This document shows positions 1 to 64,000 of a stretch of DNA of 64,000 bases, piece after piece. The notes below the pieces were generated by a model, which did not search any database, was not told the DNA's origin, and was given only the letters and a program-made list of their open reading frames with translations. Position numbers and translations under genes: made by a program. The stretch is taken from the IMG/VR virus record IMGVR_UViG_2919367315_000003, positions 94,134 to 158,133 of that record; one strand, written 5' to 3'. Position 1 is the first letter of the stretch, and each line of letters opens with the position of its first letter. The DNA is from a virus. Its lineage: Duplodnaviria; Heunggongvirae; Uroviricota; Caudoviricetes.

Positions 1-1
1 T

Positions 2-553
2 GAAGGTATACTGGGTAGAAACAGTTCTGAAATAAGAACTTTAAAAGTGGGAAATATCGATAAGGTCAATAATAAAATAAAACTAACAAACGTAGACCGC
101 TATGAAACAACAGAAAGAGAAATCATTGTTAGTGATTTTTTAATTGATGCTCTTTTAGCAGCAGATCAAGAGGAAGTGTATAAATCTAATTTTGGTGAAG
201 GCAGCAAAAGAAAAGACACTTCCAAATTAAAAGACAGTGATTATATAATAAAGAGCACAAGAGGAGAAGAAGTTAAGCAGTCATTAATAACATTTGTTAT
301 TACTAAATTTGGTGAAAAGCTGAATAGACCAAGTTTATCTCCAATCGATATAAGAAATTCAGGTATGTTAGAAATGGCAAGAAAAGAATATCTCCGTGAG
401 AATAAAAAAACTTTAGATCGTTCAGATATTCATAAGATATGTAAACAATTTAATGTTGGTTTGCGTGATGGTGGCATAATCAACAGTACAATGTATACTC
501 AAGATTTCCTCAATGAAGAAACCATAAAAAGAGTTTACCCTGAAGTAGAATAA
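2..553 (+). CDS. hypothetical protein, 5'-truncated by window edge (frame open from nt 2)
   Basis: ORF track 47..553; same frame has no stop back to window start; followed by strong terminator. Confidence 0.4.
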   Translation, partial: EGILGRNSSEIRTLKVGNIDKVNNKIKLTNVDRYETTEREIIVSDFLIDALLAADQEEVYKSNFGEGSKRKDTSKLKDSDYIIKSTRGEEVKQSLITFVITKFGEKLNRPSLSPIDIRNSGMLEMARKEYLRENKKTLDRSDIHKICKQFNVGLRDGGIINSTMYTQDFLNEETIKRVYPEVE

Positions 554-577
554 GTTTTTCTTATTCTACTTTTTTTT
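545..577 (+). terminator. rho-independent terminator (GTAGAATAAG-tttttc-TTATTCTAC + T8)
   Basis: perfect 9-10 bp stem, 6-nt loop, run of 8 T directly after stop at 553. Confidence 0.7.
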
Positions 578-590
578 ATGGAAAATTGTG

Positions 591-619
591 TTGACATCAA
601 CGAAAACGCATGATATATT
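591..619 (+). promoter_or_regulatory. sigma-A type promoter TTGACA-17-TATATT (extended TGaTATATT)
   Basis: consensus -35, 17-nt spacer, TG-extended -10; 30-bp module repeated at 3115. Confidence 0.55.
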
Positions 620-666
620 TAGGGTACAAATTCATTATATTTAATTATAAGAACGTGAGGGCTAAC

Positions 667-1308
667 ATGGAAACGGCTAAATACATAATATTTTCAATGT
701 TGGATGGTATGGCAATTTTTATTTTTGGATTTGGTATGTATTCTATAAAGCTAAGAGACTACTGGGTTCAATTTATCGTTTCAAGTCTGTGTATTTCTGT
801 AGGTACCCTCTTGTATGTGGAATACGACCTTCCGACTAGAGTTGCACCGATTGCCAATTTATTATTATTGATAATATTTCTCGTGATTTTATTTAAACTA
901 TCTCCCCTTTCATCATTGAGGATATCGGGAATAAGTTTTTTAGTGCAGATGATTTTACAAACTTTAACTGCGCTTATACTTGCAAGTACACTTAATATTG
1001 ATTTTTTTGAAACAACAAAAGAATATGGAATACTGATTCAATTCTTGGGTGACACAGTAATGGTCATCATAAGTTTGATATTAAGGAAACGATCTATCTT
1101 CTTTACAACATTACCATATCAATATACATTAAAATTCAAAATTAACACCTCGAATATAATACTTTTTATTGTGTCTCTGCTCGGTATAGCTTTAATGACA
1201 AAGCCTACTTTCAACAATATGACTTCAAGTGTAGTTTTCTGGATAGCAATATTCGTATTATTGATTCTAATAGAAAGAAGAAAGGAAATTAAAAATGAAT
1301 ATGATTGA
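667..1308 (+). CDS. polytopic membrane protein (about 6 TM), AgrC-sensor-domain-like, no histidine kinase domain
   Basis: ORF track 610..1308; start moved to ATG 667 behind GAGGG RBS because 610 overlaps promoter; hydrophobic helices throughout; first gene of agr-like cassette. Confidence 0.5.
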   Translation: METAKYIIFSMLDGMAIFIFGFGMYSIKLRDYWVQFIVSSLCISVGTLLYVEYDLPTRVAPIANLLLLIIFLVILFKLSPLSSLRISGISFLVQMILQTLTALILASTLNIDFFETTKEYGILIQFLGDTVMVIISLILRKRSIFFTTLPYQYTLKFKINTSNIILFIVSLLGIALMTKPTFNNMTSSVVFWIAIFVLLILIERRKEIKNEYD

Positions 1309-1831
1309 TCAAATAGCCGATAAGTGGAGTTGTGCAGCTAAAAGTAAATATCCTGATGAATTACCGTCACAACAAATAGTGAGATATACATTAAAATTTA
1401 TAATCTCGAATACCATTCCCATATTTATAGTATTAATTGCATCGATGCTATTAGGCATTACTAAAGAAACAGTATTTGCATTAATAGGGTTTTCATCACT
1501 TAGAATGTTTTCAGGTGGTTTTCACTTTAAATCGGCAGATATGTGCATAGTTTTTTCATCGCTAGTAATAATTTTAATAGCATTGGGAGGCAATTATTTC
1601 GAGAATTACTCTTTTGCTATGTATCTAGCCAGTGTAATATTGGTAATGATATATGCACCAAGTAAGATAGAACAGCAAACAAGAGTGAAACCGGAAAAAT
1701 TTAAATGGTTTAAAATTATATCCTTAATAATAGTTTCGCTGATATATATAATAAATATTCCAGTAATGAATTTAGCTGTTTTAGTACAAAGTCTCCTCTT
1801 GATACGCTTGAGAGGAGGTGAAAAGTTATGA
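1295..1831 (+). CDS. agrB: AgrB-family accessory gene regulator protein B (AIP-processing membrane endopeptidase)
   Basis: 178 aa, multi-TM, conserved R-x-x-SGGxH motif (LRMFSGGFHFKS) typical of AgrB; ATGA overlap with downstream agrD-like ORF. Confidence 0.6.
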   Translation: MNMIDQIADKWSCAAKSKYPDELPSQQIVRYTLKFIISNTIPIFIVLIASMLLGITKETVFALIGFSSLRMFSGGFHFKSADMCIVFSSLVIILIALGGNYFENYSFAMYLASVILVMIYAPSKIEQQTRVKPEKFKWFKIISLIIVSLIYIINIPVMNLAVLVQSLLLIRLRGGEKL

Positions 1832-1950
1832 AATTGAACAAACTTATGCTGATTGTTGGTAGTTTTTGCTCTCTGTTGGCAGTAACAGTGGTAAGCACTG
1901 CTAGTTGGACATTGATCCATGGAGAAGCAGTGCCAGAAGAATTGAAATAA
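1828..1950 (+). CDS. agrD: AgrD-like autoinducing peptide precursor (40 aa: MKLNKLMLIVGSFCSLLAVTVVSTASWTLIHGEAVPEELK)
   Basis: not in ORF track (<60 aa); GGAGG RBS 1813-1817; hydrophobic N-terminal helix, short core, acidic C-terminal tail with E-x-V-P-x-E-L resembling S. aureus AgrD DEVEVPKELTQL; immediately after agrB. Confidence 0.5.
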   Translation: MKLNKLMLIVGSFCSLLAVTVVSTASWTLIHGEAVPEELK

Positions 1951-1953
1951 TAT

Positions 1954-1998
1954 ATTTGGGGTCCCGCTCTTTCTTCTGGGTGGGGCGAGACCCCAAAT
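1954..1998 (+). promoter_or_regulatory. stable stem-loop (10-bp stem ATTTGGGGTC/GACCCCAAAT, 25-nt loop), no U-tract; possible attenuator or processing site between agrD and LytTR gene
   Basis: perfect inverted repeat read directly from sequence. Confidence 0.4.
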
Positions 1999-2017
1999 GA
2001 ATTAAGAGGTGATAATA

Positions 2018-2410
2018 TTGAAGTCAACAGACACTATAAAAGTAGTAAAAAAAATAGGTGACAAAATAGATGAAGTAGCAATTATGTTACCAGTGTCAGA
2101 AGTTCAAGGATTTAGAACTGAAAAAAAGAGCGGAAAAACAGGACAAACACGGATTGTATACATAACAGATAATGGTGAGTTTATTGATGAAACAAGAACA
2201 GAACAGACAATGCGTTTATTTGAGAACATTGAAGGATTCGTAAGAGTTGGGAGAGGAAGTATGGCCGATGTGACTAAGATTGACGAAATCGATGAAAGGG
2301 TATATGAGATATATTTTGATAAGAGTAAAAAAAGCTTTGTGGAAATCGCAGCGGTACATTTGGCAACAGTAAAAAAAATGTTACAGAGACTAAGAAACAA
2401 TAAAAAATAA
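2018..2410 (+). CDS. standalone LytTR-domain DNA-binding protein (no receiver domain)
   Basis: ORF track 2009..2410; TTG 2018 behind GAGGTG RBS; C-terminal FVRVGRGSMADVTKIDEID matches LytTR core (cf. AgrA FFRCHNSFVVNRHNIESID). Confidence 0.55.
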   Translation: MKSTDTIKVVKKIGDKIDEVAIMLPVSEVQGFRTEKKSGKTGQTRIVYITDNGEFIDETRTEQTMRLFENIEGFVRVGRGSMADVTKIDEIDERVYEIYFDKSKKSFVEIAAVHLATVKKMLQRLRNNKK

Positions 2411-2430
2411 ATGTTATTTTTGGTTTACTA

Positions 2431-2459
2431 TTGCTTATACCTTTTGGCAGTAGTATAAT
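2431..2459 (+). promoter_or_regulatory. sigma-A promoter TTGCTT-17-TATAAT
   Basis: sequence inspection. Confidence 0.4.
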
Positions 2460-2534
2460 TTGAATAAACACGAACATAGGTTCCCTAAATAGCGATTCGA
2501 CAAAAAGTGACACACTATATGGACATTTTTCCAG

Positions 2535-2555
2535 TATATTGATTAAGTCAATATA
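2535..2555. promoter_or_regulatory. perfect palindrome TATATTGA-ttaag-TCAATATA (candidate dimeric repressor operator) between two promoters
   Basis: 8-bp arms (extendable to 10 with one mismatch), 5-bp spacer. Confidence 0.35.
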
Positions 2556-2575
2556 TTTAGACATGGTGTGTAAAG

Positions 2576-2606
2576 TTGTTGCCTAATTATAGTAATCTCG
2601 TATAAT
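2576..2606 (+). promoter_or_regulatory. sigma-A-like promoter (TTGTTG/TTGCCT ... TATAAT)
   Basis: -10 TATAAT 2601-2606; imperfect -35. Confidence 0.35.
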
Positions 2607-2641
2607 AAAAGTATAGAATTCGACAGCAAGGAGATAATGCT

Positions 2642-3016
2642 ATGCAGCAAGACGAACTAATATATCGGCTTGAGATACCACAAAGAGCCACAATAATAAT
2701 AACAAAAATGAGTTTTCTTCTAAGAAGTGACTCTGACAGACAAAAAATGTTTACATTTTGCAATGATAATCCCGGCTCTGAGTATGTATTTCTCGCTGAG
2801 AAAAGAAAACAGTTGATTGACGAAGAAGGTTATAAAGACAAGAATGAATTTATTAGTGATTATAATGATAATAATATCAAGGCGCTTGAGAAATTATGTC
2901 AAGAAAAAGTTGATGGTTTTAAGTTGGCTAGATTAAAAGTAACAGATCCAGAAACATTATATAGCTTGTATGAAAAAAATAAATATTCAAATTTGCTGCA
3001 TTTAGCCTTGTCTTAG
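2642..3016 (+). CDS. hypothetical protein
   Basis: ORF track; AAGGAG RBS 2629-2634. Confidence 0.45.
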   Translation: MQQDELIYRLEIPQRATIIITKMSFLLRSDSDRQKMFTFCNDNPGSEYVFLAEKRKQLIDEEGYKDKNEFISDYNDNNIKALEKLCQEKVDGFKLARLKVTDPETLYSLYEKNKYSNLLHLALS

Positions 3017-3114
3017 ATAACCTTTGCCGAGCGTATTGGTTCGGCTGATTACATACTCCACAGATAGAGATAGAAGTTGTAAGGATGAATTAAACAAATA
3101 AATATAATGAAGTG

Positions 3115-3143
3115 TTGACTTAACGAAAACATCGTGATATATT
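3115..3143 (+). promoter_or_regulatory. sigma-A promoter TTGACT-17-TATATT, paralogous copy of the 591 promoter module
   Basis: TTGAC(T)T..AACGAAAAC..TGATATATTTA shared with 591-621. Confidence 0.5.
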
Positions 3144-3217
3144 TAATTAGCAAGGTGATTGACCTCATAAAAGAATACTTTTATCAAGATAGACAGTTAC
3201 CAAAAGGCAATACATAA

Positions 3218-3294
3218 GGGTCTTTCGTATAAGTGGTTAATACACCAATCTCATAAATTGGCTGATGCCCGTTCAAGTCGGGTGAGACCCACCA
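3218..3294 (+). tRNA. tRNA with CAU anticodon (Met, or Ile2 if lysidinylated), 3' CCA encoded
   Basis: manual cloverleaf: acceptor GGGTCTT/GAGACCC 7 bp, D-arm GTAT/ATAC with AGTGGTTA loop, anticodon stem CCAAT/ATTGG with loop CTCATAA, 5-nt variable loop, T-arm GCCCG-TTCAAGT-CGGGT, discriminator A, CCA. Confidence 0.75.
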
Positions 3295-3407
3295 AAAATA
3301 ACACACTGATATGTGTGATTATATAGATGAAAATATATTTGAAAGGCTGGGGAGGGGCATGAACAGATTTTATGACAGTGGATTTACTTAGTTTCAAAGG
3401 AGATAAA

Positions 3408-3500
3408 ATGAGAGTTATTATTTTAAAGAAGTACATACATTATCAACGTGCTTTGCACGATTATATAGATGCAACTCATTTCGCTTTGCAAAGGTGGTGA
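3408..3500 (+). CDS. small leader ORF (30 aa, MRVIILKKYIHYQRALHDYIDATHFALQRW)
   Basis: strong RBS AAAGGAGAT 7 nt upstream; not in track (<60 aa); overlaps GCTTTGCA repeats. Confidence 0.2.
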   Translation: MRVIILKKYIHYQRALHDYIDATHFALQRW

Positions 3501-3603
3501 TATGAATCAAAAATAAGTTGAGAAGTCCTCCCTTTTATGATTGATCGAAAATAGATTAATCAAATAAAAACTATTACACATAAAAGGGAGATATAAAATA
3601 CAT

Positions 3604-4716
3604 ATGGCAGATTACAAGATTAAAGTAAACAACAATCACGGTGGCAAAGAATTTAACAATGGATTTCATTTTGTGGGCAAAGTCAAACCAATTAAGGAAA
3701 AAGATAAGATCACAGATAACTGGGTAGATGTCCCGTTTTACTCAACTGAAGAAGAGGGGAAAAAGAAAGTATTTCAATTTATTATCGAAACGGCAATGAG
3801 TAATGAATTAAAAGTTAAGATTACAGGTAAAGAAAAGCCCTATGCATATCCTTACAGCAGGCAGCATAGAAAGTCAGCTAAAGTAGAGTGGAATCAAAGA
3901 TACAATAAAGACACATATCCAGATAATACATATCACCTCATTGAACCTGAATGGGATAGAATCGATAAGTTTAAAGAGATTGTAGAAAAAGACCTTTGGG
4001 TAGAAGTTAAGGGAAAATACATTCCATATGAATTTGATACAGAAGACGGCAAAACAATTAAAGGTATTTCAAGACAGATTAGTTTTGTTAATCCAATCAA
4101 AGAAGGAAAGGTTATCATTGATGGTGAGCCTCAAGATGTTAAAGTTGCTGGAAAATCCATTAATTACGTGTGCGACTTCCAATCGCCAGATTTTATTGAA
4201 GTAAATAGATTTAACATGCAAATTGGTATCAATACTACATATCAAGATAGTGAGACTGGAGATACAAAAATTAATGCAGTTGTTTTGACAAATGGAATCG
4301 AGAGATCCGAACCAAAAGATGTTGAATTGATAGTGTATCAGAAGAAAGTAGAACATGGCATTTCGATGGCTGATGCCTTCTCTTCTCTTAATACCTACGA
4401 CTTTATTGAAGTTATTGGACAAGACAACAACAGAGCAACTTTTGCTTACGTGGATATCGTAGAAGAAATTTCATCAGATGATCCATTTAGTCAAGTGGAT
4501 AGTAGTGAGAAGGTAACACGACAAGAGCGTGTAACTAACGGGGATAAAAAGGGTTTGGAAGTTATCAGTTATGTGGAAGGCAGCCTAATGCGTGAACTGC
4601 TAACAGAAGAGGAGTTCAAGAAGTCTGCTGTTTTGACAAACAATGATCCGTTTAATCAAACAGCCACCCCTTCAGACGATCCATTTGCAACCAACAACGA
4701 CGATCCTTTTGCGTGA
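3604..4716 (+). CDS. putative non-canonical ssDNA-binding protein; acidic C-terminus with repeated D-D-P-F motifs (SSB-like tail)
   Basis: ORF track; AAAGGGAG RBS; four DDPF/NDPF repeats in last 70 aa resemble SSB C-terminal DDDIPF; adjacent to RecA-like ATPase. Confidence 0.4.
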   Translation: MADYKIKVNNNHGGKEFNNGFHFVGKVKPIKEKDKITDNWVDVPFYSTEEEGKKKVFQFIIETAMSNELKVKITGKEKPYAYPYSRQHRKSAKVEWNQRYNKDTYPDNTYHLIEPEWDRIDKFKEIVEKDLWVEVKGKYIPYEFDTEDGKTIKGISRQISFVNPIKEGKVIIDGEPQDVKVAGKSINYVCDFQSPDFIEVNRFNMQIGINTTYQDSETGDTKINAVVLTNGIERSEPKDVELIVYQKKVEHGISMADAFSSLNTYDFIEVIGQDNNRATFAYVDIVEEISSDDPFSQVDSSEKVTRQERVTNGDKKGLEVISYVEGSLMRELLTEEEFKKSAVLTNNDPFNQTATPSDDPFATNNDDPFA

Positions 4717-4857
4717 TAGTAGGTAGTTACAACTAATTAGAAAATGGTCTGTGTGTAAAAAGCACAGACCTATCATATAAAATTCATTGAAGTATAAACA
4801 TAGGATCAAGTAAGTTCACAAAAAATTATAGGTAAAAGGGAGAGAATAATTAATTAT

Positions 4858-6003
4858 ATGGGATTGAGAGATGCAGTAATTGATAATGTACCAAAGGTAG
4901 CGCTTCATGGGATTCGTTCACTGATTGTCGGAAATTACAAGTCGGGCAAAACGCGACTCTGGAAGGAGGTCACAGAGCTTCATTATAATAATCCAGATGA
5001 TTACATGTTACTCTCTTTTGAGAAAGGGTGGGAAACATGGAGTTTAAAAAACGTTGTTCCCATTCATACAAAAGGAAGTCCAGCAGACCAATGGGAATAT
5101 TTCCGAAGTGTAGTTGTTAAGGATCTTGTTGAAGAAGCAAGAACAAATAAGATTGTTAAACTTCTTGGTGTAGATACCGCAGACAAAGCTATGTCGGCAG
5201 CAGAGGAGTGGGTAATTAGGGATTTTAACAAGAAAAATGGATCGAGATATACATCGTTAAAAGAGATTAGTGATAAGACTACAGACAATGGTTATACATT
5301 GCTTACAGCAGAAATGAATAAACAGTTTGATACTTTGGAGAACTCTGGATATGGAACAATGTCACTCGCTTGGTCTAAAGAAAGAGAAACGACTCTTCGT
5401 AATGGAAATAAGTTTACTTCTATTGATATGATGATGTCTGCTACAGGTAAAAAAGTGTTTGAGTCACAAGCTAGTTTAATTTGCACTCTATACAATGACA
5501 CGGTCATTTTAGATAAAGACGGAAATGAGCTTGAAGAGAACATCAAAGACAAAAAAGGAAGAGATAAGGCTAGTGCTTTCCATGAAACACAGGTTATGAT
5601 GCTATTCCGTCCAAATGAGTTTGTATCTATTGGTGGTGGTCGATATGTGAACCTTCCATCAGAACCCGTCCCTTATAGTTCTAAAGAGTTTATGAGAATC
5701 TATGAAGAGGCAGTAAAAGGTCAAATGGATGCAGAATCTAAAAAGAACTTCGTGAAGATTGAGGAAGAGCAAGAGGCCGTTCAGGAGCAAAAAGCTCAAG
5801 AGTTTGCTGTACAAGAGGAAGCCAAGGCTTCGGCTGATGACTTAATTACCGCCATTCAAACAGAGGTTGATCGTTTCACCCAAAGTGAGAAAACTGAGAA
5901 GATTGTACCTAAATTCAAAGAGATTCTGGGTGTACCAAACTTTAGAACAATTTCAGACACTGAGAAACTTCAAGAAGCACTAGAATTCGTTAAGTCAATC
6001 TAA
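4858..6003 (+). CDS. RecA-fold ATPase, Sak4-like recombination protein candidate
   Basis: Walker A GNYKSGKT, hhhhD Walker B (LLGVDTAD), acidic C-terminal region. Confidence 0.4.
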   Translation: MGLRDAVIDNVPKVALHGIRSLIVGNYKSGKTRLWKEVTELHYNNPDDYMLLSFEKGWETWSLKNVVPIHTKGSPADQWEYFRSVVVKDLVEEARTNKIVKLLGVDTADKAMSAAEEWVIRDFNKKNGSRYTSLKEISDKTTDNGYTLLTAEMNKQFDTLENSGYGTMSLAWSKERETTLRNGNKFTSIDMMMSATGKKVFESQASLICTLYNDTVILDKDGNELEENIKDKKGRDKASAFHETQVMMLFRPNEFVSIGGGRYVNLPSEPVPYSSKEFMRIYEEAVKGQMDAESKKNFVKIEEEQEAVQEQKAQEFAVQEEAKASADDLITAIQTEVDRFTQSEKTEKIVPKFKEILGVPNFRTISDTEKLQEALEFVKSI

Positions 6004-6093
6004 TACATAAAAAAGTATATAAAAGACAGATTTGATCAGAAAATAGCCTCACTATAAAAGTGGGGCTTCATAATAAAACGGGAGCGTGATACG

Positions 6094-6582
6094 TTGGGTG
6101 AGCTAATCCTCTCTCTGCTTCTAACACTATCGGTATTTAATACTGAGTTACAGAGTGTTAGCCAAGCACGAGAAATGAAAAACACGACTATTATCAAGCA
6201 AGAAACAAAGGTCGCCAAGTTGGATAAGGTTGAACAGGTTAAGCATAAGCAAGATACATATAAACGGGAGCGATTTGAGTTAACAGCTTACACAAACAAT
6301 CAAGGTAGAAGCGTAAATAGTAAAGACTATGGAAGAACAGCTTCAGGTAAAATGACTAAGGCTGGCGAAACAATTGCTACTGACTGGAGGGTATTGCCTA
6401 AAGGGACAGTAGTTTATATAGATGGTGTAGGCAGAAGAGTGGTACAGGATAAGGGTGGAGCCATAAAGGGGCATAAGATTGATGTATATGTCAGAACAGA
6501 GCACGAAGCAGTGCAATTTGGACGAAGAAAGAACATTAAAGTAAGAGTAATTGAGTGGGGAGAGAATGAACATCGAAAATAA
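6094..6582 (+). CDS. secreted 3D-domain protein (YorM/YuiC-like, MltA-type lytic transglycosylase fold)
   Basis: N-terminal signal peptide; C-terminal TASG..IAtD..P.GT..YI.GvG..V.DkGGAIKG..IDVY motif. Confidence 0.6.
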   Translation: MGELILSLLLTLSVFNTELQSVSQAREMKNTTIIKQETKVAKLDKVEQVKHKQDTYKRERFELTAYTNNQGRSVNSKDYGRTASGKMTKAGETIATDWRVLPKGTVVYIDGVGRRVVQDKGGAIKGHKIDVYVRTEHEAVQFGRRKNIKVRVIEWGENEHRK

Positions 6583-6862
6583 TCAGGAACGGCGAATTGA
6601 AAATATTTGCAACGAAGTAGAGTCGCTTTTAAAGAAAAAGAACCATGATTACGGGAACTCCTTTAGTATTCAGTTCGAGAAATACGGGATTCTTAGTGCT
6701 TTGATCCGTATGGACGATAAAATGCGAAGGCTGGAAAATTTGTTGAATGGCAATAAAGCTCAAGTCGAAGAATCAATTGAAGATACTCTTCAAGACTTAG
6801 TTGGCTATGGAACACTAGCTCTTGTAGAATTACGAAAACAGAAAGAGGGATTGAATGGCTAA
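6551..6862 (+). CDS. hypothetical protein (probable start ATG 6566)
   Basis: ORF track. Confidence 0.4.
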   Translation: MSGERMNIENNQERRIENICNEVESLLKKKNHDYGNSFSIQFEKYGILSALIRMDDKMRRLENLLNGNKAQVEESIEDTLQDLVGYGTLALVELRKQKEGLNG

Positions 6863-7391
6863 GAAAGTTTTAGCTGTTGATCAGGATAATGTTATTGCCG
6901 ACCTGCTCAGTGAGTGGGTACGGCGTTACAATCTTGACTACAACGATGAATTGCGACCAGAACAAATTAATGCTTGGAATTGGCATCATCTATGTAAAGA
7001 GGAATGTGGGAATCAAATTTATAAATATCTTGATGAACCCGATTTCTTCTATAGCCTACCCGTAATTGAGGGATGCCAAGAAGTGTTAAAAGAACTGAAC
7101 TACAATTATGACATTTACATTGTGACAGCTCCATTCAACTTGAATAATGTCGTACCTAAACATAAATGGCTGGTAAAGCACTTTCCCTTTTTAGATGAAA
7201 ATAAGTTTGTGTTCACTAGAGATAAATCCATCATAGCAGCTAACTATTTAATTGATGATAAACCCAAAAATCTAGAAAATTTTCAAGGGAATAAAATTCT
7301 GTATACTGCCCCACACAATCTTGAAGAAAATCGGTTTTATCGAGTGAACAACTGGAATGAAGTAAGAGAAATATTGTTGGATTGGAAGTGA
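6855..7391 (+). CDS. 5'(3')-deoxyribonucleotidase, HAD superfamily (YorS-like)
   Basis: N-terminal LAVDQDNVIAD (DxD motif), length 178 aa. Confidence 0.65.
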   Translation: MAKKVLAVDQDNVIADLLSEWVRRYNLDYNDELRPEQINAWNWHHLCKEECGNQIYKYLDEPDFFYSLPVIEGCQEVLKELNYNYDIYIVTAPFNLNNVVPKHKWLVKHFPFLDENKFVFTRDKSIIAANYLIDDKPKNLENFQGNKILYTAPHNLEENRFYRVNNWNEVREILLDWK

Positions 7392-7395
7392 TAAA

Positions 7396-7539
7396 GTGTT
7401 GGCTTTTAATTTTGAACGACTATCTGATTTATATAAGTATTTAGATATGGATGACATTGACTATGGAGAACTTCAAGAATTACGAGATAAGATTGATGAT
7501 TTAAAGCAAATTGTTGAAGATAAAATGGATGTATATTGA
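7396..7539 (+). CDS. small hypothetical protein (47 aa)
   Basis: GTG start, manual translation; not in track. Confidence 0.2.
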   Translation: MLAFNFERLSDLYKYLDMDDIDYGELQELRDKIDDLKQIVEDKMDVY

Positions 7540-7718
7540 TGAGCAGAACTAAGACGATTAAATACATAAACGAAACTTCGGTTGATGAGATGATTGAGCA
7601 GGTAATAGCTAAAGATTCAGATATGGGTCGGGTTATTGGAGCAGCCAAGGAGAGCAGAACCGAATATGGACTAAAAGTTCAAGAATTCATTGATCGACTA
7701 AAAAATGTATCTGTGTAA
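7536..7718 (+). CDS. hypothetical protein
   Basis: ORF track. Confidence 0.3.
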   Translation: MMSRTKTIKYINETSVDEMIEQVIAKDSDMGRVIGAAKESRTEYGLKVQEFIDRLKNVSV

Positions 7719-7802
7719 AACCTGTATTTTACAATAAATAATAAAGGGGAGAGAAAAATAAAGGCATTTAGAGTATATTATGATACTGGTGGTAGATCGA
7801 AT

Positions 7803-7985
7803 ATGATTACGTTGTTAGTAGAAGACGAAACAAAGATAGAAGAAACATTGTCCAAGAAAGATAATAGTTATCGAATCGGAAATAGACATTGCAAAATTGG
7901 TCGCCTTGAAGAAATACCAATTTCAAACGTATTGGTTAATGATTTGTCCGTTACTGAGTTATTAATGCTACTGAAAAGCAACTAA
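7803..7985 (+). CDS. hypothetical protein
   Basis: ORF track. Confidence 0.3.
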   Translation: MITLLVEDETKIEETLSKKDNSYRIGNRHCKIGRLEEIPISNVLVNDLSVTELLMLLKSN

Positions 7986-8033
7986 TTCGTCTTATAAAAT
8001 AAAGAATTCATTGGGAAAGGATTTGTAGCAAGT

Positions 8034-8219
8034 ATGGAAAATAAAGCTTCACTTACTGATGATGAGTTATGTATTGTAATGCTGTCTTTGACTCTTACAA
8101 TTCAAACTCATGAAAAATACAAAATGAACCATGGCAAAGATGGGCTGGACATTGAAACAAAGAAAGCTTTGGCAGACTGTAGACAACTTTTTGACAGATT
8201 AAATAAAGAGCATTTCTAG
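8034..8219 (+). CDS. hypothetical protein
   Basis: ORF track. Confidence 0.3.
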   Translation: MENKASLTDDELCIVMLSLTLTIQTHEKYKMNHGKDGLDIETKKALADCRQLFDRLNKEHF

Positions 8220-8253
8220 TTTAGATCAAATTGATAATTTACATAAAGAGGCG

Positions 8254-8610
8254 ATGTGGATGAAAGTAAAAGCGAAATTGTTAGTAAAGGCTTATCATGA
8301 TTTAGATTACGAAGTGTCTGGTCTATATATAAAAGTGATATTTAAAGAACCGGGTAGATGGAGAAAAGTTAAATACAAGAAAACTTTGATTCGGCGCGAT
8401 TATCGAAACGATAATAGGTCTACTTTTCTTATGAAATGCTTTGATGTCGTTAGTGATACAACAAATTTGAAACAGGTTGGTGAGCGTACAGTGAAAGAAC
8501 ACTTTAAAGGGAAAACAGAGCTTGTCAATAATATATCCGATGAAAACAAGTTATTTGAAATTATCAAGAAGATTAAAAAAGAAGAAATTGAGATTGAAGT
8601 TGAAATCTGA
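8254..8610 (+). CDS. hypothetical protein
   Basis: ORF track; GAGG RBS. Confidence 0.4.
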   Translation: MWMKVKAKLLVKAYHDLDYEVSGLYIKVIFKEPGRWRKVKYKKTLIRRDYRNDNRSTFLMKCFDVVSDTTNLKQVGERTVKEHFKGKTELVNNISDENKLFEIIKKIKKEEIEIEVEI

Positions 8611-8629
8611 TGAACAAGGAGAATTAAGA

Positions 8630-8824
8630 GTGGATATAAAAGGACAATATATTGTTTTATTTAAAAGCCCTAAAGCTTCAAATAGTGTCGATCCTCCATT
8701 ATATAGTTTCATTGGGGAGTGTGATAATTTTACTCCAACAGGAGTGTGTGCATTTTCTAATCGGAACAACCAGATGCTCCTCGTGTCTTACAAAGAGACA
8801 GTTCAAATGAGATTGTGTGATTAA
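8630..8824 (+). CDS. hypothetical protein (start GTG 8630, internal start of track ORF 8522..8824)
   Basis: AAGGAG RBS 8616-8621. Confidence 0.3.
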   Translation: MDIKGQYIVLFKSPKASNSVDPPLYSFIGECDNFTPTGVCAFSNRNNQMLLVSYKETVQMRLCD

Positions 8825-8862
8825 TATAAAATCGATCTTTTAAGGGGAGGTAGGGTCTTATA

Positions 8863-9141
8863 ATGGTGAAAGTAATAGAAACAAACTTATCAATAGTAGA
8901 TGGTCAAATCCACGATTTTCAATCTAGAGTGATCGAAGTGTCTAACTGGGGAGATTTTGAGAATGAATTTATAGAAAATGTATCAGTTACACGAAAAGCT
9001 TGTGTGGGGAGTATGTTTGGAACAACAATTCCTCAAGGTGCTACAATCGAGAACTTAGAATGCAAAGACAATACTCTGAAATGTGATATCTATAGTTATT
9101 CTGACGTACATACTAAAAAGATTTGCTATTTAATACAATGA
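8863..9141 (+). CDS. hypothetical protein
   Basis: ORF track; GGGGAGG RBS. Confidence 0.4.
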   Translation: MVKVIETNLSIVDGQIHDFQSRVIEVSNWGDFENEFIENVSVTRKACVGSMFGTTIPQGATIENLECKDNTLKCDIYSYSDVHTKKICYLIQ

Positions 9142-9184
9142 AATCAGCATTTCATGATGATCGGGTATTGAAACGGAGGGCGTT

Positions 9185-9373
9185 ATGCCGACTAAGAAAA
9201 GTAATCATAAGCATGAATACGAATTGATTGAAGTCAAAGAAGGTAATTGGTTCACTCACGAAAAGAGATGTAAGATATGCGGTCACCTGTACACTCGTTT
9301 ACGTGTGGAGTGGGAAAATCAAGTTGAAAGTGAGTTTAAGGAATGTCTGGAGAGTATGCACTGTGATTATTGA
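9185..9373 (+). CDS. small Cys/His-rich protein (possible zinc-binding)
   Basis: ORF track; GGAGGG RBS; CKICGH ... CLESMHC. Confidence 0.35.
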   Translation: MPTKKSNHKHEYELIEVKEGNWFTHEKRCKICGHLYTRLRVEWENQVESEFKECLESMHCDY

Positions 9374-9523
9374 AAGATGTTTTAATTGACAAGGAATATG
9401 AAGTAAACCAACTCAAGCAAAAACCTGACAATGTAATATCACAAGGATGACACATCAAACTTATGATCTGAAATTTGCTATTGAACTACTAGAAGAATAT
9501 CAAGATTAATAGGAAGTGATTGA

Positions 9524-9760
9524 TTGAGAAAAACAAAATTGATCGTGGTGGTGGATGTCGAGATAGAAGACGGAAACTGTTCTCAGGATTTAGCAGACAT
9601 CTATCATCAAGCATTAAATACAGTGAATGAAACTTTTGTGTATGACTTTGTTCTCTATGAGCACGAGGAAGACAAAGAGACATTCAATGAACTTTTAGAT
9701 GAAATTAAAACAGATTTTCAGTATGGAGACTTTAGAGAATTCGGCAAGATTGTAAAATGA
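9524..9760 (+). CDS. hypothetical acidic protein
   Basis: ORF track (TTG start). Confidence 0.35.
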   Translation: MRKTKLIVVVDVEIEDGNCSQDLADIYHQALNTVNETFVYDFVLYEHEEDKETFNELLDEIKTDFQYGDFREFGKIVK

Positions 9761-9789
9761 AACTTTTACACTGAAAGGGGAATGTACAA

Positions 9790-10299
9790 ATGAAGAGTAT
9801 TATAAAGGCAAGAACTACTAAGAAAATTTATTATATGGAGAGAAGTCAGCCTTTAAATTGGTGGGGTTATTCTATTGGGAGCGGCGACTTTAAATATAAT
9901 GATAAATCGGATAATGATGGTCGTTTAGGATTTAAAAAGACAAAAGATTTAGAACTCGTTACACTTAAAGAAACAGACCAGTTCCATAGGCTATTAGTCA
10001 AGGGTGAAAGTATAAGTATTGAGGGAAATCATTATGAAATAGCAGAGGTTGTCCATGGGGTTGACGGGATAATGGAGTATTGGGTAGATGTTGAATATGA
10101 CGATGAGAAGAGTAGAGATAAGGCATTGAAAGAAATCGAATTAAGAGAGGCTTTTCTTGAAGGCAGAAAAGTAGAAAGTGAAAAAGTTAAACTGATAAAT
10201 ACAGATCATATAGTATCATCGGTACTGCACGAAGAGGCTACTGTCTCAAAAAAGACACGAAAAATTTTAAATAAACTTAAGAAAGCGAGATCAAAATAA
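9790..10299 (+). CDS. hypothetical protein
   Basis: ORF track; GAAAGGGGA RBS. Confidence 0.45.
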   Translation: MKSIIKARTTKKIYYMERSQPLNWWGYSIGSGDFKYNDKSDNDGRLGFKKTKDLELVTLKETDQFHRLLVKGESISIEGNHYEIAEVVHGVDGIMEYWVDVEYDDEKSRDKALKEIELREAFLEGRKVESEKVKLINTDHIVSSVLHEEATVSKKTRKILNKLKKARSK

Positions 10300-10301
10300 T
10301 A

Positions 10302-10574
10302 ATGAGTCTAACAGCAATTGAGCGTGAAACAGTATGTGTCTGTAACGATGAAACAAATGAGTGGGAAGTGTATAGTTGCTCACCTAAGACTATTACAAAA
10401 ATCAAAAAGGCTGGCTTAGAGCTGCTTCGTGTAGATAGTGATGGTGGTCACTACTTTAAGGGTGATTACGGACAGGTATCATTTCGTGCTAAGAGTAATG
10501 GACGTAACTGGACACCTGAACAGAGACAGGCTGCTGCTAATAGAATGAGAGCAATAGCAACTAAAAATACATAG
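10302..10574 (+). CDS. hypothetical protein
   Basis: ORF track. Confidence 0.4.
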   Translation: MSLTAIERETVCVCNDETNEWEVYSCSPKTITKIKKAGLELLRVDSDGGHYFKGDYGQVSFRAKSNGRNWTPEQRQAAANRMRAIATKNT

Positions 10575-10588
10575 GAAGTGAAGATTAA

Positions 10589-11083
10589 TTGAAAAAATTA
10601 AAAGAGATCGTGTTTGGTTTTGAAAATTGTGAATCTTTATCAGTTGATGCTAAATATATAGGAAATTTTAGCGTCACCAATGTTAGAAAAAGCATTATTC
10701 GACATTACGGCGACATTAGATTTATGGATATCTGCGACACTTTTTCAATTGTTGTTAATAAAAATGCAAATACAGACTATAAAGTGTCTGTTGTAGAAGG
10801 TAATAGCTATAAACAAAACACCTTTGATCGTCTTACTAATGGCGATATTGTTGTTATCGATATTGTGTATGATGATGACTCAAAGGATGAAATTTATGTT
10901 CAGTGGGAAGGTAAAAGCGACTATTTAAACGAAGCTCAAAAAACATACATAAGTAAGCTCGGAGATTTATTTATAGTTATATCCAAGGAAGAAACAGTAG
11001 AGTCGTTTTTTGAAGATTGGGGAATTGATAGTCAAGACGGATACATGGATTTAATGTGGAGATCCAATCATATAACTTTATAA
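10589..11083 (+). CDS. hypothetical protein
   Basis: ORF track (TTG start, GGAAGTG RBS). Confidence 0.45.
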   Translation: MKKLKEIVFGFENCESLSVDAKYIGNFSVTNVRKSIIRHYGDIRFMDICDTFSIVVNKNANTDYKVSVVEGNSYKQNTFDRLTNGDIVVIDIVYDDDSKDEIYVQWEGKSDYLNEAQKTYISKLGDLFIVISKEETVESFFEDWGIDSQDGYMDLMWRSNHITL

Positions 11084-11115
11084 AATAAGAATTTTACTCA
11101 GAAAGGAAGTAGTGA

Positions 11116-11826
11116 ATGAATCTATTTAGAAAAGTGCTGAAGTATTTTAAACGCATAGAAATTATCGATGAAGATACTATGCATAGTAATAGAATTGAGT
11201 CTGTGGAAAGTGAACTAGAACGACAATACAATATTTTTGAACTTCTACTTCCAAAAGAATTTATTTTAGATTTTAGAAACAAATCATACATATCTGGTGG
11301 ATGCATTTATAGTTTATACCATGGGGATGAACCCAAAGATTTTGACTTCTTTTTATCGTCTAAAGAATTAGCAGAAAAACTCAAAACGTACTTTATGGAT
11401 CAAGCAGGATATAATGGCTCAGATATCAGTGGTGGAACTTATAAAGGATTGCCATTAGTAATTACTAAAAACGCTATCTCAATCGGCAAGTTTCAAATCA
11501 TTACTCAATGGATCGGTGAGCCAGAAGATGTTGTTGGGGAGTTTGATTTCAAGCACAATCAATTCTATTACCGAAATGGAGCTATCGATGTTGCAGTGTT
11601 GAGTGATTGGTCTTATCTCAAGGGAAATAAGCTTTCATATAATGAACATCGAGCAAGGGATATTGTCGGTACGATTCTTAGAACACCTAAATTCATTGGA
11701 CGTGGAATGACGATCACTCAACGGGAAATGGCAAAGGTGCTATTGAGATTAAATGAGGTTGGATTTAGTGATAAAGAGGTTGAACAGTTAGAGAGTATTG
11801 ATGTAGATAGACATTTTAGCTCATAG
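11116..11826 (+). CDS. nucleotidyltransferase-fold protein (Pol-beta superfamily signature GG-x12-DFD)
   Basis: ISGGCIYSLYHGDEPKDFDFFL fits G[SG]x9-13Dx[DE]; AAAGGAAG RBS. Confidence 0.4.
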   Translation: MNLFRKVLKYFKRIEIIDEDTMHSNRIESVESELERQYNIFELLLPKEFILDFRNKSYISGGCIYSLYHGDEPKDFDFFLSSKELAEKLKTYFMDQAGYNGSDISGGTYKGLPLVITKNAISIGKFQIITQWIGEPEDVVGEFDFKHNQFYYRNGAIDVAVLSDWSYLKGNKLSYNEHRARDIVGTILRTPKFIGRGMTITQREMAKVLLRLNEVGFSDKEVEQLESIDVDRHFSS

Positions 11827-11858
11827 GGTCATGATTTTACAAGCAAAGGAGTGGTCAA

Positions 11859-12044
11859 TTGAAGCAAATTGTTCTCAACATTGATGAAAATGATCGCGTT
11901 ATTTTAGAAGCTGAGGGCTTTAGTGATTCACTAGAAGATTTAGAAGAGATTTTCTATATATTGTCCAGTGGAACCCGGATGGTAGCAACAAAAGTTGAAG
12001 AGATGAAGTCTGAAGATGGGGGAGTAGTAAAATGCGGAAAGTAG
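11859..12044 (+). CDS. hypothetical protein
   Basis: ORF track (TTG start); AAGGAG RBS. Confidence 0.3.
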   Translation: MKQIVLNIDENDRVILEAEGFSDSLEDLEEIFYILSSGTRMVATKVEEMKSEDGGVVKCGK

Positions 12045-12202
12045 AGATTAAAGGATACATAATTTTCGACGAAGAAGAATTGAATCATGGTAATGACATT
12101 ATCGGTCAAATTGACCATGAACTATTTAATTTAGATGGAATTGTTGAATGGAAATTAGAAGAAGAACTAAACGAAGAAATTGATTACAAAAAAGAAGACT
12201 AG
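12032..12202 (+). CDS. small hypothetical acidic protein (56 aa)
   Basis: GGGGGAG RBS; overlaps previous stop; not in track. Confidence 0.25.
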   Translation: MRKVEIKGYIIFDEEELNHGNDIIGQIDHELFNLDGIVEWKLEEELNEEIDYKKED

Positions 12203-12235
12203 ATTTTGATCAAATCGCAATTTTATAGAATAAAA

Positions 12236-12270
12236 AACCACTGGAAGGATGATGCCCTCAGCCAGTGGTT
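12236..12270 (-). terminator. hairpin AACCACTGG/CCAGTGGTT with A-run on plus side (T-run on minus strand): intrinsic terminator oriented for minus-strand transcripts
   Basis: 9-bp perfect stem, 17-nt loop; U-tract only in minus orientation. Confidence 0.3.
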
Positions 12271-12349
12271 AGTACGATTATCCAATCGCTCTTTAATATT
12301 ACATGATTGTCGACTAAATTAAAAGACAATTAAAAAGGAGAGCGTTATT

Positions 12350-13243
12350 ATGTCAAAAGAAAAAAATATTGGAGCCGATCTGCACGAAATGTTGTTAAAA
12401 AGTAAGGAGCAAAGAGATAAAAATAGCAACCAAGAGCATGTGCTTGAAAAAGTGAAACGGCTATCCCTCTTACCTGATGACATTAATGCAACTATTGAGA
12501 TGGTAGCTAATTATTTTGAAGTAGACAAGGAAGCAATACATAGCTGCATAAAAGATAATCGCAAGGAATTGAGGTCAGATGGATTAAAAATACTTCGTGG
12601 AAAAGAATTAAGAGAATTTGTGATGTCCTTTAAGGACATGGCAAATTATGTAAATAGTAAAACAAGATCACTGACTATTGTCCCAAGAAGAGCCATGTTA
12701 AGAATGGGACAACTTCTCAGAGATTCAGTGATTGCAATAGAAATTCGAAATTATTTATTAGACGTAGAACAGGAAAGTCATGATGTTTCTCTCTTTTTAA
12801 CTGAATTAGATCGCAATGAGGAGAGAGATTCAACTAGACAGGGGAATAGTGAAATCAAACTTATTCTTAAGAATAAAGTTGGTGCAAGCAGTCCCAAACA
12901 TTATTCTGCTTTTTTTCTAAAAGGATATGAGGGTAGCTACAATGTTAGTAGCATAAAAGAATACAATGCACTTAAAGGTCTGCATGAAAACGCAAAGCCA
13001 TTGGATCACATGGATTCTTTGGAGCTTGCAACATACAGATTTAGAGTAGAGATGACTAAAGAGAGAATTGAAAGCGGCGATATTAGTGAATTACCAGTAG
13101 CAAATGAAATACATAAAAATATAGGAAAAAATGTGGCTGACTTAGTTGAAAGTGTCACAGGTAAGACTTTAGCTTCATTACCAATAATAAATCCCACCAA
13201 AAAACTTAAGAATTCTAATGACGACCATGATGAAGTTCGATAA
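12350..13243 (+). CDS. hypothetical protein (possible antirepressor/DNA-binding regulator-like)
   Basis: ORF track; AAAGGAGAG RBS. Confidence 0.45.
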   Translation: MSKEKNIGADLHEMLLKSKEQRDKNSNQEHVLEKVKRLSLLPDDINATIEMVANYFEVDKEAIHSCIKDNRKELRSDGLKILRGKELREFVMSFKDMANYVNSKTRSLTIVPRRAMLRMGQLLRDSVIAIEIRNYLLDVEQESHDVSLFLTELDRNEERDSTRQGNSEIKLILKNKVGASSPKHYSAFFLKGYEGSYNVSSIKEYNALKGLHENAKPLDHMDSLELATYRFRVEMTKERIESGDISELPVANEIHKNIGKNVADLVESVTGKTLASLPIINPTKKLKNSNDDHDEVR

Positions 13244-13274
13244 AAGAGGACTTTCACAGAGAAGGGATGATTAA

Positions 13275-13553
13275 ATGAGTAAATATAAATTTGTGATGTG
13301 GGATTGGGATGCTGGAGGGTACGAGATCATTCCAAAAGAAGATTTAATCGAAGCTCTCTATTATGCTTGGAACTACAAATGCAGTGTTTATACAGTAGAT
13401 GGCAAAGTATGGATTTTTTCACCTATGGACGATAATGAATTTAATTCGGATTTACTAAAAGATTATGGGTTGCGTATTATTGATGGAGAAAAATCAAGAA
13501 ACTTTCAAAATATCAAAACAGGTGAAGTATTTAATGCGCCATGGGAATCTTAA
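13275..13553 (+). CDS. hypothetical protein
   Basis: ORF track; GAAGGGATGA RBS. Confidence 0.4.
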   Translation: MSKYKFVMWDWDAGGYEIIPKEDLIEALYYAWNYKCSVYTVDGKVWIFSPMDDNEFNSDLLKDYGLRIIDGEKSRNFQNIKTGEVFNAPWES

Positions 13554-13611
13554 TCAAATGTAAATTTTACTTAGAGGAGGAATTGAAATTAGTAAGCAGT
13601 TTAGAATTGAA

Positions 13612-14511
13612 TTGACCTTAGACGAACTTGAAGTACTTGATGGCAAAGTATCAGATGAAGCGCAGAAAGTAATCGATGAAGCTAAAAAAGAGTGCTCATA
13701 TGGATTTGAAATGCCCATAATGAATGAAATTATTAAGACATCCGAAAAAACTGGTACATTAAAATGGACGCATAAATCAATTAGATCGTGTAACTACTGT
13801 AATAAAAATTATGATTACCATACATATTCAAGGAACAGCAGAAACCATACAAAAGGCGACAAAAATTATGATAAGCCTATCTATTATAGTGGTATAAAGT
13901 TTAATGAAGGGTTTGTAACATTTCAAGGTGATGGTGATATGTGTTTAGAATGCTGCACGAAACACAAAGTAAAGGAACGATTGATTGACTATATTATAGA
14001 TAATGATTTGAAAATACAGATTGTGAAGAATGATTATAGAGTCAGTAAATATTTAAAAGACGACATTAGAACTTGCTACAGTTGCAATGAGGATATGCTA
14101 GAATCTCAAATGGGTAAAGAGCGAACAATGATGGGTGATGGATTCTATCCGTCTAAATGTCCTCATTGTGGTGCTGAATCAAAGCCTTTTGGCAAAAGTC
14201 ATGGAGTAACAAATAGATTTGGAATGATTAAAAACCCTTCAGCTAAAGAAGAAGTTCAAAAAACAAAAGAGTTGGTTGATGCATATAACCAAAACAAAGA
14301 CAAAAATGATCATCTCTATTTTTACCAAAACAGCCATACAGACAGTATATTTGGTGTCAATGAAGAAAAATGGACGAATGGATACACGAAAGTTATTCAA
14401 TTTAACATCAATTCTAAAAAGTTCACGGTAGGATATTTTTATAAAGAGAAGTGTCAGCAATTTAAAGAATTGTTAACTAGTTTTGGCTACATAGAAGTAG
14501 AAGATAAGTAA
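13612..14511 (+). CDS. Cys-rich protein with four CxxC pairs (zinc-ribbon containing)
   Basis: CNYC, CLECC, CYSC, CPHC motifs. Confidence 0.45.
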   Translation: MTLDELEVLDGKVSDEAQKVIDEAKKECSYGFEMPIMNEIIKTSEKTGTLKWTHKSIRSCNYCNKNYDYHTYSRNSRNHTKGDKNYDKPIYYSGIKFNEGFVTFQGDGDMCLECCTKHKVKERLIDYIIDNDLKIQIVKNDYRVSKYLKDDIRTCYSCNEDMLESQMGKERTMMGDGFYPSKCPHCGAESKPFGKSHGVTNRFGMIKNPSAKEEVQKTKELVDAYNQNKDKNDHLYFYQNSHTDSIFGVNEEKWTNGYTKVIQFNINSKKFTVGYFYKEKCQQFKELLTSFGYIEVEDK

Positions 14512-14557
14512 GTAAAACATAGATTTTACCATAATACATACAAAAGGATGATAAAGT

Positions 14558-15070
14558 ATGAGTAAGTTATATGAGCTTGGGGAGCAGTATAGAGTATTTA
14601 ACAATTTTGTAGATTCTGCGTGGGACAATGACGATTTAACGGAAGATGATTTGCAACTGTACATTGAGACACTAGAGTCTATTGAAGATGAGATTAGTAA
14701 TAAGGCAGAGAATATCGCTAAGTTCATGAAAAACATCGAGGGAGATATCAAAGCCTTAAAAGAAGAAGAGGATCGTTTGGCTAAAAAACGCAAATACCTT
14801 CAGAACAAAGTAGAAGGATTAAAGAGCTACACTCAAGCTGTGCTAGAAGTAAATAAAATTGACAAGATAGACGCAGGTCTATTTAAAGTTAGACTACAAA
14901 AGAATCCTCCATCCATTAATATTGTGAGTGAAAAAGCTATTCCAAATACATATAGAGTCCCACAACCCGATAAGATTGATACCAAGGGGTTATTGGCTGC
15001 CGTAAAACAGGGTGAAGTTGTTGACGGTGTTGAATTAGTGACGGACAAAAAACATTTGCGTATTAGTTAG
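14558..15070 (+). CDS. Sipho_Gp157-like protein
   Basis: N-terminal MSKLYELGEQY..L..TLESIEDEI...AENIAKFMKNIE...LKEEEDRLAKKRK pattern typical of the Gp157 family. Confidence 0.45.
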   Translation: MSKLYELGEQYRVFNNFVDSAWDNDDLTEDDLQLYIETLESIEDEISNKAENIAKFMKNIEGDIKALKEEEDRLAKKRKYLQNKVEGLKSYTQAVLEVNKIDKIDAGLFKVRLQKNPPSINIVSEKAIPNTYRVPQPDKIDTKGLLAAVKQGEVVDGVELVTDKKHLRIS

Positions 15071-15074
15071 TGCA

Positions 15075-15104
15075 AAGCCTCCTATTTTGGAGGTTTTTTA
15101 TTTT
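15075..15104 (+). terminator. rho-independent terminator AAGCCTCC-tatttt-GGAGGTTT + T-run
   Basis: sequence inspection. Confidence 0.65.
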
Positions 15105-15229
15105 AATAAACAAAAATAATGAAATCTATTGATAAACGATGAGGCGGATGCTATAATTGATTTATGGAAAAATACATACTTTAAAAGAGTTCTTTTATTA
15201 AGATTACATAGATTGGAGAGCAATGAAAA

Positions 15230-15430
15230 ATGAAATTTATTATTGTTGGTGATATTGGCGTAACTAAGGTTTGTGAAATAGTTGATGCTGAATCTGTTGT
15301 AATGCGAGTTCAACAAGTGAAGAATGCTAAATTTGGAAACTTTAAAGTTTATCGAATTGCCGAAGAAGTAGATATAACAGTTGCTTACCCCGATTATTTT
15401 GGTGGAGACGATACTGGTGGATGTAGATAA
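15230..15430 (+). CDS. hypothetical protein
   Basis: ORF track. Confidence 0.3.
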   Translation: MKFIIVGDIGVTKVCEIVDAESVVMRVQQVKNAKFGNFKVYRIAEEVDITVAYPDYFGGDDTGGCR

Positions 15431-15458
15431 AAGGTCTGTTTTATCTGGAGGAATGTTA

Positions 15459-15686
15459 GTGGAACTATCAGAGATAAAAGATAGAATGAAAAAGTGTTGT
15501 GTTGAGGAATTAATAAATACATACAATTTAGACAGTGAAGTAGCTAAAAATATTCTGAATAACTCATCATGGAATGAACTTGTTGACGAAAGTGATTGCG
15601 AAGAATTGAGATGGATCGGTCATTACCCTTTCGAATATTGGGCTAAATATGTATGGAATGAACACAGGGAGGTAATCAATGATTAA
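15459..15686 (+). CDS. hypothetical protein (GTG start behind GGAGG; track ORF 15381..15686)
   Basis: RBS spacing. Confidence 0.3.
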   Translation: MELSEIKDRMKKCCVEELINTYNLDSEVAKNILNNSSWNELVDESDCEELRWIGHYPFEYWAKYVWNEHREVIND

Positions 15687-16128
15687 AATCGTCGAAGGAA
15701 ATTTGCTTGATGCAACTGAAGATATTATTGGACACCAAACGAACACTAAAGGTGTATGGGGATCAGGAGTTGCTAAAGCAATAAAAGATAAATATCCAAG
15801 TACATACCCTGCTTACCGCGATCTTTGTCATGAGTACGGAGATAAGTTGCTTGGTAGCTGTTGGACAATTAAAGCGAATGAAAATAAGTTTATAGCTAAT
15901 TTGTTTGGTCAAACAAACTATGGGAGAGACAAGAATAAGGTATATACATATTATGACGCTTTGAAGTTAAGTTTGGAAATCTTAAAAACCAGAGCTGAGA
16001 GATTCGGATATTCGGTGGCTTTACCATACAATATTGGCTGCGGATTAGCTAATGGAGACTGGGATATTGTATATGAGATTATTGATACAGTGTTTAGTGA
16101 TTATAAAGTAACACTCTACAGAATGTGA
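15679..16128 (+). CDS. macro-domain protein (ADP-ribose binding / O-acetyl-ADP-ribose deacetylase-like)
   Basis: IVEGNLLDATEDIIGHQTNTKGVWGSGVAKAI matches macro N-terminal G-D-I-t...ai.N.aN..l..G.GVa.AI signature. Confidence 0.55.
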   Translation: MIKIVEGNLLDATEDIIGHQTNTKGVWGSGVAKAIKDKYPSTYPAYRDLCHEYGDKLLGSCWTIKANENKFIANLFGQTNYGRDKNKVYTYYDALKLSLEILKTRAERFGYSVALPYNIGCGLANGDWDIVYEIIDTVFSDYKVTLYRM

Positions 16129-16140
16129 GGAGAATGTAAA

Positions 16141-16329
16141 TTGAAGATTATTTGTGAGGATAATTTTGGTAGGGAAAGTGTTAGTGATTCTCTAGTATGT
16201 GGAAATGTAAGTCAATACTATGGTGTAGCTTTTGTTAAATTTTTGAATGAAAATTTTTCAGGAGATCATAGTTTCAATTTTTACAGGCTCGTAGAAGATG
16301 AATATGAGCTTTATAAATGGGAGCCGTAA
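16141..16329 (+). CDS. hypothetical protein
   Basis: ORF track (TTG start, GAGGAG RBS). Confidence 0.3.
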   Translation: MKIICEDNFGRESVSDSLVCGNVSQYYGVAFVKFLNENFSGDHSFNFYRLVEDEYELYKWEP

Positions 16330-16332
16330 AAT

Positions 16333-16518
16333 ATGCCATATATAAAAAAAGACGACTTTAAGCAGTTGTGTCATTACTTCTTCGTACAAGGATGTAATGC
16401 TGGTTATGGAATAGATGTCTCAGAAACTTTGTGGAAACAGGAAGAAGAGGCGTTTAGGTCGATATATGAAGATTATTTACTGAATTTTGACTCCAAGAAG
16501 GAGGAAATTGATGTATAA
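16333..16518 (+). CDS. hypothetical protein
   Basis: ORF track. Confidence 0.3.
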   Translation: MPYIKKDDFKQLCHYFFVQGCNAGYGIDVSETLWKQEEEAFRSIYEDYLLNFDSKKEEIDV

Positions 16519-16756
16519 GAAGTATTGGAACGAAGATGGTAAACGATACATGATAAAAATTGATGAAGTCAGAGTTAATACGAGTAGAGAAAATGGGATG
16601 ACTTACTACAAACTTGTTCAAAAACTAAAAATATTTCAAAAAAAGAAATACTTCTTGGGTTGGAAGTGTATTTATTTAAATCAATGGGACGAAGAAATTG
16701 GTGTAAATTTAATTAAAAGAATACGTGAGAGCACTAACGATTGTTTTGGTAAATAA
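16511..16756 (+). CDS. hypothetical protein (ATG 16511 behind AAGGAGG)
   Basis: track ORF 16487..16756 trimmed to RBS-supported start. Confidence 0.35.
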   Translation: MYKKYWNEDGKRYMIKIDEVRVNTSRENGMTYYKLVQKLKIFQKKKYFLGWKCIYLNQWDEEIGVNLIKRIRESTNDCFGK

Positions 16757-16771
16757 AGGAGAGAAAATTTT

Positions 16772-17137
16772 ATGACTATAAGTGTGCCAATTGAAATTAT
16801 TAAAAACAATAAAACTCAAGAATTTGTTGAGTTGCAATTAGTACATGAACGTTTAGACAATGAATTGAAAAGATGCGCTATTAAGCTGGAAGAATTATAT
16901 ATCGAACTTAAAAGGATAATAAGTCCAACTGATCGTTACGGTCATTCATATACTTACAATTATGAGTACTTTAAAAAACGTCAAGCGTGGAGAGAGGCGT
17001 TGGTTATGCAAGATGCGATTAATGAAGTGGTGAACGTCGAAGGAGAAATTCAAGAAGTAAACGCAGCATACATAGAAGTTAGGGAGAAACTTAGAGTTAT
17101 TTATAGAAAATGTGGTATGACAGATGTGGTTATTTAA
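16772..17137 (+). CDS. hypothetical coiled-coil protein
   Basis: ORF track; AAGGAGAG RBS. Confidence 0.45.
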   Translation: MTISVPIEIIKNNKTQEFVELQLVHERLDNELKRCAIKLEELYIELKRIISPTDRYGHSYTYNYEYFKKRQAWREALVMQDAINEVVNVEGEIQEVNAAYIEVREKLRVIYRKCGMTDVVI

Positions 17138-17217
17138 AGTCTAATAAAATGCGTGTTTTATGTACTTTTTGGTCTTGAAAAAAGAAGTGAATATAAGAAA
17201 ATCAAAGAATGAAGGAG

Positions 17218-17424
17218 ATGGAAATGAATATAGATTGTGAGTATTGCAGCGGCAAACCTTTGGTAAATAGAAAGCCCCTAATGAGCAATGGTAAAGGCGA
17301 TTATACGGTATTTATCAATAGTTGCAATCATTTAGAAGATAGTGAAATCGGAAACTGGAATGCTAAGTTCTCGTTGTTCGGAATTAAGATAAATTACTGT
17401 CCTGTGTGCGGAAGAGCATTCTAA
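17218..17424 (+). CDS. small zinc-ribbon protein (CEYC ... CPVC)
   Basis: track ORF 17209..17424; GAAGGAG RBS. Confidence 0.35.
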   Translation: MEMNIDCEYCSGKPLVNRKPLMSNGKGDYTVFINSCNHLEDSEIGNWNAKFSLFGIKINYCPVCGRAF

Positions 17425-17459
17425 CAATTGTAAAATACATATTTTAGGAGGGGTATTAA

Positions 17460-17783
17460 GTGGAACTCTTTAAACAGGAGTGGGTTACTGTTAAGCCCAT
17501 TAAAGCTTTAGGGGTCAAATACTTAAATAAAGTTCCATATAAAAAGGCAATAAAAATGGTGGACGAAGGATCTGCTGTGATTGCCAATCCGTATACAATT
17601 TATAAACTGTTCGATAGAAGAAGTTTACGAAGATACGTAAGGAAGATTGACAAAAATACTTGCGTTTACTGTGGCAATAAAGGTGAAAGCACAGATTATA
17701 TAGTGCCTCCTTCTGATGGTGGGATAAGAAGCCCGAAAAATATGTGTTGCGTCTGTATGAGTTGCAAAAAGTCCACCACTTAG
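17460..17783 (+). CDS. HNH-endonuclease-like protein, variant motif (D-Y instead of D-H)
   Basis: CVYCGNKGESTDYIVPPSDGG...N..C..C pattern; GTG start with GGAGGGG RBS. Confidence 0.45.
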   Translation: MELFKQEWVTVKPIKALGVKYLNKVPYKKAIKMVDEGSAVIANPYTIYKLFDRRSLRRYVRKIDKNTCVYCGNKGESTDYIVPPSDGGIRSPKNMCCVCMSCKKSTT

Positions 17784-17846
17784 TTTCAATTGTAGTAAAT
17801 CTAGATTAGAATAGTATGAACTACAACAAGAAATGAGTGAGAGCGT

Positions 17847-18650
17847 ATGGTTGAGAACGTAACTAGAGATATAATTACCACTTATCAAGAAGTTCTGAAT
17901 GGGAAAATAAAGAGATTTCCTGATGGTACTTGGAGTGATGATAAGACAGGGGTTTACTTTTATAAAAGATGCTTAAGATTTGCAGTTGAATGCATATATG
18001 GTTGGGATAAAGAAATGACATTAGAAAAAATAACGGCAAAATGGTTTGGTAAGGTTAAGTTAGCAACAGGATTTGGGAAGTACTTTGAGAGAAGTCCATA
18101 TCTTGCTTTAAAAGAAACATTTCCTGAGTGGAACTTTCATCCTTGGGAAATGAAAACATCTCCAAATGGATGTTGGGATAATGAAACAATTAAAAAAGCG
18201 GTCAGATGGGTATTCAACGATAAGTTAAAATGGGGAAGATCTGAAATCACAAATAACATTAGCAAGGATTTTAATGAATATGGGTTCAAAAAAATGTACG
18301 CCGCATTTCATCAAGGTGCGTATGGAGAATTAATAGATAGAGATTCTTCGGGTTTATATGAATTACTTAGTTATTGCTTCGAGGAATATGATTTCAAGAT
18401 TTGGGAGTTTAAAAAATTACCTACATGGACTGAATCAGATATGAAAGAGAGTTTCAAATGGCTGATTGAAGAACGTCTAAATTGGGATTATGAACAAACA
18501 TTAGATAACCTCAAATATACACATTTTAGAGAGTCAGGTTTAGGGAACATTTTAGCAAATTATTTCAACAGTAGCCCATATAAAGCAATGAGATTTACTT
18601 ATCCAGATAAAGACTGGTCAAAATTAAGGCATCGTGCTGAACTTGAATAG
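17847..18650 (+). CDS. hypothetical protein with internal duplication (two W-x-E-TL...F...G....YF..SPY.A....P repeats)
   Basis: ORF track; repeat seen by eye. Confidence 0.5.
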   Translation: MVENVTRDIITTYQEVLNGKIKRFPDGTWSDDKTGVYFYKRCLRFAVECIYGWDKEMTLEKITAKWFGKVKLATGFGKYFERSPYLALKETFPEWNFHPWEMKTSPNGCWDNETIKKAVRWVFNDKLKWGRSEITNNISKDFNEYGFKKMYAAFHQGAYGELIDRDSSGLYELLSYCFEEYDFKIWEFKKLPTWTESDMKESFKWLIEERLNWDYEQTLDNLKYTHFRESGLGNILANYFNSSPYKAMRFTYPDKDWSKLRHRAELE

Positions 18651-18707
18651 TACTATGTGTTGCTTATTAAATGATAAAGTGAACATTTGACAAGGGGAGA
18701 AGCGGTT

Positions 18708-19025
18708 ATGTTTAAAACGGTGTGTAAAAACTGCCAAACAGAACTTGGTTTTATGAATATTAGACGACTTGAAGATTTAGATTTCGAGAAGATAGGTATT
18801 TTCTGCACAGATTGTTTTTCGAAAGTAGAAGCAGAAATTAAGTCATTACGATTTGTTGAAAAATATAAGGGTACGTCAATCTATATGAAGAACGGTAAAT
18901 TTGGGTTATGGGGTGCAAATTACTATTTTAAATCATTAGAGGATGCAAGAGCAAGAATCGACAATCGACACATTGCCTATGTAGACACTAATGCATTAGG
19001 GTTTATGTTTGAACAGATGAAATAA
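18708..19025 (+). CDS. hypothetical Cys-containing protein (CKNC...CTDC)
   Basis: track ORF 18687..19025; AAGGGGAGAAG RBS before ATG 18708. Confidence 0.4.
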   Translation: MFKTVCKNCQTELGFMNIRRLEDLDFEKIGIFCTDCFSKVEAEIKSLRFVEKYKGTSIYMKNGKFGLWGANYYFKSLEDARARIDNRHIAYVDTNALGFMFEQMK

Positions 19026-19136
19026 GCAGAACAAGGAGAAACGTAAGAAAAGTGGGGAAGACACTGTACACACTGAATCCACAGTATGATTTTGAGATGG
19101 ATATGATTTCTGGATTCAATGGATAGGAGTAGAAAA

Positions 19137-19316
19137 ATGAAATATAAGATATGGGACATGTTTAGAAATCGTTTTTTAACTGAAGATGAAAGTTATTGTT
19201 TTGGTATTGGATCGGATGGTAAGTTGTACGAATTTGATTTTGGGGCGTGTGGTGAAAGTGCTTGGCTGAACAGAAAGCCATGTCCTGAGTATTACGAAAT
19301 TCACTTTGAAGAATGA
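19137..19316 (+). CDS. hypothetical protein
   Basis: track 19119..19316; RBS TAGGAG. Confidence 0.3.
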   Translation: MKYKIWDMFRNRFLTEDESYCFGIGSDGKLYEFDFGACGESAWLNRKPCPEYYEIHFEE

Positions 19317-19588
19317 TAAAATTGGGCTTTTACGATGGTTGTTATAAGGAGGCTGAATATGAAGGTTGTCTATTCAAAATGGCATAATAACTATGACGAA
19401 TTAGTACTCGGAGAAGAATATGACGCTCAATATTACAAAAAAGGTTGGTTGTTAATTGGTACGGTTTTGTATAGAGAGGATTGTTTTAAGATGGCAAATA
19501 AGTAGAATCGAGCAACTAGTAATGTTGAGATTATGACTGTGTGAAGATATAAGGAAAGACGTGATAGAGTTGATGTTTGCATGATTTT

Positions 19589-19819
19589 CTATTTAGAAAA
19601 ATAATTCGATTTAATGTTATTGTATATTTCTTTTAGGATTACATTTGTTTCCTTGACTTTTAAAAGAAAAACCCATGCCAATAACACTGTAAATGTGCCA
19701 GTAAAAAGAATAGTCGGGAATTCACCTTTGACGAGTATTATGATTGCAAACAGTATATTTGCTACAGTTAGCGAGATTAACAAGCAAGTCATAATTACAA
19801 ACAGCTTTTTAATATCCAA
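19589..19819 (-). CDS. small two-TM membrane protein, the only convincing minus-strand gene in the window
   Basis: track 19589..19828(-); TTG 19819 six nt after GGAGGTG RBS; hydrophobic helices; possible TATAAT at 19850-19855(-). Confidence 0.4.
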   Translation of the reverse strand: MDIKKLFVIMTCLLISLTVANILFAIIILVKGEFPTILFTGTFTVLLAWVFLLKVKETNVILKEIYNNIKSNYFSK

Positions 19820-19905
19820 ACAACACACCTCCGATTAATTTTATATTTTATTATACCATGTAGTTAGGGTAAAAGCATCGTTTTACCAAGATAGGAGAAT
19901 ACATA

Positions 19906-20190
19906 ATGGCAAAACAGAAAGCAAATGTTCAGTATCAGTTTCCACCCAAGACAGACAATGTATTTCGAATTTACCTTAAAACAAATCACATGAATAATCT
20001 AATTGTTGTTCGGTTTGAGTTGCCCACTGGAGAGGAGTTTACGAGAAACTACGGAAATATCCCTTCAAATGCTCTCTTGGTTGAATACAAGGGAAATGAA
20101 TTTGAATTATACATAGATGGCGAATATGTTGGACAAAGAGTTCTTATTGAGGCAGATGTGAATATGTTTAGATACGATACTATTGAATAG
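19906..20190 (+). CDS. hypothetical protein
   Basis: ORF track; TAGGAGAA RBS. Confidence 0.45.
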   Translation: MAKQKANVQYQFPPKTDNVFRIYLKTNHMNNLIVVRFELPTGEEFTRNYGNIPSNALLVEYKGNEFELYIDGEYVGQRVLIEADVNMFRYDTIE

Positions 20191-20236
20191 TTATTTAGTT
20201 AGTTGTACACTATAAGAACAAACGTTCTAGGAGTGT

Positions 20237-20629
20237 GTGTACAGCATGAGCAATTATATAACATCTAATGAAGACACTCAGCTTGTAATTGATTTTATAC
20301 AGCTACCTTATGTGTTGGATGTGCTGGAGCTTAACATAAACAAGATCAAGAAGTATGACCTAAAAATGAAGGAATTGTTTATTTTATATCTAGAGAGCTT
20401 GCAAAGTAGAGTGTTGACGGATTTGAAAGTTGTCCGTCAAAAAATGAGGCAGCGTGGAATAAAGGTGTTTGATGGGGTTAGGTCAGACAAAGATTTGGTG
20501 ACTGAGTATCTATGTCGTGGATATACTCACACTATGCGATTTCTTTGGTCTAAAATCAGGAATGATGTTGAAGTAAGGATAGCAGCCTACATGGATGTTG
20601 ACTTGAGTAAATTGGTCAGGCTGGATTGA
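20237..20629 (+). CDS. hypothetical protein
   Basis: ORF track. Confidence 0.45.
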   Translation: MYSMSNYITSNEDTQLVIDFIQLPYVLDVLELNINKIKKYDLKMKELFILYLESLQSRVLTDLKVVRQKMRQRGIKVFDGVRSDKDLVTEYLCRGYTHTMRFLWSKIRNDVEVRIAAYMDVDLSKLVRLD

Positions 20630-20775
20630 TTCAGCTTGACTTAAATAAACAAATATAATAATATTATATGTATAAGTTATAGGGAAATACATAGGAAAAT
20701 GTTGTATAATATTGTTATGATAAGCATCGAGGAAGGTATGATAGCTAGGGTAAAAAGATAATTTTATAAGGGGAT

Positions 20776-21006
20776 GTGGCATGTATGGCTAAGAAATCTG
20801 ATTTTGAAAAGGGATATCTAGAAGGCCAACTGGACTCAGCAGAGAGTGAGCTGTATATGCTTTGTAGAATAAAAGAACAATTGGGAAAAGAACTACATGA
20901 AGACGATGCTATTATAGTGCGAATTAGAGAAACAGAAGACTTTTTACGAAAGAATGGTAGAGATGTTGATGCCTTAGATTATGATATTGTTTATGATGAG
21001 GATTGA
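20776..21006 (+). CDS. hypothetical protein
   Basis: ORF track; AGGGGATG RBS. Confidence 0.35.
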   Translation: MACMAKKSDFEKGYLEGQLDSAESELYMLCRIKEQLGKELHEDDAIIVRIRETEDFLRKNGRDVDALDYDIVYDED

Positions 21007-21054
21007 TATCTACAAATGAAATATGACTTTTACAAGAGAGGATGAGTGCAATAA

Positions 21055-21750
21055 GTGATCTATATTACAGGAGACATTCATGGAACAGTAAGTGTAAACA
21101 AGCGTCTCAACACGAGGAACTTCCCACAACAAAAACAATTGACTAAAAAAGATTATGTTATCATCGTGGGAGACTTTGGCCTAATTTGGGACGGTAGTAA
21201 GGAAGATCAGTATTGGCTTAAATGGTTAGACAAAACAAAGTCATTCACAACACTATTTATCGACGGGAACCATGAGAACCATGACATGCTAGATGAGTAT
21301 CCAGTTGAAGTTTGGAATGGTGGGAAAGTACATAAGATTAACGACAGTATTATTCATTTAATGCGTGGACAGGTATTCAATATTGAGGGTAAGAAGTTCT
21401 TTACGTTTGGTGGAGCTGCGTCACATGACAAAGAATATCGCAAGGAAGGTAAATCATGGTGGAGTCGTGAGATGCCTTCACAGGAGGAATATAAAGAAGG
21501 ACTAAAAAATTTAGAGAAAAAAGATTGGAAAGTGGACTACATATTAACACATACTTGTTCTACTACAGCATTAGAGTACATTACGCAGCGTTGTAGCATT
21601 CACATGGAAATGGATGAAATGCATCCTTACTTTTTTGGCATTGAGCAGAAGACAGATTATAAACAATGGTACTTTGGTCATTTTCACCATGATTTTGAGC
21701 TACCCAAGGATCAGAGGTTGTTGTATACGGATATGATCGAATTAGGATAA
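21055..21750 (+). CDS. calcineurin-like metallophosphoesterase (Ser/Thr phosphatase family)
   Basis: GDIHG, GDFG, GNHE motifs; GTG start. Confidence 0.65.
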   Translation: MIYITGDIHGTVSVNKRLNTRNFPQQKQLTKKDYVIIVGDFGLIWDGSKEDQYWLKWLDKTKSFTTLFIDGNHENHDMLDEYPVEVWNGGKVHKINDSIIHLMRGQVFNIEGKKFFTFGGAASHDKEYRKEGKSWWSREMPSQEEYKEGLKNLEKKDWKVDYILTHTCSTTALEYITQRCSIHMEMDEMHPYFFGIEQKTDYKQWYFGHFHHDFELPKDQRLLYTDMIELG

Positions 21751-21771
21751 CCGGGTAATTCAAGGAGGATA

Positions 21772-22011
21772 TTGATTATGAAGATACTTAATGGCATGAC
21801 AATTCGTACCGATGATGGTTCTGAAGGTATTGTTAGAGGCCATGGATGGAAGAATAGAAAGCAAACAATAGGCTATGAAACATTAGATAAACCTTCTAAT
21901 CCGCGCTTATGCTACAGATATCAAGTAACTGAGTTTCAGTCAAAGAATGGAGACTGGATTCCTTATAGAGAAATACGAGAAAAACATCTGAGTATTTCAC
22001 AGAATCGCTAA
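21772..22011 (+). CDS. hypothetical protein
   Basis: ORF track; AAGGAGGA RBS. Confidence 0.35.
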   Translation: MIMKILNGMTIRTDDGSEGIVRGHGWKNRKQTIGYETLDKPSNPRLCYRYQVTEFQSKNGDWIPYREIREKHLSISQNR

Positions 22012-22046
22012 ATCGTACATTTTACGAAAAGAAAGAGGTTGGCTAG

Positions 22047-22319
22047 ATGAAATATAAAAAGGCAACAAAGAGTTTTATTAAAACACGGTATTACTATGAA
22101 GTGGTAATAAATCTCCATGTCAAAAACAACGGTGATGAAGAAGATATTATCCGTGAGCTAATCATAACTTCAGAAGAAAAAATGACAATTGATGATTTAC
22201 TACAAGAAGCAGCTAATTCTATTAACGATATGGTTGATAATAAAAGGGATTTCTATCAGTATAATTTAGTACAAATTACTGGATTGACTGTAGTAGGAGC
22301 ATATGACCGGAATTTATAA
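22047..22319 (+). CDS. hypothetical protein
   Basis: ORF track; AAGAGG RBS. Confidence 0.4.
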   Translation: MKYKKATKSFIKTRYYYEVVINLHVKNNGDEEDIIRELIITSEEKMTIDDLLQEAANSINDMVDNKRDFYQYNLVQITGLTVVGAYDRNL

Positions 22320-22358
22320 TACGATCAAATTTTCCTTTTACAGAAATGAGGTGTAGTC

Positions 22359-22646
22359 TTGACCACAACTTTGTCCGTGAAGGTAGAGAAAGATGGAAGC
22401 ATTGAATTGCTGGATTTATTTGATTCACTTTCACTAGAGCTGATAAGCAGAGTCCCCGGCCTTTTGAAAGCAAACCCACTATTTGACGACAAGAGAAAGG
22501 ATGCATTATTGATCAAGGAAATAAACGAACTAATTTATAACAAGAAACTAGACGAACAATTCTCGCTGGCAAAAAACAGTTCCTTGGAATTTAAAATGAT
22601 GCTTGCTGATGTAATTGAAAAGTTGATTCGTTATGAGAACAGATGA
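22359..22646 (+). CDS. hypothetical protein
   Basis: ORF track (TTG start). Confidence 0.35.
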   Translation: MTTTLSVKVEKDGSIELLDLFDSLSLELISRVPGLLKANPLFDDKRKDALLIKEINELIYNKKLDEQFSLAKNSSLEFKMMLADVIEKLIRYENR

Positions 22647-22679
22647 AATCTTTCCTTTATTAAGAAATGAGGATAGCAA

Positions 22680-22979
22680 ATGAAATTAAAACAATCAGAA
22701 ATCAACAAACTGGCTAGAAGAATCGCAAAAGCAAATTCTGCACTATATGATGCCATCATATTGGTTGAAGAGGTAGCATTTGATGATACTATCGGCAAGA
22801 TTATTAAAGACCATGATGGTGAATATGATGAAATCTTAAGTAGGATTGTTGAAGCGTATAAAAAACTAAATAAGCAAGACGACAGTTTTATAGATGCTGG
22901 AAATCATGGTCGTGGACTTCAGGATTTTGATATTCTTACGGGGAAAATAGTTGATTTTTTGGATGAAGATGAAGAATAA
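22680..22979 (+). CDS. hypothetical acidic protein
   Basis: ORF track; GAGGA RBS. Confidence 0.4.
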   Translation: MKLKQSEINKLARRIAKANSALYDAIILVEEVAFDDTIGKIIKDHDGEYDEILSRIVEAYKKLNKQDDSFIDAGNHGRGLQDFDILTGKIVDFLDEDEE

Positions 22980-23018
22980 TTGAGTAAAAGTTTACTTTGA
23001 TAAAGAGGAGACTTCTTT

Positions 23019-23576
23019 ATGTTCGAGCTGACTAAAGAGAATATACCTATTTTGACATTGATAGTTTCGTTTGTCGGTCTTTTGTTAACAACTTATACGG
23101 CAACAATTAATGTTACAAGACAAAAGAAAGCGAACCTAGAGATTGAGAGAATTCGCATAAAAAGAGAAATGAAAATTGCAGCATATGATCGTATTTCCTC
23201 TTCTATTTTTAAGTTAATGCATTTCATACAACTGATTTTATCAAGCTCTTTAGATAAGAAAGAAGTTAAAGATGCAGAAAAAGAATTCAGTAATCTTAAA
23301 GAAGTGTTTAGGAGTAGGGCGTATATATTTAAACAAACCTTTGCTTTTGAAGAGTCGGTCAGGAGTATGGAATCACTTTTTCAACTCTTAGAACCACATT
23401 ACCATCAAAGAGTACAAGTTATTTTTATGAAAGAGGATGTTAAAGATATTATTTTACCAGCTTATGATAATTTACGTTACTTAGAGTCTGATCTTCATCG
23501 TGATGTATTTGAAGAAATAAACTCCAATTCGCAAAGTGTGTTTATCAAAATGATTAAAAAAGTCCTGAAAAGATGA
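23019..23576 (+). CDS. hypothetical protein with N-terminal TM helix
   Basis: ORF track; AAGAGGAG RBS. Confidence 0.45.
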   Translation: MFELTKENIPILTLIVSFVGLLLTTYTATINVTRQKKANLEIERIRIKREMKIAAYDRISSSIFKLMHFIQLILSSSLDKKEVKDAEKEFSNLKEVFRSRAYIFKQTFAFEESVRSMESLFQLLEPHYHQRVQVIFMKEDVKDIILPAYDNLRYLESDLHRDVFEEINSNSQSVFIKMIKKVLKR

Positions 23577-23671
23577 ATCAATCATGATCAACAAAAACGA
23601 GCAAGGTAGGATTCGAGAATTTTTCAGATCTGATTGCATTATAAGAACATGACAACAAGGAGACTACATCA

Positions 23672-23929
23672 ATGAGCGAACAAGAGTATAAGATTAAACT
23701 GCTTACCAGTAATCAATACAGTGAATTTTATTTTTATGCCTCTATCGATGAGCTAGTAGAGTATTTAAATGAAACGTTGGCAATAACTCCAGAACAGTTT
23801 TTAGAGTGTTGCACTATGGGGCAGTCACGACAGTTTTTTGAATGGATTAAAGCGAAATCTAATCAAAGAATTCAGAATGAACAAAAGGAAACAAATGAAG
23901 AACCAACAGAAGGAAAAGAACAAGAATAG
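23672..23929 (+). CDS. hypothetical protein
   Basis: ORF track; AAGGAG RBS. Confidence 0.35.
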   Translation: MSEQEYKIKLLTSNQYSEFYFYASIDELVEYLNETLAITPEQFLECCTMGQSRQFFEWIKAKSNQRIQNEQKETNEEPTEGKEQE

Positions 23930-23966
23930 TAAAAGGTTGATTCTACTATGAGAAGGAGGTGATAAT

Positions 23967-24149
23967 TTGAGTCTATATGAAAATCTATCGGAACTTTACC
24001 ATCAATTAGGTTGGAAGTACGAGGAACTACATGTCGCAGTAGAAGATGATAATAAAAAAGAAATATTGCGACTTAATGATGAAATTAATTCACTAATGCA
24101 ACAAAGCGAAGAATTATATATTGAAAAAATACATACTAAATTGCCGTAA
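23967..24149 (+). CDS. hypothetical protein
   Basis: ORF track (TTG start); GAAGGAGGTG RBS. Confidence 0.35.
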   Translation: MSLYENLSELYHQLGWKYEELHVAVEDDNKKEILRLNDEINSLMQQSEELYIEKIHTKLP

Positions 24150-24245
24150 GAATGTAGATTGGATATGAAGAAGAGATTTACTCGCTAGACATAAATACTT
24201 TGATAAAAGTTCAATTTTACCAAAATACATAGCGGAGGAAAATAA

Positions 24246-24479
24246 ATGGCGTACGAAGTAACTAAGGGAGCTAGATACAAACATTATAAAGGAAATTACT
24301 ACACAATTGTCAGTATGGCTACACATACAGAAACAATGGATGGTTTGGTGATTTACAAAGATAAAAATAATAACATTTGGGCTAGACCAGTAGAAATGTT
24401 TTTTGGATATACAGATGATGGTGTGAAGAGATTTGTTTTAATTGATGAAGAGGAGGAAGCCAATGAGGATATTGACTAA
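24246..24479 (+). CDS. DUF1653-like protein (YorP-like)
   Basis: ARYKHYKGNYY ... VIYKD...IWARPVEMF pattern; GCGGAGG RBS. Confidence 0.45.
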   Translation: MAYEVTKGARYKHYKGNYYTIVSMATHTETMDGLVIYKDKNNNIWARPVEMFFGYTDDGVKRFVLIDEEEEANEDID

Positions 24480-25095
24480 TTATGAAGATTTAACTGGTAA
24501 AACAATTTCTTTTGTTCATGCAGCGCAATTTGCTGAGGCAATCACCATTGCAACAACTGATAATGAGGTGATCATTATGAACAGAGAGATTGATGAAGAC
24601 GAGGGAGAAGGTAATATTAGAGTCTTTCCAGAGTTTAGAGCACTTGAATACATAAAAAAAGAAGATAATAGATATGTGCGTAATAGTCTTGCTAAACATG
24701 CTGGATTTGACATTGATGAATATAACAAACTGAAGAAAGAAGAGTCATTGAAGAGACAAAATGAGTGGAACCTAGAACGCGAAAAGAGAGAAAGAGAAGA
24801 GTTTAATCGTTTGAGTAGAAAATACAATGTGTATAGTTACAAGTATTATAAGGAAGGTCAATGGTGTCCTCTTAATGGAAGTGAGAAAATCCATGAAACC
24901 CATGAGGTGGTTAAGACATTAAAAATAAATCAGTTGGCTTATGTTGTTAACCATGTTGGGTACAAAGCGCACATATCATTTAACTCAGAAAATGAACTGA
25001 TTTGGATGTTGCCTGAAGTAGGCTATGAATCGGAATTTTATATTGATCCTAGTGACAACGAACTTAATAATGAATTGCTTTGGATTATTAAGTAA
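24463..25095 (+). CDS. hypothetical protein
   Basis: track 24442..25095; ATG 24463 behind GGAGGAAG. Confidence 0.45.
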   Translation: MRILTNYEDLTGKTISFVHAAQFAEAITIATTDNEVIIMNREIDEDEGEGNIRVFPEFRALEYIKKEDNRYVRNSLAKHAGFDIDEYNKLKKEESLKRQNEWNLEREKREREEFNRLSRKYNVYSYKYYKEGQWCPLNGSEKIHETHEVVKTLKINQLAYVVNHVGYKAHISFNSENELIWMLPEVGYESEFYIDPSDNELNNELLWIIK

Positions 25096-25167
25096 AATCT
25101 TCATTTTACCGATATACATAACTTACCGCAGAAAATGTATATACTCATTTGATATACTGTTAAATGG

Positions 25168-26004
25168 GTGATGAATATGTTTGTATCTCCAATGCTTCTA
25201 CAAAAGGCAGATAACAATGAACCATTCAACAGTAATTTGCATTTAACAGAGTTGAAACTTGACGGGATAAGGCTTCTTGTAGATACGCAAGATGGAGCAA
25301 GACTGCATACGCGACATGACAATGAAGTAACTGGTAAGTTTCCCGAACTTATTGATAACATTCCAATTGAAAGTGGAACAACTCTAGATGGGGAACTAAT
25401 TGTTACTGATTCAGAAGGAAAACCAAATTTCGAATCAGTTATGGAAAGGTTTAAATCAAGAAAAAGTAAACACAAAGTAACTTTTTGTGCATTCGACATC
25501 ATTAATTATAATGGGAAAAGTGTTACCCATTTACCGCTAATTGAACGTAAAAAGGTACTGGAGTCAGCATTTAAAGATAATGACTATTACACAAAGACAA
25601 AATTCATCTTGGGTCATGGAGTTGAGTATTTTAATCTAACGAAACAGCAAAAGCTTGAGGGGATCATTCAGAAAGATATCCGTTCGAAATATGAGATTAA
25701 TAAAAGATCAGACAAATGGCTTAAAGTAATTGCCTATGATTTTGGAGAGTACTACATCGCTGGTTATAAAAAAGATGAATTTGGTTGGCTGCTATCTGAT
25801 GGCGAACGAATAGTAGGTGTCTTAAGTTTGGCAGTAGGATCAAACGAGAGGAAAGCAGGTTACAAGGTATTCCAGCAGCTTAAAGTAAAGGAAACAGAAA
25901 GTACAGTCTACATTAAAGAAGTTATTAAGTGTGTGGTTAAACATAGAGGATTCACCAAAAATAATCTGTTAAGGTTGCCTGAGTTTGAATGTTTTAAATT
26001 CTGA
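25168..26004 (+). CDS. ATP-dependent DNA ligase (LigB/YoqV-like)
   Basis: adenylation motif I ELKLDGIRLL (KxDG), size about 275 aa. Confidence 0.75.
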   Translation: MMNMFVSPMLLQKADNNEPFNSNLHLTELKLDGIRLLVDTQDGARLHTRHDNEVTGKFPELIDNIPIESGTTLDGELIVTDSEGKPNFESVMERFKSRKSKHKVTFCAFDIINYNGKSVTHLPLIERKKVLESAFKDNDYYTKTKFILGHGVEYFNLTKQQKLEGIIQKDIRSKYEINKRSDKWLKVIAYDFGEYYIAGYKKDEFGWLLSDGERIVGVLSLAVGSNERKAGYKVFQQLKVKETESTVYIKEVIKCVVKHRGFTKNNLLRLPEFECFKF

Positions 26005-26072
26005 AGGGGGCGATTAAACTGGCAAGACCAGTTAAATGTCCGATTTGTAGTAAATTTGGACTTAGAGAAGAT

Positions 26073-26585
26073 ATGATTTTAGAAAACAAAAGGTATTACC
26101 ATAAAGAATACTGTTATGAGAGGTTTAAGAAAGAGCAAGAGGCAACAAGAATTGAAAATGAGCAATGGGATGATTTATACCAATATGTAATAAAGCTACA
26201 TGATATTGTGGTACTCCCAAAGGGTAATATCACACGTTTAAAAGACCTTCGTGCGGGATTTGATACGAGGGGAAATAAGAGAGAAAGAAAGTGGAGATCG
26301 GGGCCAGATTACGGGTTAATCCTAGATGCGTATAAGTTGGCTGAGGGTAGTGTTAAATGGTGCATCACTAACAAATTAAAAGGGGAAAATGACACAAGAG
26401 CAATTAATTACGGAATCAGCATAATGATTAATAAGTTAAACGAAGCATTCGCAAAACGAAAATCAAAAATAAGACAGCAAGAATATATAGATATTAATAA
26501 AGACAATGATACATATGAGGTAGAAGAAATAGCTTATAAGCCGAAAATTCACCAAATAAATAACAGTATATCTGACTTTCTTTAG
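26073..26585 (+). CDS. hypothetical protein; in-frame upstream extension (from 25998) encodes KCPICSKFG zinc-finger-like motif
   Basis: ORF track; frame open back to 25998 with no canonical start codon. Confidence 0.4.
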   Translation: MILENKRYYHKEYCYERFKKEQEATRIENEQWDDLYQYVIKLHDIVVLPKGNITRLKDLRAGFDTRGNKRERKWRSGPDYGLILDAYKLAEGSVKWCITNKLKGENDTRAINYGISIMINKLNEAFAKRKSKIRQQEYIDINKDNDTYEVEEIAYKPKIHQINNSISDFL

Positions 26586-26595
26586 GAGTGATTGA

Positions 26596-28095
26596 GTGCC
26601 AGATTGGAAAGAAAAACTGAGCAAGGAAATAGTTGCAGCAGAGGGTTATTTAACAGGACTTTTTTGGAGAAATCCCGATAATTATAATTTCTATGCAGAA
26701 GAAAAGATCAATTATAAGTCGTTTATGAATCCTGTTTATGGATACTATTTTACACTGGGCAGAAAATTGAGTGAAAAAGGGATTAAAGTATTTGATGATA
26801 TATCTGTTTCTCAAATTGTTAACGAAACTAATACCTCGAAAAATTATGATTTATTCGGTGGTTTTGAGACTATTAATGAACTAGCGTCTGAGGTAAGAAA
26901 CAAAGAAGATAATCTTGATGCCTACTACAGAGAAATTAAAAAGTATAACTTGATAAGCAAATTGATTGAATATTTTGGTGAACGAGTAATCACAGATAAT
27001 GGAAAATATAATTATAAGAAAATGAGCAAAGAACAATTACATACATATTGGAATGACAAAATACTTCAGCTTGGGATGGACGGCGATAATAAATATGATG
27101 AACATTTCTTATTAGAGGGGCTAGACGAAGAAATTTTAGATTGGGATGAAAACCCTACAGTAGGACTTCCATTTTATGAAAGTAAACGAATGACAAAGAT
27201 TACAACAGGATGGGATCGTGGACATGTCTATATGTACGGTGGATTCGGAGGTAGCGGAAAAACAAGTTTAACGGTTAATAAAGTGTTGATGTCGTGTATA
27301 CAGCACAAGGAAAAACTTTTGGTCATAGCTAACGAACAATCAATTTCTGAGTTCAAAAAGGCTCTGATTGTTACAGCTATGGGTGTAGGAACAAAAGAAT
27401 ATGTAGATAGACAAAAACTTAACGAAGGTAATTTTTCTCCAGAAGAAAAGGAAAAACTAAGAAAGGCAGTAGCGTGGGTAAAAAATCTTTGCGAAGGCGA
27501 TGAAAAACTTATTACTTTTGTCTTCATGGAGAATTACATTATGGACGATGTTAAGAAGCTAATTAAGCATTATGCAGCAAGAGAAATCTATAGACTGATC
27601 ATTGACACTGGCAAGCCTTCTGAGGGCGATGCAAGTATGGCTAGATGGGAAAGATTTGTGGAAGATATGAAGACAATATATAAGCTTGCTAGACCAAATG
27701 GTGGAGGATTGAACCTTGCAGTCTGGGTAAATGTTCAGTTAGCAGATACCGCATTAAAAATGAGATTTTTAAATGAATATGCATTAGGCGATGGAAAGAA
27801 AATTAAGAATGAAGCATCTGTATTGATTTTAGGTAGATTTATGTGGGATGACGAATACGAAGGCGGTAAACATGAACTACTCATAAATCAATGGGATGAC
27901 TTTACTAACTCATACATAGAAAAACCAATGAAAAGAGAAAAAGGAATTCAGTATTATTTATTGTTTTATAGTAAAAATAGACGTGGCGCTGACAACAAGA
28001 CTGGGCAAAAAGTGCTTGTGTTGAAGCCATATTTCGGTATTAACACATGGTATGAGGTAGGATTCACAACAGTGTATGACGACCATAACTATTAA
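26596..28095 (+). CDS. DnaB-like replicative DNA helicase (YorI-like)
   Basis: Walker A GGFGGSGKTS, RecA-like C-terminal domain, about 500 aa. Confidence 0.7.
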   Translation: MPDWKEKLSKEIVAAEGYLTGLFWRNPDNYNFYAEEKINYKSFMNPVYGYYFTLGRKLSEKGIKVFDDISVSQIVNETNTSKNYDLFGGFETINELASEVRNKEDNLDAYYREIKKYNLISKLIEYFGERVITDNGKYNYKKMSKEQLHTYWNDKILQLGMDGDNKYDEHFLLEGLDEEILDWDENPTVGLPFYESKRMTKITTGWDRGHVYMYGGFGGSGKTSLTVNKVLMSCIQHKEKLLVIANEQSISEFKKALIVTAMGVGTKEYVDRQKLNEGNFSPEEKEKLRKAVAWVKNLCEGDEKLITFVFMENYIMDDVKKLIKHYAAREIYRLIIDTGKPSEGDASMARWERFVEDMKTIYKLARPNGGGLNLAVWVNVQLADTALKMRFLNEYALGDGKKIKNEASVLILGRFMWDDEYEGGKHELLINQWDDFTNSYIEKPMKREKGIQYYLLFYSKNRRGADNKTGQKVLVLKPYFGINTWYEVGFTTVYDDHNY

Positions 28096-28110
28096 TCAGG
28101 GGGAGGTTTT

Positions 28111-29178
28111 GTGTCTGATAGTCTTAAGCAACTAAAAGAGAAAATATATGATGAAGGCACAATAGGACAATTATTAGATGAATTAGGCTGTACAGATGTG
28201 AGAATCAATTCAGGCCGAACTGGAGACGATTTGGTTACAGCAAGGTTGCCGGGGTCTAGTAATCCTCGTGGCGCACAAATTTACTTAAGTGAAAATCTCC
28301 ATACTGAACTTGTAGGGGAAGGAATTAGCGGCGATATTTACAGTCTGGTGGGTTTCATTTTATATAATTGTATAAGTTTTGACGATGTGAGAAGTAATCT
28401 TTTTCAAATAAAAACATATATATGCAATGCTTTAGGATATGAACATACAGGAAATGACTTTACAAAAGAAAAACAAAAAACCGATTGGAATTGGTGGCTC
28501 AGAGATATACAAAAGAAGCGCCCAAAAGAATATGAAATTACAGAAAATATTGTTTTGTCACAGGATATTTTACGAGAATTTGTACCATATGGGTGGGAAG
28601 GTTGGTATCAGGAAGGGATTGATGTTTTAACTCAAAGAGATTTTGGTATTGGCTATCATATTCCAACTGATAGAGTATCTATACCCATTCACAATAGTAG
28701 GGGTGAACTTATTGGAGTCAAAGGTCGTTACGTTGGCTCCAATAAGGAAATAAAAGAAAATAAGAAGTATTCCTATATATACTCATGCAGTAAATCCATT
28801 GAAATTTTCAATATGCATCGCGCATTGCCATATATAAAAAAACAAAAAAAAGTATATGTGTTTGAAGGTGCTAAGAGTGTCATGACTATGTGGGCGTGGG
28901 GAATCAAGAATGCTGTGTCCATTGAAGGAGATAGATTGTCTCCAGTCCAATCTAAATTATTGAAGGAGTTAGGAATAGATATTGACCTAGTTTTTTCATG
29001 GGATAAAGGGAAGGACGAGGATTTTGTAAATAATCAACTAAGACAGATCAAGGGGAGACGGGTGTTTTATCTTTATGATAACACTGATCGATTTAAAGAT
29101 AAGATGTCGCCAGTTGATAGAGGACGAGAAGTATTTGAAGATTTAGAAACGAACGATAAACACATTTATTCTATCTAA
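28111..29178 (+). CDS. DNA primase, Toprim domain (DnaG-like, YorJ-like)
   Basis: Toprim-like segment YVFEGAKSVMTMWAWG...IEGD...DKGKDED; directly downstream of helicase. Confidence 0.6.
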   Translation: MSDSLKQLKEKIYDEGTIGQLLDELGCTDVRINSGRTGDDLVTARLPGSSNPRGAQIYLSENLHTELVGEGISGDIYSLVGFILYNCISFDDVRSNLFQIKTYICNALGYEHTGNDFTKEKQKTDWNWWLRDIQKKRPKEYEITENIVLSQDILREFVPYGWEGWYQEGIDVLTQRDFGIGYHIPTDRVSIPIHNSRGELIGVKGRYVGSNKEIKENKKYSYIYSCSKSIEIFNMHRALPYIKKQKKVYVFEGAKSVMTMWAWGIKNAVSIEGDRLSPVQSKLLKELGIDIDLVFSWDKGKDEDFVNNQLRQIKGRRVFYLYDNTDRFKDKMSPVDRGREVFEDLETNDKHIYSI

Positions 29179-29202
29179 GTAAAATATAGTTTTTATCTAA
29201 TT

Positions 29203-29227
29203 GGAGGCGTAAGAACCTCCTTTTTTA
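29203..29227 (+). terminator. rho-independent terminator GGAGG-cgtaagaa-CCTCC + T6
   Basis: sequence inspection. Confidence 0.55.
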
Positions 29228-29277
29228 TACTTCAAAATACTTTACTATATATAAATGAAAATAATGAAATAAAACTG

Positions 29278-29306
29278 TTGACTTATATTAAACAAATAAA
29301 TATAAT
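29278..29306 (+). promoter_or_regulatory. consensus sigma-A promoter TTGACT-17-TATAAT (AAACAAATAAATATAATGA family)
   Basis: perfect -10, near-perfect -35, 17-nt spacer; family members at 41340 and partial copy at 3089. Confidence 0.6.
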
Positions 29307-29335
29307 GAAAATATGAAACAGAGAGGGATGGTCAC

Positions 29336-29581
29336 ATGTCAAGTCATCAACTTGCCAGCTTAGAGCCGACAGAGGACTTAAGCATAGCAACTCATGTTTT
29401 TATCACTAAGAATTTATGTGGGGGATTAGATTTAACAGAGGGGGAGTTATATGTCTTAGGAAGGTGGGAATCTAGCATTAGCAGTATAGGTGAAGCTGAG
29501 TTGTTTATAGTAAATGATGCAGGGTTTGAATCGAGTTCGTTCATGATGTGCTCCAGAAAAGTATTCTATAGAATAAAATAA
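29336..29581 (+). CDS. hypothetical 81-aa ORF of atypical composition; alternatively a structured leader RNA
   Basis: ORF track; flanked by 10-bp inverted repeat ATGGTCACAT (29328-29337) / ATGTGACCAT (29647-29656). Confidence 0.25.
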   Translation: MSSHQLASLEPTEDLSIATHVFITKNLCGGLDLTEGELYVLGRWESSISSIGEAELFIVNDAGFESSSFMMCSRKVFYRIK

Positions 29582-29696
29582 CAATTCGATACATAGTAGA
29601 GGTTGATCGTAAAACCATTCATAGCTAACAACCTCTCAACTTGCTAATGTGACCATATAAAAGTTGGATTTTATCAAAAATAAAAGGAGTGAACAA

Positions 29697-30152
29697 ATGA
29701 CTAAAACAGCAAAGCAGGTTGTAGAAGTGGTAGAAAAAAAGAAGAATCTTAAATCATCAAGAGTTAATGTTTTTGGATTGACACATACATACGATGTGGA
29801 GCCGAGAATTGTCTATGTAGAAGCACCTTATTCTGTGGAAACGTTTGAAGTGATTTGTGCCTATATTCAATATGAGTGTGCAGAGATTGAGCAAAGTTTC
29901 TCTATGGATCAAGAAGATGTGATCAAAGTTTTGGAACAATTTTATGAGTGCAAGGCTATTAAAAAACAAATAAATGCTCATTATGGTGTTGATCTTTATG
30001 AAAACTGGGAGATATATTGCGGTCTAGCTGATCGAGTGCAAAGTGTTAAATTGTTAAAACGTAATGGATTGACTGAGCTACTCAATAAATTCGTTGAGGG
30101 TTTTTATCAAGCAAAACCAGAATGGAGACCAATTCAGGAGGAGGATAAATGA
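29697..30152 (+). CDS. hypothetical protein
   Basis: track 29664..30152 trimmed to ATG 29697 behind AAAAGGAGTGA. Confidence 0.45.
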   Translation: MTKTAKQVVEVVEKKKNLKSSRVNVFGLTHTYDVEPRIVYVEAPYSVETFEVICAYIQYECAEIEQSFSMDQEDVIKVLEQFYECKAIKKQINAHYGVDLYENWEIYCGLADRVQSVKLLKRNGLTELLNKFVEGFYQAKPEWRPIQEEDK

Positions 30153-30214
30153 TATTGAAACTGAGCATGGATTAGGCAAACTTCTTCAAGTGATTCTAGA
30201 TTCAGTAAAAAGAA

Positions 30215-30487
30215 TTGGAGATGGTGTATCTGAGATATGCAACAGTAAAAAAAGAGTTTCTGTCTTTATTCTTATATCAAGATGAGATAGAGGATGACTA
30301 TGTTGAAGTTGATGAAGATTGTCTATGTACATTTGATGAAGGAACGAAAGTAGAAATTCTAAAGGAAGTTCCAATTGGCGAATATGCGGAAGACCAAAAA
30401 AGCTATGTGATTTTCAACCCACTCAACAAAGAGAGCATCACATTAGCAGCCAGTTTCTTAGATTTTGATGAGCTTGAGGGAAAATAA
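30215..30487 (+). CDS. hypothetical acidic protein
   Basis: ORF track. Confidence 0.3.
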   Translation: MEMVYLRYATVKKEFLSLFLYQDEIEDDYVEVDEDCLCTFDEGTKVEILKEVPIGEYAEDQKSYVIFNPLNKESITLAASFLDFDELEGK

Positions 30488-30745
30488 AAGTTCGAGCAAT
30501 TTTAATAGATACATCCAAATTGGAAACTAAAAGAAGAGAAGACTATGAAAAAATGCGATTTTTTCACAATGAAGTAACGCATCAGGACATATTTATGGAC
30601 ACAGTTGTGGAAGTGATGAAAAAGATAGTTTTCACCAAGTTAATGCTTGTGCAACCCATTCTGCGAGCAAGGGATTTTTCTTCGATAAAGTAATCAACCA
30701 TACAGATAAAATTTGAATTTTACATAGAACGGAGGAAGTGATCCT

Positions 30746-30940
30746 TTGTGGAGAAAAATGTTTAAATTCTTTGGAGCAAAAGTTATTTATACAGTTGATT
30801 ATGATGGAGAGGTTAGAATTAGATTTGCTAATAAGCTCTCTTATGATAGATGGACCTGTTATGAGTTAGACAAGAAAGTAGTTTTATTTAAAGACGGTTC
30901 ATCTTCAGGGAAATATATAAAAAATTGGGGTTACCTATAA
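30746..30940 (+). CDS. hypothetical protein
   Basis: ORF track; ACGGAGGAAGTG RBS. Confidence 0.3.
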   Translation: MWRKMFKFFGAKVIYTVDYDGEVRIRFANKLSYDRWTCYELDKKVVLFKDGSSSGKYIKNWGYL

Positions 30941-30976
30941 AAGAAGAGTTTTACGGGAAGAGGAGGAGATAGATAT

Positions 30977-31258
30977 ATGATGATGGATGTTGTTGTAAAA
31001 ATACCTCAAGAGACAATAAGCAAAGCAAAAGAAGATATTGATAGTTTTAACTGTCTGAGAAAAGAATATAATTTTCAACTGATTAACGGAAAGTGGGAAG
31101 TCAGAACAACCTGTGGACGTTATGGAAATGGCTATGGTGTTGGTTACTCATGCAAAGAAAATTGTAAACTTAGAATTACCGACTTGGATAAATGTACAGA
31201 ATACACAGGGCAGCATGATTATAAATGTCTAATACAGCCTGAGTATTACTATAACTAA
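30977..31258 (+). CDS. hypothetical Cys-containing protein
   Basis: ORF track; GAGGAGGAG RBS. Confidence 0.4.
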   Translation: MMMDVVVKIPQETISKAKEDIDSFNCLRKEYNFQLINGKWEVRTTCGRYGNGYGVGYSCKENCKLRITDLDKCTEYTGQHDYKCLIQPEYYYN

Positions 31259-31271
31259 AAGGAGAATACAT

Positions 31272-31457
31272 ATGAACTTTAGACAAGCTAAAGAAGCAGT
31301 TATAGAGATGGAAAAAGCAATACACAACCTACAAATCATCAGTTGGGATGAGGTTTTTGAGGATATTCCAGAAAGTGAACAAATTGAAGATGATATTAGT
31401 AGTGACCTTGAAAAACTTCGAGATGGTATTGAAGATCTAAAGCAATTTTTTGAATAA
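31272..31457 (+). CDS. hypothetical acidic protein
   Basis: ORF track; AAAAGGAGAATACAT RBS. Confidence 0.35.
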   Translation: MNFRQAKEAVIEMEKAIHNLQIISWDEVFEDIPESEQIEDDISSDLEKLRDGIEDLKQFFE

Positions 31458-31725
31458 AAATATACTTTTACGAAACGATGTGATGATTTTGTTCAACGCA
31501 GACGACTTTCAAACTGTATCAAAGTTTGAATGGGAGAAATTCTTATATTGGCTTGATGAAGTAAATGCGTCGTATCAATGGATTCCCGTAACTATGGGGG
31601 ATAGAGTGAATATTAAAAACTCGATTAACGAACTTATTGCTTTTAAATATTTTCAATATGATGGTGACTATTACGCTATTAGAGCAGATGAATATAAGAA
31701 TTGGTCTCAGGCAAACAGCAAATAA
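31450..31725 (+). CDS. hypothetical protein
   Basis: ORF track. Confidence 0.4.
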   Translation: MNKNILLRNDVMILFNADDFQTVSKFEWEKFLYWLDEVNASYQWIPVTMGDRVNIKNSINELIAFKYFQYDGDYYAIRADEYKNWSQANSK

Positions 31726-31741
31726 AAGGAGAATAATACAT

Positions 31742-32317
31742 ATGACTAAAATTGCAATTGTAAAACACAACGGAAGTCAAACACCATACGCATTTTATAC
31801 TGACATTGATTTGAAAAAAGACGATTTAGTTGTTTGTGACACTCAAAATGGCTATGAAACAGGTAGAGTACTGAGAATTACGGATTCCAATCAAGGAGTT
31901 AAGCCTACAAGATGGATTGTGTCCAAGGTAGACACGAAGAGCCACTTAGAACGAGTAGAGAAAGAAAAACAGATTAGTTATCTAAAGCAACAAATTGATA
32001 TGAGAAGAAACGAATTTACAGATGAATATATTAATGAGTTGATTTCTTTGAAGGACAAAGCGATGTATTCTCTGCTAAAAGAGCTTGATGAGCTAACAAA
32101 CAAAAATAATACCAAGAACGAAATTGAACTAAAAGAATCATTTTATTTTAGAAATCAGAATGGATTCGAATATTATGCTACCAAAAAAGGAGATAAGTAT
32201 TCTATTGTACACGTTGATACTTTAGATACCTATGAAGTTAATGTAGAGACAGTAAAAAAATTTATCTCTAAAGGGGAATGGAGAATAATTAAGTATTATA
32301 AAGTGGGTATCTTTTGA
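31742..32317 (+). CDS. hypothetical protein
   Basis: track 31637..32317 trimmed to ATG 31742 behind AAAAGGAGAATAATACAT. Confidence 0.5.
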   Translation: MTKIAIVKHNGSQTPYAFYTDIDLKKDDLVVCDTQNGYETGRVLRITDSNQGVKPTRWIVSKVDTKSHLERVEKEKQISYLKQQIDMRRNEFTDEYINELISLKDKAMYSLLKELDELTNKNNTKNEIELKESFYFRNQNGFEYYATKKGDKYSIVHVDTLDTYEVNVETVKKFISKGEWRIIKYYKVGIF

Positions 32318-32367
32318 GGAGTGTGGAAGTAAAAACAAGATTTTATAAAAAGGAGTGATGGGTAACT

Positions 32368-32553
32368 ATGAACAATGAAATGAGTATGACAATAGAAAGT
32401 ATCTCAGTAATTGATAAGCAGATGAAAAAGATTGATAAAAAGATAAAAGAAGCCAGTAAAGGGTCAGTCGAATATGCCTTCTTGCTTAAAGAACAACTTA
32501 GATTGGCTCAAATGGAAATAAACATACTACGTCACAATATGAAGAATGGGTAA
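32368..32553 (+). CDS. hypothetical protein
   Basis: ORF track; AAAGGAGTGATGG RBS. Confidence 0.3.
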   Translation: MNNEMSMTIESISVIDKQMKKIDKKIKEASKGSVEYAFLLKEQLRLAQMEINILRHNMKNG

Positions 32554-32581
32554 AACTACTATTTTATATAAGGGTGGATTA

Positions 32582-32749
32582 TATGAATTTTAATCGTAAT
32601 GACGAAGACGGACAAGAATTTTTTATAAATGAAATTCAGTCTATACTAATGGCTCATGGATATGAAACAGAATGGACAACTACTGAAACCAATGTTAATC
32701 ATGGAGACTTTATTTTAGGTCTTAGATTTTTAAATATTATTAAGGATTA
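32582..32749 (+). CDS. small hypothetical protein (55 aa)
   Basis: manual; AAGGGTGGA RBS; not in track. Confidence 0.2.
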
Positions 32750-32773
32750 ACGGTGTATGGGGAGGAATAACAA

Positions 32774-33043
32774 ATGAAAGATAAACCATATAGATTTGTA
32801 ATTCAAGATGCGAAAACAGAGAAGTATCTCTTACATGTAGATTCAGGCATTGATCATCCGTATGAAGATGTTGATACCGCTGAAGAGGCGACAGCATGGA
32901 GTTCATTAGAACACGTTGCCTATGTATTGTGGTGGTATGTGGATATGCACAGGGAATACCAAATTGTTAACTTGGATACGAATGAGGTCTTTATAAAGGA
33001 TAAACAACGAGGAATCCCTCATGCGATGTCTGTATCAAAATAA
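32774..33043 (+). CDS. hypothetical protein
   Basis: ORF track; GGGGAGGAATAACAA RBS. Confidence 0.4.
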   Translation: MKDKPYRFVIQDAKTEKYLLHVDSGIDHPYEDVDTAEEATAWSSLEHVAYVLWWYVDMHREYQIVNLDTNEVFIKDKQRGIPHAMSVSK

Positions 33044-33056
33044 GGAGGTGATTAGG

Positions 33057-33221
33057 ATGGATGTTTTAGAAGAAATGCTTAATGGATATGGTATTTCAAC
33101 AAAAAACAGTGAGGGTAATTGGCGTGAGTTTGGTTCGATTATGCTGGAATTACAATATGCTTGGAAGCGACTTAGTGATACCGAAAAGGCAGAGATGTTG
33201 AATTGCATGGCATTAAACTAA
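33057..33221 (+). CDS. small hypothetical protein
   Basis: track 33021..33221 trimmed to ATG behind AAGGAGGTGATTAGG. Confidence 0.3.
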   Translation: MDVLEEMLNGYGISTKNSEGNWREFGSIMLELQYAWKRLSDTEKAEMLNCMALN

Positions 33222-33463
33222 CCTGAACTGGGGAGTGATTAGATATGGCTAATATCAAGATCATAAATAAACAGACAGGAAGGGAGAATAGGCATCTCAC
33301 TTACAATTTTATGAAGGCAATTAACAATAATATTAAAATTACACTACCTGAAAAATTCAAAATAAGTATTCAATAAATAGGAGAAAGGAGTGATTCAACC
33401 ATAGCTTGGAAGCAAAAGCAACCTAAAATTCCGTTTGAGTCTTACGACAATACATATAGTAAG

Positions 33464-35038
33464 TTGGCTAAAATTAATGGGATTGAAGATATTGATCAAT
33501 TTCTCAATCCATTATCGAATGTCATATGCGATTCATATTTACTTAAAAATATTGATCCATTAGTAACCCGAATTATTTTGGCAATACACAACCATGAAAC
33601 AATCACAATATCAGGAGATCCTGATTTTGACGGGGTAACATCGCTAGTAGAACTGTACAAGTACCTTAAAAATTTCACAGACGATGTACATTATGTATGC
33701 AATGAACGAAGCGAAGGTCACTCGATCAATAATTTAATTGATCAAATTCCTAAACGAACAAAGTTGTTTATTGCTGTAGATAGTTCAAGTAATGATACAG
33801 AATCGATGAAGGCATTGGTTGATAAAGGTATTGACTGCTTAATTATTGATCATCACACCATTACTAACGATAATCCCTATGCGATTATAGTGAATCCTCA
33901 GCAAGAAGGATGTAAATATCCAAATAAAAATGCTTGTGGTGGATTACTTGTGTTCAAAGTTTGCGAGGTAATTGATGATTACATGAATACACATTATGCA
34001 CATCAATTATCTGACTTGCCGGGATTTTCATTGATGGCAGACATGATGTCAATGATGGAGTTAGAGAATAGATATTTTGCGAAACTATCCTTGAAGGGAT
34101 TACGACATGCAGGATTAAAAGCGCTATTTTCAGCTATGAACTTTGACTTAAGCAACCTTTCTGCGACAGACTTTCTTTATGGTGTAAGCCCTGCTGTTAC
34201 AGCAGCCACGAGAGCAGACAATATTCAATTAGCAATAGATTTCTTAATGTGTGATGAAGAATCACCAGAGATTAAAACGATAGTAAAAGAATTGATCAAG
34301 TTAAATGAAAACCGTAAAGTTGTTCAAGCTGAAGCATTAGTTAGATTGAAGCCTTTGGTTAACGTAAATGACAAAGTTGTTATTGTTATTGATCATACTC
34401 TTGGAAAAGGGATGAATGGACTAGTAGCGCAAGAACTGTGCAGAACATATAGTAGGCCAGCAATTGTACTTGGCAATGGAGACAGTGAAGATACATATGC
34501 AGGAAGCTTTCGAGGTTTAGAAGATTTTTCAATGTTAGATATGCTTGGTGATTGCAATAACGTTATTCATACAGGTGGACATGATGGAGCTGGTGGACTT
34601 CAATTGTTGAAAAAAGACATTGAAGTATTACGTCAAGAGCTTAACGGAAAGCTTCAGAATTTTGTTGCAGATAATTCATTATATTATGACCTTGAATTTG
34701 ACATCAATCAGGTAAACGAAAATCTAATCAACTATCTTTCTGAATTCTATCGGATCACAGGCAATAAATTCAAACAGGGTAGATTTCTTATTAAAGGGTT
34801 GTTTGTATCAGATAAGAAGTTGATGGGCCAGTCCAACAACACCGTTAAAATTGACTGCGACAAGCTTCAGCTTATGAAGTTTAAGACTGACGTAAATTAC
34901 TATAAAAGTGTTCCAGTCTTTAGTGAGATTGAAGCAATTGGAACATTAAATATAAATGTATGGAAAGTTTATAGACCAAAATTCAAAGTTACCAAAACGC
35001 TCCAACTATTTATAGAAGACTACAGAGAAAATAAGTAA
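33464..35038 (+). CDS. RecJ-like DHH-family ssDNA exonuclease (YorK-like)
   Basis: motif I ISGDPDFDG, motif IIDHH, DHHA1-like C-terminal half; TTG start without clear RBS. Confidence 0.65.
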   Translation: MAKINGIEDIDQFLNPLSNVICDSYLLKNIDPLVTRIILAIHNHETITISGDPDFDGVTSLVELYKYLKNFTDDVHYVCNERSEGHSINNLIDQIPKRTKLFIAVDSSSNDTESMKALVDKGIDCLIIDHHTITNDNPYAIIVNPQQEGCKYPNKNACGGLLVFKVCEVIDDYMNTHYAHQLSDLPGFSLMADMMSMMELENRYFAKLSLKGLRHAGLKALFSAMNFDLSNLSATDFLYGVSPAVTAATRADNIQLAIDFLMCDEESPEIKTIVKELIKLNENRKVVQAEALVRLKPLVNVNDKVVIVIDHTLGKGMNGLVAQELCRTYSRPAIVLGNGDSEDTYAGSFRGLEDFSMLDMLGDCNNVIHTGGHDGAGGLQLLKKDIEVLRQELNGKLQNFVADNSLYYDLEFDINQVNENLINYLSEFYRITGNKFKQGRFLIKGLFVSDKKLMGQSNNTVKIDCDKLQLMKFKTDVNYYKSVPVFSEIEAIGTLNINVWKVYRPKFKVTKTLQLFIEDYRENK

Positions 35039-35070
35039 AAAAATACATATATGAACGGAGAAATATACAT

Positions 35071-35292
35071 ATGAAATTTTACGGAATCGCAGTAAACACA
35101 CAAAACAAAAGCGCGGTAATCAACAATCTACCAACTGACTATCTTGGAGCAGTGAAAGAAGCAAAACGTATCGCAATTAAACAAGGATTGAAGTATCAAT
35201 TTGTTAAGCCTGCCGTGAATGGACAAAAAGAAGGGGCAACGCTCACGAAATTTGCAGCACAGCGCAAGAATCGTAAGTCTGTAAAACGGTGA
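35071..35292 (+). CDS. hypothetical basic protein
   Basis: ORF track; AACGGAGAAATATACAT RBS. Confidence 0.35.
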   Translation: MKFYGIAVNTQNKSAVINNLPTDYLGAVKEAKRIAIKQGLKYQFVKPAVNGQKEGATLTKFAAQRKNRKSVKR

Positions 35293-35296
35293 TTTT

Positions 35297-35536
35297 ATGC
35301 GTATTAAAGTATCCGATCATGCGAGAACAAGATGTGAACAGAGTAATGTTGGAGTGGGTCGCCTCATTAAAGAGGTGGCTGCCATTCCTAATATTGTGGG
35401 AAAGATTAGCTGGAAGACTAAATTTGGAGTAATAGTTGTAGAGAGGGTTAATGAAGGATTGCTGCTTATCAAAACGTTTATTGCTCGATTTAAATATAGA
35501 GGTAAACAGTATCACAAAGGCTGTAGAACAATATAA
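35297..35536 (+). CDS. hypothetical protein
   Basis: ORF track. Confidence 0.35.
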   Translation: MRIKVSDHARTRCEQSNVGVGRLIKEVAAIPNIVGKISWKTKFGVIVVERVNEGLLLIKTFIARFKYRGKQYHKGCRTI

Positions 35537-35602
35537 GAGGAGCCTTATTTAGAAAACATATGTAAATGTAAATACAAGTTTGATTAAAAAGGAGAGTGTG
35601 AG

Positions 35603-35839
35603 TTGACTAGATTTTATCAAGAGGAAGTTGAAGATATTGACCGCCTATATGATGAGCAAATTCCTCTTCGGATCATAGCCGATACAGTTAACGAAGATTT
35701 TCATGATGGAAAAAATGCGCGAAACGCTAAATCGATCTCGTATGCAATACATAAATTCTATAACGATGGAGACGATTGGTTCGATAGATTGCCATTGAAA
35801 TTTGGCTCCAGAGAAATCAATAATGGGGTGAGCAAGTGA
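35603..35839 (+). CDS. hypothetical protein
   Basis: ORF track (TTG start); AAAAGGAGAGTGTGAG RBS. Confidence 0.35.
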   Translation: MTRFYQEEVEDIDRLYDEQIPLRIIADTVNEDFHDGKNARNAKSISYAIHKFYNDGDDWFDRLPLKFGSREINNGVSK

Positions 35840-36207
35840 GCACTAAAATACATAGAGTGTTTAAAATCAGAAATAAAAAAACCGGGCTTTTTTCACGAGG
35901 TGGAACCAGCACAATGAACCTTTGGAATAAAGAAGGTAAATCGTGGTCGAATATTGGTCATCTCAAAAACCACCTAAATCAATTCACAAATCGTTGGACT
36001 AATACTGATCCATATACCAATGCCGAAATTGTAGAGGTTGAAATTAACTATGATACGTGTATGAAGATGGATGTAAGTGTGTTATTTGATGAAATTAAAG
36101 CCAATAAAGCAAAGATTGAAGAGAAATATAGATTGCAGGCTCAAAAATGGAGAGAAGAGCAGGAAAGAAAGCAGCTAGAAGAACTAAAAATCAAGTATGA
36201 ATCTTAA
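35836..36207 (+). CDS. hypothetical protein
   Basis: ORF track; overlapping stop-start. Confidence 0.45.
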   Translation: MSTKIHRVFKIRNKKTGLFSRGGTSTMNLWNKEGKSWSNIGHLKNHLNQFTNRWTNTDPYTNAEIVEVEINYDTCMKMDVSVLFDEIKANKAKIEEKYRLQAQKWREEQERKQLEELKIKYES

Positions 36208-36247
36208 TGAAATAGTGGTTTTACATAAAGAGGAGAAGAAGAGATAA

Positions 36248-36445
36248 ATGATCAAGAACAGATATACGATCAAAAAAGATAATGATTACTATTATGTTTA
36301 TATGGAAGGTATTCGTAAACGTGATGATTATAGAATTCCCATACCTATGAAAACAGAGCTTGAAGCGATTATTTTGGCAAACTGTCTTGAATCAGAATAT
36401 CGTGCTGGATTCATTGAAGGAACAAGAAGTGAGAGTAATAAATAA
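36248..36445 (+). CDS. hypothetical protein
   Basis: ORF track; AGAGGAGAAGAAGAG RBS. Confidence 0.35.
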   Translation: MIKNRYTIKKDNDYYYVYMEGIRKRDDYRIPIPMKTELEAIILANCLESEYRAGFIEGTRSESNK

Positions 36446-36489
36446 AATAATGCTTTTACCCAAAAGATAAAACCAGAGAGGTTTTTTAT

Positions 36490-36897
36490 ATGACAGTAAC
36501 TTATATGTTGCTTGGTTTGGTTATGCTTTTTTCAAATATTCACGGTTATAGAAGATGGCTTGAATCCAAAGAAATATCGCAACAAAAATTAAATGAATCA
36601 AGAAATAGATTAGATTTGCTTATCCCAAATCCTAACTGGTTATTTTTTATTCTTACTTTCGTAGTTGGGACAATTCCTCTGACATTCTATTTTTCATCAG
36701 CATTATATTTTTCAGCAAATGAATATCTATTGGCATATGGCATCTTACAATTCTTGCTTAAACTAATTAACGGAGTTCACTTAATAATATATACATATAA
36801 TCGTAAAACCATAAGAAGGGTCTTACTTAATAAAATTCTTTATCCAATTGATACGATTTACATTACATATTTTTTGTATAGCATTTTCTTTAAGTAG
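36490..36897 (+). CDS. membrane protein (3-4 TM)
   Basis: ORF track; hydrophobic helices. Confidence 0.45.
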   Translation: MTVTYMLLGLVMLFSNIHGYRRWLESKEISQQKLNESRNRLDLLIPNPNWLFFILTFVVGTIPLTFYFSSALYFSANEYLLAYGILQFLLKLINGVHLIIYTYNRKTIRRVLLNKILYPIDTIYITYFLYSIFFK

Positions 36898-37066
36898 TAA
36901 TTGGAGTTTGTATGACATTATACTGGGCGATGCGGTCAACTAGGAGCGTTGGCTTATGCTGAGATGGAAAACACGACGATAGTGGGGATTGCACATGACT
37001 AGCAAGTGAAAAAATCTCGATTTGGGTGAGGTTAGTCAATATACATTAGAAAAGGAAGATCATAAG

Positions 37067-37210
37067 ATGCCGTTAATTGGTGGGATTATTATCCTTACGA
37101 TTCTGTTGTTTATATTGTGGCTTTTTCTTAATCCAATTTTCAATGCAGTTGGATCAAAGGTAAATAAAATCAAAAAACTATTTAAAAATCAGGAGGAAGA
37201 AAATGAATAA
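37067..37210 (+). CDS. small single-TM membrane protein (47 aa)
   Basis: track 37022..37210 trimmed to ATG behind AAAAGGAAG; precedes SPFH gene with ATGA overlap. Confidence 0.3.
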   Translation: MPLIGGIIILTILLFILWLFLNPIFNAVGSKVNKIKKLFKNQEEENE

Positions 37211-38045
37211 CTTTAAAATCGGTGCGTTTGTTACAGGTGGTATTATTTTGTTTGGGGCTATTTTAACTCCTTTTTTTGTTACTACAATCGGTGCTGGTCA
37301 TGCTGGTGTAGTCTATAACCGAAATGGTGGTTTAGAGCAACAAACATTGGGTCAAGGTTGGCATTTAGTTTCGCCATTTAAACGTGTAACTGAATATCCA
37401 ATTGCAACTGAAACTGTTAAATATGAAGATGTGACTATTGGCACAAAAGATGGCAAGCCAATTAAAACTACTTTTCAATACAACTACCATATTGAACCGA
37501 CTAAGCTGCCTGATATTTTCAATAAATTTAGAGGGGCTAATTCCGAAGTGATTGAAAATGGATTCTTAAAGTCTCGACTAACTGAAATGGCAAAAGAAGT
37601 AACTACTAAATATACGGTTCTTGAAATTCTAGGTGAGAAAAGCTCTGAAGTATCACTAGGAATTCAAGAGAAATTCGCAGAGGATGCTAAAGGAATTGGG
37701 TTTATTGTTGAGGCAGTTACCTTCACACCACCAGTACCAGATGAGCAGACACAAAAAGCAATTCAGGCTAAAGTAGATGCTCAACAAAAACTCGAACAAG
37801 AAAAAGTAGAGCTAGAAAAAGCTAAAGTTGTCGCTCAAAAACAACGTGAAGAAGCTAAAGGTAAAGCCGACTCAGTGCTGATTGAAGCTGAAGGACAGGC
37901 AAAAGCTAACCAAGTTATTCGCCAATCATTAACTAATGAACTGGTTCAATATGAAACAGTGAAAAAGTGGAACGGGACTTTGCCTCAAGTAAGTGGATCT
38001 AATACGCCAATTGTACAGTTACCCACAGCAAACACAAATAAATAG
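37203..38045 (+). CDS. SPFH/band-7 (stomatin/prohibitin-like) membrane protein
   Basis: N-terminal TM, SPFH core, C-terminal coiled coil rich in A/Q/K/E. Confidence 0.7.
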   Translation: MNNFKIGAFVTGGIILFGAILTPFFVTTIGAGHAGVVYNRNGGLEQQTLGQGWHLVSPFKRVTEYPIATETVKYEDVTIGTKDGKPIKTTFQYNYHIEPTKLPDIFNKFRGANSEVIENGFLKSRLTEMAKEVTTKYTVLEILGEKSSEVSLGIQEKFAEDAKGIGFIVEAVTFTPPVPDEQTQKAIQAKVDAQQKLEQEKVELEKAKVVAQKQREEAKGKADSVLIEAEGQAKANQVIRQSLTNELVQYETVKKWNGTLPQVSGSNTPIVQLPTANTNK

Positions 38046-38086
38046 TTGTTAAAAGATATATTTTACATATAGAAAGGTAGATACAT

Positions 38087-38404
38087 ATGACAAAAACATT
38101 TGATGAGTTTATTCGTGAGAGAAAACAGTTAAACAATGAATTGGTACAAGACATGTATAAAAATTTTCTTGGTTTGGATTTGGATATTGATTCTCTATGG
38201 GAAACTGGAAAGTCGGTTGAGGAAAATGAAATTCAAGTTGGTGATATTCTATATTTTAAAATGAATGAAAAAGAGAAACGTGTTGGAATCGCAAATCCTA
38301 ATTCAAAATTTGTTCATTTTACCAACCAAGGAATGAAGGAATCAACTTTAAATGATGATTATTGGGATGTTCGATTCATTGGTGCTCGCAGAGTAATTAA
38401 TTAA
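38087..38404 (+). CDS. hypothetical protein
   Basis: ORF track; GAAAGGTAG RBS. Confidence 0.45.
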   Translation: MTKTFDEFIRERKQLNNELVQDMYKNFLGLDLDIDSLWETGKSVEENEIQVGDILYFKMNEKEKRVGIANPNSKFVHFTNQGMKESTLNDDYWDVRFIGARRVIN

Positions 38405-38419
38405 ATTGGGAGGACAGAG

Positions 38420-38689
38420 ATGGCAGAACGAATTAAAGGGTACAATGAGAACAAAGATTATACCGGATTTGTCTGTAAATTAGCCAGGGACGAAGATGAT
38501 ACATATAAAAAGCTCGCCAGTCTGGGTGCGCCATTTCCTGATGGGTGGAAACTTCATCCTGAAGGTTTTGTTGTAAAAGAGGATCACAAAGAGCATATGC
38601 TAATTCAATTCTATGATGTTGATTCTGACAGCGAATTGACTGAAGAATTCTGGATCAATTTTGACGATGCAGTAGAATATTGGGCATGA
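38420..38689 (+). CDS. hypothetical protein
   Basis: ORF track; GGGAGGACAGAG RBS. Confidence 0.4.
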   Translation: MAERIKGYNENKDYTGFVCKLARDEDDTYKKLASLGAPFPDGWKLHPEGFVVKEDHKEHMLIQFYDVDSDSELTEEFWINFDDAVEYWA

Positions 38690-38736
38690 TAAGGTTGATA
38701 AATGTGAGATTTTATAAAGATAAGGAGAATGCAAGC

Positions 38737-39183
38737 ATGAAGAAATACGCAGATTGGTATTATGTGCGAGAGGCGGAGAACCAAGGGTTGGTTGCTTCTA
38801 TGGACAATATTATTGAAAGAAATCGGACAGACCTGAACAAAAAGCTTAGTGCCTACTTTATAAGCGAATTCCCCAATTATGATTCGGTTTTTAATGAGAG
38901 CGAAAGTGAAGATGTTTTGTATGCTATCAATGAATATATCCAAGAAAACAATATTGATAAACGTGAAATTGATTTTCCTATCACGGAAGGCAGCGATGTT
39001 CATTTATTCAAGATCACAGACAACCTCCATTTAAAAATCATTGTTGCTGATGAATATTATGGTAGCGGAGATTACAGCAAATACATTGCTATTGATCGCT
39101 TTATTATCAATGAAAATACTACAGAACAAGATGTAGATTTATTAATTGAGTTTATTAAAAAATACCTTAATTGTGTTCGATAA
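38737..39183 (+). CDS. hypothetical protein
   Basis: track 38680..39183 trimmed to ATG behind AAGGAGAATG. Confidence 0.45.
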   Translation: MKKYADWYYVREAENQGLVASMDNIIERNRTDLNKKLSAYFISEFPNYDSVFNESESEDVLYAINEYIQENNIDKREIDFPITEGSDVHLFKITDNLHLKIIVADEYYGSGDYSKYIAIDRFIINENTTEQDVDLLIEFIKKYLNCVR

Positions 39184-39212
39184 AAGGCGTATTTCAAAGG
39201 AATGTAGAAAGG

Positions 39213-39506
39213 ATGAAGAAGATGGGGATTCATGGATTTCTTATTGAAGAGCGAGAAAGCGAAAGAAATTTAGTTGATGAAAATTTAAAAAGAATTGGAA
39301 TGAGCAGGAATACCAAAACAGACTCTGAAATTTTGATTCTTTTGGTTAATGAGATTGAAAAACTACGAGACAACCGAAAGAGTTTATCAATTACATATGT
39401 AAAATTACTGTCCAGTTATTTTGAAATACTGGATGACCATATTCCTGATTGGAAAGTATTTTGTAAAAAAGAGATTGATCAGATAGTGAAGTTAATTGAA
39501 CACTAG
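39213..39506 (+). CDS. hypothetical protein
   Basis: track 39171..39506 trimmed. Confidence 0.4.
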   Translation: MKKMGIHGFLIEERESERNLVDENLKRIGMSRNTKTDSEILILLVNEIEKLRDNRKSLSITYVKLLSSYFEILDDHIPDWKVFCKKEIDQIVKLIEH

Positions 39507-39519
39507 GAGGGTATATTGA

Positions 39520-39942
39520 TTGAATCATGCTGAATATAAAAAAGTGGCTAAGATTGGCGAGGAAGTTTGGATTTGTGATTATCGATATAATGATGTCGAC
39601 AACAAAGCAATTCGCCATATTCCACCTAAAAAAGTTGTAGTTGTCGGTAACGAAGACTTACCAAAAAATAAAAAAGTGTATTATTCTGATTTTCACTTTC
39701 GAGAAGACAAAGGTAATGGGAAATACTCAAGTACTGTCATTGCTCCATATGATAACACTGGCTACAGGGCATATACTGGCGTGTCACTAAATATTTTTTA
39801 TGATGAGGAAGAATGTGTTAAACATTATTTAAGTCAATGCATGGACAATATGAAGCAATTTGAGGATGCAAAGGTAAATAAAAATACATATTATAGTCAA
39901 AAAATTGATGAAATTAATCAAGAGATTATGCAGTTAATTTAA
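39520..39942 (+). CDS. hypothetical protein
   Basis: ORF track (TTG start behind TAGGAGGG). Confidence 0.45.
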   Translation: MNHAEYKKVAKIGEEVWICDYRYNDVDNKAIRHIPPKKVVVVGNEDLPKNKKVYYSDFHFREDKGNGKYSSTVIAPYDNTGYRAYTGVSLNIFYDEEECVKHYLSQCMDNMKQFEDAKVNKNTYYSQKIDEINQEIMQLI

Positions 39943-39961
39943 AGAAAGCAGGGGAGATTAT

Positions 39962-40177
39962 ATGAACATTACTGACGTAATTAAAAATAAAATTGATGGA
40001 TTGCAGGAATATGTGGATGAGATCAACAATGATATCGAAGATGACTTCAATCCTATGAACTGGTCAGGTGGCAATTTTGATGACTGTTATGATATGGGAC
40101 TTAGCCATGGTAGGAAATTTGGTCGTATGATGGCGTATCGAGAGATTTTAGATTTGCTTGAACCAGAAAACCGTTGA
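39962..40177 (+). CDS. hypothetical acidic protein
   Basis: ORF track; AGGGGAGATTAT RBS. Confidence 0.35.
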   Translation: MNITDVIKNKIDGLQEYVDEINNDIEDDFNPMNWSGGNFDDCYDMGLSHGRKFGRMMAYREILDLLEPENR

Positions 40178-40244
40178 TACATAAAGGTTTTTAGATGTGT
40201 AAATGTACGTGAAAGTCAAATTTTAATAAGAAAGAGTGGATTTA

Positions 40245-40673
40245 ATGAAATTAAAGAATCTCACATTGGATCAGTTGGAAGAGATGCAAAAAGAAATCGA
40301 TAAAGAAATTGAACAAGTTAAAAGAGCAATGGAACTGGAAAAGTGCGGGCATTTTAAAGAGGAAATTGCCATTTGGGGCCCTTCTTTTGGGGAGGACGAG
40401 TTGGATGAGATTGTTGATCCACTAGAAAAAAACTTTCTTCGATGGTTTTTAAAAACAAAAGTAAATCACAATATTGACTTAGAGAAATATTTTATGATTT
40501 ATAAAGTTGCTGATTCAAGCATAAAAGAAGACCACAGAGACATATCTGTGTATGGCTTCTTCGATGTTAATCCTATGGTGGCCTCAGCAGGAGTAAAATA
40601 TCCTACAATTCAAATTGGTTTAAAAGGAAGAGAATATTTACTTCAAGAATACGTGAAATATAAGTTTGTGTAA
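40245..40673 (+). CDS. hypothetical protein
   Basis: track 40236..40673. Confidence 0.45.
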   Translation: MKLKNLTLDQLEEMQKEIDKEIEQVKRAMELEKCGHFKEEIAIWGPSFGEDELDEIVDPLEKNFLRWFLKTKVNHNIDLEKYFMIYKVADSSIKEDHRDISVYGFFDVNPMVASAGVKYPTIQIGLKGREYLLQEYVKYKFV

Positions 40674-40701
40674 AATGCACATTTAACTAAGGAGTGAAAA
40701 A

Positions 40702-40872
40702 ATGACCGAATTTGAAATTCCGACATACTATGGAGTCACTATTTCTTTTTATGAAAAAGGTGGCAAATATTATATGCAATATAGTGAATGGTCTTCAGAA
40801 AGAACAGAGATAAGTAAAAAGTTTTACGACGCTGCGATAGAAGAATTCAATGTTGAAAAAGAATGGAAATAA
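40702..40872 (+). CDS. small hypothetical protein (56 aa)
   Basis: AAGGAGTGA RBS; not in track. Confidence 0.25.
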   Translation: MTEFEIPTYYGVTISFYEKGGKYYMQYSEWSSERTEISKKFYDAAIEEFNVEKEWK

Positions 40873-40951
40873 GTATTTCAGTAATTATTATAAATCTACT
40901 ATCAATCAGAAGCCGTTAAAATGTACCTTTTAAACAAAACGAGGATGGGAG

Positions 40952-41329
40952 ATGTTCACTATAAACTATGGTCAACAAGTGTGGGGATCGATTGACATCA
41001 ATACACCGATTTCCATCATAAGCAGCAACAACGAGTTTACATTTGCGATTGACGGAAAGACATATACACTAACAATTCCAGTCGGTACATACAAAACAGT
41101 CAGAGAACAACACAGTTCAGAGCTTGTTTCTATTTTGAACACTCTAGCTAATGATGTAAATGCCCCTGTAGTGTTTAAATTGGGTGGAATGCATTACGAT
41201 CAAAAATATAATGTCGTTGTAATTGAACACAATGATAAGTCTACGGGTCATGTAATTGATGGTTTTGGCGGTACAGCTAAAGACTTAATCTTTGGTGAAA
41301 CTAAATTCAACCTATCACCAAGAGATTGA
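40952..41329 (+). CDS. hypothetical protein
   Basis: ORF track; GAGGATGGGAG RBS. Confidence 0.45.
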   Translation: MFTINYGQQVWGSIDINTPISIISSNNEFTFAIDGKTYTLTIPVGTYKTVREQHSSELVSILNTLANDVNAPVVFKLGGMHYDQKYNVVVIEHNDKSTGHVIDGFGGTAKDLIFGETKFNLSPRD

Positions 41330-41339
41330 AAATAAACAG

Positions 41340-41368
41340 TTGACTTAGATTATATAAACAAATATAAT
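41340..41368 (+). promoter_or_regulatory. consensus sigma-A promoter TTGACT-17-TATAAT (same family as 29278)
   Basis: TTGACTTAgATTATATAAACAAATATAATGA. Confidence 0.55.
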
Positions 41369-41494
41369 GATATTATAAATAAAAAATAAGGTGATTATCG
41401 CATAGATTACATTTACTACTGGTGTGCAACAGAAAACTACTCTTTATTATTCATACTAAGATGATAATTTCGCACTGAAAGCGAGGACTCAATT

Positions 41495-41698
41495 ATGAGC
41501 CAAGAGACAAATAAGTTACTTGTAAATGTTGCACTGTTAAAAGAGTCATTGGAAAGATTGAATAGAAATCTGGATTTACAAACAGAAGCCAGAATGAGAC
41601 TGGAGAAGGCTCAAAGAGACAAAATAGACTTTATTAATGAAAGATTGGGACATATCAACATACAGAAGTGGAAGAAAGCAAATGACCGTAAGTTTTGA
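41495..41698 (+). CDS. hypothetical coiled-coil protein
   Basis: ORF track. Confidence 0.35.
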   Translation: MSQETNKLLVNVALLKESLERLNRNLDLQTEARMRLEKAQRDKIDFINERLGHINIQKWKKANDRKF

Positions 41699-41903
41699 AT
41701 TAGCCGAACATCTGATTAACTGTTTTTTGGATGACGTTGGCACAGAAAGCGAAAGAAAGCTACACGAAGACAATTACATAAAGAAAAAACTTAAAAAACA
41801 CTTAGGCGATAAAAATTTTGATAAGTACGATGCATTGAAAGAACATGTATGGAAAGATGCATGGAGAGAATTTGATAAAGTAGCAATAAATAAAAATACA
41901 TAA
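41682..41903 (+). CDS. hypothetical protein
   Basis: track 41637..41903 trimmed to internal ATG overlapping previous stop. Confidence 0.35.
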   Translation: MTVSFELAEHLINCFLDDVGTESERKLHEDNYIKKKLKKHLGDKNFDKYDALKEHVWKDAWREFDKVAINKNT

Positions 41904-41961
41904 TGAAATGAATTATATAATTATTTAAATCATAGACAGGAAAGTGAGGAGGCAAGGAAAC

Positions 41962-42423
41962 ATGAATTATGGTATTAGAGATATCATTGAGCTGCATGTG
42001 TTTGATGAGGCAGGAAAATTTGTTTCAACTATCACTACTCTGAAAAAAGGGAGCATAAGTGTAGCAAATAGAACGATCAGGGTAAAAGACGCTCTTTTGA
42101 ATGGCGACATGCTTAAGTTTCTTAATAAATCAGTAACCGATGTGTCAGATTATGATAAGTTCTTTAGTACAACGCAAAATTACGAAACAATTGTATTTAA
42201 TCGTAAAGTTGTCAATTGTAAACTGATTGCTGAAGGGTTCTATAGAAAACAAGAAAACCAAGAAGATGTATTAGTACAATATGAAATACCACAATGCAGT
42301 ATAGTAAGTAATTATGATTTCAATCACTCTACTGTTGGCAATGCAGATGATTTTGATTATGTCTTCGAAATTAAGGAATACAATGAAGAAGGCGATTTGT
42401 TCAAGCTTCATATTGAAAAGTAA
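41962..42423 (+). CDS. hypothetical protein
   Basis: track 41944..42423; ATG 41962 behind GTGAGGAGG. Confidence 0.45.
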   Translation: MNYGIRDIIELHVFDEAGKFVSTITTLKKGSISVANRTIRVKDALLNGDMLKFLNKSVTDVSDYDKFFSTTQNYETIVFNRKVVNCKLIAEGFYRKQENQEDVLVQYEIPQCSIVSNYDFNHSTVGNADDFDYVFEIKEYNEEGDLFKLHIEK

Positions 42424-42482
42424 TACATAGCATTTCAGATAAAACAGTTCTTTTACGCAAATGCAAAGGAGGCAATATAAAA

Positions 42483-42656
42483 TTGAAATTAACTATGAAT
42501 GATCTTATTCAGAACTTTGAAGAAGCCAATGGAGCTGCATTTGTAGGAGTTAGAATCAAAATGGACGGTTTTGAGGACGAAGAAGTAATTATCAACGGGG
42601 AGAAAAACTTTGAACCAAGCTTGAATACTATAAAAACACTTACGATCAGAATTTAA
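42483..42656 (+). CDS. small hypothetical protein (57 aa)
   Basis: AAAGGAGGC RBS 7 nt before TTG; manual translation. Confidence 0.25.
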   Translation: MKLTMNDLIQNFEEANGAAFVGVRIKMDGFEDEEVIINGEKNFEPSLNTIKTLTIRI

Positions 42657-42744
42657 ATCATAAATTCGCCAAAGGCATTAGTATTTCTGGTTTTACCTAT
42701 GGTTGTAGCTATAGCGACATTCAAAGTGATTTACTTTAAATTAA

Positions 42745-44703
42745 TTGGTGGAGATGATAAATACGCAACAATATAATGATACCGAATTGCATAACATTGG
42801 AGAAGGAATTATTTCAGGCAAAAATGAAGACATAACGAAAGAGAACGCAAATCTCAACGGTGAATCATATAGTGGAAAAATGAACAGATTTGGTTCAGAA
42901 TTTAGCAAACTATATGCCCGGAATGTTGTGTTGCATGAAAGACTGGCAAGGGCAATAGATGAAGGATATGTTTATGTACATGATTTAGATCACTATGCAA
43001 TTGGGACACACAACTGTTTGTTTATCCCCTTTGATAAGTTACTCGCAAATGGATTTGAAGTTAGTGATAAAGGTTCTGTTAGATCACCAAATTCAATCAT
43101 GACTGCAATGGCTCAAGCAGCTATTATTTTTCAATGCCAACAGAACAGTCAGTATGGAGGCTGTGGAGCTTCAAAGTTTGACTGGGATTTAGCACCATAT
43201 GTAACTAAGTCTTTCAAAAAGCACTTTAAAAAAGGACAAAAGTACTTTAATGAGTTTTATTCAGAAGTTGAAGATGACCAACTATATATAGACAATGTAG
43301 AACTTAGCAAGGTGTTTCCGAAATCTTATACATATGCAACCGAAGAAACTAAAATTGAAACATATCAAGCATCTGAGAGTTTGATTCATAATCTTAATAC
43401 AATGGCATCTCGCGCTGGAGGACAAGTGCCGTTTACCAGTGTAACCTTTGGTCTTTGCACATCGACTGAGGGAAGGTTGATCTCAGATTCATTATTAACA
43501 GCATCAATCAATGGATTAGGACACTCAGAAACAGCCATATTTCCTCAATTAATTTTTCAGTGTAAAAAAGGAATTAACCAATATGAATCTGATCCTAATT
43601 ATGATTTATTCATGAAAGCACTTGAATGTTCAAGTAAACGTCTTTTCCCGAATTTCGTTAACGTAGATGCTGATTTCAATCTTCAATATTACGACCCAGA
43701 TAAACCAGATACAGCAATCGCAACAATGGGTTGCAGAACCCGTGTAATATCAAACCGTTTTGGTGAACCTTCTCAGTCTGGTCGAGGGAATCTATCTTTT
43801 AACTCTGTTAACCTTACGAAACTTGGAATTGAGTATGGAATAGTTAATGGTCGTAAAGAAAGAGATATTGATGGATTTATGGTTAAGCTAGATGAAGTTC
43901 TTGATGTAGCTCTCGAAGGTTTAGTTCATCGTTACAATATTCAATGTGAGCAACCTGCGAAGGCAAGTGACTTTATGATGCAAAATGGTTCTTGGATTGG
44001 TGGTGAGAAGCTAAAGCCCAATGATAAAATTGGTGACTTGCTTCGTGTGGGCTCAATTAGTATTGGATTTGTAGGATTAGCTGAATGTCTTAAGTCGCTA
44101 TTTGGAGTCCATCACGGTGAGAGTCCAAATGCATGGAAAGCAGGATATAGCATCATTTCTTACATCAAGAATTATTGTGATAAGAAATCTGATGAATATG
44201 ATATGAATATCACATGCTTCGCTACTCCAGCAGAAAGCCTAGCAGGTAAGTTTGCAAAATTACTTCAAGATCAATATGGAAAAATTGAGGGTGTAACGGA
44301 TAGGGACTATCTAACAAACTCTTTTCATGTGCCAGTCTATTATGAGATTAAAGCATACGAAAAAATTGAGCGCGAAGCTCCTTTCCACAAATTAACTAAC
44401 GCAGGACACATTTCTTATGTTGAACTTGATGGAAACGCAAGGAACAACCTGCAAGCATTTAAGAGAATTGTTCAATATGCACTAAGTAAAAACATGGGTT
44501 ATTTCAGCGTCAATCATCCTATAGACAAATGTTTATCTTGTAATTTTGATGGAGTGATAAATAAAGAATGTCCTATTTGTGGAGAGAGTGATGAAGAAAA
44601 TATTTCACGGATTCGCAGGGTTACGGGATATTTAGTCGGTAACCTGAATCGTTTTAATTCTGCAAAGAGAGCAGAAGAAAAAGACCGAGTTAAGCATAAA
44701 TAA
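42745..44703 (+). CDS. nrdD: anaerobic ribonucleoside-triphosphate reductase (class III RNR large subunit)
   Basis: C-terminal Zn-ribbon CLSC...CPIC followed by glycyl-radical motif RRVTGYL; size 652 aa. Confidence 0.7.
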   Translation: MVEMINTQQYNDTELHNIGEGIISGKNEDITKENANLNGESYSGKMNRFGSEFSKLYARNVVLHERLARAIDEGYVYVHDLDHYAIGTHNCLFIPFDKLLANGFEVSDKGSVRSPNSIMTAMAQAAIIFQCQQNSQYGGCGASKFDWDLAPYVTKSFKKHFKKGQKYFNEFYSEVEDDQLYIDNVELSKVFPKSYTYATEETKIETYQASESLIHNLNTMASRAGGQVPFTSVTFGLCTSTEGRLISDSLLTASINGLGHSETAIFPQLIFQCKKGINQYESDPNYDLFMKALECSSKRLFPNFVNVDADFNLQYYDPDKPDTAIATMGCRTRVISNRFGEPSQSGRGNLSFNSVNLTKLGIEYGIVNGRKERDIDGFMVKLDEVLDVALEGLVHRYNIQCEQPAKASDFMMQNGSWIGGEKLKPNDKIGDLLRVGSISIGFVGLAECLKSLFGVHHGESPNAWKAGYSIISYIKNYCDKKSDEYDMNITCFATPAESLAGKFAKLLQDQYGKIEGVTDRDYLTNSFHVPVYYEIKAYEKIEREAPFHKLTNAGHISYVELDGNARNNLQAFKRIVQYALSKNMGYFSVNHPIDKCLSCNFDGVINKECPICGESDEENISRIRRVTGYLVGNLNRFNSAKRAEEKDRVKHK

Positions 44704-44761
44704 GAAGGCATTATAATGGGCGGGCGGTAGGGCATAAGGAGGTTGAAATGCGAGAGCTTAA

Positions 44762-45112
44762 ATGTTAATTGTATATGATTCGTTAACTGGTAATGTGCAG
44801 AGATTCGTTGATAAGTTACATATGAAAAACATCAAGATTGCTGATGGATTAGTTGTTGATGAACCTTTCGTTTTAATTACGTATACGACTGGATTTGGGG
44901 AAGTCCCGAAAAGAATTGAAGAGTTTGTTAGAAATAATGAATATTTTTTAAAAGGTGTTATATCTAGTGGCAACCGTAACTGGGGGCTTAAGTTTGGTAG
45001 AGCAGCCGATATCATATCGCATGAATATTGCATTCCTTTAATTCACAAATTTGAACTCTCAGGCAATCAACTAGACATCGAAATTATAAACGAAAGGATT
45101 AAAAATATTTGA
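44762..45112 (+). CDS. nrdI: NrdI flavodoxin-like protein
   Basis: MLIVYDSLTGNVQRFV N-terminus typical of NrdI; position immediately upstream of nrdE with overlap. Confidence 0.75.
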   Translation: MLIVYDSLTGNVQRFVDKLHMKNIKIADGLVVDEPFVLITYTTGFGEVPKRIEEFVRNNEYFLKGVISSGNRNWGLKFGRAADIISHEYCIPLIHKFELSGNQLDIEIINERIKNI

Positions 45113-47184
45113 AATACTTAGAATTGAACAACCTAATCATGAAGAAAAAAGACGGATTTTTTGACCTTGAAAAAGATTTAGAAGCGATCAAAGAGTTCAA
45201 AAAAGAAGTTATTAAAAATACAGTACATTTCAATAATAACGAAGAACGAATGAAGCATCTAATTGAGAATGACTATTACATAGATTTTTATGAGCATTAT
45301 AGTAAGGAAGAAGTAAATAAGATACATGAGATTGCTTATAGTTACAAGTTTAAATTTGCCTCATATATGGCTATTCAAAAGTTTTATAACGATTATGCAT
45401 TGAAGACAAACGATAAAAACAGTTATCTTGAGGACATCGAACAACACAATTGTGTGGTCGCAATGTATTTGGCACAAGGACAGTATGAAGTGGCAGTGAA
45501 CATTCTAAAAGGGTTAATGGAGCAACGAATTCAACCCAGCACTCCTACGTATTTGAATGCTGGACGCAGCAGAAGAGGAGAAATGGTGTCTTGTTTCTTG
45601 CTTGAGATGGATGACTCTTTAAACTCCATTAACTATGTACTTAATACTTGTATGCAGCTCTCTAAGATTGGTGGAGGTGTGGCAGTAAACCTTTCTAAGT
45701 TGCGTGGACGAGGCGAACCAATTAAAGGCGTAGAAGGCGCAGCTAAAGGAATAAGTCCTGTTTTGAAGCTTATGGAAGATGCTTTTTCCTATGCTGATCA
45801 AATGGGCCAACGAAAAGGTTCAGGAGCTGGATACTATAATATCTTTGGATGGGATGTTCAAGAATTCTTAGACAGTAAAAAAATTAATGCAGATGAAAAA
45901 TCTCGACTTAAAACCCTATCTATAGGTCTTATAGTTCCACAAAAATTTTATGAACTTGCCGAACAAGATAAACCCCTGTACGTATTTGCGCCATATTCAG
46001 TATACAAGACTTATGGAATTCACCTCGACGATATGAATATGAATGAGATGTATGAAGAACTGTTGAATAATCAATCCATTAAAAAGAAACGTCTAGATGC
46101 AAGAGACATGATCACTAAAATTGCTGTATCGCAGCTTGAATCTGGCTATCCATACATTGTTAATAGAGATAATGCTAACAGTACACATGCTTTAAAAGGA
46201 ATTGGAAATATAAAGATGTCAAATCTATGCACTGAAATTTTTCAGCTACAAGAAACTTCAGAAATCAATGATTATGGGCAAGTCGACATTATCCGTAAGG
46301 ACATTAGCTGTAATTTGGCTTCGTTGAACATTGTGAACGTGATGGAGTCTAAAAACATCAAGGAATCTGTATACACAGGAATTTATGCAATCGACTCTGT
46401 GTCACGATTGACTAGTATCGGCAATGCTCCCGGTGTGAAATTGGCTAATGATGAGCTGCATTCAGTTGGGCTTGGAGCAATGAATCTACACGGGTTTCTT
46501 GCCAAAAACCGTATTGCTTATGAGAGTAGTGAAGCAATCGAATTCGTAAGAGCATTTTTTGCAGCTATGAATTTTCACTCCCTTGAGGCAAGTATGGAAC
46601 TTTCTAAGAAGCATGGATCATTTAAAGGGTTTGAGTTTTCTGAATATGCTAATGGTAATTACTTTGTACAATACGAAAAAGAAGATTTTAATCCAGCAAG
46701 TGAAAAAATCAGTAAGCTATTTGAAGGAATTAATCTCCCAACTAAAAAAGATTGGACGAAATTGAAAGCGCAAGTTGCTGAATTTGGTCTGGCTAATGCG
46801 TACAGACTCACAATTGCTCCAACACAATCCATTAGTTACGTACAAAATTCTACTTCAAGTGTCATGCCAATAGTTGAACCAATTGAAACTAGAACTTATG
46901 CTAATTCAACAACATATTATCCTATGCCGTTTTTGGCACGAGACAACTTCTTCTTCTACAAGTCTGCATACAATATGGATATGTTTAAAATGATTGATTT
47001 AATTTCAGAAATTCAGAGACATATCGATCAAGGAGTGTCAACAATATTGTATGTAAATAGTGATGTGTCCACCAAAGAGTTGGGAAGATACTATGTATAT
47101 GCTAATAGAAAAGGTCTTAAATCTTTGTATTATACACGTACTAAAAAATTATCTGTAGAAGAATGTACAAGTTGTGCTATTTAA
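45109..47184 (+). CDS. nrdE: ribonucleoside-diphosphate reductase class Ib alpha subunit (no intron/intein apparent)
   Basis: 691 aa; conserved active-site segments (NLCTEI..., catalytic cysteines) and typical Ib C-terminus. Confidence 0.85.
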   Translation: MKYLELNNLIMKKKDGFFDLEKDLEAIKEFKKEVIKNTVHFNNNEERMKHLIENDYYIDFYEHYSKEEVNKIHEIAYSYKFKFASYMAIQKFYNDYALKTNDKNSYLEDIEQHNCVVAMYLAQGQYEVAVNILKGLMEQRIQPSTPTYLNAGRSRRGEMVSCFLLEMDDSLNSINYVLNTCMQLSKIGGGVAVNLSKLRGRGEPIKGVEGAAKGISPVLKLMEDAFSYADQMGQRKGSGAGYYNIFGWDVQEFLDSKKINADEKSRLKTLSIGLIVPQKFYELAEQDKPLYVFAPYSVYKTYGIHLDDMNMNEMYEELLNNQSIKKKRLDARDMITKIAVSQLESGYPYIVNRDNANSTHALKGIGNIKMSNLCTEIFQLQETSEINDYGQVDIIRKDISCNLASLNIVNVMESKNIKESVYTGIYAIDSVSRLTSIGNAPGVKLANDELHSVGLGAMNLHGFLAKNRIAYESSEAIEFVRAFFAAMNFHSLEASMELSKKHGSFKGFEFSEYANGNYFVQYEKEDFNPASEKISKLFEGINLPTKKDWTKLKAQVAEFGLANAYRLTIAPTQSISYVQNSTSSVMPIVEPIETRTYANSTTYYPMPFLARDNFFFYKSAYNMDMFKMIDLISEIQRHIDQGVSTILYVNSDVSTKELGRYYVYANRKGLKSLYYTRTKKLSVEECTSCAI

Positions 47185-47204
47185 ACGAACAGGAGAGTAA
47201 CTAG

Positions 47205-48173
47205 ATGACATTAAAAGCTGTAAATTGGAACAGAGAAGACGATGGGTTTACTCAGACATTTTGGAAACAGAATATTGAACAATTTTGGACGGATGATGAA
47301 ATCCCACTGTCCGATGATAAAATGAGTTGGGTCGACTTAATGCCGACTGAACAAGATGTGTATAAAAGGGTGTTGGGCGGTTTGACGTTGCTCGATACTC
47401 TTCAGGGAGGGGTAGGAATGCCCCAAATTTTAGAGAGAGTCGAAGGCCTTCAGCGAAAAGCAGTATTTGGTTTTATGGGTATGATGGAGCAAATTCATGC
47501 TAAATCGTACAGCAGCATCTTTACAACATTGGCTACTACCGAAGAAATAGATGAAATTTTTGAATGGGTGGAACAAAATAAACATCTTCAACAAAAGGCT
47601 AAAACAATACAGCAATATTACATTAATATTAGAACCAAAAGAGATTTTTACATGGCTATGGCTGCTTCTGTTCTTTTAGAAAGCTATTTGTTTTATAGCG
47701 GATTCTTTTATCCTCTGTATTTAGCTGGACAAGGCAAGTTAACAGCAAGTGGAGAGATTATTGATCTTATTTTAAGGGACGAAGCTATACACGGTTTATA
47801 TACAGGTTTAATTGCTCAAGAAGTGTACGAATCCATGAATAAACGTGAAAAGGATAGAGTAAGGGAAGAAGTACTAGATCTCGTGGTAGAGCTGTATAAA
47901 AACGAAGCAGAATATACCGACGAACTGTATACCGTCATTGGCCTTGAAGAAGAAGTTAAGAAGTATGTACGTTATAATGCAAATCGTGCCTTGCAGAATC
48001 TAGGCTTCGATAACCACTTTCCCGTAGAAGATATCAATCCAATTGTTCAGAATGGAATTAGTACAAACACCAAGCAACATGACTTCTTTTCGAAAAAAGG
48101 GAATGGCTATGTCAGAACAACAAATATTGAAAGAATGACAGACGAAGATTTTAAGTTTGATTTTAATAAGTAG
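47205..48173 (+). CDS. nrdF: ribonucleoside-diphosphate reductase class Ib beta subunit
   Basis: 322 aa; ferritin-like di-metal site residues (E..H), contiguous with nrdE. Confidence 0.8.
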   Translation: MTLKAVNWNREDDGFTQTFWKQNIEQFWTDDEIPLSDDKMSWVDLMPTEQDVYKRVLGGLTLLDTLQGGVGMPQILERVEGLQRKAVFGFMGMMEQIHAKSYSSIFTTLATTEEIDEIFEWVEQNKHLQQKAKTIQQYYINIRTKRDFYMAMAASVLLESYLFYSGFFYPLYLAGQGKLTASGEIIDLILRDEAIHGLYTGLIAQEVYESMNKREKDRVREEVLDLVVELYKNEAEYTDELYTVIGLEEEVKKYVRYNANRALQNLGFDNHFPVEDINPIVQNGISTNTKQHDFFSKKGNGYVRTTNIERMTDEDFKFDFNK

Positions 48174-48208
48174 AACTAAAAAAGTGATATAAGGGAGCCA
48201 AAATACAT

Positions 48209-49081
48209 ATGACAGTTCAAAATAACAAGCAAGTAAAACAACCATTTTATGCAATCAACGACCAAGTTTATATCAAGCCACTCAAGGTAAAAGGCGTTGT
48301 TAAAGGACATCTAGATGGCTTGACTGTAGTTACATATTTCATTAAAAATAAAAGACGTACAAATAAGTTTGATATTTCTTTGTTACGTCAATATAAAGAG
48401 AAGATTAAAAGCAATAATAAGTTGGCAACCCTTTACCCTAGAGAGTTTGTACTGAGCAAAAAGGAAGTAGAAAATTTTTCTGAAATTCTAAATCTAGACC
48501 TAACTTCCAAAAGAATGATTGGGAATCTGGAGATAACACCCACTAATAAGTTTAGAGTGGAATATCACGACTACAATCCATACTCCGACTTCTTCAAGGT
48601 GCGTAAATTCCAAAAGGTATTTAATTGCCCTGCTCCAGATGTGCCAACTGTACTGTCAGATAAATTGGCAATCAACCGCGCCTCTTTTATTCTTGAGGAG
48701 GTAATTGAACTTTTGTATACTACTGCTGGAAGCAAAGAGAGATTCGATAAGTTTTTTGCTGAATTAATCTTGAATGCCGAAGAAACATACAAAAAACAGC
48801 TCACTAAGCCTTTCCCTGAAGACCGTCTAATTGGGCAAATTGACGCTCTTACTGATATTAAGTATTTTGCTGAAGGTGGATTTGTTGAGACTTCTGTTGT
48901 TCCAGACAGAATTTTTGATTTAGTACATCAGGCAAATATGTCCAAAATTTTCCCTGATGGGGAACCACACTATGATAAAGTGGGTAAAGTAATCAAGCCT
49001 GAAGGATGGGAAGCTCCTGAACCTAAAATTGAAGAAGAAGTAAAACGACAAATTAAACTTGGTGCTAAACGATTCATTTAG
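48209..49081 (+). CDS. hypothetical protein; C-terminal half weakly resembles all-alpha NTP pyrophosphohydrolase (MazG/HisE-like) helices
   Basis: ORF track; EEVIELLY / DALTDIKYFAEG segments; weak. Confidence 0.4.
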   Translation: MTVQNNKQVKQPFYAINDQVYIKPLKVKGVVKGHLDGLTVVTYFIKNKRRTNKFDISLLRQYKEKIKSNNKLATLYPREFVLSKKEVENFSEILNLDLTSKRMIGNLEITPTNKFRVEYHDYNPYSDFFKVRKFQKVFNCPAPDVPTVLSDKLAINRASFILEEVIELLYTTAGSKERFDKFFAELILNAEETYKKQLTKPFPEDRLIGQIDALTDIKYFAEGGFVETSVVPDRIFDLVHQANMSKIFPDGEPHYDKVGKVIKPEGWEAPEPKIEEEVKRQIKLGAKRFI

Positions 49082-49142
49082 TATAATCTTGGGCGGTGGT
49101 AAATCCACTGCCTTTAAAATTGATCAAAAGGAGAATTTAAAT

Positions 49143-49826
49143 ATGAACAAAATTGATGTGCTAGATAAAGGTTATGTACGATTAGTGGATGTAATGGGTT
49201 CGGATCTTACAGTGGCTAACGCTGCTCGTGTATCCTATGCAAAAGAGTCAAAAGAACTAACTGAAAAGGATATTAAGCTAATTAAATTTCTAGCGCGGGA
49301 AGATCATACCAGCCCTTTTAGACATGCATTTCTTCAGTTTGAAGTATATGCACCACTTATGGTAGCTCGACAATGGTGGAAATATATTGTTGGCTCTGAC
49401 CATACGATGGACGCTTGGAATGAATCTAGTCGACGTTACATCACTGAAGAGCCAAACTTTCATGTACCAGCATTTAATGAGTGGCGTTCTAAACCTGAAA
49501 ACTCGAAACAAGGCAGCGGAGATATTGTTAAATTTGAGCTTGGTGAAGAAGCTACATATCGACTCTTTAAAACTATTGAAGATGCAGAAAGTAATTATGA
49601 GTGGGCTATTGAGAAAGGAATTTGTGCAGAACAAGCAAGACTATTTCTCCCGGCCTATGGTATGTATGTACGTTGGTATTGGTCTACATCACTTCAAGGA
49701 GTTTGCCATTTCCTAAATCAGAGACTTGAACATGATGCTCAAAAGGAGATTCAACAATACGCAAAAGCAGTCATTGAATTGGCTAAAGAAAGGTTTCCTG
49801 TCAGCATTGATGAATTAAATAAATAA
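49143..49826 (+). CDS. thyX: flavin-dependent thymidylate synthase
   Basis: track 49059..49826 trimmed to ATG 49143 behind AAAAGGAGAA; ThyX motifs FRHA...S and ESSRRY. Confidence 0.7.
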   Translation: MNKIDVLDKGYVRLVDVMGSDLTVANAARVSYAKESKELTEKDIKLIKFLAREDHTSPFRHAFLQFEVYAPLMVARQWWKYIVGSDHTMDAWNESSRRYITEEPNFHVPAFNEWRSKPENSKQGSGDIVKFELGEEATYRLFKTIEDAESNYEWAIEKGICAEQARLFLPAYGMYVRWYWSTSLQGVCHFLNQRLEHDAQKEIQQYAKAVIELAKERFPVSIDELNK

Positions 49827-49872
49827 AAATAATGAAATAGATATATACAAACATAATCACATATGATATTAT

Positions 49873-49907
49873 AAGTACAGGTTAAATAAAGCCTGTACTT
49901 TTTATTT
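49873..49907 (+). terminator. rho-independent terminator AAGTACAGG-ttaaataaag-CCTGTACTT + T-run
   Basis: sequence inspection. Confidence 0.65.
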
Positions 49908-50100
49908 AGGAGGTGGTTGAAATAAACATCCAACACAAAGGGAGTGATGATATACGTTTTCCCTCATTATAAACATAGCACCAACGATAATCTTATGTTT
50001 AATACTGAAATACGGTAAGTATTGGTTCAGAGAAGATTACGAGCAAATCAATACTAAAATAAACAGAGAATCAATATTTAATTCATTTTGTTTCGCCATT

Positions 50101-50463
50101 ATGGGATTCTCTGCTCTAACCAAACTATCATCTTTGTTTATTATTCAGCAGCCATTAACACATCTTCAAACACCAATTATGTACATATACGCAATAATCT
50201 TTAGTCCTGTCATTGAAGAATTAATTTGTAGAAAGTATTTATTTGCGAAACTACACAAGAAATATAACTTTTGGGTCGCTTCAATTATAAGCTCTATACT
50301 ATTTGCAATACCACACTGGAATCTAGTTGGTTTCATTGGATACGTTTTTATAGGGGTAGTTTGGAGCTACTATTACAATAAGACAAATAATATACTGGTT
50401 CCAATTTGCAGTCACCTATTGTTCAATTACTTTGTCATTTTATTTATGTCACTGAGAGGATGA
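50101..50463 (+). CDS. minimal CPBP-family (CAAX protease / Abi-like) membrane protein with all three motifs in 120 aa
   Basis: EELICRKYLF (EExxxR), FAIPHW (FxxxH), CSHLLFN (HxxxN). Confidence 0.45.
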   Translation: MGFSALTKLSSLFIIQQPLTHLQTPIMYIYAIIFSPVIEELICRKYLFAKLHKKYNFWVASIISSILFAIPHWNLVGFIGYVFIGVVWSYYYNKTNNILVPICSHLLFNYFVILFMSLRG

Positions 50464-50469
50464 AAGAAC

Positions 50470-50700
50470 ATGCAATTAAGTCATGAAGCACAAACTCTGT
50501 TGGATATCTGTTGGGTTGATGGTGACCCTAGATCAACAACATTTATTATTGGAGAAAAGACTAATTTTAAAGGCACAGAGTTTAAGCCTAACGAAGAAAC
50601 CTATAATGAATTATTGGAATATCAATCCAGCTCTCCAAGGCCATATAAAATTGAGAAGTTTGGCAAGTTCGTTAATCTAACGGGAAGGAAGGTGAAATAA
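50470..50700 (+). CDS. hypothetical protein
   Basis: ORF track; GAGAGGATGAAAGAAC RBS. Confidence 0.35.
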   Translation: MQLSHEAQTLLDICWVDGDPRSTTFIIGEKTNFKGTEFKPNEETYNELLEYQSSSPRPYKIEKFGKFVNLTGRKVK

Positions 50701-50702
50701 TT

Positions 50703-50885
50703 TTGTTCAATTCGATTATACATAAATTATTTTGGAGTAGAGCATTTGATGAAGTTAGAGAAGGACATAGAAAGATGTGCTACGAATTGGGTGTAAAAGA
50801 TGGCAGAGATCAAGTAAATAAAAATAATCAATTATATAAAGAATTCTCGAACAATACATATGTTGACGAATGGCATTTACAATAA
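50703..50885 (+). CDS. hypothetical protein
   Basis: ORF track (TTG start). Confidence 0.3.
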   Translation: MFNSIIHKLFWSRAFDEVREGHRKMCYELGVKDGRDQVNKNNQLYKEFSNNTYVDEWHLQ

Positions 50886-50908
50886 TAATACATAGGAGAT
50901 GAATTGAA

Positions 50909-51199
50909 ATGAAAGTAAGCAACAAAGTTATTGATAAGTACAAAGAACTTTGTCCACATAGTTATCTCAAGTGCGACTCCATTACAGATGTAGAATTTAA
51001 AATAAAGCGAGCAATCGTACTGGGATGTCAAATCAAACAAGATGACAATGGAGAAAAATTAACTCAATACTACTATAATTGTTTTGTGGTCAAAGATAAT
51101 AATATTATTGATATGTTCAAGAATATGAATGAATACATAGAAGTTCGTGAGAAAGTTAAAAATGCATACAATAAACTTGAGGGGAAACTATTGGTTTGA
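50909..51199 (+). CDS. hypothetical protein
   Basis: ORF track; TAGGAGATGAATTG RBS. Confidence 0.4.
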   Translation: MKVSNKVIDKYKELCPHSYLKCDSITDVEFKIKRAIVLGCQIKQDDNGEKLTQYYYNCFVVKDNNIIDMFKNMNEYIEVREKVKNAYNKLEGKLLV

Positions 51200-51355
51200 A
51201 TCTTCGTAAAAGCCGTCTTTTATCAAAATACATATTGCGGATAACAATGTTTTAATAACATTAAAGGAGAACAGTAAATGACCAGACCACCTTAAGAAAT
51301 ACTGATTACATATAAGAATTACAAAAAAAATAAAACTATATAGGGAGAAATTAAT

Positions 51356-53401
51356 ATGAAAATCAAAGAACTGAAAGTGTTATTGCAAGAGAACTTTAAC
51401 AAACTGTCTCAAGAAACTACTAAATTGTTTGAAGTAGATTTGGACAAAGATTTATTCTGGAATCTATATCTGGATAGCTTTCCAGAAGGAACAAACGAAA
51501 TTTTTAGAGAGCGTAGAGAATATGATTGCAGTTGTTGCCGACAATTCATTAAGAGCATTGGGAATGTAGTTTCTATTAAGAATAATGAAATCAAAACCAT
51601 TTGGGATTTCGAAACAAATGATACAACTTTTCAGCCAGTCATTAATACACTATCAAATTATGTTAAGTCTCAAGCTGTTTCTGATGTATATGTAAGTAAA
51701 TTCAAGAAGATTGGCACAGATAGAAACTTTGAAAACACAGGCCTCAAAGTTATTAAGTGGGATCACTTATATATGGAATTACCTGAGAAGTTTATTGAAA
51801 GAGGTCATAAATCAGAAGCAGAAATCAAAGGGGCATATCGAGATACAAGATATGTATTCAAACGTTCATTGGAGGAAATCACAGAAGAGAGCCTCATCAC
51901 AGTCCTAGAACTCATTTCTCAAAATTCCTTATATAAAGGTGAAGAGTGGAAAGGCGTATTAACTGAATTTCTCAAACTCAAGAAAGCATATGGTAAGCTG
52001 CAAACTGAAAAAGAAAAAGACAACTATACATGGGAACAGTCTGTAAAAGTAGGTGCCGTAATTGGTCGTATTAGAAACCACAGTACTGGAACATTACTCA
52101 TCAATATTAGTGAAGAAATGGATTTAGACACAGCAGTTAAGAAATACGAAGCAATTGTTGCTCCATCCAACTATAAACGTCCTAAAGCAATCTTCACTCA
52201 GAAGATGCTGGACGACGCTAAAAAAACAATTGAGAAATTGGGATATTTTGAATCCTTAAGTCGTAGACATGCCACGTTGGACGATATTACAGTTAACAAC
52301 ATTCTCTTCTCAAATAAAGACTCAGCTAAACGAATTCAAGGTGCTACCAATATTTTTGAAGAAATGTCTAAAGAAGTTGCCATTAATCCTAAAAGTTTCT
52401 CTAGGGTCGAAGAAGTTTCCATTGGATCTTTCGTTGAGAACATTTTACCTACTGCAAATGAACTTGATGTTTTTTTGGAAAATAGACATTCCAGTAGCAT
52501 GGTTTCATTGATTGCACCAGTGAACAAGGATGCTAAAACGATGTTCAAGTGGAATAATGCTTTTAGTTGGGCCTATTCAGGAAATATTGCCGATAGTGCA
52601 TTGAAAGAACGGGTAAAATCCGCTGGCGGTAATGTAGAAGGAGTGCTAAGATTTTCAATCCAATGGAATGATGGACAGCATGATCGGAATGACTTGGACG
52701 CTCACTGCTGTGAGCCTAATGGAAATTGGATTTATTATGGAGATAAAACCAATCGATTTACTACTGGAGAATTAGATGTTGATATTATCAACCCTGAACG
52801 AGGCGTTCCCGCTGTAGAGAATATCACATGGACTGATAGAGACAGAATGTTAGAAGGAACCTACAAGTTTTTGGTACATAATTACACGCACCGTGGAGGA
52901 AAGAATGGATTTAAGGCAGAGATTGAGTTTGATGGTCAAATTTACTCCTTTGAATACAATAAGGAGATGAGAAATGGTGAAAAGGTTGTAGTAGCAGAAG
53001 TTACTTTTAATAGAAACACTGGCTTTACTATCAAAGAAAAAATTCCCTTTAATGTATCGTCGAAAGAAGTGTGGGGTTTGAAAACCAATCAATTCGTTCC
53101 GGTGTCTGTCGTATGTTATTCTCCAAATTATTGGGATGAGCAGCAAGGAATTGGACATCGCCATTACATGTTTATGTTGAAAGATTGTATCAATACAGAA
53201 CAGCCCAATGCTTTTTACAACGAGTTTCTTAATGAAGAACTGATGCAACATAAACGCGTATTGGAAGCACTCGGAAGCAAGATGGCTGTAAATACAGTTG
53301 ATGATCAATTGTCAGGATTGGGATTCAGTTCAACTAAGCGCAATGATTTACTGGTTAGAGTAAAGGGTCAATCAGAAAGAGTTCTAAAAGTAAAATTCTA
53401 A
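51356..53401 (+). CDS. large hypothetical protein (681 aa), no recognisable domain
   Basis: ORF track; TAGGGAGAAATTAAT RBS; clean long ORF. Confidence 0.55.
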
Positions 53402-53435
53402 AATAGTATAAATGAAAACTAAGGAGCGATTAATT

Positions 53436-53825
53436 ATGACAAACGAACAAAAGTTTGAAGTTGCATTAAAAAACAAATTCAGATTCCCATACAAAGGTTT
53501 GGTGTCCACAGAAGATCTATTTGATTTGAAAGTAGAGGATTTAGACGCGATCTTTAAGACATTGAATTCTCAACTTAAACGAGTTAAAGAAGAAAGTCTT
53601 CTTGATACAAAAACAAAAGAAGATAAAGAACTTGAAGTAAAAATTGAAATTGTGAAATATATCGTGTCCGCTAAATTGGCAGAAAAAGAACTGCATCTTA
53701 AAGTACGTGAACAAAAAGAGCAAAAACAGAAGATTCTTGCAATTCTATCAACTAAACAAAATGAAGATTTACAGAACAAGTCAGTTGAAGAACTTAAAGC
53801 AATGCTCGATAAATTAGACAATTAA
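53436..53825 (+). CDS. hypothetical coiled-coil protein
   Basis: track 53412..53825 trimmed to ATG behind AAGGAG. Confidence 0.45.
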   Translation: MTNEQKFEVALKNKFRFPYKGLVSTEDLFDLKVEDLDAIFKTLNSQLKRVKEESLLDTKTKEDKELEVKIEIVKYIVSAKLAEKELHLKVREQKEQKQKILAILSTKQNEDLQNKSVEELKAMLDKLDN

Positions 53826-53934
53826 TAGTTAATGAGCAACGGACGAAGTGAATACTCGGATAAATTTCTCCGTTGTTCTCCCTTAGAGGATAGTATGAAT
53901 CTAAAATATACATAACATTGGAGGATGAAAATTA

Positions 53935-54108
53935 ATGAGAAATGTGATTTTTGGAGTATCAAAAGAAACAGTCGGATCATATGTGGAACAGGTGTTAGAG
54001 AAGAATGATGATAGTTTAATGATTTTGGCTCCACCTTCAGGAACAATAGGCACTTATGCCCCATCTAAAAAAAGGAAAGAACAAAGGGTACTATCGAGTC
54101 AAACTTGA
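53935..54108 (+). CDS. small ORF A (57 aa), upstream half of a putative frameshifted gene
   Basis: strong RBS GGAGGATGAAAATTA; contains A7 run 54067-54073. Confidence 0.3.
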   Translation: MRNVIFGVSKETVGSYVEQVLEKNDDSLMILAPPSGTIGTYAPSKKRKEQRVLSSQT

Positions 54109-54217
54109 AGTTTGGATTCCTGAGGATGCAATTAAAGGAGAAGACGCATTAAATGACTTTGGTGCATCAGTATTAATGAGACTGCCCAAAGATAGAGTCG
54201 CAGACCATCTGAAGTAA
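54056..54217 (+). CDS. small ORF B (53 aa) in +1 frame overlapping ORF A; downstream half of putative frameshifted gene
   Basis: no RBS of its own; frame open from 54050. Confidence 0.25.
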   Translation: MPHLKKGKNKGYYRVKLEVWIPEDAIKGEDALNDFGASVLMRLPKDRVADHLK

Positions 54218-54246
54218 ACTACGCAAACAAATAAGGAGATGATTCA

Positions 54247-54501
54247 ATGAAAAGTAGTGTGGATTGTGAACTGATTAGTGTTTCTCTTAGTAGCGAAAAT
54301 TATTTTGGCAAAGATGATGAACTTAATGGAAGTGCAAAAATTAAAGTTGATATCTCGCTGGGGAAATTATTTGGAAAAACATTGGAGTGTTCAGAAACAG
54401 AATATATCAGTCTGTCAATGTTCTCTAAAGGAACTCAACAAAAAGCAATAGAATTGTTTGAACAAATTAAAATAGAAATTAAGAACGAGATAAAAATCTA
54501 A
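54247..54501 (+). CDS. hypothetical protein
   Basis: ORF track; AAGGAGATGATTCA RBS. Confidence 0.4.
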   Translation: MKSSVDCELISVSLSSENYFGKDDELNGSAKIKVDISLGKLFGKTLECSETEYISLSMFSKGTQQKAIELFEQIKIEIKNEIKI

Positions 54502-54524
54502 TTTTATCAGGAGGATGGGCAGTA

Positions 54525-54815
54525 ATGAAATTATTTAAAGTAGACAATAACTTCACTGGTTGCAGTTTGCAAAGTTATCTAGTGATTGCAGCAACTAAGA
54601 ACGATGCGGTTGAAATGGCTGGATTGAAACTGAGGGACTATGCGTTAAATAATTGCTTTACTATTAACAAAAAGATGTACCAAAATGTTGGAATTACTAT
54701 AAAGAATATATTTGAACATATCGATAAACCAAGTTACTCTTCTCACTTTAAAGCAAAATGCTTATCTGAAGACACTTCGCTTGAGCAGGCGATCAAATTT
54801 AGATGGGAGATATGA
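54525..54815 (+). CDS. hypothetical protein
   Basis: ORF track; CAGGAGGATGGGCAGTA RBS. Confidence 0.4.
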   Translation: MKLFKVDNNFTGCSLQSYLVIAATKNDAVEMAGLKLRDYALNNCFTINKKMYQNVGITIKNIFEHIDKPSYSSHFKAKCLSEDTSLEQAIKFRWEI

Positions 54816-55042
54816 AAATGAATCAATACCTTGTATGTTTTAAGACAAAAACTGAGTGGGAAGTGGGGCTAGTAGTTAAGATCGATGTGTCAGTCAATAG
54901 ACCGAATAATCCATCTGACGATGAGATCATCAACGATTACCTGAAGTTGAATTATGGCGAATCTATAGATTATGAAACTCTGCAATGTCATGTATTAAGC
55001 GATGTTATACATATTGATCAAGATTACTGCGTTGAAACCTGA
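54803..55042 (+). CDS. hypothetical protein
   Basis: ORF track. Confidence 0.35.
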   Translation: MGDMKMNQYLVCFKTKTEWEVGLVVKIDVSVNRPNNPSDDEIINDYLKLNYGESIDYETLQCHVLSDVIHIDQDYCVET

Positions 55043-55102
55043 TCAAAGTCTAGTTTTATAAAGATTGGAACTAATAATGAAGTAGGTAGGAGGAGTAAAA
55101 GA

Positions 55103-55282
55103 ATGAAACTCAAAGCAAAATGTCCAGAGTGTGGAGAAAAGAATTGGAATCGTGATTGGGATAAAGCGACAATGGAAGTGTTTAAAGGCGAAATAGGGAG
55201 CATTTCTGACCCCGAATATAGAGATTGTGCTGCCCATGTTTGCCCTTCGTGTAAGGCGGAAATTGTTGGCATTACGGATTAG
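55103..55282 (+). CDS. small zinc-ribbon protein (CPECG ... CPSC), 59 aa
   Basis: GTAGGAGGAGTAAAAGA RBS; manual translation; not in track. Confidence 0.35.
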   Translation: MKLKAKCPECGEKNWNRDWDKATMEVFKGEIGSISDPEYRDCAAHVCPSCKAEIVGITD

Positions 55283-55332
55283 TGAGTGCAACCTTCTAAA
55301 ATACCTGTTTTATTTAGAAAGGAATATAAATA

Positions 55333-55533
55333 TTGAATGAATTTGGATCTAAAATGAGAGATGAAGAATTCTTAGATATCTGGAGACGATTAAAAGAAAG
55401 ATCATCGTGGTGGTACATAGATGGTGAATTAGTTCATTGTAATAGTTTGGAATTAGAACGCATGCAGAAGGTAATCGAAGAGAAAAAACATAAAAAATCG
55501 ATGGGAACAATCAATGATGACATTGGAAAATAA
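55333..55533 (+). CDS. hypothetical protein
   Basis: ORF track (TTG start). Confidence 0.3.
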   Translation: MNEFGSKMRDEEFLDIWRRLKERSSWWYIDGELVHCNSLELERMQKVIEEKKHKKSMGTINDDIGK

Positions 55534-55639
55534 CCTTAAAGACATTTAGCTAATACATATTTCTGTAAAACACTTGTTTTATTTTATTTGATTGTCAGTT
55601 ACCTGCTATAATAAATTGAATTATTTGGGAGGGACTAAA

Positions 55640-56083
55640 ATGAGCCAAAAGCTTTTAGATGACTTAAGAAGTAAAATTAAAAGAGTTTTTAAAGAGATGT
55701 CAAAGCAACATCAGATTGACTGTGATTTAAAAGAGGAAACTTCTAGTGTGGGATATTTAATGTCGTACGACCCTAATACTAACACCATATTTTTTGATCC
55801 GACTTTTATTAGTAAAAACTTTTCAGCCGCTGGATTCAAAACTGATTTTCCAAATCTAAGCTTAAGAAACCTTGTTGCTATTTTACTTTCTCATGAACTT
55901 GGACACTACGAAGACTACAAAGTAAATCCTCATCTATTTAATGCAAATTCCTCAGAGGGGTTAAAAAGAGAGATTAACGCATGGGAAAAGGGGCGTAAAT
56001 ATTTATCCGATGAACTTGAAAAGGACTACTCAAAACTAAAAGATATTTCGTTAAAGCACTATCAAAGAGATGAGAAATTATAA
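55640..56083 (+). CDS. putative HExxH zinc metallopeptidase (HELGH)
   Basis: track 55592..56083 trimmed to ATG behind TGGGAGGGAC; HELGH motif. Confidence 0.45.
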   Translation: MSQKLLDDLRSKIKRVFKEMSKQHQIDCDLKEETSSVGYLMSYDPNTNTIFFDPTFISKNFSAAGFKTDFPNLSLRNLVAILLSHELGHYEDYKVNPHLFNANSSEGLKREINAWEKGRKYLSDELEKDYSKLKDISLKHYQRDEKL

Positions 56084-56122
56084 AGGAGGAGAAAGAAAAT
56101 CAAACAATTAGTAATCAGCGAT

Positions 56123-56833
56123 ATGCATGGGTGCTACGAAGAATTTAACAAATTACTAAAGAAAGCCAAATATGAACCTGAGCAGGATAAACTTATCCTG
56201 CTTGGCGATTATGTTGATCGAGGACAGAAAAGTAGACAGATGGTTGAGCAAGTAATACAACTTTGTAATGAATGGGGTGTGATTGCTCTTAAGGGGAACC
56301 ACGACGATATGTTTGTGTCTGCAATAAACAATGATACAGAAGAATTAGATGCTCAATGGTTGAATAATGGTGGATTTCAAACGGTAGAAAGTTATTGTGG
56401 AATAAGTTTTTTCGAAGAAGGATTTGAGTGGAACCAATACATAAAAGCAAAAGAGTTTATTCGGGAACATTATCAACACCACATTGATTTCTTAGGTCAA
56501 CTACCTTTATATTACGAAGATATGTCGCACATCTATGTTCATGCAGGTATCAATCCGTTTCATAAAGATTGGAAAAACACATCTGACTCAGAGTTTATTT
56601 GGATTAGAGAGCCTTTCTTTACTAATAAGACTGGACTAGATAAAACTGTTGTATTTGGTCATACTCCTTGCATTTATTTACATGATTCTGAGGATATTTG
56701 GTTCAGTCCAGATGAAGACAAAATAGGCATTGATGGAGCTTGTGCATACGGTCTACAGCTTAATGCACTTGAGATAAAAGAAGGTGGGACATATGGGGAA
56801 TATTTTGTTCGCAGAGGAACCAAAAATGAATAA
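56123..56833 (+). CDS. PP-family Ser/Thr phosphatase (metallophosphoesterase); true start probably upstream non-AUG (ATC 56099 or 56114)
   Basis: GDYVDRG, GNHD motifs; in-frame upstream IKQLVISD precedes first ATG and completes the GDxHG-type motif I. Confidence 0.65.
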   Translation: MHGCYEEFNKLLKKAKYEPEQDKLILLGDYVDRGQKSRQMVEQVIQLCNEWGVIALKGNHDDMFVSAINNDTEELDAQWLNNGGFQTVESYCGISFFEEGFEWNQYIKAKEFIREHYQHHIDFLGQLPLYYEDMSHIYVHAGINPFHKDWKNTSDSEFIWIREPFFTNKTGLDKTVVFGHTPCIYLHDSEDIWFSPDEDKIGIDGACAYGLQLNALEIKEGGTYGEYFVRRGTKNE

Positions 56834-57017
56834 AAAAGAAAAATTAAAATTTACTATGAATCTAATGTTTCTGCTTGGCTGCGTTGGTTTGGGTGCTGCT
56901 ATGTATGGAATGATTTACCCCAAGACAACAACCTTATGGTTTTGGTTTGGATTTTCAGGAGTTTGCTTTTTAGGCGCTATTGTAGATTATACAGACTACA
57001 GAAAAATAAAAAAGTAA
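56826..57017 (+). CDS. small two-TM membrane protein
   Basis: track 56784..57017 trimmed to ATG overlapping phosphatase stop (ATGA). Confidence 0.35.
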   Translation: MNKKEKLKFTMNLMFLLGCVGLGAAMYGMIYPKTTTLWFWFGFSGVCFLGAIVDYTDYRKIKK

Positions 57018-57049
57018 AACTCATATTTTATAAGGGAAGAGGTGTTTAG

Positions 57050-57322
57050 ATGAGTCTTCAGAAAGAAGTTCATTATTATGATCATGGTAATAAGAAATAT
57101 AAAATCATTCATAAGAATAAAACAACATATTGGGAAAGAGCTGGAGCCATTGTTGAGTTTAACGTAAACATAAAAATGAAAGTTTTTTGGGTATTCTACA
57201 AAACAGTATTTAATAAGGATTACCTTTTTCCAAATTTATCTGACAATAGGGTCGAACTTGCCAAATCTGAGTATTTTTACGGAGGATGTAAAGATGAAAA
57301 CAACACTCAATTTACTAACTGA
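57050..57322 (+). CDS. hypothetical protein
   Basis: ORF track; GGGAAGAGGTG RBS. Confidence 0.4.
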   Translation: MSLQKEVHYYDHGNKKYKIIHKNKTTYWERAGAIVEFNVNIKMKVFWVFYKTVFNKDYLFPNLSDNRVELAKSEYFYGGCKDENNTQFTN

Positions 57323-57464
57323 TAGCTACAACTCATATTCAACAGAAACAATTGATTTTGAATCTTACAGTGATTCTTCGGAAGTGAAAATAAGGTTGGG
57401 AGACAGAGTGGTTGGTCTTGATAAGCAAGAACTATTAAAGTCAATTGAAGCACTATGTAAGTAA
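57294..57464 (+). CDS. small hypothetical protein
   Basis: track 57258..57464 trimmed to ATG behind ACGGAGGATG. Confidence 0.3.
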   Translation: MKTTLNLLTDSYNSYSTETIDFESYSDSSEVKIRLGDRVVGLDKQELLKSIEALCK

Positions 57465-57484
57465 AAGATGCATTTTACGAGGAG

Positions 57485-57721
57485 ATGAAAGAAATGGCTT
57501 TTGACATTGAGAATTTTAAGAGTGAAACAAAGTTGAGAAACGACTTTATAGATGAGTTTAAGATGTGTGCATACAAAGATGAAGACGGACTCCCTAATGT
57601 TTACGTTGATAGAGTTTGGAGTACTATCGATAAATTGGATGAGAAATTGAAAGATAAAGTATTGTTTTGGTTTGTGACAGAGCATCTAACATTAATCAAT
57701 AAACAAAAAGGCAACTCGTAA
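57485..57721 (+). CDS. hypothetical protein
   Basis: ORF track; CGAGGAG RBS. Confidence 0.35.
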   Translation: MKEMAFDIENFKSETKLRNDFIDEFKMCAYKDEDGLPNVYVDRVWSTIDKLDEKLKDKVLFWFVTEHLTLINKQKGNS

Positions 57722-57743
57722 AATATGAAAAGGAGATATGACG

Positions 57744-57884
57744 ATGAAGATTGAACGCGAAGAAGTTATTTATACATATGAAACAGAAGAAGATGGCATT
57801 AATCACCAAAAACTGATGGAGTCACAAGGGTGGAAGATTAGAGACGTTCACCCTTATATATTAAAAATAACTTATGTTAAATAA
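57744..57884 (+). CDS. small hypothetical protein (46 aa)
   Basis: AAAAGGAGATATGACG RBS; manual. Confidence 0.25.
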   Translation: MKIEREEVIYTYETEEDGINHQKLMESQGWKIRDVHPYILKITYVK

Positions 57885-57908
57885 TTTGGTTTGAATCGGA
57901 GGTATAAA

Positions 57909-58058
57909 TTGATTCAAAAGTACATGGAGATCATGAATAACAAGAAAGATTCTAAACAAATAACAAATGAGCAATACGCAAAATACATAAGCAAGTTATG
58001 GCAATGGCAAATAAATAGTTCCACAGAATATTATCAAGCGGAGGATGATCATTTTTAA
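57909..58058 (+). CDS. small hypothetical protein (49 aa)
   Basis: ATCGGAGGTATAAA RBS before TTG; manual. Confidence 0.25.
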   Translation: MIQKYMEIMNNKKDSKQITNEQYAKYISKLWQWQINSSTEYYQAEDDHF

Positions 58059-58073
58059 TGATCGATAATACAC

Positions 58074-58535
58074 ATGAAATTCTTAAACCAAGATGATATT
58101 TTTGAGATTTTGAAGAAATCCCTAAAAAAACATTATTTCATATTTAAGAGTGAACCTGTAATAGAAATTGATGTAGATGTTATGGCGAGTAATTACAATT
58201 TTATTATCAGAAAATTAAATTTTAGTGGAAAGATTGTTTCATTTAAATTCAAAGGAGAAATATTCAAAAGAAAACTAACTTTAACAGAAATTAAGGGAAT
58301 GTTGGAATCAGAGCTTGGTGGGAAAGTAGATGTGGCAGCATACATAAATGAGATCGATCAAATTGAAGAAAATATGAACAGCTACAATATGAATACAGTT
58401 TTAGTGGCTACTGTTATCAAAGAAGAACCTGAGTTAAATAAAGAATGTATTATGACTTTAATCGATATGGCTACCGACATGAATGACAAAGAGTGGTTTG
58501 TGGAGCTAACAAATAGATATAATCAATTGCGATAA
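58074..58535 (+). CDS. hypothetical protein
   Basis: ORF track. Confidence 0.45.
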   Translation: MKFLNQDDIFEILKKSLKKHYFIFKSEPVIEIDVDVMASNYNFIIRKLNFSGKIVSFKFKGEIFKRKLTLTEIKGMLESELGGKVDVAAYINEIDQIEENMNSYNMNTVLVATVIKEEPELNKECIMTLIDMATDMNDKEWFVELTNRYNQLR

Positions 58536-58566
58536 AACATGAATTTGATTAGGAAAGGAGTATTGG

Positions 58567-58830
58567 ATGAAGGTCGATATCAGAAAGCCGCTGATTGAAG
58601 CAGGATCAATTGTTGAAATAGAAGGAAATTATTACATCGTAAATGAATTGCCGAGCTGTGTTTATTACGAAACAAGACCTCATTGGAGGTTTTACCTACA
58701 TAATTTAAATGGGACAGGATTTTATAATTATCCAGTAACAATAGAAGTACTGTCTCAAACTATACACAATGAAGGTTGGAAGGTCTATAGCAGTAAACAT
58801 TTTAAACTCATTATTGAAGATACTGATTGA
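58567..58830 (+). CDS. hypothetical protein
   Basis: ORF track (TTG start); AAAGGAGTATTGGA RBS. Confidence 0.4.
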   Translation: MKVDIRKPLIEAGSIVEIEGNYYIVNELPSCVYYETRPHWRFYLHNLNGTGFYNYPVTIEVLSQTIHNEGWKVYSSKHFKLIIEDTD

Positions 58831-58877
58831 TGAGCCTTAGCACAGTGACTGCATTTCATAAAATCTGATAAAGGGAG

Positions 58878-59288
58878 ATGTATATTGTGACTTTTAAAAA
58901 TGGACAGTGGACGTTTAACGATGTATCAGACGGAGTTTGGGGGATCGGTGAGTATTTTGATTTAAAAGAGCAAGCAATTGAAGCAGCAAAGGAATACTAT
59001 TCACCAGAAGATCAAAAAGAATTCTATGTTGGTCAAATTTGCGAAATTAGTAATAGCATTACCGTTGATTCTGAGGGAGTTTTGGATGATATTGCGTCAT
59101 CTATTTATGATGAAGTTGGTGAAGCAGCAGAAGACTACCTGAATTATGTGAAGCGAGAAGAATGGGAAATTTTAAATGAAAGGCTAACTCAAGTTGTTCG
59201 GGAGTGGATGAAGGAGTTCAGTTATGAGCCTTCGTTTTTTAGGATCGAAAATACAGAAAAATTCGAGATTGATGTGGATTTGGCTTAA
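58878..59288 (+). CDS. hypothetical acidic protein
   Basis: ORF track; AAAGGGAGATG RBS. Confidence 0.45.
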   Translation: MYIVTFKNGQWTFNDVSDGVWGIGEYFDLKEQAIEAAKEYYSPEDQKEFYVGQICEISNSITVDSEGVLDDIASSIYDEVGEAAEDYLNYVKREEWEILNERLTQVVREWMKEFSYEPSFFRIENTEKFEIDVDLA

Positions 59289-59378
59289 AAATCAAAATAG
59301 GATAATCAAAATGTCAATGTTTATAAGGGTTTTATGAATCATTAATCTACGTAAAATCCTGATTTTATAAGGAGATTA

Positions 59379-59774
59379 ATGATTATGTGTGCAGATTTAT
59401 TAGAGTACGAAATTCCTTTTGAAGACATAGATGTTGAAATGATCGAGATTATAAAGATACTGAATTTTAAGTGTAAAATCAAAACAAAATATTGTTGTTT
59501 CGGTCACAGAGATAAAGCAACTCTCTACATAATGTTTCACGAAGACATGAATGACTATCTAGAAGAATTAGCCACAAAGACAGCAGAAAAAATAGCAGGT
59601 GTAGATTTTTCATTTCATTTTTGGATTAGGAAAGGAACTAAAGGAGTTTTGAAAAATTGGAGTTGCAAGACTAATGGAGCAAAAACTAAGAGTGACAGGT
59701 GCAGAATACTAAAAGAGTTTGCAGAAGTCGTTAGTGAGTTTTATGTAGAAGGCGAGGTAACCAACAATAGATAA
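59379..59774 (+). CDS. hypothetical protein
   Basis: ORF track; TAAGGAGATTAATG RBS. Confidence 0.45.
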   Translation: MIMCADLLEYEIPFEDIDVEMIEIIKILNFKCKIKTKYCCFGHRDKATLYIMFHEDMNDYLEELATKTAEKIAGVDFSFHFWIRKGTKGVLKNWSCKTNGAKTKSDRCRILKEFAEVVSEFYVEGEVTNNR

Positions 59775-59790
59775 CTATGTAATTTATCAC

Positions 59791-62700
59791 TTGCATTCTG
59801 ATGATAGTAATCCATCGACATCAATGGCTGTGGATTCAGTTACTAAATTCAAACAATACATAGATGCAGCAGAGCAAGCACAGATGAGTACAATTTGTTT
59901 CTCAGAACATGGAAACGTGTTTAACTGGGTTAAAAAGAAACAATCAATTGAAGAAAAAGGTATGAAATATATCCATGCCAATGAAGTGTATCTAACTGAG
60001 CATAACGATAGAGAACGAGGATTAATTCGAGACAATTTCCATTACATGCTTATAGCCAGAAACTGGGACGGAGTTAAAGAGCTGAATCGATTAACCTCTA
60101 TATCTAACAATAAAGAAGATGGGCATTATTATTACAATCCAAGATTAACATTCGATGAGTTGTTTAATACTTCAGACAATATCATTATGACATCTGCATG
60201 TTTAGCTTCGCCACTATGGAGAGCAATAAAAAACGATAACAAACAGATGTACAACCGACTAATGGATTTCTTCATGAAAAACAAACATCGGATGTTCTTT
60301 GAAATTCAGTATCATACACATCCTGAACAAAAGTCGTTTAATCAGCACTTATACAACATTTCTAAAGAGACTGGAATTCCACTTATTGCTGGAACGGATA
60401 CACATGCACTCAATCAAGCTCATGCAGAAGCCAGAACCATTCTTATGAGAGCAAAGGGTGCTACATATGGAGATGAAGACACTTTTGATTTAACATTCAA
60501 AACTTATCCCGAATTAGTTAAAATGTTTGAGGAGCAAAATTCAATACCAAGAAGTGCTTACCTTGAAGCAATTCATAATACGAATGTTATGGCTAATATG
60601 ATTGAAGGATTTGAGATCGATTCATCTCCAAAATACCCAAAGCTTTATGATGATCCAGAAAAGGTTTTTAAAGAGAAGATAAATATAGGTGTAGTTGAAA
60701 GAGGGATAAATAAGTTCGAAGCAGAAAAGAAACGGCTTTATTTTAAAAGAATTAGAGAAGAGTTTGATACATATAAGAAAGTTGGAGCAATTGATTATAT
60801 GCTACTTCAAAAAGATGTGGTGGACTGGGCGCATAAAAATGAGATATATCAAGGATATGGACGTGGTTCCGTAAACGGCAGTTTGATTGCTTATCTTTTG
60901 AAGATCACAGAGATGGATAGTATTAAGCATAAGCTAAATTTCTTTCGCTTCCTGAATCCAGAGCGCATTTCATTAGCTGACATAGATTTGGACTGGCCTC
61001 CTTCAAAGAGACAAGATGTAATTGACTATGTATCAACTATTCCGGGTATTTACTTCTCTGAAATTATAACTTTTAATACGGTGGCTTTAAAAGGAGCAAT
61101 AAGAGAAGTTGGTAGGGCGCTCAATATGGATTTGTCAGTTGTAGATGGAATCGCAAAGGCTGTTTTTAAGAATGATGATAGGAAAGATGAGATCGATAAA
61201 CAATACCGTGAAAGCTATCCTGATTTATTTAAATATGTAGACTTGGTTCAAGGGGTTATTGTAAGTATAGGATCGCATCCGTCTGGATATGTAGTTTCAC
61301 CTATAAGTCTGCAAGATAATATAGGATTATGTTACACAAAAGAAAGTAAATATCCTGTGAGTCAGATTAATATGAAAGAGCTAGATAGCCTTAACTATGT
61401 CAAGCTTGATATTTTAGGTTTAGATAATATTGAAATCATCAATGAAACTTGTAAATTAGCGAATATTCCTCGTTTAGTCCCTGATAACATGAACGTAGAT
61501 GACGAAGAAGTTTGGAGTTCTATAAGAGAGTCAGGCTTAGGAGTCTTTCAATGGGAGTCAGCAAGTGCTGGAGCATATCTAAATGACTTGTTGAGTCCTG
61601 AAACAATAAAAAGAATAAAGGAGCAATACCCAAATTTTAGTTATATCCAATTGTTCTCAATTGGAAATGCAGCCATTCGTCCTTCTGGAGCTTCATACAG
61701 GAATGATTTATCGCAGGGGATATTTAAGGATCATGGATACGATGCATTAAACGCTCACCTGAAGAGTACACTTGGATATCTTATATTTCAAGAATCAATA
61801 ATGCAGTTCTTGGTTGACTTTTGTGACTTTACGATGCCTGAAAGCGATTCTGTTCGACGAGGGATGAGTAAAAAAGAGGGTACGGAAAAAGAGCTTCCAA
61901 AGATAAGAAAAAGGTTTATTGAGAAGCTAATGCGTGATTACAATGAGACCGAAGAAACAGCTACAGCCGTACTTGAACCATTTATTCAAGTTATCATAGA
62001 TGCTAAAGATTATGGCTTTTCTGACAATCACTCAAACCCATACTCTCATATCGGTTATGGTAATGGTTATTTGAGATATTATTATCCCTTGGCTTTTCTA
62101 ACTGTTATGTTGAACATAAATAGCGACAATATTGATAAGACAGGGCAAATCATTGCGTACGCGAAAACTAGAGGTATAGAAGTTTCACCGATTAAATTTG
62201 GCAAATCAAATGCAAATTATTCTTATAGCGAAAAAGACAACACTATATACAAAGGGTTAGAATCGATCAAGTTTCTGAATGCCAAAATTGCTTCAGAATT
62301 ATTGGAGTTAAGCCAAAATACATACATTAGTTTTGTAGATTTATTGGTGGACATAACTGAAAAAACTTCAGTAAATACAAGACAGTTGGATATATTGCTT
62401 AAACTAAACTTCTTTTCTGAGTATGGCAACAACGGTTTATTGATGGCTATATATAATGAATTTTCTATTGGTAAAAATCAATACAAAAAGACGTATGTTG
62501 AAAAAACTAAAAATAAGAGATTGGAAGAATTAAGACAAATAGAGTCAGAGCTAAGATCAAAAAATGAAATCAATGAGCTGTTACCAAATGAAATTGTCAT
62601 GTTCCAGAAAGAAATGTTAGGTTATTCTGATGCAATATATCCAAGCGTAAACGCAAGTTGGTGCGTTGTAACTGACTTGGACACTAAGTATTCTCCTAAA

Positions 62701-62940
62701 CTCACTTTATACAATCTCAGACGTGGAGAAGAGCGAATATTTAAGATGGACAAAAAAACTTTTAATACAAAAGATACTTCTTTGAAGATTAACAAAGGCG
62801 ACCTAATTGAAATAACTAATCATAAAAGGAAGACCAAACAAGTCCCTGATGGAAATGGTGGATTTAAGCCAACTGACCAGACAGATATATGGATTACTGG
62901 TTATTCAAAATATAGAGACAAGGAGCAATTACATGGATAA
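59791..62940 (+). CDS. DNA polymerase III alpha-subunit-like replicative polymerase (PHP domain + pol core; YorL-like); N-terminus probably extends upstream via non-canonical start
   Basis: 1049 aa; PHP N-terminal region with in-frame upstream YHLH preceding the TTG start; typical PolIIIalpha segments (GYGRGS..NGSLIAYLL, FLNPERISLADIDLD). Confidence 0.75.
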   Translation: MHSDDSNPSTSMAVDSVTKFKQYIDAAEQAQMSTICFSEHGNVFNWVKKKQSIEEKGMKYIHANEVYLTEHNDRERGLIRDNFHYMLIARNWDGVKELNRLTSISNNKEDGHYYYNPRLTFDELFNTSDNIIMTSACLASPLWRAIKNDNKQMYNRLMDFFMKNKHRMFFEIQYHTHPEQKSFNQHLYNISKETGIPLIAGTDTHALNQAHAEARTILMRAKGATYGDEDTFDLTFKTYPELVKMFEEQNSIPRSAYLEAIHNTNVMANMIEGFEIDSSPKYPKLYDDPEKVFKEKINIGVVERGINKFEAEKKRLYFKRIREEFDTYKKVGAIDYMLLQKDVVDWAHKNEIYQGYGRGSVNGSLIAYLLKITEMDSIKHKLNFFRFLNPERISLADIDLDWPPSKRQDVIDYVSTIPGIYFSEIITFNTVALKGAIREVGRALNMDLSVVDGIAKAVFKNDDRKDEIDKQYRESYPDLFKYVDLVQGVIVSIGSHPSGYVVSPISLQDNIGLCYTKESKYPVSQINMKELDSLNYVKLDILGLDNIEIINETCKLANIPRLVPDNMNVDDEEVWSSIRESGLGVFQWESASAGAYLNDLLSPETIKRIKEQYPNFSYIQLFSIGNAAIRPSGASYRNDLSQGIFKDHGYDALNAHLKSTLGYLIFQESIMQFLVDFCDFTMPESDSVRRGMSKKEGTEKELPKIRKRFIEKLMRDYNETEETATAVLEPFIQVIIDAKDYGFSDNHSNPYSHIGYGNGYLRYYYPLAFLTVMLNINSDNIDKTGQIIAYAKTRGIEVSPIKFGKSNANYSYSEKDNTIYKGLESIKFLNAKIASELLELSQNTYISFVDLLVDITEKTSVNTRQLDILLKLNFFSEYGNNGLLMAIYNEFSIGKNQYKKTYVEKTKNKRLEELRQIESELRSKNEINELLPNEIVMFQKEMLGYSDAIYPSVNASWCVVTDLDTKYSPKLTLYNLRRGEERIFKMDKKTFNTKDTSLKINKGDLIEITNHKRKTKQVPDGNGGFKPTDQTDIWITGYSKYRDKEQLHG

Positions 62941-63061
62941 CAAGATGAATAAGCAAAAGATCGAGTCTATTTTGAATCGACACCTTAGCGATGATGAATA
63001 TAAGGAGATCGTTTCTGTTGTTCTCAATAAACTTCTTAGGGAACATAGCAATGAAAAATAA
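62933..63061 (+). CDS. small hypothetical protein (42 aa)
   Basis: internal ATG of track ORF 62849..63061 overlapping polymerase stop. Confidence 0.25.
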   Translation: MDNKMNKQKIESILNRHLSDDEYKEIVSVVLNKLLREHSNEK

Positions 63062-63121
63062 TTTTGATAGGTTTGAAACTCCATACTATCAATATAGATT
63101 TCTGACGCACAAGATAAGGAG

Positions 63122-63277
63122 GTGAATGAGGTTTCAACTTGTGCAGGGTGTAATGAGACCATTTTGTATGGAGAAGAAATACTGATTTTGTTCGATGGTC
63201 TGAGCGTTCACGATGATTATGATTGTCTTAAGAAGGCCAATGGAGCAAAGAACATTGTAGCAGGAGAGGAATGGTAA
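63122..63277 (+). CDS. small Cys-containing protein (51 aa; CAGC ... DYDC)
   Basis: AAGGAGGTG RBS; manual. Confidence 0.25.
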   Translation: MNEVSTCAGCNETILYGEEILILFDGLSVHDDYDCLKKANGAKNIVAGEEW

Positions 63278-63278
63278 T

Positions 63279-63455
63279 TTGAATTTAGTTGGTCATAATA
63301 TTCAACTTGTTAAAGAATTGAAAATACATACATTAAAAAGACTTGAGATGTATAACAGATACGGTTTTATAAAAGAAGATAAGTACGAGGAGTTAGTAAA
63401 ACTAGAAATAGATTATTTAGATGATCGTTTGAAAATGATGGAGAGTTTACTATGA
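63279..63455 (+). CDS. small hypothetical protein (58 aa)
   Basis: GGAGAGGAATGG RBS before TTG; ATGA overlap with recU. Confidence 0.25.
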   Translation: MNLVGHNIQLVKELKIHTLKRLEMYNRYGFIKEDKYEELVKLEIDYLDDRLKMMESLL

Positions 63456-64000
63456 GTAAGAATGAAGGCAAGCTCTTTGAGGGAGACTTTCAAGCGTCTG
63501 CTGAATCAACTCAGAAGATATTTTTTACTAGAATTAAGGATACTTTTATTCCAGCAGAACTAAGAAACAGAATCAGGGTTACAAAAAATGATTATGACTG
63601 CATGATGTTTTCTGAGAGATATCTTTTCACTCTAGAGCTTAAATCCACAAAACAAAAATCAGTCAGTTTTGATGAGAGTGTAATTAAACAGCATCAGATT
63701 GACAAATTAAAAGAGGCTAGTGACTACAACAATGTTATTAGTGGTTTTATCATAAACTTTCGAGAGCCAGATAACAAAGTTTTCTTTGTACATATCAAGG
63801 ATTTTGTTAAGTATCAATTTATTGCTCAAAATCAGTTTAGTCACACATATAAGAGCAGAGTTAATAAAAGCAGCATACCCATAGGTATATGTGAAGAGAT
63901 AGGGTTAGAAATTAATGGATTTAAAAAAAGAAGCAAGTGGCATTACCACTTAAATGATTTTGTTAAATATGCAATAAATACATATGGCTCCAGCAAATAA
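63452..64000 (+). CDS. recU: Holliday junction resolvase RecU (PD-(D/E)xK nuclease)
   Basis: DYDCMMF...FTLELKSTK (D...E.K) core and RecU-like length/segments (KIFFTRIKD, QHQIDKLKE); stop at window end. Confidence 0.6.
   Translation: MSKNEGKLFEGDFQASAESTQKIFFTRIKDTFIPAELRNRIRVTKNDYDCMMFSERYLFTLELKSTKQKSVSFDESVIKQHQIDKLKEASDYNNVISGFIINFREPDNKVFFVHIKDFVKYQFIAQNQFSHTYKSRVNKSSIPIGICEEIGLEINGFKKRSKWHYHLNDFVKYAINTYGSSK

Follow-up and report, generated by a model that had tools for sequence, protein, structure and literature searches.

A conserved four-gene cassette of agr-type and LytTR components in Paenibacillus phages: a candidate kinase-free peptide signalling system

In this work we describe a small phage gene cassette that joins the genes for an AgrD-type peptide and its peptidase to those for a kinase-less membrane protein and a stand-alone LytTR regulator. 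The window, that is, the whole 64,000-nucleotide stretch of viral DNA that was analysed, carries at 591-2410 one promoter and then four genes in the same direction: ORF1, AgrB, an AgrD-like ORF and the LytTR protein. The cassette is a conserved unit of four genes and no accident of one phage. We propose that it carries out agr-type peptide signalling in a self-contained form without a kinase, by the mechanism set out below, and we give this reading a probability of roughly 50%. Every element named in the initial annotation of this DNA (terminator, promoter, membrane protein, AgrB, AgrD-like ORF and LytTR protein) was found where it had been placed. The features of the cassette and its flanks are the following, in window coordinates.

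47-553, plus strand: C-terminal part of a MrpR/SroF (YopR)-like integrase-fold repressor gene, cut by the start of the window (PF22823 MrpR_C_cat, E=7.9e-9)
542-580, plus strand: intrinsic terminator at the end of the repressor operon (13-bp stem at 542-572, 5-nt loop, T-run)
591-619, plus strand: cassette promoter (-35 TTGACA at 591-596, 17-nt spacer, TG-extended -10 TATATT at 614-619)
614-643, plus strand: direct repeat TATATTTA (copies at 614-621 and 636-643, period 22), overlapping the -10 and the early transcribed region
667-1308, plus strand: ORF1, polytopic membrane protein of 213 aa (ATG start, GAGGG ribosome-binding site, predicted N-out/C-in)
1295-1831, plus strand: AgrB-family peptidase of 178 aa (PF04647, E=6.2e-25; contains LRMFSGGFH)
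1828-1950, plus strand: AgrD-like propeptide of 40 aa (predicted ring S26-W-T-L-I30 at nt 1903-1917, H31 after the predicted cleavage site, tail GEAVPEELK)
1948-2004, plus strand: GC-rich hairpin between agrD and the LytTR gene (-29.5 kcal/mol, no T-run after it)
2018-2410, plus strand: ORF4, stand-alone LytTR DNA-binding protein of 130 aa (TTG start, no receiver domain)
2431-2459, plus strand: promoter right after the LytTR gene (TTGCTT, 17-nt spacer, TATAAT), conserved in divergent phages with the spacer motif CCTTTTGGYA kept
2471-2484, plus strand: LexA (Cheo/SOS) box CGAACATAGGTTCC, 12 nt downstream of the -10 of the 2431 promoter
2497-2512, plus strand: conserved direct repeat TCGACA-N5-YGACA, a candidate operator
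2579-2606, plus strand: second conserved promoter (TTGCCT, 16-nt spacer, TATAAT), with a conserved GTCAA box that begins 32 nt upstream of the -35
2642-3016, plus strand: ORF5, 124 aa, no Pfam, PHROG or PDB sequence match

The four genes had been described as co-oriented and translationally coupled. The co-orientation holds, but overlaps are found only among the first three genes (14 nt for ORF1/AgrB, 4 nt for AgrB/AgrD), whereas the LytTR gene is set apart from agrD by a 67-nt spacer with a strong hairpin and has its own ribosome-binding site. The hairpin may be an attenuator or a transcript-stability element; a strong hairpin of different sequence occupies the same spot in the related loci L003, L004, L008, L009, L010 and L012. 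The dN/dS ratio lies between 0.02 and 0.2 across all cassette genes (about 0.15 for ORF1, 0.11-0.2 for AgrB), which indicates purifying selection, so these are not chance ORFs.

The four-gene block was sought in relatives and recovered in all 27 assessable loci that had been seeded with AgrB, in Paenibacillus and Cohnella genomes and in viral contigs. An ORF1-family gene adjoins AgrB in 28/28 loci found via AgrB alone, a LytTR-containing regulator is present in each of the 27 that could be assessed, and loci found via ORF1 alone hold the same block. The locus L012 keeps ORF1, AgrD and LytTR, while AgrB is missing. At the nucleotide level, no close relative turned up among 50,697 phage records when megablast was run with the cassette or with 24 kb of the window. 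A tblastn search of ORF1 against phage records found no match either, and the family is visible with profiles only.

The host of this prophage had been given as Bacillus. It is in fact Paenibacillus polymyxa, as ORF1 is 100% identical to a P. polymyxa protein at NCBI, and the window matches the IMG/VR contig UViG_2938655777_000006 at 100%. The SPbeta-like backbone of the same proposal survives, with MrpR-like and YopQ/DndB-like genes here, joined in relatives by YorF-like ones. PolIII-alpha, NrdEF/NrdD and a ligase are also encoded in the window. Twelve viral contigs of 127-218 kb all carry DndB-like and MrpR-like genes and the cassette, with ORF5 in 11 of them; in the 12 large SPbeta-like contigs the cassette comes directly after the MrpR/SroF-like repressor gene and directly before the conserved LexA-box promoter that drives the 124-aa ORF5 gene. 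No Rfam family matched in the window. A defence-system reading was rejected, as PADLOC gave no match for any cassette protein.

The identity of AgrB is borne out by its PF04647 match and by the RxxSGGxH signature within LRMFSGGFH, and the catalytic residues His77 and Cys84 are both invariant in an alignment (A7) of nine cassette AgrBs. The AgrD-like peptide is less easily recognized by profile: it scores 16.3 bits against TIGR04223 (AgrD), under the cut-off of 19 bits. It does have the positional features, namely a Ser at -10, a cleavage site at -5 and the VPEEL tail, and these are kept in relatives. A small-ORF script picked up an ORF of 38-47 aa with the ending (V/I/A/T/P)P-x-E-(L/M) in 17 of 19 cassettes, and inspection added one in L012; of these 18 AgrD-like ORFs, a Ser or Cys stands at -10 in nine (11 loci) and a Lys at -9 in seven. 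Relative to L030 and L031 the 40-aa ORF has dN=0 and dS=0.16. The ORF of the putative propeptide is under purifying selection.

ORF1 had been described as a membrane protein of roughly six TM segments with no kinase. The absence of a kinase is confirmed for ORF1 and 53 relatives, but the segment count needs revision, as hydropathy gives seven hydrophobic segments. The protein ends 11 residues beyond the last of these. It matches phrog_15604 (E=1.7e-10). Searches of Pfam and NCBIfam were negative, and the only match of its profile among PDB sequences was a chance one. Homology to the AgrC sensor module, whose size and topology ORF1 had been said to share, was not detected in the family profile search or with hhalign against the phiCDHM1 AgrC, where a probability of 1.9% was obtained from a single-sequence template that leaves the comparison underpowered. 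A structure model built from an 8-sequence alignment has a pLDDT of 45.6, too low for a fold comparison with AgrC. ORF1 is thus comparable to an AgrC sensor module only by analogy of size, topology and gene order. We infer that it is a candidate peptide receptor and the partner of the LytTR protein.

The fourth gene had been annotated as a LytTR domain of 130 aa without a receiver, and this was confirmed. Although the score against PF04397 is 21.1 bits, with a gathering score of 22.6, the LytTR fold was then confirmed, and no receiver was matched. The regulators of relatives are single LytTR proteins or tandem double LytTR proteins; a receiver is found only in L040 (REC + LytTR). Together with the lack of kinase-length relatives of ORF1, this speaks against a phosphorelay.

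The cassette promoter has 11/12 consensus matches and ranks top among 22 promoter-like sites in positions 1-3700. Its layout is also present in L003, L004, L008, L009, L010 and L018, and it has a near-twin at 3115-3144. The direct repeat TATATTTA is a possible operator, and the period-22 repeat is found again in L003, L004, L008 and L018. The window has further copies of a 12-mer, TCATTATATTTA, in other promoter regions. The sequence AACGAAAAC, which is common to the promoters at 591 and 3115, was dropped as an operator because it is not kept in L003 or L004. Upstream, the terminator of the repressor operon is kept in related prophages, and in L003-L010 and L029-L039 the cassette is immediately preceded by a full-length repressor homologue of 325 aa (PF22822 + PF22823).

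Downstream of the LytTR gene lies a conserved control region. The LexA-box pattern GAAC-N4-GTTC occurs just twice in the 64 kb, and ten of the 12 large viral contigs have the box in this position, as do L003, L009 and L010. The repeat TCGACA-N5-YGACA is shared with L030, L032-L039, L003 and L009; as it occurs only once in the window, it was rejected as a repeated SPBRE-like element. The spacing of LytTR-type repeats (9 bp plus 12 bp) was not found in the ORF5 control region, where the conserved repeat has a period of 10; this counts against our reading. Homologues of ORF5 follow the cassette in L029-L039, L003, L009, L010 and L018. Repressors of SPbeta-like phages are inactivated by a LexA-controlled antirepressor that is encoded one ORF downstream (preprint 10.1101/2025.11.27.690993). 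Both the MrpR-like gene and a conserved LexA box before ORF5 are present here, while ORF5 has no sequence similarity to YopT/Sar. By this analogy of slot and LexA box with the switch described in the preprint, we regard ORF5 as a candidate SOS-controlled antirepressor, a positional analogue of Sar and possibly the output gene of the cassette.

The position of the cassette, between the repressor gene and a LexA-box promoter, is more suggestive than the initial annotation could see. That annotation had reported no aimR-like gene in the window, and for the large ORFs we agree: these are replication or nucleotide-metabolism genes or are without an AimR match. At the syntenic place on the same contig, the 10 kb that lead up to the yopQ-like gene contain no ORF of at least 300 aa. 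A 384-aa protein encoded upstream in L004 was considered as an AimR and rejected, having no match to a PDB AimR or to NCBIfam. The placement of the cassette between a repressor gene and a DNA-damage-controlled gene suggests peptide control of the dormancy decision, and from this position we infer that the cassette may be an analogue of arbitrium.

The mechanism that we propose would run as follows. AgrB would cut AgrD after Ile30 and close a five-residue lactone ring, Ser26-Ile30, and the peptide would then be released. ORF1, with its seven TM segments and standing in the place of AgrC in the agrC-agrB-agrD order, would act as the receptor for this peptide and, having no kinase, would relay the signal through direct contact, binding the LytTR protein or letting it go, as in HdrRM and BrsRM. 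The freed or captured LytTR protein would act on the conserved control region by its gene, that is, the LexA-box promoter and the second promoter before ORF5, and may also act on the cassette promoter. In this way the density of lysogens or phages would tune SOS-triggered induction or the lysogeny decision. In the SPbeta phages of Bacillus this density role is played by arbitrium. The complete version of this proposal, in which kinase-less sensing of a cyclic AgrD-type peptide by a seven-TM protein, with direct control of LytTR, is wired into the MrpR/SroF-antirepressor switch of a clade of arbitrium-less, SPbeta-like Paenibacillus phages, is a tentative one that we hold to be possible and on the doubtful side.

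Other explanations of the same genes have to be weighed. The cassette could be a decayed agr locus, with ORF1 and ORF4 the non-functional remnants of a truncated agrC and agrA, and their sizes would suit this, ORF1 being about as long as the sensor half of AgrC and ORF4 as the DNA-binding half of AgrA. However, such decay is very hard to reconcile with the purifying selection seen for every gene, with ORF1 and ORF4 families that are uniformly short (none of the 65 ORF1 representatives from an exhaustive profile search exceeds 229 aa or reaches kinase length) or with the conservation of the block across Paenibacillus, Cohnella and Brevibacillus phages, and we consider it extremely improbable. 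A different view is that ORF1 is no receptor at all; it would be an accessory of peptide maturation or export, in a role like that of MroQ, or would provide producer immunity, and LytTR would act alone, constitutively or as a competitor for AgrA boxes. This would agree with the overlap that couples ORF1 to the biosynthetic genes while a hairpin separates the LytTR gene, with the conserved polar residues inside membrane segments (E/D13, Q98, Q125 and N163) and with the lack of detectable sensor homology. Nevertheless, none of the 53 family members matches a CPBP/Abi profile or a transporter profile, the latter having been named at the outset as a case that would speak against the peptide reading, and the family has no conserved His and no metal-binding motif. 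Furthermore, L012 retains ORF1, AgrD and LytTR without AgrB, and a receiver-less regulator would be left with no input if ORF1 were not its partner. Conservation within ORF1 is lowest in the predicted outside loops (1.0-1.2 bits), as fits ligand recognition, and highest in TM1 and the predicted inside loops (1.9-2.4 bits), the conserved inside loops being residues 25-32, 78-87 and 140-158. We therefore think an accessory role for ORF1 unlikely.

A more serious competitor for the phage-switch reading is that the cassette is directed at the host. It would then be a signalling unit of Paenibacillaceae, carried by phages as lysogenic conversion, whose LytTR protein acts on host genes or on an agr-type system of the host and not on the phage switch. 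Antibiotic production, biofilm formation and sporulation are examples of targets under this reading, which has also been proposed for the agr genes of phiCDHM1 (PMC3901668). The same four-gene block stands in L012 and L013 in apparently non-phage chromosomal contexts, among metabolic genes and without phage markers, and therefore the native job of the cassette need not concern phage decisions. Likewise, L019-L021 and L023-L027 have no homologues of MrpR, DndB or ORF5. Related phages differ in what follows the repressor gene, as expected of a moron insertion; Perkons and Sundance, for example, have the repressor pair and no cassette. Against this, the cassette's place between the repressor gene and the ORF5 LexA-box promoter stays fixed while AgrB identities fall from 100% to 37%, and the layout of its own promoter is conserved too; this linkage to the switch is tighter than is usual for cargo. 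On balance a host-directed role seems rather unlikely to us, if by no means far-fetched.

Comparison with known systems shows which parts of the phage cassette are familiar. Of the features of an agr locus, AgrB is found, and the kinase-fused AgrC sensor and the AgrA receiver with LytTR are not. Relative to staphylococcal agrBDCA, the cassette lacks the histidine kinase and the receiver, has the order sensor-B-D-regulator and has Ser (predicted to give a lactone) and not Cys as the nucleophile; the divergent P2/P3 arrangement is not seen either. Receptor and ligand co-diversify in staphylococcal agr, whereas the peptide core ASWTLI of the cassette is unchanged while ORF1 falls to about 30% identity, a further point against our reading. 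The agr3-type genes of phiCDHM1 (PMC3901668) are also phage-borne, lie near the lysogeny module and share the agrC-agrB-agrD order that is seen here for ORF1-AgrB-AgrD. However, phiCDHM1 encodes a full AgrC kinase of 453 aa and no regulator gene, whereas here the kinase is absent and LytTR is present. If the proposed mechanism is true, this would be cyclic-peptide signalling without a two-component phosphorelay.

The LytTR regulatory systems HdrRM and BrsRM (Zou et al. 2018, PMC6193735) likewise consist of a receiver-less LytTR protein and a co-transcribed polytopic membrane protein, with no phosphotransfer, and this pairing within one operon is seen in 27/27 assessable loci of the cassette. 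Membership of the HdrRM/BrsRM type, as had been proposed, is not upheld by gene order, upstream repeats or membrane-protein homology. The regulator gene comes first 'in all cases' for systems of the S. mutans type (PMC6193735) and the membrane inhibitor second; in the cassette this order is reversed, with AgrB and AgrD in between, and ORF1 matches no known membrane family of these systems. Direct repeats (about 9 bp, with a spacer of 11-13 bp) placed some 10 bp before the operon's -35 serve positive autoregulation in these systems. At the cassette promoter no such repeat was found; the terminator takes up the space, leaving 18 nt between its T-run and the -35. No ligand is known for these systems. 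Here, should the mechanism be right, the ligand would be co-encoded in the operon, which makes the question of the signal directly testable; on the complete version of the proposal, the cassette would give a LytTR regulatory system its first identified ligand.

The closest counterparts are in Brevibacillus phages. Abouo gp44-gp47 (also Davies, and Emery gp53/54-57) are situated in the lysogeny region and follow the same order: a membrane protein (about 222 aa), AgrB, an AgrD-like ORF (about 40 aa) and a LytTR-only protein (about 122 aa). By profile they belong to the same families, phrog_15604, phrog_10353 and phrog_15081. Their membrane proteins align over the full length with ORF1, although pairwise identity is only 17-30%. 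These phages are small (45-58 kb), have an integrase/XRE switch and not one of the MrpR type, and their AgrD has Lys at -9 and neither Ser nor Cys at -10; their fourth gene carries the annotation 'peptidase' or hypothetical. In three related phages, Hargreaves 2014 briefly mentions AgrB and AgrD together with membrane proteins that lack a kinase, and does not note the LytTR gene. The circuit had been called undescribed, which is therefore too broad for its first three components and stands for the LytTR gene.

Arbitrium (AimR-AimP-AimX), together with SroF/MrpR-Sar, is alike in placement: a secreted phage peptide system stands by an integrase-fold repressor and a LexA-controlled downstream gene. 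Chemistry and receptor are unrelated, in that arbitrium imports a linear hexapeptide to a cytoplasmic TPR receptor (AimR, about 380 aa), whereas the signal of the cassette would be cyclic and would be perceived at the membrane. Neither AimR nor AimP was detected among the ORFs screened here. With its position between the repressor and the SOS gene, and with arbitrium absent at its usual place, the cassette is a candidate for communication other than arbitrium among large temperate phages whose hosts are soil- or plant-associated. In summary, the parts are known (AgrB/AgrD peptide synthesis, membrane-held LytTR and peptide-controlled phage dormancy) and their combination is not described as a system in the literature that we searched. 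If the complete version of our proposal is true, it would be a second, independently evolved system of phage-phage peptide communication for lysis-lysogeny or induction.

The cassette at 591-2410 joins genes for AgrB and an AgrD-like peptide to genes for a membrane protein (ORF1) and a LytTR protein (ORF4). It has no kinase or receiver domain and lies in the switch region of the phage. Its four ORFs are co-oriented, with the following elements:

542-580, + strand: intrinsic terminator, which ends the gene upstream of the cassette
591-619, + strand: sigma-A-type promoter close to the consensus (TG-extended TTGACA-17-TATATT, 11/12 matches)
667-1308, + strand: ORF1, 213 aa
1295-1831, + strand: AgrB, 178 aa
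1828-1950, + strand: AgrD-like ORF, 40 aa
1948-2004, + strand: hairpin in the spacer before ORF4, -29.5 kcal/mol
2018-2410, + strand: ORF4, TTG start, 130 aa

The initial annotation had all four genes translationally coupled. This holds for the first three, where ORF1 overlaps AgrB by 14 nt and AgrB overlaps the 40-aa ORF by 4 nt, but not for ORF4, because it lies behind the 67-nt hairpin spacer with a ribosome-binding site of its own (AAGAGGTG). The cassette promoter has a near-twin at 3115-3144. A 12-mer (TCATTATATTTA/TAAATATAATGA) has four exact copies in the window (632, 3099, 29297 and 9891, the last within the ORF 9790-10299) and copies with one mismatch at 2548 and 41359. These are mostly at promoter-like sites and may mark a family of phage promoters or an operator present in several copies, similar to SPBRE.

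AgrB is identified unambiguously (PF04647, E=6.2e-25), and its His77 and Cys84, the two residues that perform catalysis in S. aureus AgrB, are invariant in an alignment of nine cassette AgrBs. The 40-aa ORF scores just below the AgrD cut-off (TIGR04223, 16.3 bits against 19). Numbered back from the proline of V-P-E-E-L, it has Ser26 at -10, Ile30 at -6 and His31 at -5. In S. aureus AgrD-I these positions hold, respectively, the Cys that forms the ring, the residue that ends the ring and the one that begins the tail. Judged from sequence, this layout fits AgrD and predicts a lactone product whose ring is S-W-T-L-I. Half of the cassette peptides have Ser or Cys at -10 (9/18, those nine from 11 loci), seven of the nine with His at -5, and a comparison of the 40-aa ORF with two relatives gives dN=0 and dS=0.16. 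A second AgrD class is seen in Abouo (L001:4522-4650), Emery (L002:4467-4583) and the loci L020, L021, L025, L026 and L027. It is without Ser/Cys at -10, has a conserved Lys at -9 ahead of an S-P-x-(I/V/A)-P-x-E-L tail, and could give a different ring chemistry (e.g. lactam) or a linear product.

ORF4 is slightly under the gathering threshold for LytTR (PF04397; 21.1 bits against 22.6), a model matched by 12 of the 13 members of its family (best E=2e-9). Its AlphaFold2 model is confident (pLDDT 87.8), and its length leaves no space for a receiver domain. Related loci include tandem double LytTR regulators of 240-252 aa (L013:6304-7026 and L044:5435-6193) and, on one viral contig, a 251-aa REC + LytTR regulator (L040:4957-5712) beside a membrane protein that is still kinase-less.

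ORF1 has seven hydrophobic segments, oriented N-out/C-in by the positive-inside rule. It has no match in Pfam, NCBIfam, PADLOC or PDB sequences, and aligns full-length with phrog_15604. A profile search over 1.84 billion representatives returned 65 relatives, all of at most 229 aa and none of kinase length; on this evidence ORF1 is not a truncated kinase but belongs to a family of stand-alone proteins. Two tandem paralogues of this type occur in Emery (L002:2547-3212 and 3280-3948) and at L015 (234-908 and 1026-1685).

Loci seeded with ORF1 only (L008-L011, L013, L015) have the order ORF1-AgrB-small ORF-LytTR. Among loci seeded with AgrB only, from 10 Paenibacillus/Cohnella genomes and 18 IMG/VR viral contigs, an ORF1-family gene adjoins AgrB in 28/28, and a LytTR-containing regulator is present in all 27 that were assessable. 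One locus, L012, is missing AgrB and keeps ORF1, AgrD and LytTR. In Brevibacillus phage Abouo the four-gene block corresponds to gp44-47, and Davies and Emery carry it too.

A protein of Paenibacillus polymyxa matches ORF1 with 100% identity, and the window belongs to IMG/VR UViG_2938655777_000006 (202 kb). The backbone is SPbeta-like by its similarities: the ORF truncated by the window start is MrpR_C_cat, relatives have a DndB-like (yopQ-like) gene and then MrpR directly upstream, with YorF and AAA_24 genes downstream, and the window also encodes PolIII-alpha, NrdE, NrdF, NrdD, ligase, primase and helicase. The ORF at 12350-13243 weakly matches DinD, DNA damage-inducible protein D (NCBIfam NF008573, E=2e-13, well under cut-off). 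The order DndB-like, MrpR-like, ORF1, AgrB, AgrD, LytTR is common to 12 viral contigs (127-218 kb), across which AgrB identity to the window falls from 100% to 37%. In 11 of the 12, the next gene is a homologue of ORF5 (2642-3016, 124 aa). The control region between the LytTR gene and ORF5 is densely conserved and contains:

2431-2459, + strand: promoter, in conserved region
2471-2484, + strand: LexA/Cheo box CGAACATAGGTTCC, GAAC-N4-GTTC
2497-2512, + strand: direct repeat TCGACA-N5-YGACA, single occurrence in the window
2579-2606, + strand: second promoter, with a GTCAA box at a fixed distance of 32 nt

The LexA box is at the same spot in 10/12 viral contigs and in L003, L009 and L010. GAAC-N4-GTTC occurs twice in the 64 kb, the sole other copy being at 20216-20227.

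MrpR (YopR) is the SPbeta master repressor (PMC10516654). In SPbeta-like phages the same repressor is named SroF and is inactivated by Sar, an antirepressor under LexA control whose gene lies one ORF downstream of that for the repressor (preprint 10.1101/2025.11.27.690993). By its slot and LexA box ORF5 is a candidate Sar analogue, so the cassette would occupy the gap between repressor and antirepressor; sequence similarity between ORF5 and YopT was not found. Among named phages that have the DndB-MrpR pair, Perkons and Sundance are the closest, and both lack the cassette. On the contig that includes the window, no ORF of at least 300 aa was found within 10 kb upstream of the yopQ-like gene, and AimR is therefore missing from its usual place. 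Between ORF5 and the YorF-like gene, 3016-3604 (~590 bp) has no convincing ORF or Rfam match, and contains the twin promoter and a GC-rich stem-forming sequence (~3250-3300). Arbitrium in SPbeta phages works via host MazEF, so a PemK/MazF-like toxin gene (L004:2703-3083) may be relevant. It adjoins a divergent HTH gene on the other strand (L004:3123-3347), and the repressor operon follows some kilobases downstream; the same region is upstream of the window in L047.

We propose that AgrB converts AgrD into a lactone peptide, that ORF1 would be its receptor and would control the LytTR protein through direct contact, and that the LytTR protein would target the adjacent control region, the cassette promoter, or both. 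We put the probability of this full mechanism at about 0.5. ORF1 as receptor has indirect support: it holds the gene position of AgrC, conservation along it is lowest in the predicted outside loops and highest in the inside loops and TM1, it is kept with AgrD and LytTR at the AgrB-less L012, and a regulator without a receiver must get its input somehow. The mechanism is weakened by AgrC homology not being detected for ORF1, either in the profile search over 1.84 billion representatives or in a profile comparison with one AgrC, and by no repeat of LytTR-typical spacing being found in the ORF5 control region. That ORF1 works in peptide maturation, export or immunity instead of sensing seems improbable.

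A link of the cassette to the lysis-lysogeny decision is tentative. The cassette is apparently also present outside phages, a further weakness for the mechanism, and a role as host-directed cargo is unlikely, if less so than a non-sensing ORF1. A decayed locus is effectively excluded by purifying selection on all cassette genes in the window (dN/dS 0.02-0.2) and by the shortness of every ORF1 relative.

In three related phages, Hargreaves et al. (2014) briefly reported AgrB and AgrD together with membrane proteins lacking a kinase. They do not mention the fourth (LytTR) gene, which is annotated as 'peptidase' in Abouo and as LytTR-type in UniProt for Davies. In the literature searched, whose coverage was incomplete, neither the four-gene unit nor its place in MrpR-type phages was found described. 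The gene order in phiCDHM1 is agrC-agrB-agrD, and in the cassette ORF1 is at the agrC position. The cassette fails the defining features of both agr and LRS as families. Its signal-production side resembles agr, without the AgrC kinase or the AgrA receiver. Its output side resembles LRS, whose membrane proteins control HdrR and BrsR (PMC6193735), with the gene order reversed and without repeats upstream of the -35.

Follow-up and report, generated by a model that had tools for sequence, protein, structure and literature searches.

To our knowledge, nearly all that is known of peptide communication in temperate phages comes from arbitrium, the AimR-AimP-AimX system of SPbeta-like Bacillus phages. 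Arbitrium is a secreted peptide system located in a lysogeny module near MrpR (PMC10516654). Its signal is a linear hexapeptide, which is taken up by the cell and recognised there by a TPR receptor in the cytoplasm. Phage-borne agr genes have been described for phiCDHM1 of C. difficile and for the Brevibacillus phages Abouo, Davies and Emery (Hargreaves et al. 2014, PMC3901668). The canonical agrBDCA systems of S. aureus, Listeria and Clostridia consist of AgrB with the residues H77/C84, an AgrD precursor, a polytopic sensor kinase and a LytTR-type output. Known autoinducing peptides (AIPs) form a ring over their last five residues via a central Cys, and some of them have Ser in its place (PMC4916163; PMC3673130). 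The AIP RIPTSTGFF of Staphylococcus (pseud)intermedius, for instance, derives from a precursor encoded next to agrB and carries Ser instead of the ring Cys five residues from its C-terminus (PMC3673130; PMC6437270). Signalling by LytTR proteins can also be organised differently: in the HdrRM and BrsRM systems of S. mutans, a LytTR regulator without receiver domain shares its transcript with a membrane protein, which was proposed to control the regulator without phosphorylation (PMC6193735).

Here, a 64 kb stretch of a large SPbeta-like Paenibacillus prophage (the window) was analysed, which contains a four-gene cassette with the order 7-TM sensor, agrB, agrD and LytTR regulator. The cassette and its flanking elements are arranged as follows:

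47 to 553, plus strand: 3' part of an MrpR/YopR-like master-repressor gene (tyrosine-recombinase fold; Pfam MrpR_C_cat, E=8e-9), cut off by the window start
542 to 572, plus strand: intrinsic terminator of the repressor gene (13-bp stem and T-run), just 5' of the cassette promoter
591 to 619, plus strand: cassette promoter with TTGACA, 17 nt and the extended -10 element TGaTATATT (11/12 consensus match)
667 to 1308, plus strand: 7-TM membrane protein of 213 aa, putative AIP receptor, kinase-less and homologous to the sensor domain of a histidine kinase linked to agr
1295 to 1831, plus strand: AgrB-type membrane cysteine protease and cyclase of 178 aa (Pfam PF04647)
1828 to 1950, plus strand: agrD, 40-aa AIP precursor and the main finding (open reading frame, conservation, register and model scores)
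1903 to 1917, plus strand: SWTLI, predicted five-residue macrocycle with Ser26 as nucleophile and Ile30 as acyl donor (Pro-anchored family register)
1918 to 1947, plus strand: C-terminal recognition tail HGEAVPEELK with the P-x-E-L motif, predicted to be removed by AgrB
1948 to 2004, plus strand: strong stem-loop without T-tract between agrD and the regulator gene (-29.5 kcal/mol, z=-4.3)
2018 to 2410, plus strand: stand-alone, receiver-less LytTR DNA-binding protein of 130 aa from TTG 2018, or of 133 aa from GTG 2009
2411 to 2641, plus strand: conserved regulatory region directly 3' of the cassette, candidate LytTR target (blocks conserved in nine loci)

The 40 codons of agrD encode the product MKLNKLMLIVGSFCSLLAVTVVSTASWTLIHGEAVPEELK. 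The start codon (ATG, 1828-1830) overlaps the stop codon (TGA, 1829-1831) of the 178-aa agrB reading frame upstream, and the Shine-Dalgarno sequence GGAGGTG is located 7 nt 5' of the start. This ATGA overlap, which an earlier sequence-only reading of the DNA had pointed out, is confirmed; some of the homologues share it, while others do not. An identical peptide is encoded on at least 24 Paenibacillus contigs by four nucleotide versions, which are one to five substitutions apart, and every one of these substitutions is synonymous. In diverged agrD versions, three to four of the six core codons contain a synonymous change, while non-synonymous changes are absent. The reading frame is confirmed as a genuine gene under purifying selection and not a chance ORF.

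The sequence-only reading had proposed that this ORF encodes an AgrD-like precursor with a hydrophobic leader, a short core and a charged tail. The proposal is supported: the ORF adjoins a catalytically intact AgrB, a small ORF is found directly 3' of agrB at the same place in every homologous cassette, and the P-x-E-L motif is kept in 22 of 22 cassette peptides. The tripartite layout is likewise present, with the leader MKLNKLMLIVGSFCSLLAVTVV, a core containing SWTLI and the tail HGEAVPEELK; His31, which had been assigned to the core, falls into the removed tail according to the family register. The window peptide reaches 16.3 bits (E=0.008) with the model TIGR04223, which has a cutoff of 19, and does not match Pfam AgrD. 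Seven of eight tested Ser-class relatives, including ones that are 71-90% identical to it, score above this cutoff with 21-37 bits, and P0002, which shares 71% identity with the window peptide, is named 'cyclic lactone autoinducer peptide' by NCBI. The tail Pro and Leu are located six and nine residues past the predicted cut, respectively, presumably the same register as that of P38 and L41 in S. aureus AgrD. The importance of L41 for S. aureus AgrD has been reported (PMC5789755). The product is supported as an AgrD-type precursor of this prophage.

AgrB matches PF04647 with 88.1 bits (cutoff 23; E=6e-25), and H77 and C84 are invariant in an alignment of 14 homologues. The equivalent residues are required in S. 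aureus AgrB for AgrD processing (PMC5789755), and judged by these residues, AgrB of the cassette is catalytically intact. A sequence search of the PDB with AgrB returned nothing useful; among deposited phages, protein-level matches were obtained in Brevibacillus phages. Genomes were scanned for AgrB with an alignment of nine sequences, as the 14-sequence alignment was too diverse for this purpose.

Related peptides were brought into one register by anchoring them on the conserved tail Pro and setting the cut five residues before it. In this register, Ser is found at position -5 from the predicted cut in all Ser-class peptides of the first set (12/12) and in three further viral loci. The first set comprises the core families SW[TF][LI][ILV], SAGLS, STYLV and SPFGL, and a fifth, SLYYF, was found on a viral contig; Ser26 is the only core residue common to these five otherwise unrelated families. 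Alignment with the AgrD family, the check proposed by the sequence-only reading, places Ser26, counted from the predicted cut, at the position of the Cys of known AIPs, and no Cys is conserved among the related peptides, most of which lack the leader Cys altogether. C14 is indeed the sole Cys of the window peptide and part of the leader, as had been noted, but it precedes Ser26 by 12 residues and the predicted last ring residue by 16, instead of by the 25 given. That reading had left the choice between a Ser or Thr lactone and a linear peptide. The alignment favours the Ser-lactone over a purely linear product and speaks against Thr, which is replaced by Phe in one related peptide (L017). Thr28 and Ser23 were considered as nucleophiles and dropped; like the leader Cys, they are ruled out because they are not conserved. 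A Ser-lactone of five residues, S-W-T-L-I, to which a short tail may or may not be attached, is the most likely product. The conservation of Ser could alternatively reflect receptor recognition and not cyclisation. An acidic tail that contains a conserved Pro is common to the precursors of S. (pseud)intermedius and the cassette; however, core and leader are unrelated. Moreover, the staphylococcal Ser-lactone is chromosomally encoded, acts through a full AgrC kinase and AgrA and is chemically proven, whereas the cassette peptide is known from sequence alone.

The kinase-less receptor, the receiver-less regulator and the place of the cassette in the prophage are points beyond the sequence-only reading. 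The 213-aa sensor protein has no match in Pfam or NCBIfam, contains neither a DHp nor a HATPase domain and stops around 10 residues past TM7. Its family comprises 65 representatives of 121-229 aa, none of which is fused to a kinase. An hhalign comparison with a 458-aa histidine kinase of Chengkuizengella, which is encoded beside agrBD, gave a probability of 99.7% (E=1.5e-26, 203 columns), and the alignment covers residues 1-206 of the kinase and the sensor from end to end. The resemblance to a second, HPK10-type kinase is weak (probability 52%), and none was seen to a third. An AF2 model based on an alignment of 64 sequences has seven helices and a pLDDT of 92.4; a model built from eight close sequences was unusable (pLDDT 45.6). 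Residues 139-160 of the sensor form a conserved loop on the cytoplasmic side. Neither a PDB sequence search with the sensor family nor a Foldseek search of the model against the PDB, in which the best match was no better than E=0.6, gave useful hits. A function as a leader protease of the MroQ/CAAX type was considered and rejected, as the protein matches no protease family and aligns fully with the kinase sensor domain. The family contains two nearly invariant residues, and since both are Gln, no protease-type catalytic residue is conserved. By homology, the 7-TM protein appears to be the sensor domain of a histidine kinase that lost its kinase, and it probably senses the exported peptide.

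The regulator of the window scores 21.2 bits with Pfam LytTR, just below the cutoff of 22.6; however, LytTR is matched in nine of ten cassette orthologues (best E=1e-7). These orthologues have a length of 100-137 aa and contain no domain other than LytTR. The Shine-Dalgarno sequence AAGAGGTGA is located 5' of TTG 2018, and the product is called as 130 aa in loci with an identical agrD. A receiver-less LytTR gene is present in 22 of 23 kinase-less cassettes, while the single kinase-fused sensor homologue is partnered with a response regulator instead. Since the sensor lacks DHp and HATPase domains and the regulator lacks a receiver, phosphotransfer is impossible, and signalling between them would have to do without phosphorylation. 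The 7-TM protein, co-transcribed with the peptide gene, probably detects the exported peptide, and the LytTR protein from the same transcript would provide the output; as the likeliest relay, the peptide would control whether the LytTR protein is sequestered at the membrane or released. The cassette may enable phage communication in which phosphorylation plays no part. It shares AgrB H77/C84, the AgrD layout, a polytopic sensor and LytTR output with the canonical agrBDCA systems, but differs from them in the missing DHp/HATPase and receiver domains and in the gene order sensor-B-D-regulator; phiCDHM1, too, has a full AgrC kinase in contrast to the kinase-less sensor. A receiver-less LytTR regulator that is co-transcribed with a membrane protein is also found in HdrRM and BrsRM, yet the membrane partner of the cassette is a 7-TM kinase-type sensor and not an inhibitor of the HdrM/BrsM type, the operon encodes its own peptide signal and maturase, and 9-12-9 repeats were not found.

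The search for such LytTR-type direct repeats covered the region upstream of the cassette -35 element, where autoregulation would call for a pair of around 9 bp, 11-13 bp apart and 4-11 bp upstream of the operon -35. None was found there, because the repressor terminator abuts the -35 element: terminator and T-run fill the 40 bp upstream of it in 9 of 9 loci. The terminator arms GAATAAG/CTTATTC are kept in nine loci, and the -35 and extended -10 elements of the promoter are invariant over nine diverged loci, while the spacer is variable. The cassette promoter (588-621) resembles a promoter at 3112-3145. An operator common to the cassette and tRNA promoters was considered and rejected, since the spacer is not conserved elsewhere and the window holds no further copy of the motif. 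All six diverged variants have a hairpin at the same site between agrD and the regulator gene, each with an unrelated sequence; the stem-loop may act in attenuation or affect RNA stability. The region 3' of the cassette (2411-2641) contains two promoter-like sites, a TGCC-TTTT-GGCA palindrome, a TTCGACA-N5-GTGACA direct repeat and a Cheo/LexA-type box at 2471-2483, and the sole CGAAC-N4-GTTC site in 64 kb is located here. Its blocks are conserved over nine loci despite proteins that have diverged to around 45%, and this region may be a target of the LytTR protein.

In SPbeta-like prophages, the cassette adjoins the gene of the MrpR-like master repressor; the full-length homologues of this repressor consist of 324-325 aa with MrpR_N_CB and MrpR_C_cat domains and are preceded by a DndB-like gene in all syntenic loci. 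The cassette is located beside recombinase and cI-like genes in a P. chitinolyticus prophage and beside the integrase in the cultured Brevibacillus phages Abouo, Emery and Davies, in which all four genes were confirmed. It thus recurs in the lysogeny modules of three unrelated phage types. Some cassettes are found in apparently non-phage chromosomal contexts beside TetR genes, and its role therefore need not be phage-specific. No DNA-level match to deposited phages was obtained for the cassette or for 22 kb of the window; the DNA polymerase of the window has protein-level matches in large Bacillus siphoviruses. An AimR-like gene is absent from the 8 kb upstream of the cassette, and the three AimR-sized ORFs of the window encode a primase, an AAA_24/terminase-like protein and a protein whose family has no known function. 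As the cassette is flanked by the master repressor gene on one side and by a conserved promoter region with a LexA-like box on the other, the circuit plausibly feeds the lysis-lysogeny switch and would carry phage or lysogen density into this decision, much as arbitrium does. The components of the two systems are unrelated, the cassette peptide being probably cyclic and sensed at the membrane, and in contrast to arbitrium, a role in lysis-lysogeny is suggested here by position alone. Literature searches returned no functional study of this cassette. One review states that SPbeta-like phages carry agr homologues; the citations given there do not support the statement. The earlier report on phage-borne agr genes (PMC3901668) describes neither the SPbeta-like context nor the LytTR partner nor that the 7-TM protein is homologous to the sensor domain of a kinase.

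Maturation of the peptide may be pictured as follows. AgrB most likely cuts between Ile30 and His31 by means of His77 and Cys84, thereby releasing HGEAVPEELK, and Ile30 would be kept as an acyl-enzyme thioester until it is resolved by the hydroxyl group of Ser26. The predicted product, S-W-T-L-I, is closed to a five-residue lactone, which corresponds to the usual thiolactone with oxygen in place of sulphur. The leader would be removed after ring closure; the sequence S-T-A|S fits signal peptidase, and the mature signal may therefore be tail-less. A prophage AgrD that yields a Ser-lactone, which is sensed at the membrane and passed on by a phosphorylation-free LytTR output to the lysis-lysogeny decision, is on balance the probable explanation as a whole.

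Two other products of the same precursor can be envisaged. AgrB might trim only the tail, and hydrolysis of the acyl-enzyme by water would release a linear peptide ending in ASWTLI. No Cys is available, and a sister peptide class of this cassette family lacks both Cys and Ser in its core, which means that the AgrB homologues of this family handle substrates without a classical nucleophile. This sister class, however, retains Lys at position -4 in place of Ser in 10 of 10 peptides, and Ser at -5 is the sole residue kept over five core families. Such conservation at a fixed position, whatever the rest of the core, would be expected of a ring-closing nucleophile and not of a recognition residue, and a linear signal is considered improbable. 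Signal peptidase follows the -3,-1 rule, which S-T-A|S obeys. A cut between Ala25 and Ser26 would leave a free alpha-amine, and an O-to-N acyl shift of the Ser-lactone, to which the S-to-N shift demonstrated in clostridial AIPs is a parallel, could then generate the head-to-tail cyclic pentapeptide cyclo(SWTLI). Tail-less pentapeptide AIPs exist in Listeria and L. plantarum (PMC4916163), Clostridia have been shown to form homodetic cyclopeptides via a cryptic thiolactone (PMC8251862), and Ala is invariant just before Ser throughout the SW family. In the other Ser-class families, this residue is Phe, Tyr or Gly, and cyclo(SWTLI) is regarded as rather unlikely; since it requires a Ser-lactone intermediate, it would refine the Ser-lactone explanation and not contradict it.

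The cassette might also serve lysogenic conversion instead of phage-to-phage signalling, with the peptide interfering with, or adding to, the agr signals of the host and the 7-TM protein functioning as an immunity, export or processing factor. The host P. polymyxa has its own agr system, whose thiolactone AIP ICFGLF controls antibiotic production (PMC12180512), cross-inhibition among AIPs is well known (PMC5789755), and the cassette also occurs outside obvious prophages. On the other hand, the end-to-end match with a histidine-kinase sensor domain and the lack of a conserved protease-type catalytic residue or a Pfam protease match do not fit such a factor, the 7-TM protein is nearly always paired with a dedicated DNA-binding protein, and three unrelated phage types carry the cassette in the region that controls their lysogeny. 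Lysogenic conversion is therefore given little credence compared with a circuit that feeds the lysis-lysogeny switch. A bolder version of the latter, possible but so far doubtful, is that a stripped-down, phosphorylation-independent and phage-owned agr quorum-sensing system (kinase-less sensor, receiver-less LytTR protein and non-thiolactone macrocycle) replaces arbitrium in SPbeta-like Paenibacillus phages and in unrelated Paenibacillus and Brevibacillus phages and sets lysis versus lysogeny, and that the AgrB homologues of the cassette family close rings by two Cys-free chemistries, a lactone through Ser(-5) and an isopeptide lactam through Lys(-4). The peptides of the Brevibacillus phages belong to the Lys(-4) class, whereas that of the window belongs to the Ser class; no description of a Lys lactam made by AgrB/AgrD was found in the literature searched.

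If the proposed circuit is correct, temperate phages would possess a second, mechanistically different signalling system, with a signal that would probably be cyclic and perceived at the membrane. It would also represent a two-component system that has been reduced to a direct sensor-regulator pair by the loss of both phosphotransfer domains, and Ser-lactone AIPs, possibly together with Lys-lactam AIPs, would extend past staphylococci and enterococci. P. polymyxa is an agricultural biocontrol species, and as its agr system controls antibiotic output, a prophage-encoded AIP could matter for the behaviour of the strain.

The cassette and its flanking elements comprise the following features.

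Features of the cassette and its surroundings in the window
Cut by the window start: MrpR/YopR-type master repressor gene
542-572: terminator of the upstream repressor gene
591-619: cassette promoter, near-consensus TTGACA-17-TGaTATATT
667-1308 (+): first cassette gene, 213-aa membrane protein, putative sensor
1295-1831 (+): agrB, 178 aa; Pfam PF04647, 88 bits, E=6e-25
1828-1950 (+): agrD, encoding MKLNKLMLIVGSFCSLLAVTVVSTASWTLIHGEAVPEELK
1948-2004: strong hairpin 3' of agrD, before the LytTR gene, -29.5 kcal/mol
2018-2410 (+): LytTR gene, last in the cassette, 130-aa protein
2411-2641: conserved regulatory region directly 3' of the LytTR gene

The sequence-only reading had proposed an AgrD-like ORF behind agrB whose start overlaps the agrB stop, an observation which is confirmed here: the agrD start codon ATG shares bases with the TGA that ends the upstream 178-aa ORF (1295-1831), which matches Pfam AgrB, and a GGAGGTG Shine-Dalgarno (SD) sequence is located 7 nt upstream of the start. 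As judged from related loci, the ORF is a real gene under selection. The same peptide, 100% identical, is found on at least 24 contigs, among them Paenibacillus chromosomes of 5.9-6.2 Mb, and the window is therefore part of a prophage. Four nucleotide versions exist among these loci, which are 1-5 substitutions apart, all of them synonymous. Variant peptides (...STASWTLIHSEEVPSELK, ...STASWTLIHNEPVPNELK, ...STASWTLIHGEEVPNELK, ...NLASWTLVGTEPVPDELK and ...TPASWFLIYNPTAPKSLKK) are encoded in syntenic cassettes, whose AgrB proteins are 41-62% identical to that of the window; between the window and the versions of the related loci L012 or L015, 3-4 of six core codons are changed, each synonymously. 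With the curated NCBI AgrD model TIGR04223, the window peptide scores 16.3 bits, just below the 19-bit cutoff; seven of eight related peptides with a core serine (Ser class) score 21-37 bits, and the related record P0002 (71% identical) carries the NCBI name 'cyclic lactone autoinducer peptide'. The window peptide qualifies as a member of the AgrD family on all testable features but its own sub-threshold HMM score.

S. aureus AgrD is cut five residues before the tail proline (YSTCDFIM|DEVEV-P-KEL). That position fits published work on the importance of E34 and L41 in this protein (PMC5789755). Known AIPs form a ring over the last five residues via a central cysteine, for which some species substitute serine (PMC4916163; PMC3673130). 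AgrD-like peptides were taken from every reachable related cassette (first set, n=22), and a second set of 10 loci in viral contigs added seven more distinct peptides. The register was anchored on the proline of P-x-E-L, the one universally conserved tail feature, and the window peptide then reads S26-W-T-L-I30 | H-G-E-A-V-P36-E-E-L39. Position -5 from the predicted cut is serine in all 12 Ser-class peptides of the first set, which cover four core families (SW[TF][LI][ILV], SAGLS, STYLV and SPFGL); a fifth, SLYYF, comes from a viral contig, and Ser(-5) is the sole core residue common to these families. A residue fixed amid a freely varying core is the pattern that a ring-closing nucleophile would show, and since serine is fixed at one position while the remaining core varies freely, the most likely product predicted from these alignments is a Ser26-Ile30 lactone with a five-residue ring. 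Other candidate nucleophiles were rejected: the leader cysteine is missing in most variant peptides, Thr28 is replaced by phenylalanine in the related locus L017, and Ser23 is unconserved among the variants. The earlier proposal of a lactone via serine or threonine, or of a linear peptide, is thus supported and sharpened to Ser26, with threonine disfavoured. Its core and tail layout was also found, but His31, taken as the end of the core, belongs to the tail by family register; likewise, the sole cysteine (C14) does lie in the leader, outside the core, but 12 rather than 25 residues before the serine.

Alignment of 14 cassette AgrBs revealed H77 and C84 among the invariant residues, the two that S. 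aureus AgrB needs for AgrD processing (PMC5789755). Since both are kept, the cassette AgrB should form the usual acyl-thioester intermediate, which the serine hydroxyl should be able to resolve to an ester.

The same cassette family contains a sister class of AgrD-like peptides, whose core lacks both cysteine and serine.

Loci encoding sister-class peptides
L018: 5521-5643
L020: 4022-4150
L021 (Brevibacillus phage Emery): 3967-4083
L022 (Brevibacillus phage Davies): 4025-4144
L019: 5555-5677
Further loci: L028, L032, L033, L035, L037, L053-L059

The fourth residue ahead of the predicted cut is lysine in 10/10 sister-class peptides of the first set and in further viral loci (e.g., FKGAI|G, FKFGL|G, AKVTI|G, QKGIL|G), which suggests an AIP closed by a lysine side-chain lactam; no report of such an AIP was found in the literature.

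The 213-aa membrane protein had no match in Pfam or NCBIfam searches. An exhaustive profile search yielded 65 representatives of its family, each of 121-229 aa and none fused to a kinase. A Chengkuizengella gene located directly upstream of agrB and agrD encodes a 458-aa histidine kinase with HATPase_c at 331-437, and a profile of 64 family members can be aligned over its full length with residues 1-206 of this kinase (hhalign Prob 99.7%, E=1.5e-26, 203 columns). Furthermore, the AlphaFold2 model based on the 64-sequence alignment is a confident seven-helix bundle (pLDDT 92.4). Based on this alignment, the kinase-less family and the model, the protein is a sensor domain of the kinase type, with no kinase attached. 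The family matches an HPK10/AgrC-type kinase only weakly (Prob 52%) and another kinase not at all, and it is therefore referred to as an agr-linked sensor rather than AgrC proper. In phages Emery and Davies, two paralogous kinase-less sensor genes lie in tandem upstream of agrB (L021:2047-2712, L022:2104-2763), which may allow sensing of two peptides.

Nine of ten LytTR-gene orthologues match Pfam LytTR (best E=1e-7) and no other domain; by this measure the regulator is a LytTR DNA-binding domain without a receiver. TTG 2018, which follows the SD AAGAGGTGA, is the probable start of its gene (130 aa); GTG 2009 lies within this SD, and in the window a stop codon comes after the upstream ATG that yields 137 aa in related loci. 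A receiver-less LytTR gene is present in 22 of the 23 kinase-less cassettes (all loci), and the lone kinase-fused sensor homologue is paired with a response regulator. This joint absence of kinase and receiver domains points to direct coupling of sensor and regulator. The -35 and extended -10 of the cassette promoter are invariant across nine diverged loci. The agrD-LytTR hairpin lacks a T-tract; its position is kept in all six diverged variants, and both position and stability are conserved (z -2.6 to -5.6) in the window, L012 and L014-L017, but not the sequence. The hairpin might act as an attenuator or stabilise the transcript, thereby setting the peptide:regulator ratio.

The cassette is located in a lysogeny module. 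In full-length loci, a DndB/YopQ-like gene precedes the mrpR-type gene, and YorF-, AAA_24- and 3D-domain genes follow the cassette; in SPbeta, MrpR acts as the master repressor, and both mrpR and yopQ belong to the core lysogeny genes (PMC10516654). The remainder of the window carries phage genes for replication and nucleotide metabolism (helicase, primase, RecJ-like exonuclease, two ribonucleotide reductases and a DnaE-like polymerase that shares ~55% identity with the polymerases of Bacillus siphoviruses of 140-170 kb). In a P. chitinolyticus prophage, the same four-gene cassette has a serine recombinase gene and cI-like, Rha and ERF genes as neighbours; in Abouo, Davies and Emery, which are cultured Brevibacillus phages, it lies next to the integrase and XRE regulators. 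Further copies are found in IMG/VR contigs. No functional follow-up of the phage agr genes treated by Hargreaves et al. was found in the literature. A few cassettes have TetR genes as neighbours, in what appears to be ordinary chromosomal DNA. Two copies whose Ser-class cores differ, STYLV and SPFGL (L031, L034), occur in one Paenibacillus flagellatus genome, both beside TetR-family genes and not beside obvious phage genes; L031 is also adjoined by a separate HPK10-type kinase. All SPbeta-like loci (L004-L017) contain a PemK/MazF-type toxin gene together with a divergent HTH_3 gene and a Myb-like gene; these lie 5-7 kb upstream of the cassette and precede the DndB-MrpR pair, an arrangement reminiscent of the MazF link described for arbitrium phages.

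Region 2411-2641 contains two promoter-like sites, with a TGCC-TTTT-GGCA palindrome inside the first spacer. A TTCGACA-N5-GTGACA direct repeat is also present, as is, at 2471-2483, the only CGAAC-N4-GTTC (Cheo/LexA-type) box of the 64-kb window. The region is probably an SOS-linked early switch and the obvious candidate target of the LytTR protein. A tRNA-Met gene (3218-3294) lies behind a promoter (3112-3145) that shares 74% identity with the cassette promoter region (588-621) along 34 nt; the shared spacer is unconserved in other loci.

In the proposed mechanism, AgrB would cut after Ile30, Ser26 would close the lactone, and the leader would then be removed. If the leader were cut at S-T-A|S, a head-to-tail cyclic pentapeptide could arise by rearrangement of the free N-terminal serine ester, a process for which the S-to-N shift in Clostridia provides a model (PMC8251862). 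The peptide would bind the 7-TM sensor, which may control the LytTR protein through direct contact, like the membrane partner in LytTR regulatory systems (LRS) (PMC6193735). The LytTR protein would act on the adjacent switch region, whereby phage or lysogen density would influence lysis versus lysogeny.

The peptide is predicted to work like the serine-lactone AIP of S. pseudintermedius; it is distinct from the thiolactone ICFGLF, which is the agr signal of the host itself (PMC12180512). The circuit is not canonical agr, since both phosphotransfer domains, kinase and receiver, were tested for and are absent, and not a typical LRS, since it has a different membrane partner and the cassette promoter lacks the hallmark direct repeats upstream of its -35. 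It is not arbitrium either, yet occupies a comparable place. A serine-based AgrD is of a kind already known. The agr cassette that lacks both kinase and receiver and lies in phage lysogeny modules represents a largely undescribed variant, which is directly testable.

What the first reader, a model, noticed from the sequence alone, without database searches (positions are those of the whole stretch)
15679..16128. Compact macro-domain protein: candidate ADP-ribosylation eraser or anti-defence factor
The N-terminus shows a clear macro signature. At 149 aa it is shorter than typical macro domains. Phage macro domains can reverse host ADP-ribosylation (DarT-like, or NAD-derived defence signalling) or process ADP-ribose derivatives.
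Basis: partly seen in the sequence, partly recalled or inferred. Interest (0 to 1): 0.55.

Follow-up and report, generated by a model that had tools for sequence, protein, structure and literature searches.

The report
Phage stand-alone macrodomain, likely anti-DarT
This is a real, intact phage gene for a small enzyme that removes ADP-ribose tags. It belongs to a common phage family whose characterised members undo the DNA tagging done by the bacterial DarTG defence, so it is a sound but ordinary annotation.

Summary

It belongs to the TARG1/DarG/Poa1p ("ALC1-like") class, in the glutamine subtype. Gln78 is invariant and sits where DarG has Lys80 and TARG1 has Lys84. Asn22 is also invariant. 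Streptomyces SCO6735 has the same arrangement (Asn27/Gln85) and has been shown to cleave thymidine-linked ADP-ribose from DarT-modified ssDNA.

The protein falls in PHROG 335 with T4 Tk.4 and PhiKZ gp104. Both have been named AdfM, anti-DarT2 factors. T4 Tk.4 is also the glutamine type.

The gene lies in an early-looking, mosaic region that carries anti-Gabija cassettes in relatives.

Most likely function: an orphan DarG-like DNA ADP-ribosylglycohydrolase that protects replicating phage DNA. The enzyme class is well supported. The physiological target is inferred, and I did not find DarT in Paenibacillus, the apparent host genus.

The 149-aa length is normal for this class. Verdict: a new member of a known kind, of low to moderate interest.

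The parts
15679..16128 (+). Coding sequence of the 149-aa stand-alone macrodomain protein (glutamine-type ALC1-like class; AdfM/Tk.4-like)
15667..15672 (+). Shine-Dalgarno sequence GGGAGG, 6 nt before the ATG
   Evidence: Read directly from the sequence.
15742..15744 (+). Codon for Asn22. It is invariant in the family and equivalent to DarG N22 and SCO6735 N27.
   Evidence: Alignments. N27S inactivates SCO6735 (PMC9411070).
15751..15768 (+). Glycine-rich loop 1 (G25-V-W-G28-S-G30), which binds the phosphates of ADP-ribose
   Evidence: G28 and G30 are invariant across the reference set and the family.
15910..15912 (+). Codon for Gln78. It is invariant and occupies the position of DarG Lys80, TARG1 Lys84 and SCO6735 Gln85.
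   Evidence: Alignments. Q85A abolishes SCO6735 activity.
15913..15948 (+). Extended loop after Gln78 (T79-T90, containing R83, K85 and K87). Its length matches the long 'mobile loop' of SCO6735 and BT1257. The loop is about 5-6 residues shorter in DarG, TARG1 and T4 Tk.4.
   Evidence: Alignment. Role of the loop in DNA handling from PMC9411070.
16036..16056 (+). Glycine-rich loop 2 (G120-C-G-L-A124-N-G126). Ala124 sits where TARG1 has the catalytic Asp125.
   Evidence: Alignments.
15129..15157 (+). Best sigma-70-like promoter of the region: TTGATA, 17-nt spacer, TG-extended TATAAT, 11 of 12 matches. It probably drives the small operon that contains the macro gene.
   Evidence: It lies in the intergenic gap directly after a terminator-like hairpin. 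The total number of promoter-like sites in the region is not above the shuffled expectation, so this is a positional inference.
15074..15097 (+). Terminator-like hairpin with a T-run after the Gp157 gene. It marks the upstream boundary of the transcription unit.
15230..15686 (+). Two small ORFs of unknown function upstream in the same putative operon: a 66-aa ORF at 15230-15430, and an ORF ending at 15686 whose stop overlaps the macro start by 8 nt
   Evidence: No family hit for the ORF ending at 15686 (15381-15683 scanned). The 66-aa ORF was not scanned, but its DNA is conserved in the relative L002.

Best explanation
The gene encodes a catalytically competent, single-domain macrodomain ADP-ribosylhydrolase. 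It belongs to the TARG1/DarG/Poa1p ("ALC1-like") class, in the glutamine subtype typified by Streptomyces SCO6735 and Bacteroides BT1257.

Proposed role: it is made early in infection from a host-type promoter. It acts as an orphan, DarG-like "antitoxin" (AdfM-type anti-DarT factor). It binds the ADP-ribose that a host DarT2-type toxin attaches to N3 of thymidine in single-stranded phage DNA, cleaves the base-ribose bond, releases free ADP-ribose and restores normal thymidine. Phage replication and transcription can then continue.

Proposed chemistry, by analogy with SCO6735: Asn22 holds Gln78 in the rotamer that contacts the distal ribose, the two glycine-rich loops clamp the diphosphate, and an ordered water starts the hydrolysis. 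No covalent lysine intermediate forms.

Shown here: the ORF, the fold, the class, the active-site residues, the family membership and the genomic setting.
Inferred: the enzymatic activity, the substrate and the defence system that is countered.
For: 2. Active site. N22 and Q78 are invariant in 55 family members. They align with SCO6735 N27 and Q85.
3. Biochemistry of the glutamine type. SCO6735 removes thymidine-linked ADP-ribose from DarT-modified ssDNA and rescues cells from DarT. Q85A and N27S inactivate it (PMC9411070). It also cleaves uracil-ADPr (PMC13036486). The results of PMC11833690 report it inactive on guanosine-, 5'-phosphate- and 2'-OH-linked ADPr.
4. Phage precedents in the same PHROG 335: the query scores 2.8e-43, T4 Tk.4 1.3e-65 and PhiKZ gp104 8.2e-43. 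PhiKZ gp104 (AdfM) removes DarT2 marks from DNA (PMC13309987). Deleting T4 tk.4 (AdfM) sensitises T4 to DarTG2 (preprint 10.1101/2025.11.20.689424). T4 Tk.4 is also the glutamine type, as are 10 of 10 sampled phage homologues of the query.
5. Defence-system models. The only PADLOC model matched is DarG, and the query scores higher (60 bits) than T4 AdfM (36 bits).
6. Setting. The gene follows a terminator and a strong sigma-70-like promoter. The region is mosaic. Relatives carry Gad1 (E = 6e-117) and a Gad2-annotated gene a few kb upstream, or a homologue of the window's Gad2-like gene directly downstream.
7. Target availability. The window encodes ThyX and ribonucleotide reductases, so the phage DNA should contain thymine.
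8. DarT2 in related hosts. DarT-DarG operons exist in Bacillales: on a B. thuringiensis plasmid and in Geobacillus, Anoxybacillus, Cytobacillus and Sporosarcina. Geobacillus is the host genus of virus E3, whose gp183 is 52% identical to the query.
Against: - No assay exists for this protein or for any homologue from a Bacillales phage.
- The canonical catalytic lysine of DarG and TARG1 is absent.
- The evidence for the glutamine-type phage enzyme (T4 Tk.4) is genetic only and comes from a preprint.
- Two SCO6735 DNA-handling features are missing. Lys34 corresponds to Ser29, and the overall charge is neutral (pI 6.7 against 9.8).
- No DarT from Paenibacillus, the apparent host genus, appeared among the best 120 proteins or the best 80 genomic loci. 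Both lists were truncated.
- In other phages, family members sit next to NAMPT, NAD synthetase, a sirtuin or RNA ligase 2. This suggests roles in NAD/ADP-ribose metabolism or RNA repair for at least part of the family.
Confidence: 0.55

Rival explanations
1. It reverses a different macromolecular ADP-ribosylation. Candidates are uracil-linked ADP-ribose on RNA, or glutamate/aspartate-linked ADP-ribose on proteins. The modification would be made by a host ADP-ribosyltransferase defence or toxin other than DarT2, or by a phage-encoded transferase.
For: SCO6735, the closest characterised active-site match, also hydrolyses protein-linked ADPr and uracil-ADPr on RNA. No DarT was seen in Paenibacillus in the truncated lists. 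In Streptomyces phage Patelgo the homologue abuts a sirtuin-like gene, a known writer/eraser pairing.
Against: No ADP-ribosyltransferase or sirtuin was found among the roughly 40 window proteins scanned. The two phage family members with experimental data both counter DarT2. The results of PMC11833690 report SCO6735 inactive on guanosine-, 5'-phosphate- and 2'-OH-linked nucleic-acid ADPr.
Confidence: 0.2
2. It processes a small ADP-ribose derivative (ADP-ribose-1''-phosphate, O-acetyl-ADP-ribose or a similar compound). This would be part of phage NAD+/ADP-ribose housekeeping or RNA-repair clean-up, as in yeast Poa1p. This is the basis of the database label "phosphatase / Appr-1-p processing".
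Against: Poa1p Ser30 and Phe152, both chosen for mutagenesis in the PDB entries, correspond to Val26 and Ala124 here. The family profile scores SCO6735, BT1257 and DarG above Poa1p. The scanned part of the window contains no NAD-salvage, Tpt1/KptA or RNA-ligase gene. The "phosphatase" label is inherited annotation, not a test.
Confidence: 0.15
3. It is a non-catalytic ADP-ribose binder. It would act as a sponge for NAD-derived immune signals (Thoeris-type gcADPR or His-ADPR), or inhibit an ADP-ribosyltransferase by binding it.
For: Macro domains can act purely as readers. Catalytically dead SCO6735 still inhibits DarT by interaction.
Confidence: 0.05

Closest known systems
T4 Tk.4 (AdfM, anti-DarT factor macrodomain; preprint 10.1101/2025.11.20.689424)
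   Same: Stand-alone phage macrodomain of about 150 aa. Same PHROG 335. Same glutamine-type active site: H-x-x-N and ...Q (LYTQ in T4, LFGQ here). DarG is the only PADLOC match.
   Different: Only 24% identical. T4 has the short loop after the Gln, while the query has the long SCO6735-like loop. The host phylum differs. The T4 protein has genetic evidence; this one has none.
PhiKZ gp104 (AdfM; Cell Rep 2026, PMC13309987)
   Same: Phage-encoded single macrodomain in PHROG 335. The Asn is conserved. It has been shown to remove DarT2 ADP-ribose from DNA.
   Different: PhiKZ gp104 is the lysine type (FPTK, K78), like true DarG. It is 23% identical to the query. It is imported into a phage nucleus, and nothing suggests a phage nucleus here.
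Streptomyces coelicolor SCO6735 (PDB 5E3B) and Bacteroides BT1257 (PDB 2FG1/2AFC)
   Different: They are cellular proteins, not phage proteins. SCO6735 is strongly basic (pI 9.8 against 6.7) and uses Lys34, which is Ser29 here. About 29-31% identity.
DarG antitoxin of DarTG2 (PDB 5M3I/5M31; NCBIfam NF048014)
   Different: No catalytic Lys80. No C-terminal DarT-binding domain (149 aa against about 340; 48.9 bits against a cut-off of 250). No adjacent DarT gene.
Human TARG1/OARD1 and yeast Poa1p
   Same: Same fold class and similar size. The His before the Asn position is shared.
   Different: The TARG1 Lys84/Asp125 dyad is replaced by Gln78/Ala124. Poa1p Ser30 and Phe152 correspond to Val26 and Ala124.

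Membership tests
Macro domain superfamily (Pfam PF01661) | Profile match above the curated threshold | tested here: met
   33.6 bits against a gathering score of 22, E = 4.2e-8, residues 21-135.
Macro domain superfamily (Pfam PF01661) | Three-layer alpha/beta/alpha macro fold | tested here: met
Macro domain superfamily (Pfam PF01661) | Two glycine-rich ADP-ribose/diphosphate-binding loops | tested here: met
   GVWGSG (25-30) and GCGLANG (120-126). G28, G30, G120, G122 and G126 are conserved.
ALC1-like (TARG1/DarG/Poa1p/SCO6735) macro class | Nearest structural and sequence neighbours all lie in this class and are separated from the MacroD, PARG and viral classes | tested here: met
Glutamine-type subclass (SCO6735/BT1257-like) | Gln at the catalytic-lysine position, held by a conserved Asn (SCO6735 Q85/N27) | tested here: met
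   Q78 and N22 are invariant in 55 homologues and align with Q85 and N27.
Glutamine-type subclass (SCO6735/BT1257-like) | Extended, positively charged mobile loop after the Gln | tested here: met
   The loop is within one or two residues of the SCO6735/BT1257 loop length and 5-6 residues longer than in DarG or TARG1. It contains R83, K85 and K87.
Glutamine-type subclass (SCO6735/BT1257-like) | DNA-positioning Lys34 and a strongly electropositive surface | tested here: not met
   Lys34 aligns with Ser29. pI is 6.7 against 9.8 for the SCO6735 fragment.
Glutamine-type subclass (SCO6735/BT1257-like) | Hydrolysis of thymidine-linked ADP-ribose on ssDNA | not testable with these tools
   Needs an enzyme assay.
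DarG antitoxin (DarTG2) | Catalytic lysine (Lys80) in an FPTK motif | tested here: not met
   LFGQ in place of FPTK.
DarG antitoxin (DarTG2) | C-terminal DarT-binding domain, and a full-length match above the NCBIfam cut-off | tested here: not met
   149 aa. Only model positions 1-146 of 338 match. 48.9 bits against a cut-off of 250. For comparison, the B. thuringiensis DarG is 341 aa.
DarG antitoxin (DarTG2) | Operon with a DarT (DUF4433/PF14487) toxin gene | tested here: not met
   None of the scanned neighbours matches DarT or any ADP-ribosyltransferase. All flanking genes are phage genes.
AdfM (phage anti-DarT2 macrodomain) | Stand-alone macrodomain encoded by a phage and homologous to T4 Tk.4 and PhiKZ gp104 | tested here: met
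   All three fall in PHROG 335. Pairwise BLASTP gives E = 9e-9 and 8e-8. The window is a large virulent-type phage replication region.
AdfM (phage anti-DarT2 macrodomain) | Protects the phage from DarTG2 and removes DarT2 marks from DNA | not testable with these tools
   Needs phage genetics and biochemistry.
AdfM (phage anti-DarT2 macrodomain) | The host lineage carries DarT2 | tested here: inconclusive
   DarT was found in Bacillus, Geobacillus, Anoxybacillus, Cytobacillus and Sporosarcina. No Paenibacillus entry appeared in the truncated top lists.
Poa1p-type ADP-ribose-1''-phosphate phosphatase | Residues probed in the Poa1p structures (His23, Ser30, Phe152) | tested here: inconclusive
   His19 matches His23, but Ser30 corresponds to Val26 and Phe152 to Ala124. 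The Poa1p paper is not in the library, so the roles of these residues could not be checked.
TARG1 | Lys84/Asp125 catalytic dyad | tested here: not met
   Gln78 and Ala124 occupy these positions.

The most novel reading that the evidence does not exclude
The glutamine-type macrodomain of these Paenibacillus/Bacillales phages may not be aimed at DarT2. Its target could instead be the product of an undescribed ADP-ribosylating defence of Paenibacillus, for example base-linked ADP-ribose on RNA or a new DNA adduct. In that reading the gene marks a hot-swappable anti-defence island. The unannotated cassettes around it (12350-13243, which replaces Gad1 of a close relative; 13612-14511; 15230-15686; 16141-17137) would then be new anti-defence genes.
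Probability: 0.15. Interest if true: 0.55.

Novelty: new member of a known kind. Interest (0 to 1): 0.25.

Why it matters
If the inference holds, AdfM-type counter-defence extends from Gram-negative model phages (T4, PhiKZ) to large phages of Paenibacillus and Bacillales. It would also add a data point that most phage macrodomains use the lysine-free, glutamine-based active site, which so far has been dissected only in SCO6735. In practice it gives a testable annotation for a gene usually labelled "phosphatase" or "macro domain-containing protein". It also flags the surrounding mosaic region as a place to look for further anti-defence genes. It does not reveal a new kind of system.

Tried and rejected
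- Megablast of 14000-18000 against 50,697 phage records found no match. The phage is new at the DNA level, and the closest DNA is a Paenibacillus-associated contig or a 177-kb IMG/VR contig.
- I first assumed the window's 297-aa gene (12350-13243) was Gad1, because the relative L002 has Gad1 at that position. Rejected: there is no similarity and no Pfam Gad1 hit, while L002's protein scores E = 6e-117.
- The Gad2 label for 11116-11826 rests only on a precomputed Pfam hit on the L002 orthologue. The local Pfam copy has no such model. The protein is 236 aa, against 400 aa for the published Gad2. I treat this as a hint only.
- A neighbourhood census of 80 viral loci found no universally conserved partner gene. 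The frequent neighbours are specific to particular clades.
- The search for DarT in Paenibacillus found none in the top 120 proteins or the top 80 loci. Both lists were truncated, so the result is inconclusive.
- The idea that the protein is unusually short or compact is rejected.
- The Poa1p structure paper is not in the library.
- The coordinates of the AF2 model could not be inspected, so Asn22-Gln78 contact geometry was not measured.

Full report
**Observation.** A GGGAGG ribosome-binding site lies 6 nt upstream. The ATG overlaps the stop codon of the preceding small ORF by 8 nt. The protein matches Pfam Macro above the curated threshold (33.6 bits against 22, E = 4.2e-8). It matches PHROG 335 ("phosphatase") at E = 2.8e-43. 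It matches the N-terminal macro part of the NCBIfam DarG model at E = 5.6e-13, far below that model's full-length cut-off. A search of 5.8 billion proteins returned 159 full-length homologues. The closest (96%) is annotated in Paenibacillus sp. CMAA1739, and most named hits come from Paenibacillus, Brevibacillus and Bacillus. tblastn finds relatives in 1171 of 50,697 phage records. The best is Geobacillus virus E3 gp183, at 52% identity. The one part of it that does not hold is the "compactness". About 150 aa is the standard size for this class: TARG1 is 152 aa, T4 Tk.4 is 155 aa, and the aligned family members are of similar length.

**Active site.** In the family alignment N22, G30, A32, G59, Q78, T90, P116, W128 and Y147 are invariant. 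Alignments with reference proteins place Q78 at the position of the catalytic lysine of DarG (K80, FPTK) and TARG1 (K84, ITK). The TARG1 sequence used was checked against PDB 2LGR. A124 sits at the position of TARG1 D125. A defining residue of DarG and TARG1 is therefore missing. The same substitutions occur in SCO6735 (N27, Q85, Ala) and BT1257. For SCO6735, Hlousek-Kasun et al. showed robust hydrolysis of thymidine-linked ADP-ribose on DarT-modified ssDNA and rescue from DarT toxicity. They also showed complete loss of activity in Q85A and near-complete loss in N27S, and proposed a water-mediated, lysine-independent mechanism (PMC9411070). The query also shares the longer loop after the Gln (R83, K85, K87), which that paper links to DNA handling. 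It lacks the Lys34 equivalent (Ser29) and the overall basic charge (pI 6.7 against 9.8). Later work shows that SCO6735 also cleaves uracil-linked ADPr on RNA (PMC13036486). The results of PMC11833690 report it inactive on guanosine-, 5'-phosphate- and 2'-OH-linked ADPr. The known chemistry of the glutamine type therefore centres on pyrimidine-base-linked ADP-ribose.

**Phage precedents.** Two phage macrodomains have been named AdfM (anti-DarT factor macro). PhiKZ gp104 removes DarT2 marks from DNA and protects chimalliviruses from DarTG2 (PMC13309987). T4 tk.4 was the single hit in a transposon screen on a DarTG2 host, and its clean deletion sensitises T4 to DarTG2 (preprint 10.1101/2025.11.20.689424). 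I retrieved both sequences. The query and both AdfM proteins all fall in PHROG 335. All three hit only the DarG model in PADLOC, where the query scores 60 bits, T4 Tk.4 36 bits and PhiKZ gp104 133 bits. PhiKZ gp104 is the lysine type (FPTK). T4 Tk.4 is the glutamine type (LYTQ), like the query (LFGQ). I sampled ten homologues of the query from phages of diverse hosts (Geobacillus, Bacillus, Pseudomonas, Escherichia, Salmonella, Acinetobacter, Rheinheimera, Streptomyces). All ten have H-x-x-N and Gln. The query is thus an ordinary member of a very large phage family of glutamine-type macrodomains, one of which has genetic evidence for an anti-DarTG2 role.

**Genomic setting.** The window is a 33% GC, single-strand-coded region of a large virulent-type phage. 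It encodes DnaB, primase, RecJ, NrdD, NrdAB, a PolA-like polymerase, an ATP-dependent DNA ligase, ThyX and a tRNA-Met. ThyX implies thymine-containing DNA, which is the DarT2 target. There is no megablast match among sequenced phages. The window is 84-96% identical in mosaic blocks to a contig of Paenibacillus sp. CMAA1739, and a 177-kb IMG/VR contig carries a 96%-identical macro gene. A terminator-like hairpin (15074-15097) follows the Gp157 gene. After it comes the best sigma-70-like promoter of the region (15129-15157, 11 of 12 matches plus TG), then two small ORFs and the macro gene. This suggests early transcription by host RNA polymerase, which is an inference. Upstream lie a Sipho_Gp157 gene and a 236-aa nucleotidyltransferase-like gene, whose orthologue in the relative carries a precomputed Pfam "Gad2" label. 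In that relative a true Gad1 (E = 6e-117) occupies the slot where the window has an unrelated 297-aa gene. In other relatives Gad1 lies 3.5 kb upstream of the macro gene, or a homologue of the window's Gad2-like gene lies directly downstream. This mosaic, cassette-swapping neighbourhood is typical of anti-defence regions. Across 80 viral loci, however, no partner gene is universally conserved.

**Does the host lineage have the proposed target system?** DarG-type macro genes occur on 40 Bacillus plasmids. The one I inspected, on B. thuringiensis plasmid pHD120345, lies directly downstream of a DUF4433/DarT gene. DarT homologues are present in Bacillus, Cytobacillus, Anoxybacillus, Ectobacillus, Geobacillus, Alteribacillus and Sporosarcina. 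Geobacillus is the host genus of virus E3. No Paenibacillus DarT appeared, but both lists were cut at 120 and 80 entries, so this step remains open.

**Rivals.** In other phages, family members sit beside NAMPT (Pakpunavirus), NAD synthetase (Acinetobacter ME3, and an IMG/VR clade), a sirtuin-like gene (Streptomyces Patelgo) or RNA ligase 2 (Vequintavirinae). This fits Iyer et al.'s argument that many phage macrodomains process small ADP-ribose derivatives (PMC9503650), and it fits the Poa1p-like "Appr-1-p phosphatase" label. Against this for the present gene, none of the roughly 40 window proteins scanned is an NAD-salvage, RNA-ligase, Tpt1 or ADP-ribosyltransferase gene. In addition, the Poa1p residues Ser30 and Phe152 are not conserved here. 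A different macromolecular substrate (protein or RNA) remains possible, because SCO6735 is active on several substrate types. A pure binder or sponge role is unlikely, given the invariant catalytic pair and the structural distance from the Thoeris macro sensor.

**Verdict.** The gene is not a DarG orthologue: it has no Lys80, no C-terminal domain and no adjacent DarT. It is not a TARG1 or Poa1p orthologue either. It is a glutamine-type ALC1-like macrodomain of the phage Tk.4/AdfM family. Its most probable role is to erase DarT2-type thymidine ADP-ribosylation from phage DNA (about 0.55). That it is an active ADP-ribosylhydrolase of this class is much more certain (about 0.9). It is a new member of a known kind. 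Interest is low to moderate.

Noticed in passing
window 11116-11826 (+): A 236-aa nucleotidyltransferase-like protein (phrog_4400 and phrog_1614). It is about 85% identical at the DNA level to a gene in the relative L002 that carries a precomputed Pfam PF26128 'Gad2' (anti-Gabija) label. The local Pfam copy lacks that model, and the published Gad2 is 400 aa, so this is only a hint.
   Followed up: partly
window 12350-13243 (+), compared with L002 7507-8394: The close relative has a bona fide Gad1 (Pfam E = 6e-117) at this position. The window has an unrelated 297-aa protein of unknown function (phrog_8036). This looks like cassette replacement in a possible anti-defence slot.
   Followed up: partly
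window 13612-14511 (+): A 299-aa cysteine-rich protein with no family hit. It is absent from the closest relative L002 but 55% identical to a gene in IMG/VR locus L023. It is an inserted cassette between the Gad1 slot and Gp157.
   Followed up: partly
window 1295-1831 (+): A phage-encoded AgrB-like protein (PF04647, E = 6e-25). AgrB is the membrane protease that processes the Agr quorum-sensing peptide, so this may be phage interference with, or use of, host quorum sensing.
   Followed up: no
window 37203-38045 (+): An SPFH/Band-7 family protein (PF01145, E = 6e-29) within the phage replication region.
   Followed up: no
window 48209-49826 (+): A MazG-like pyrophosphohydrolase (PF01503) overlaps a ThyX thymidylate synthase (PF02511). 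With NrdD, NrdAB and NT5C (6855-7391), this makes a full dNTP-supply module and indicates thymine-containing DNA.
   Followed up: partly
L002 (GCA_035853635.1 contig JAKNRQ010000001.1, 1,190,530-1,210,979 of 1,266,271): The 96%-identical relative lies near the end of a 1.27-Mb Paenibacillus contig, while IMG/VR lists a 177-kb viral contig (L007) that also carries a 96%-identical macro gene. It is unclear whether this large, virulent-looking phage is integrated, a carrier-state element or an assembly join.
   Followed up: no
L168, L172, L174, L169/L170 and IMG/VR loci L063-L084: In other phage lineages the homologous macro gene is adjacent to NAMPT (Pakpunavirus), NAD synthetase (Acinetobacter ME3 and a metagenomic clade), a sirtuin-like 'NAD-dependent deacetylase' with overlapping stop and start (Streptomyces Patelgo), or RNA ligase 2 (Vequintavirinae). 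The family may have lineage-specific roles in NAD/ADP-ribose metabolism.
   Followed up: partly
L171 1995-2780 (Escherichia phage REP8, Felixounavirus): In Felix-O1-like phages the macro domain is the N-terminal part of a 261-aa protein. The C-terminal extension of about 100 aa was not characterised.
   Followed up: no
window 3218-3294 (+): A single tRNA-Met (CAT) gene within the phage region.
   Followed up: no
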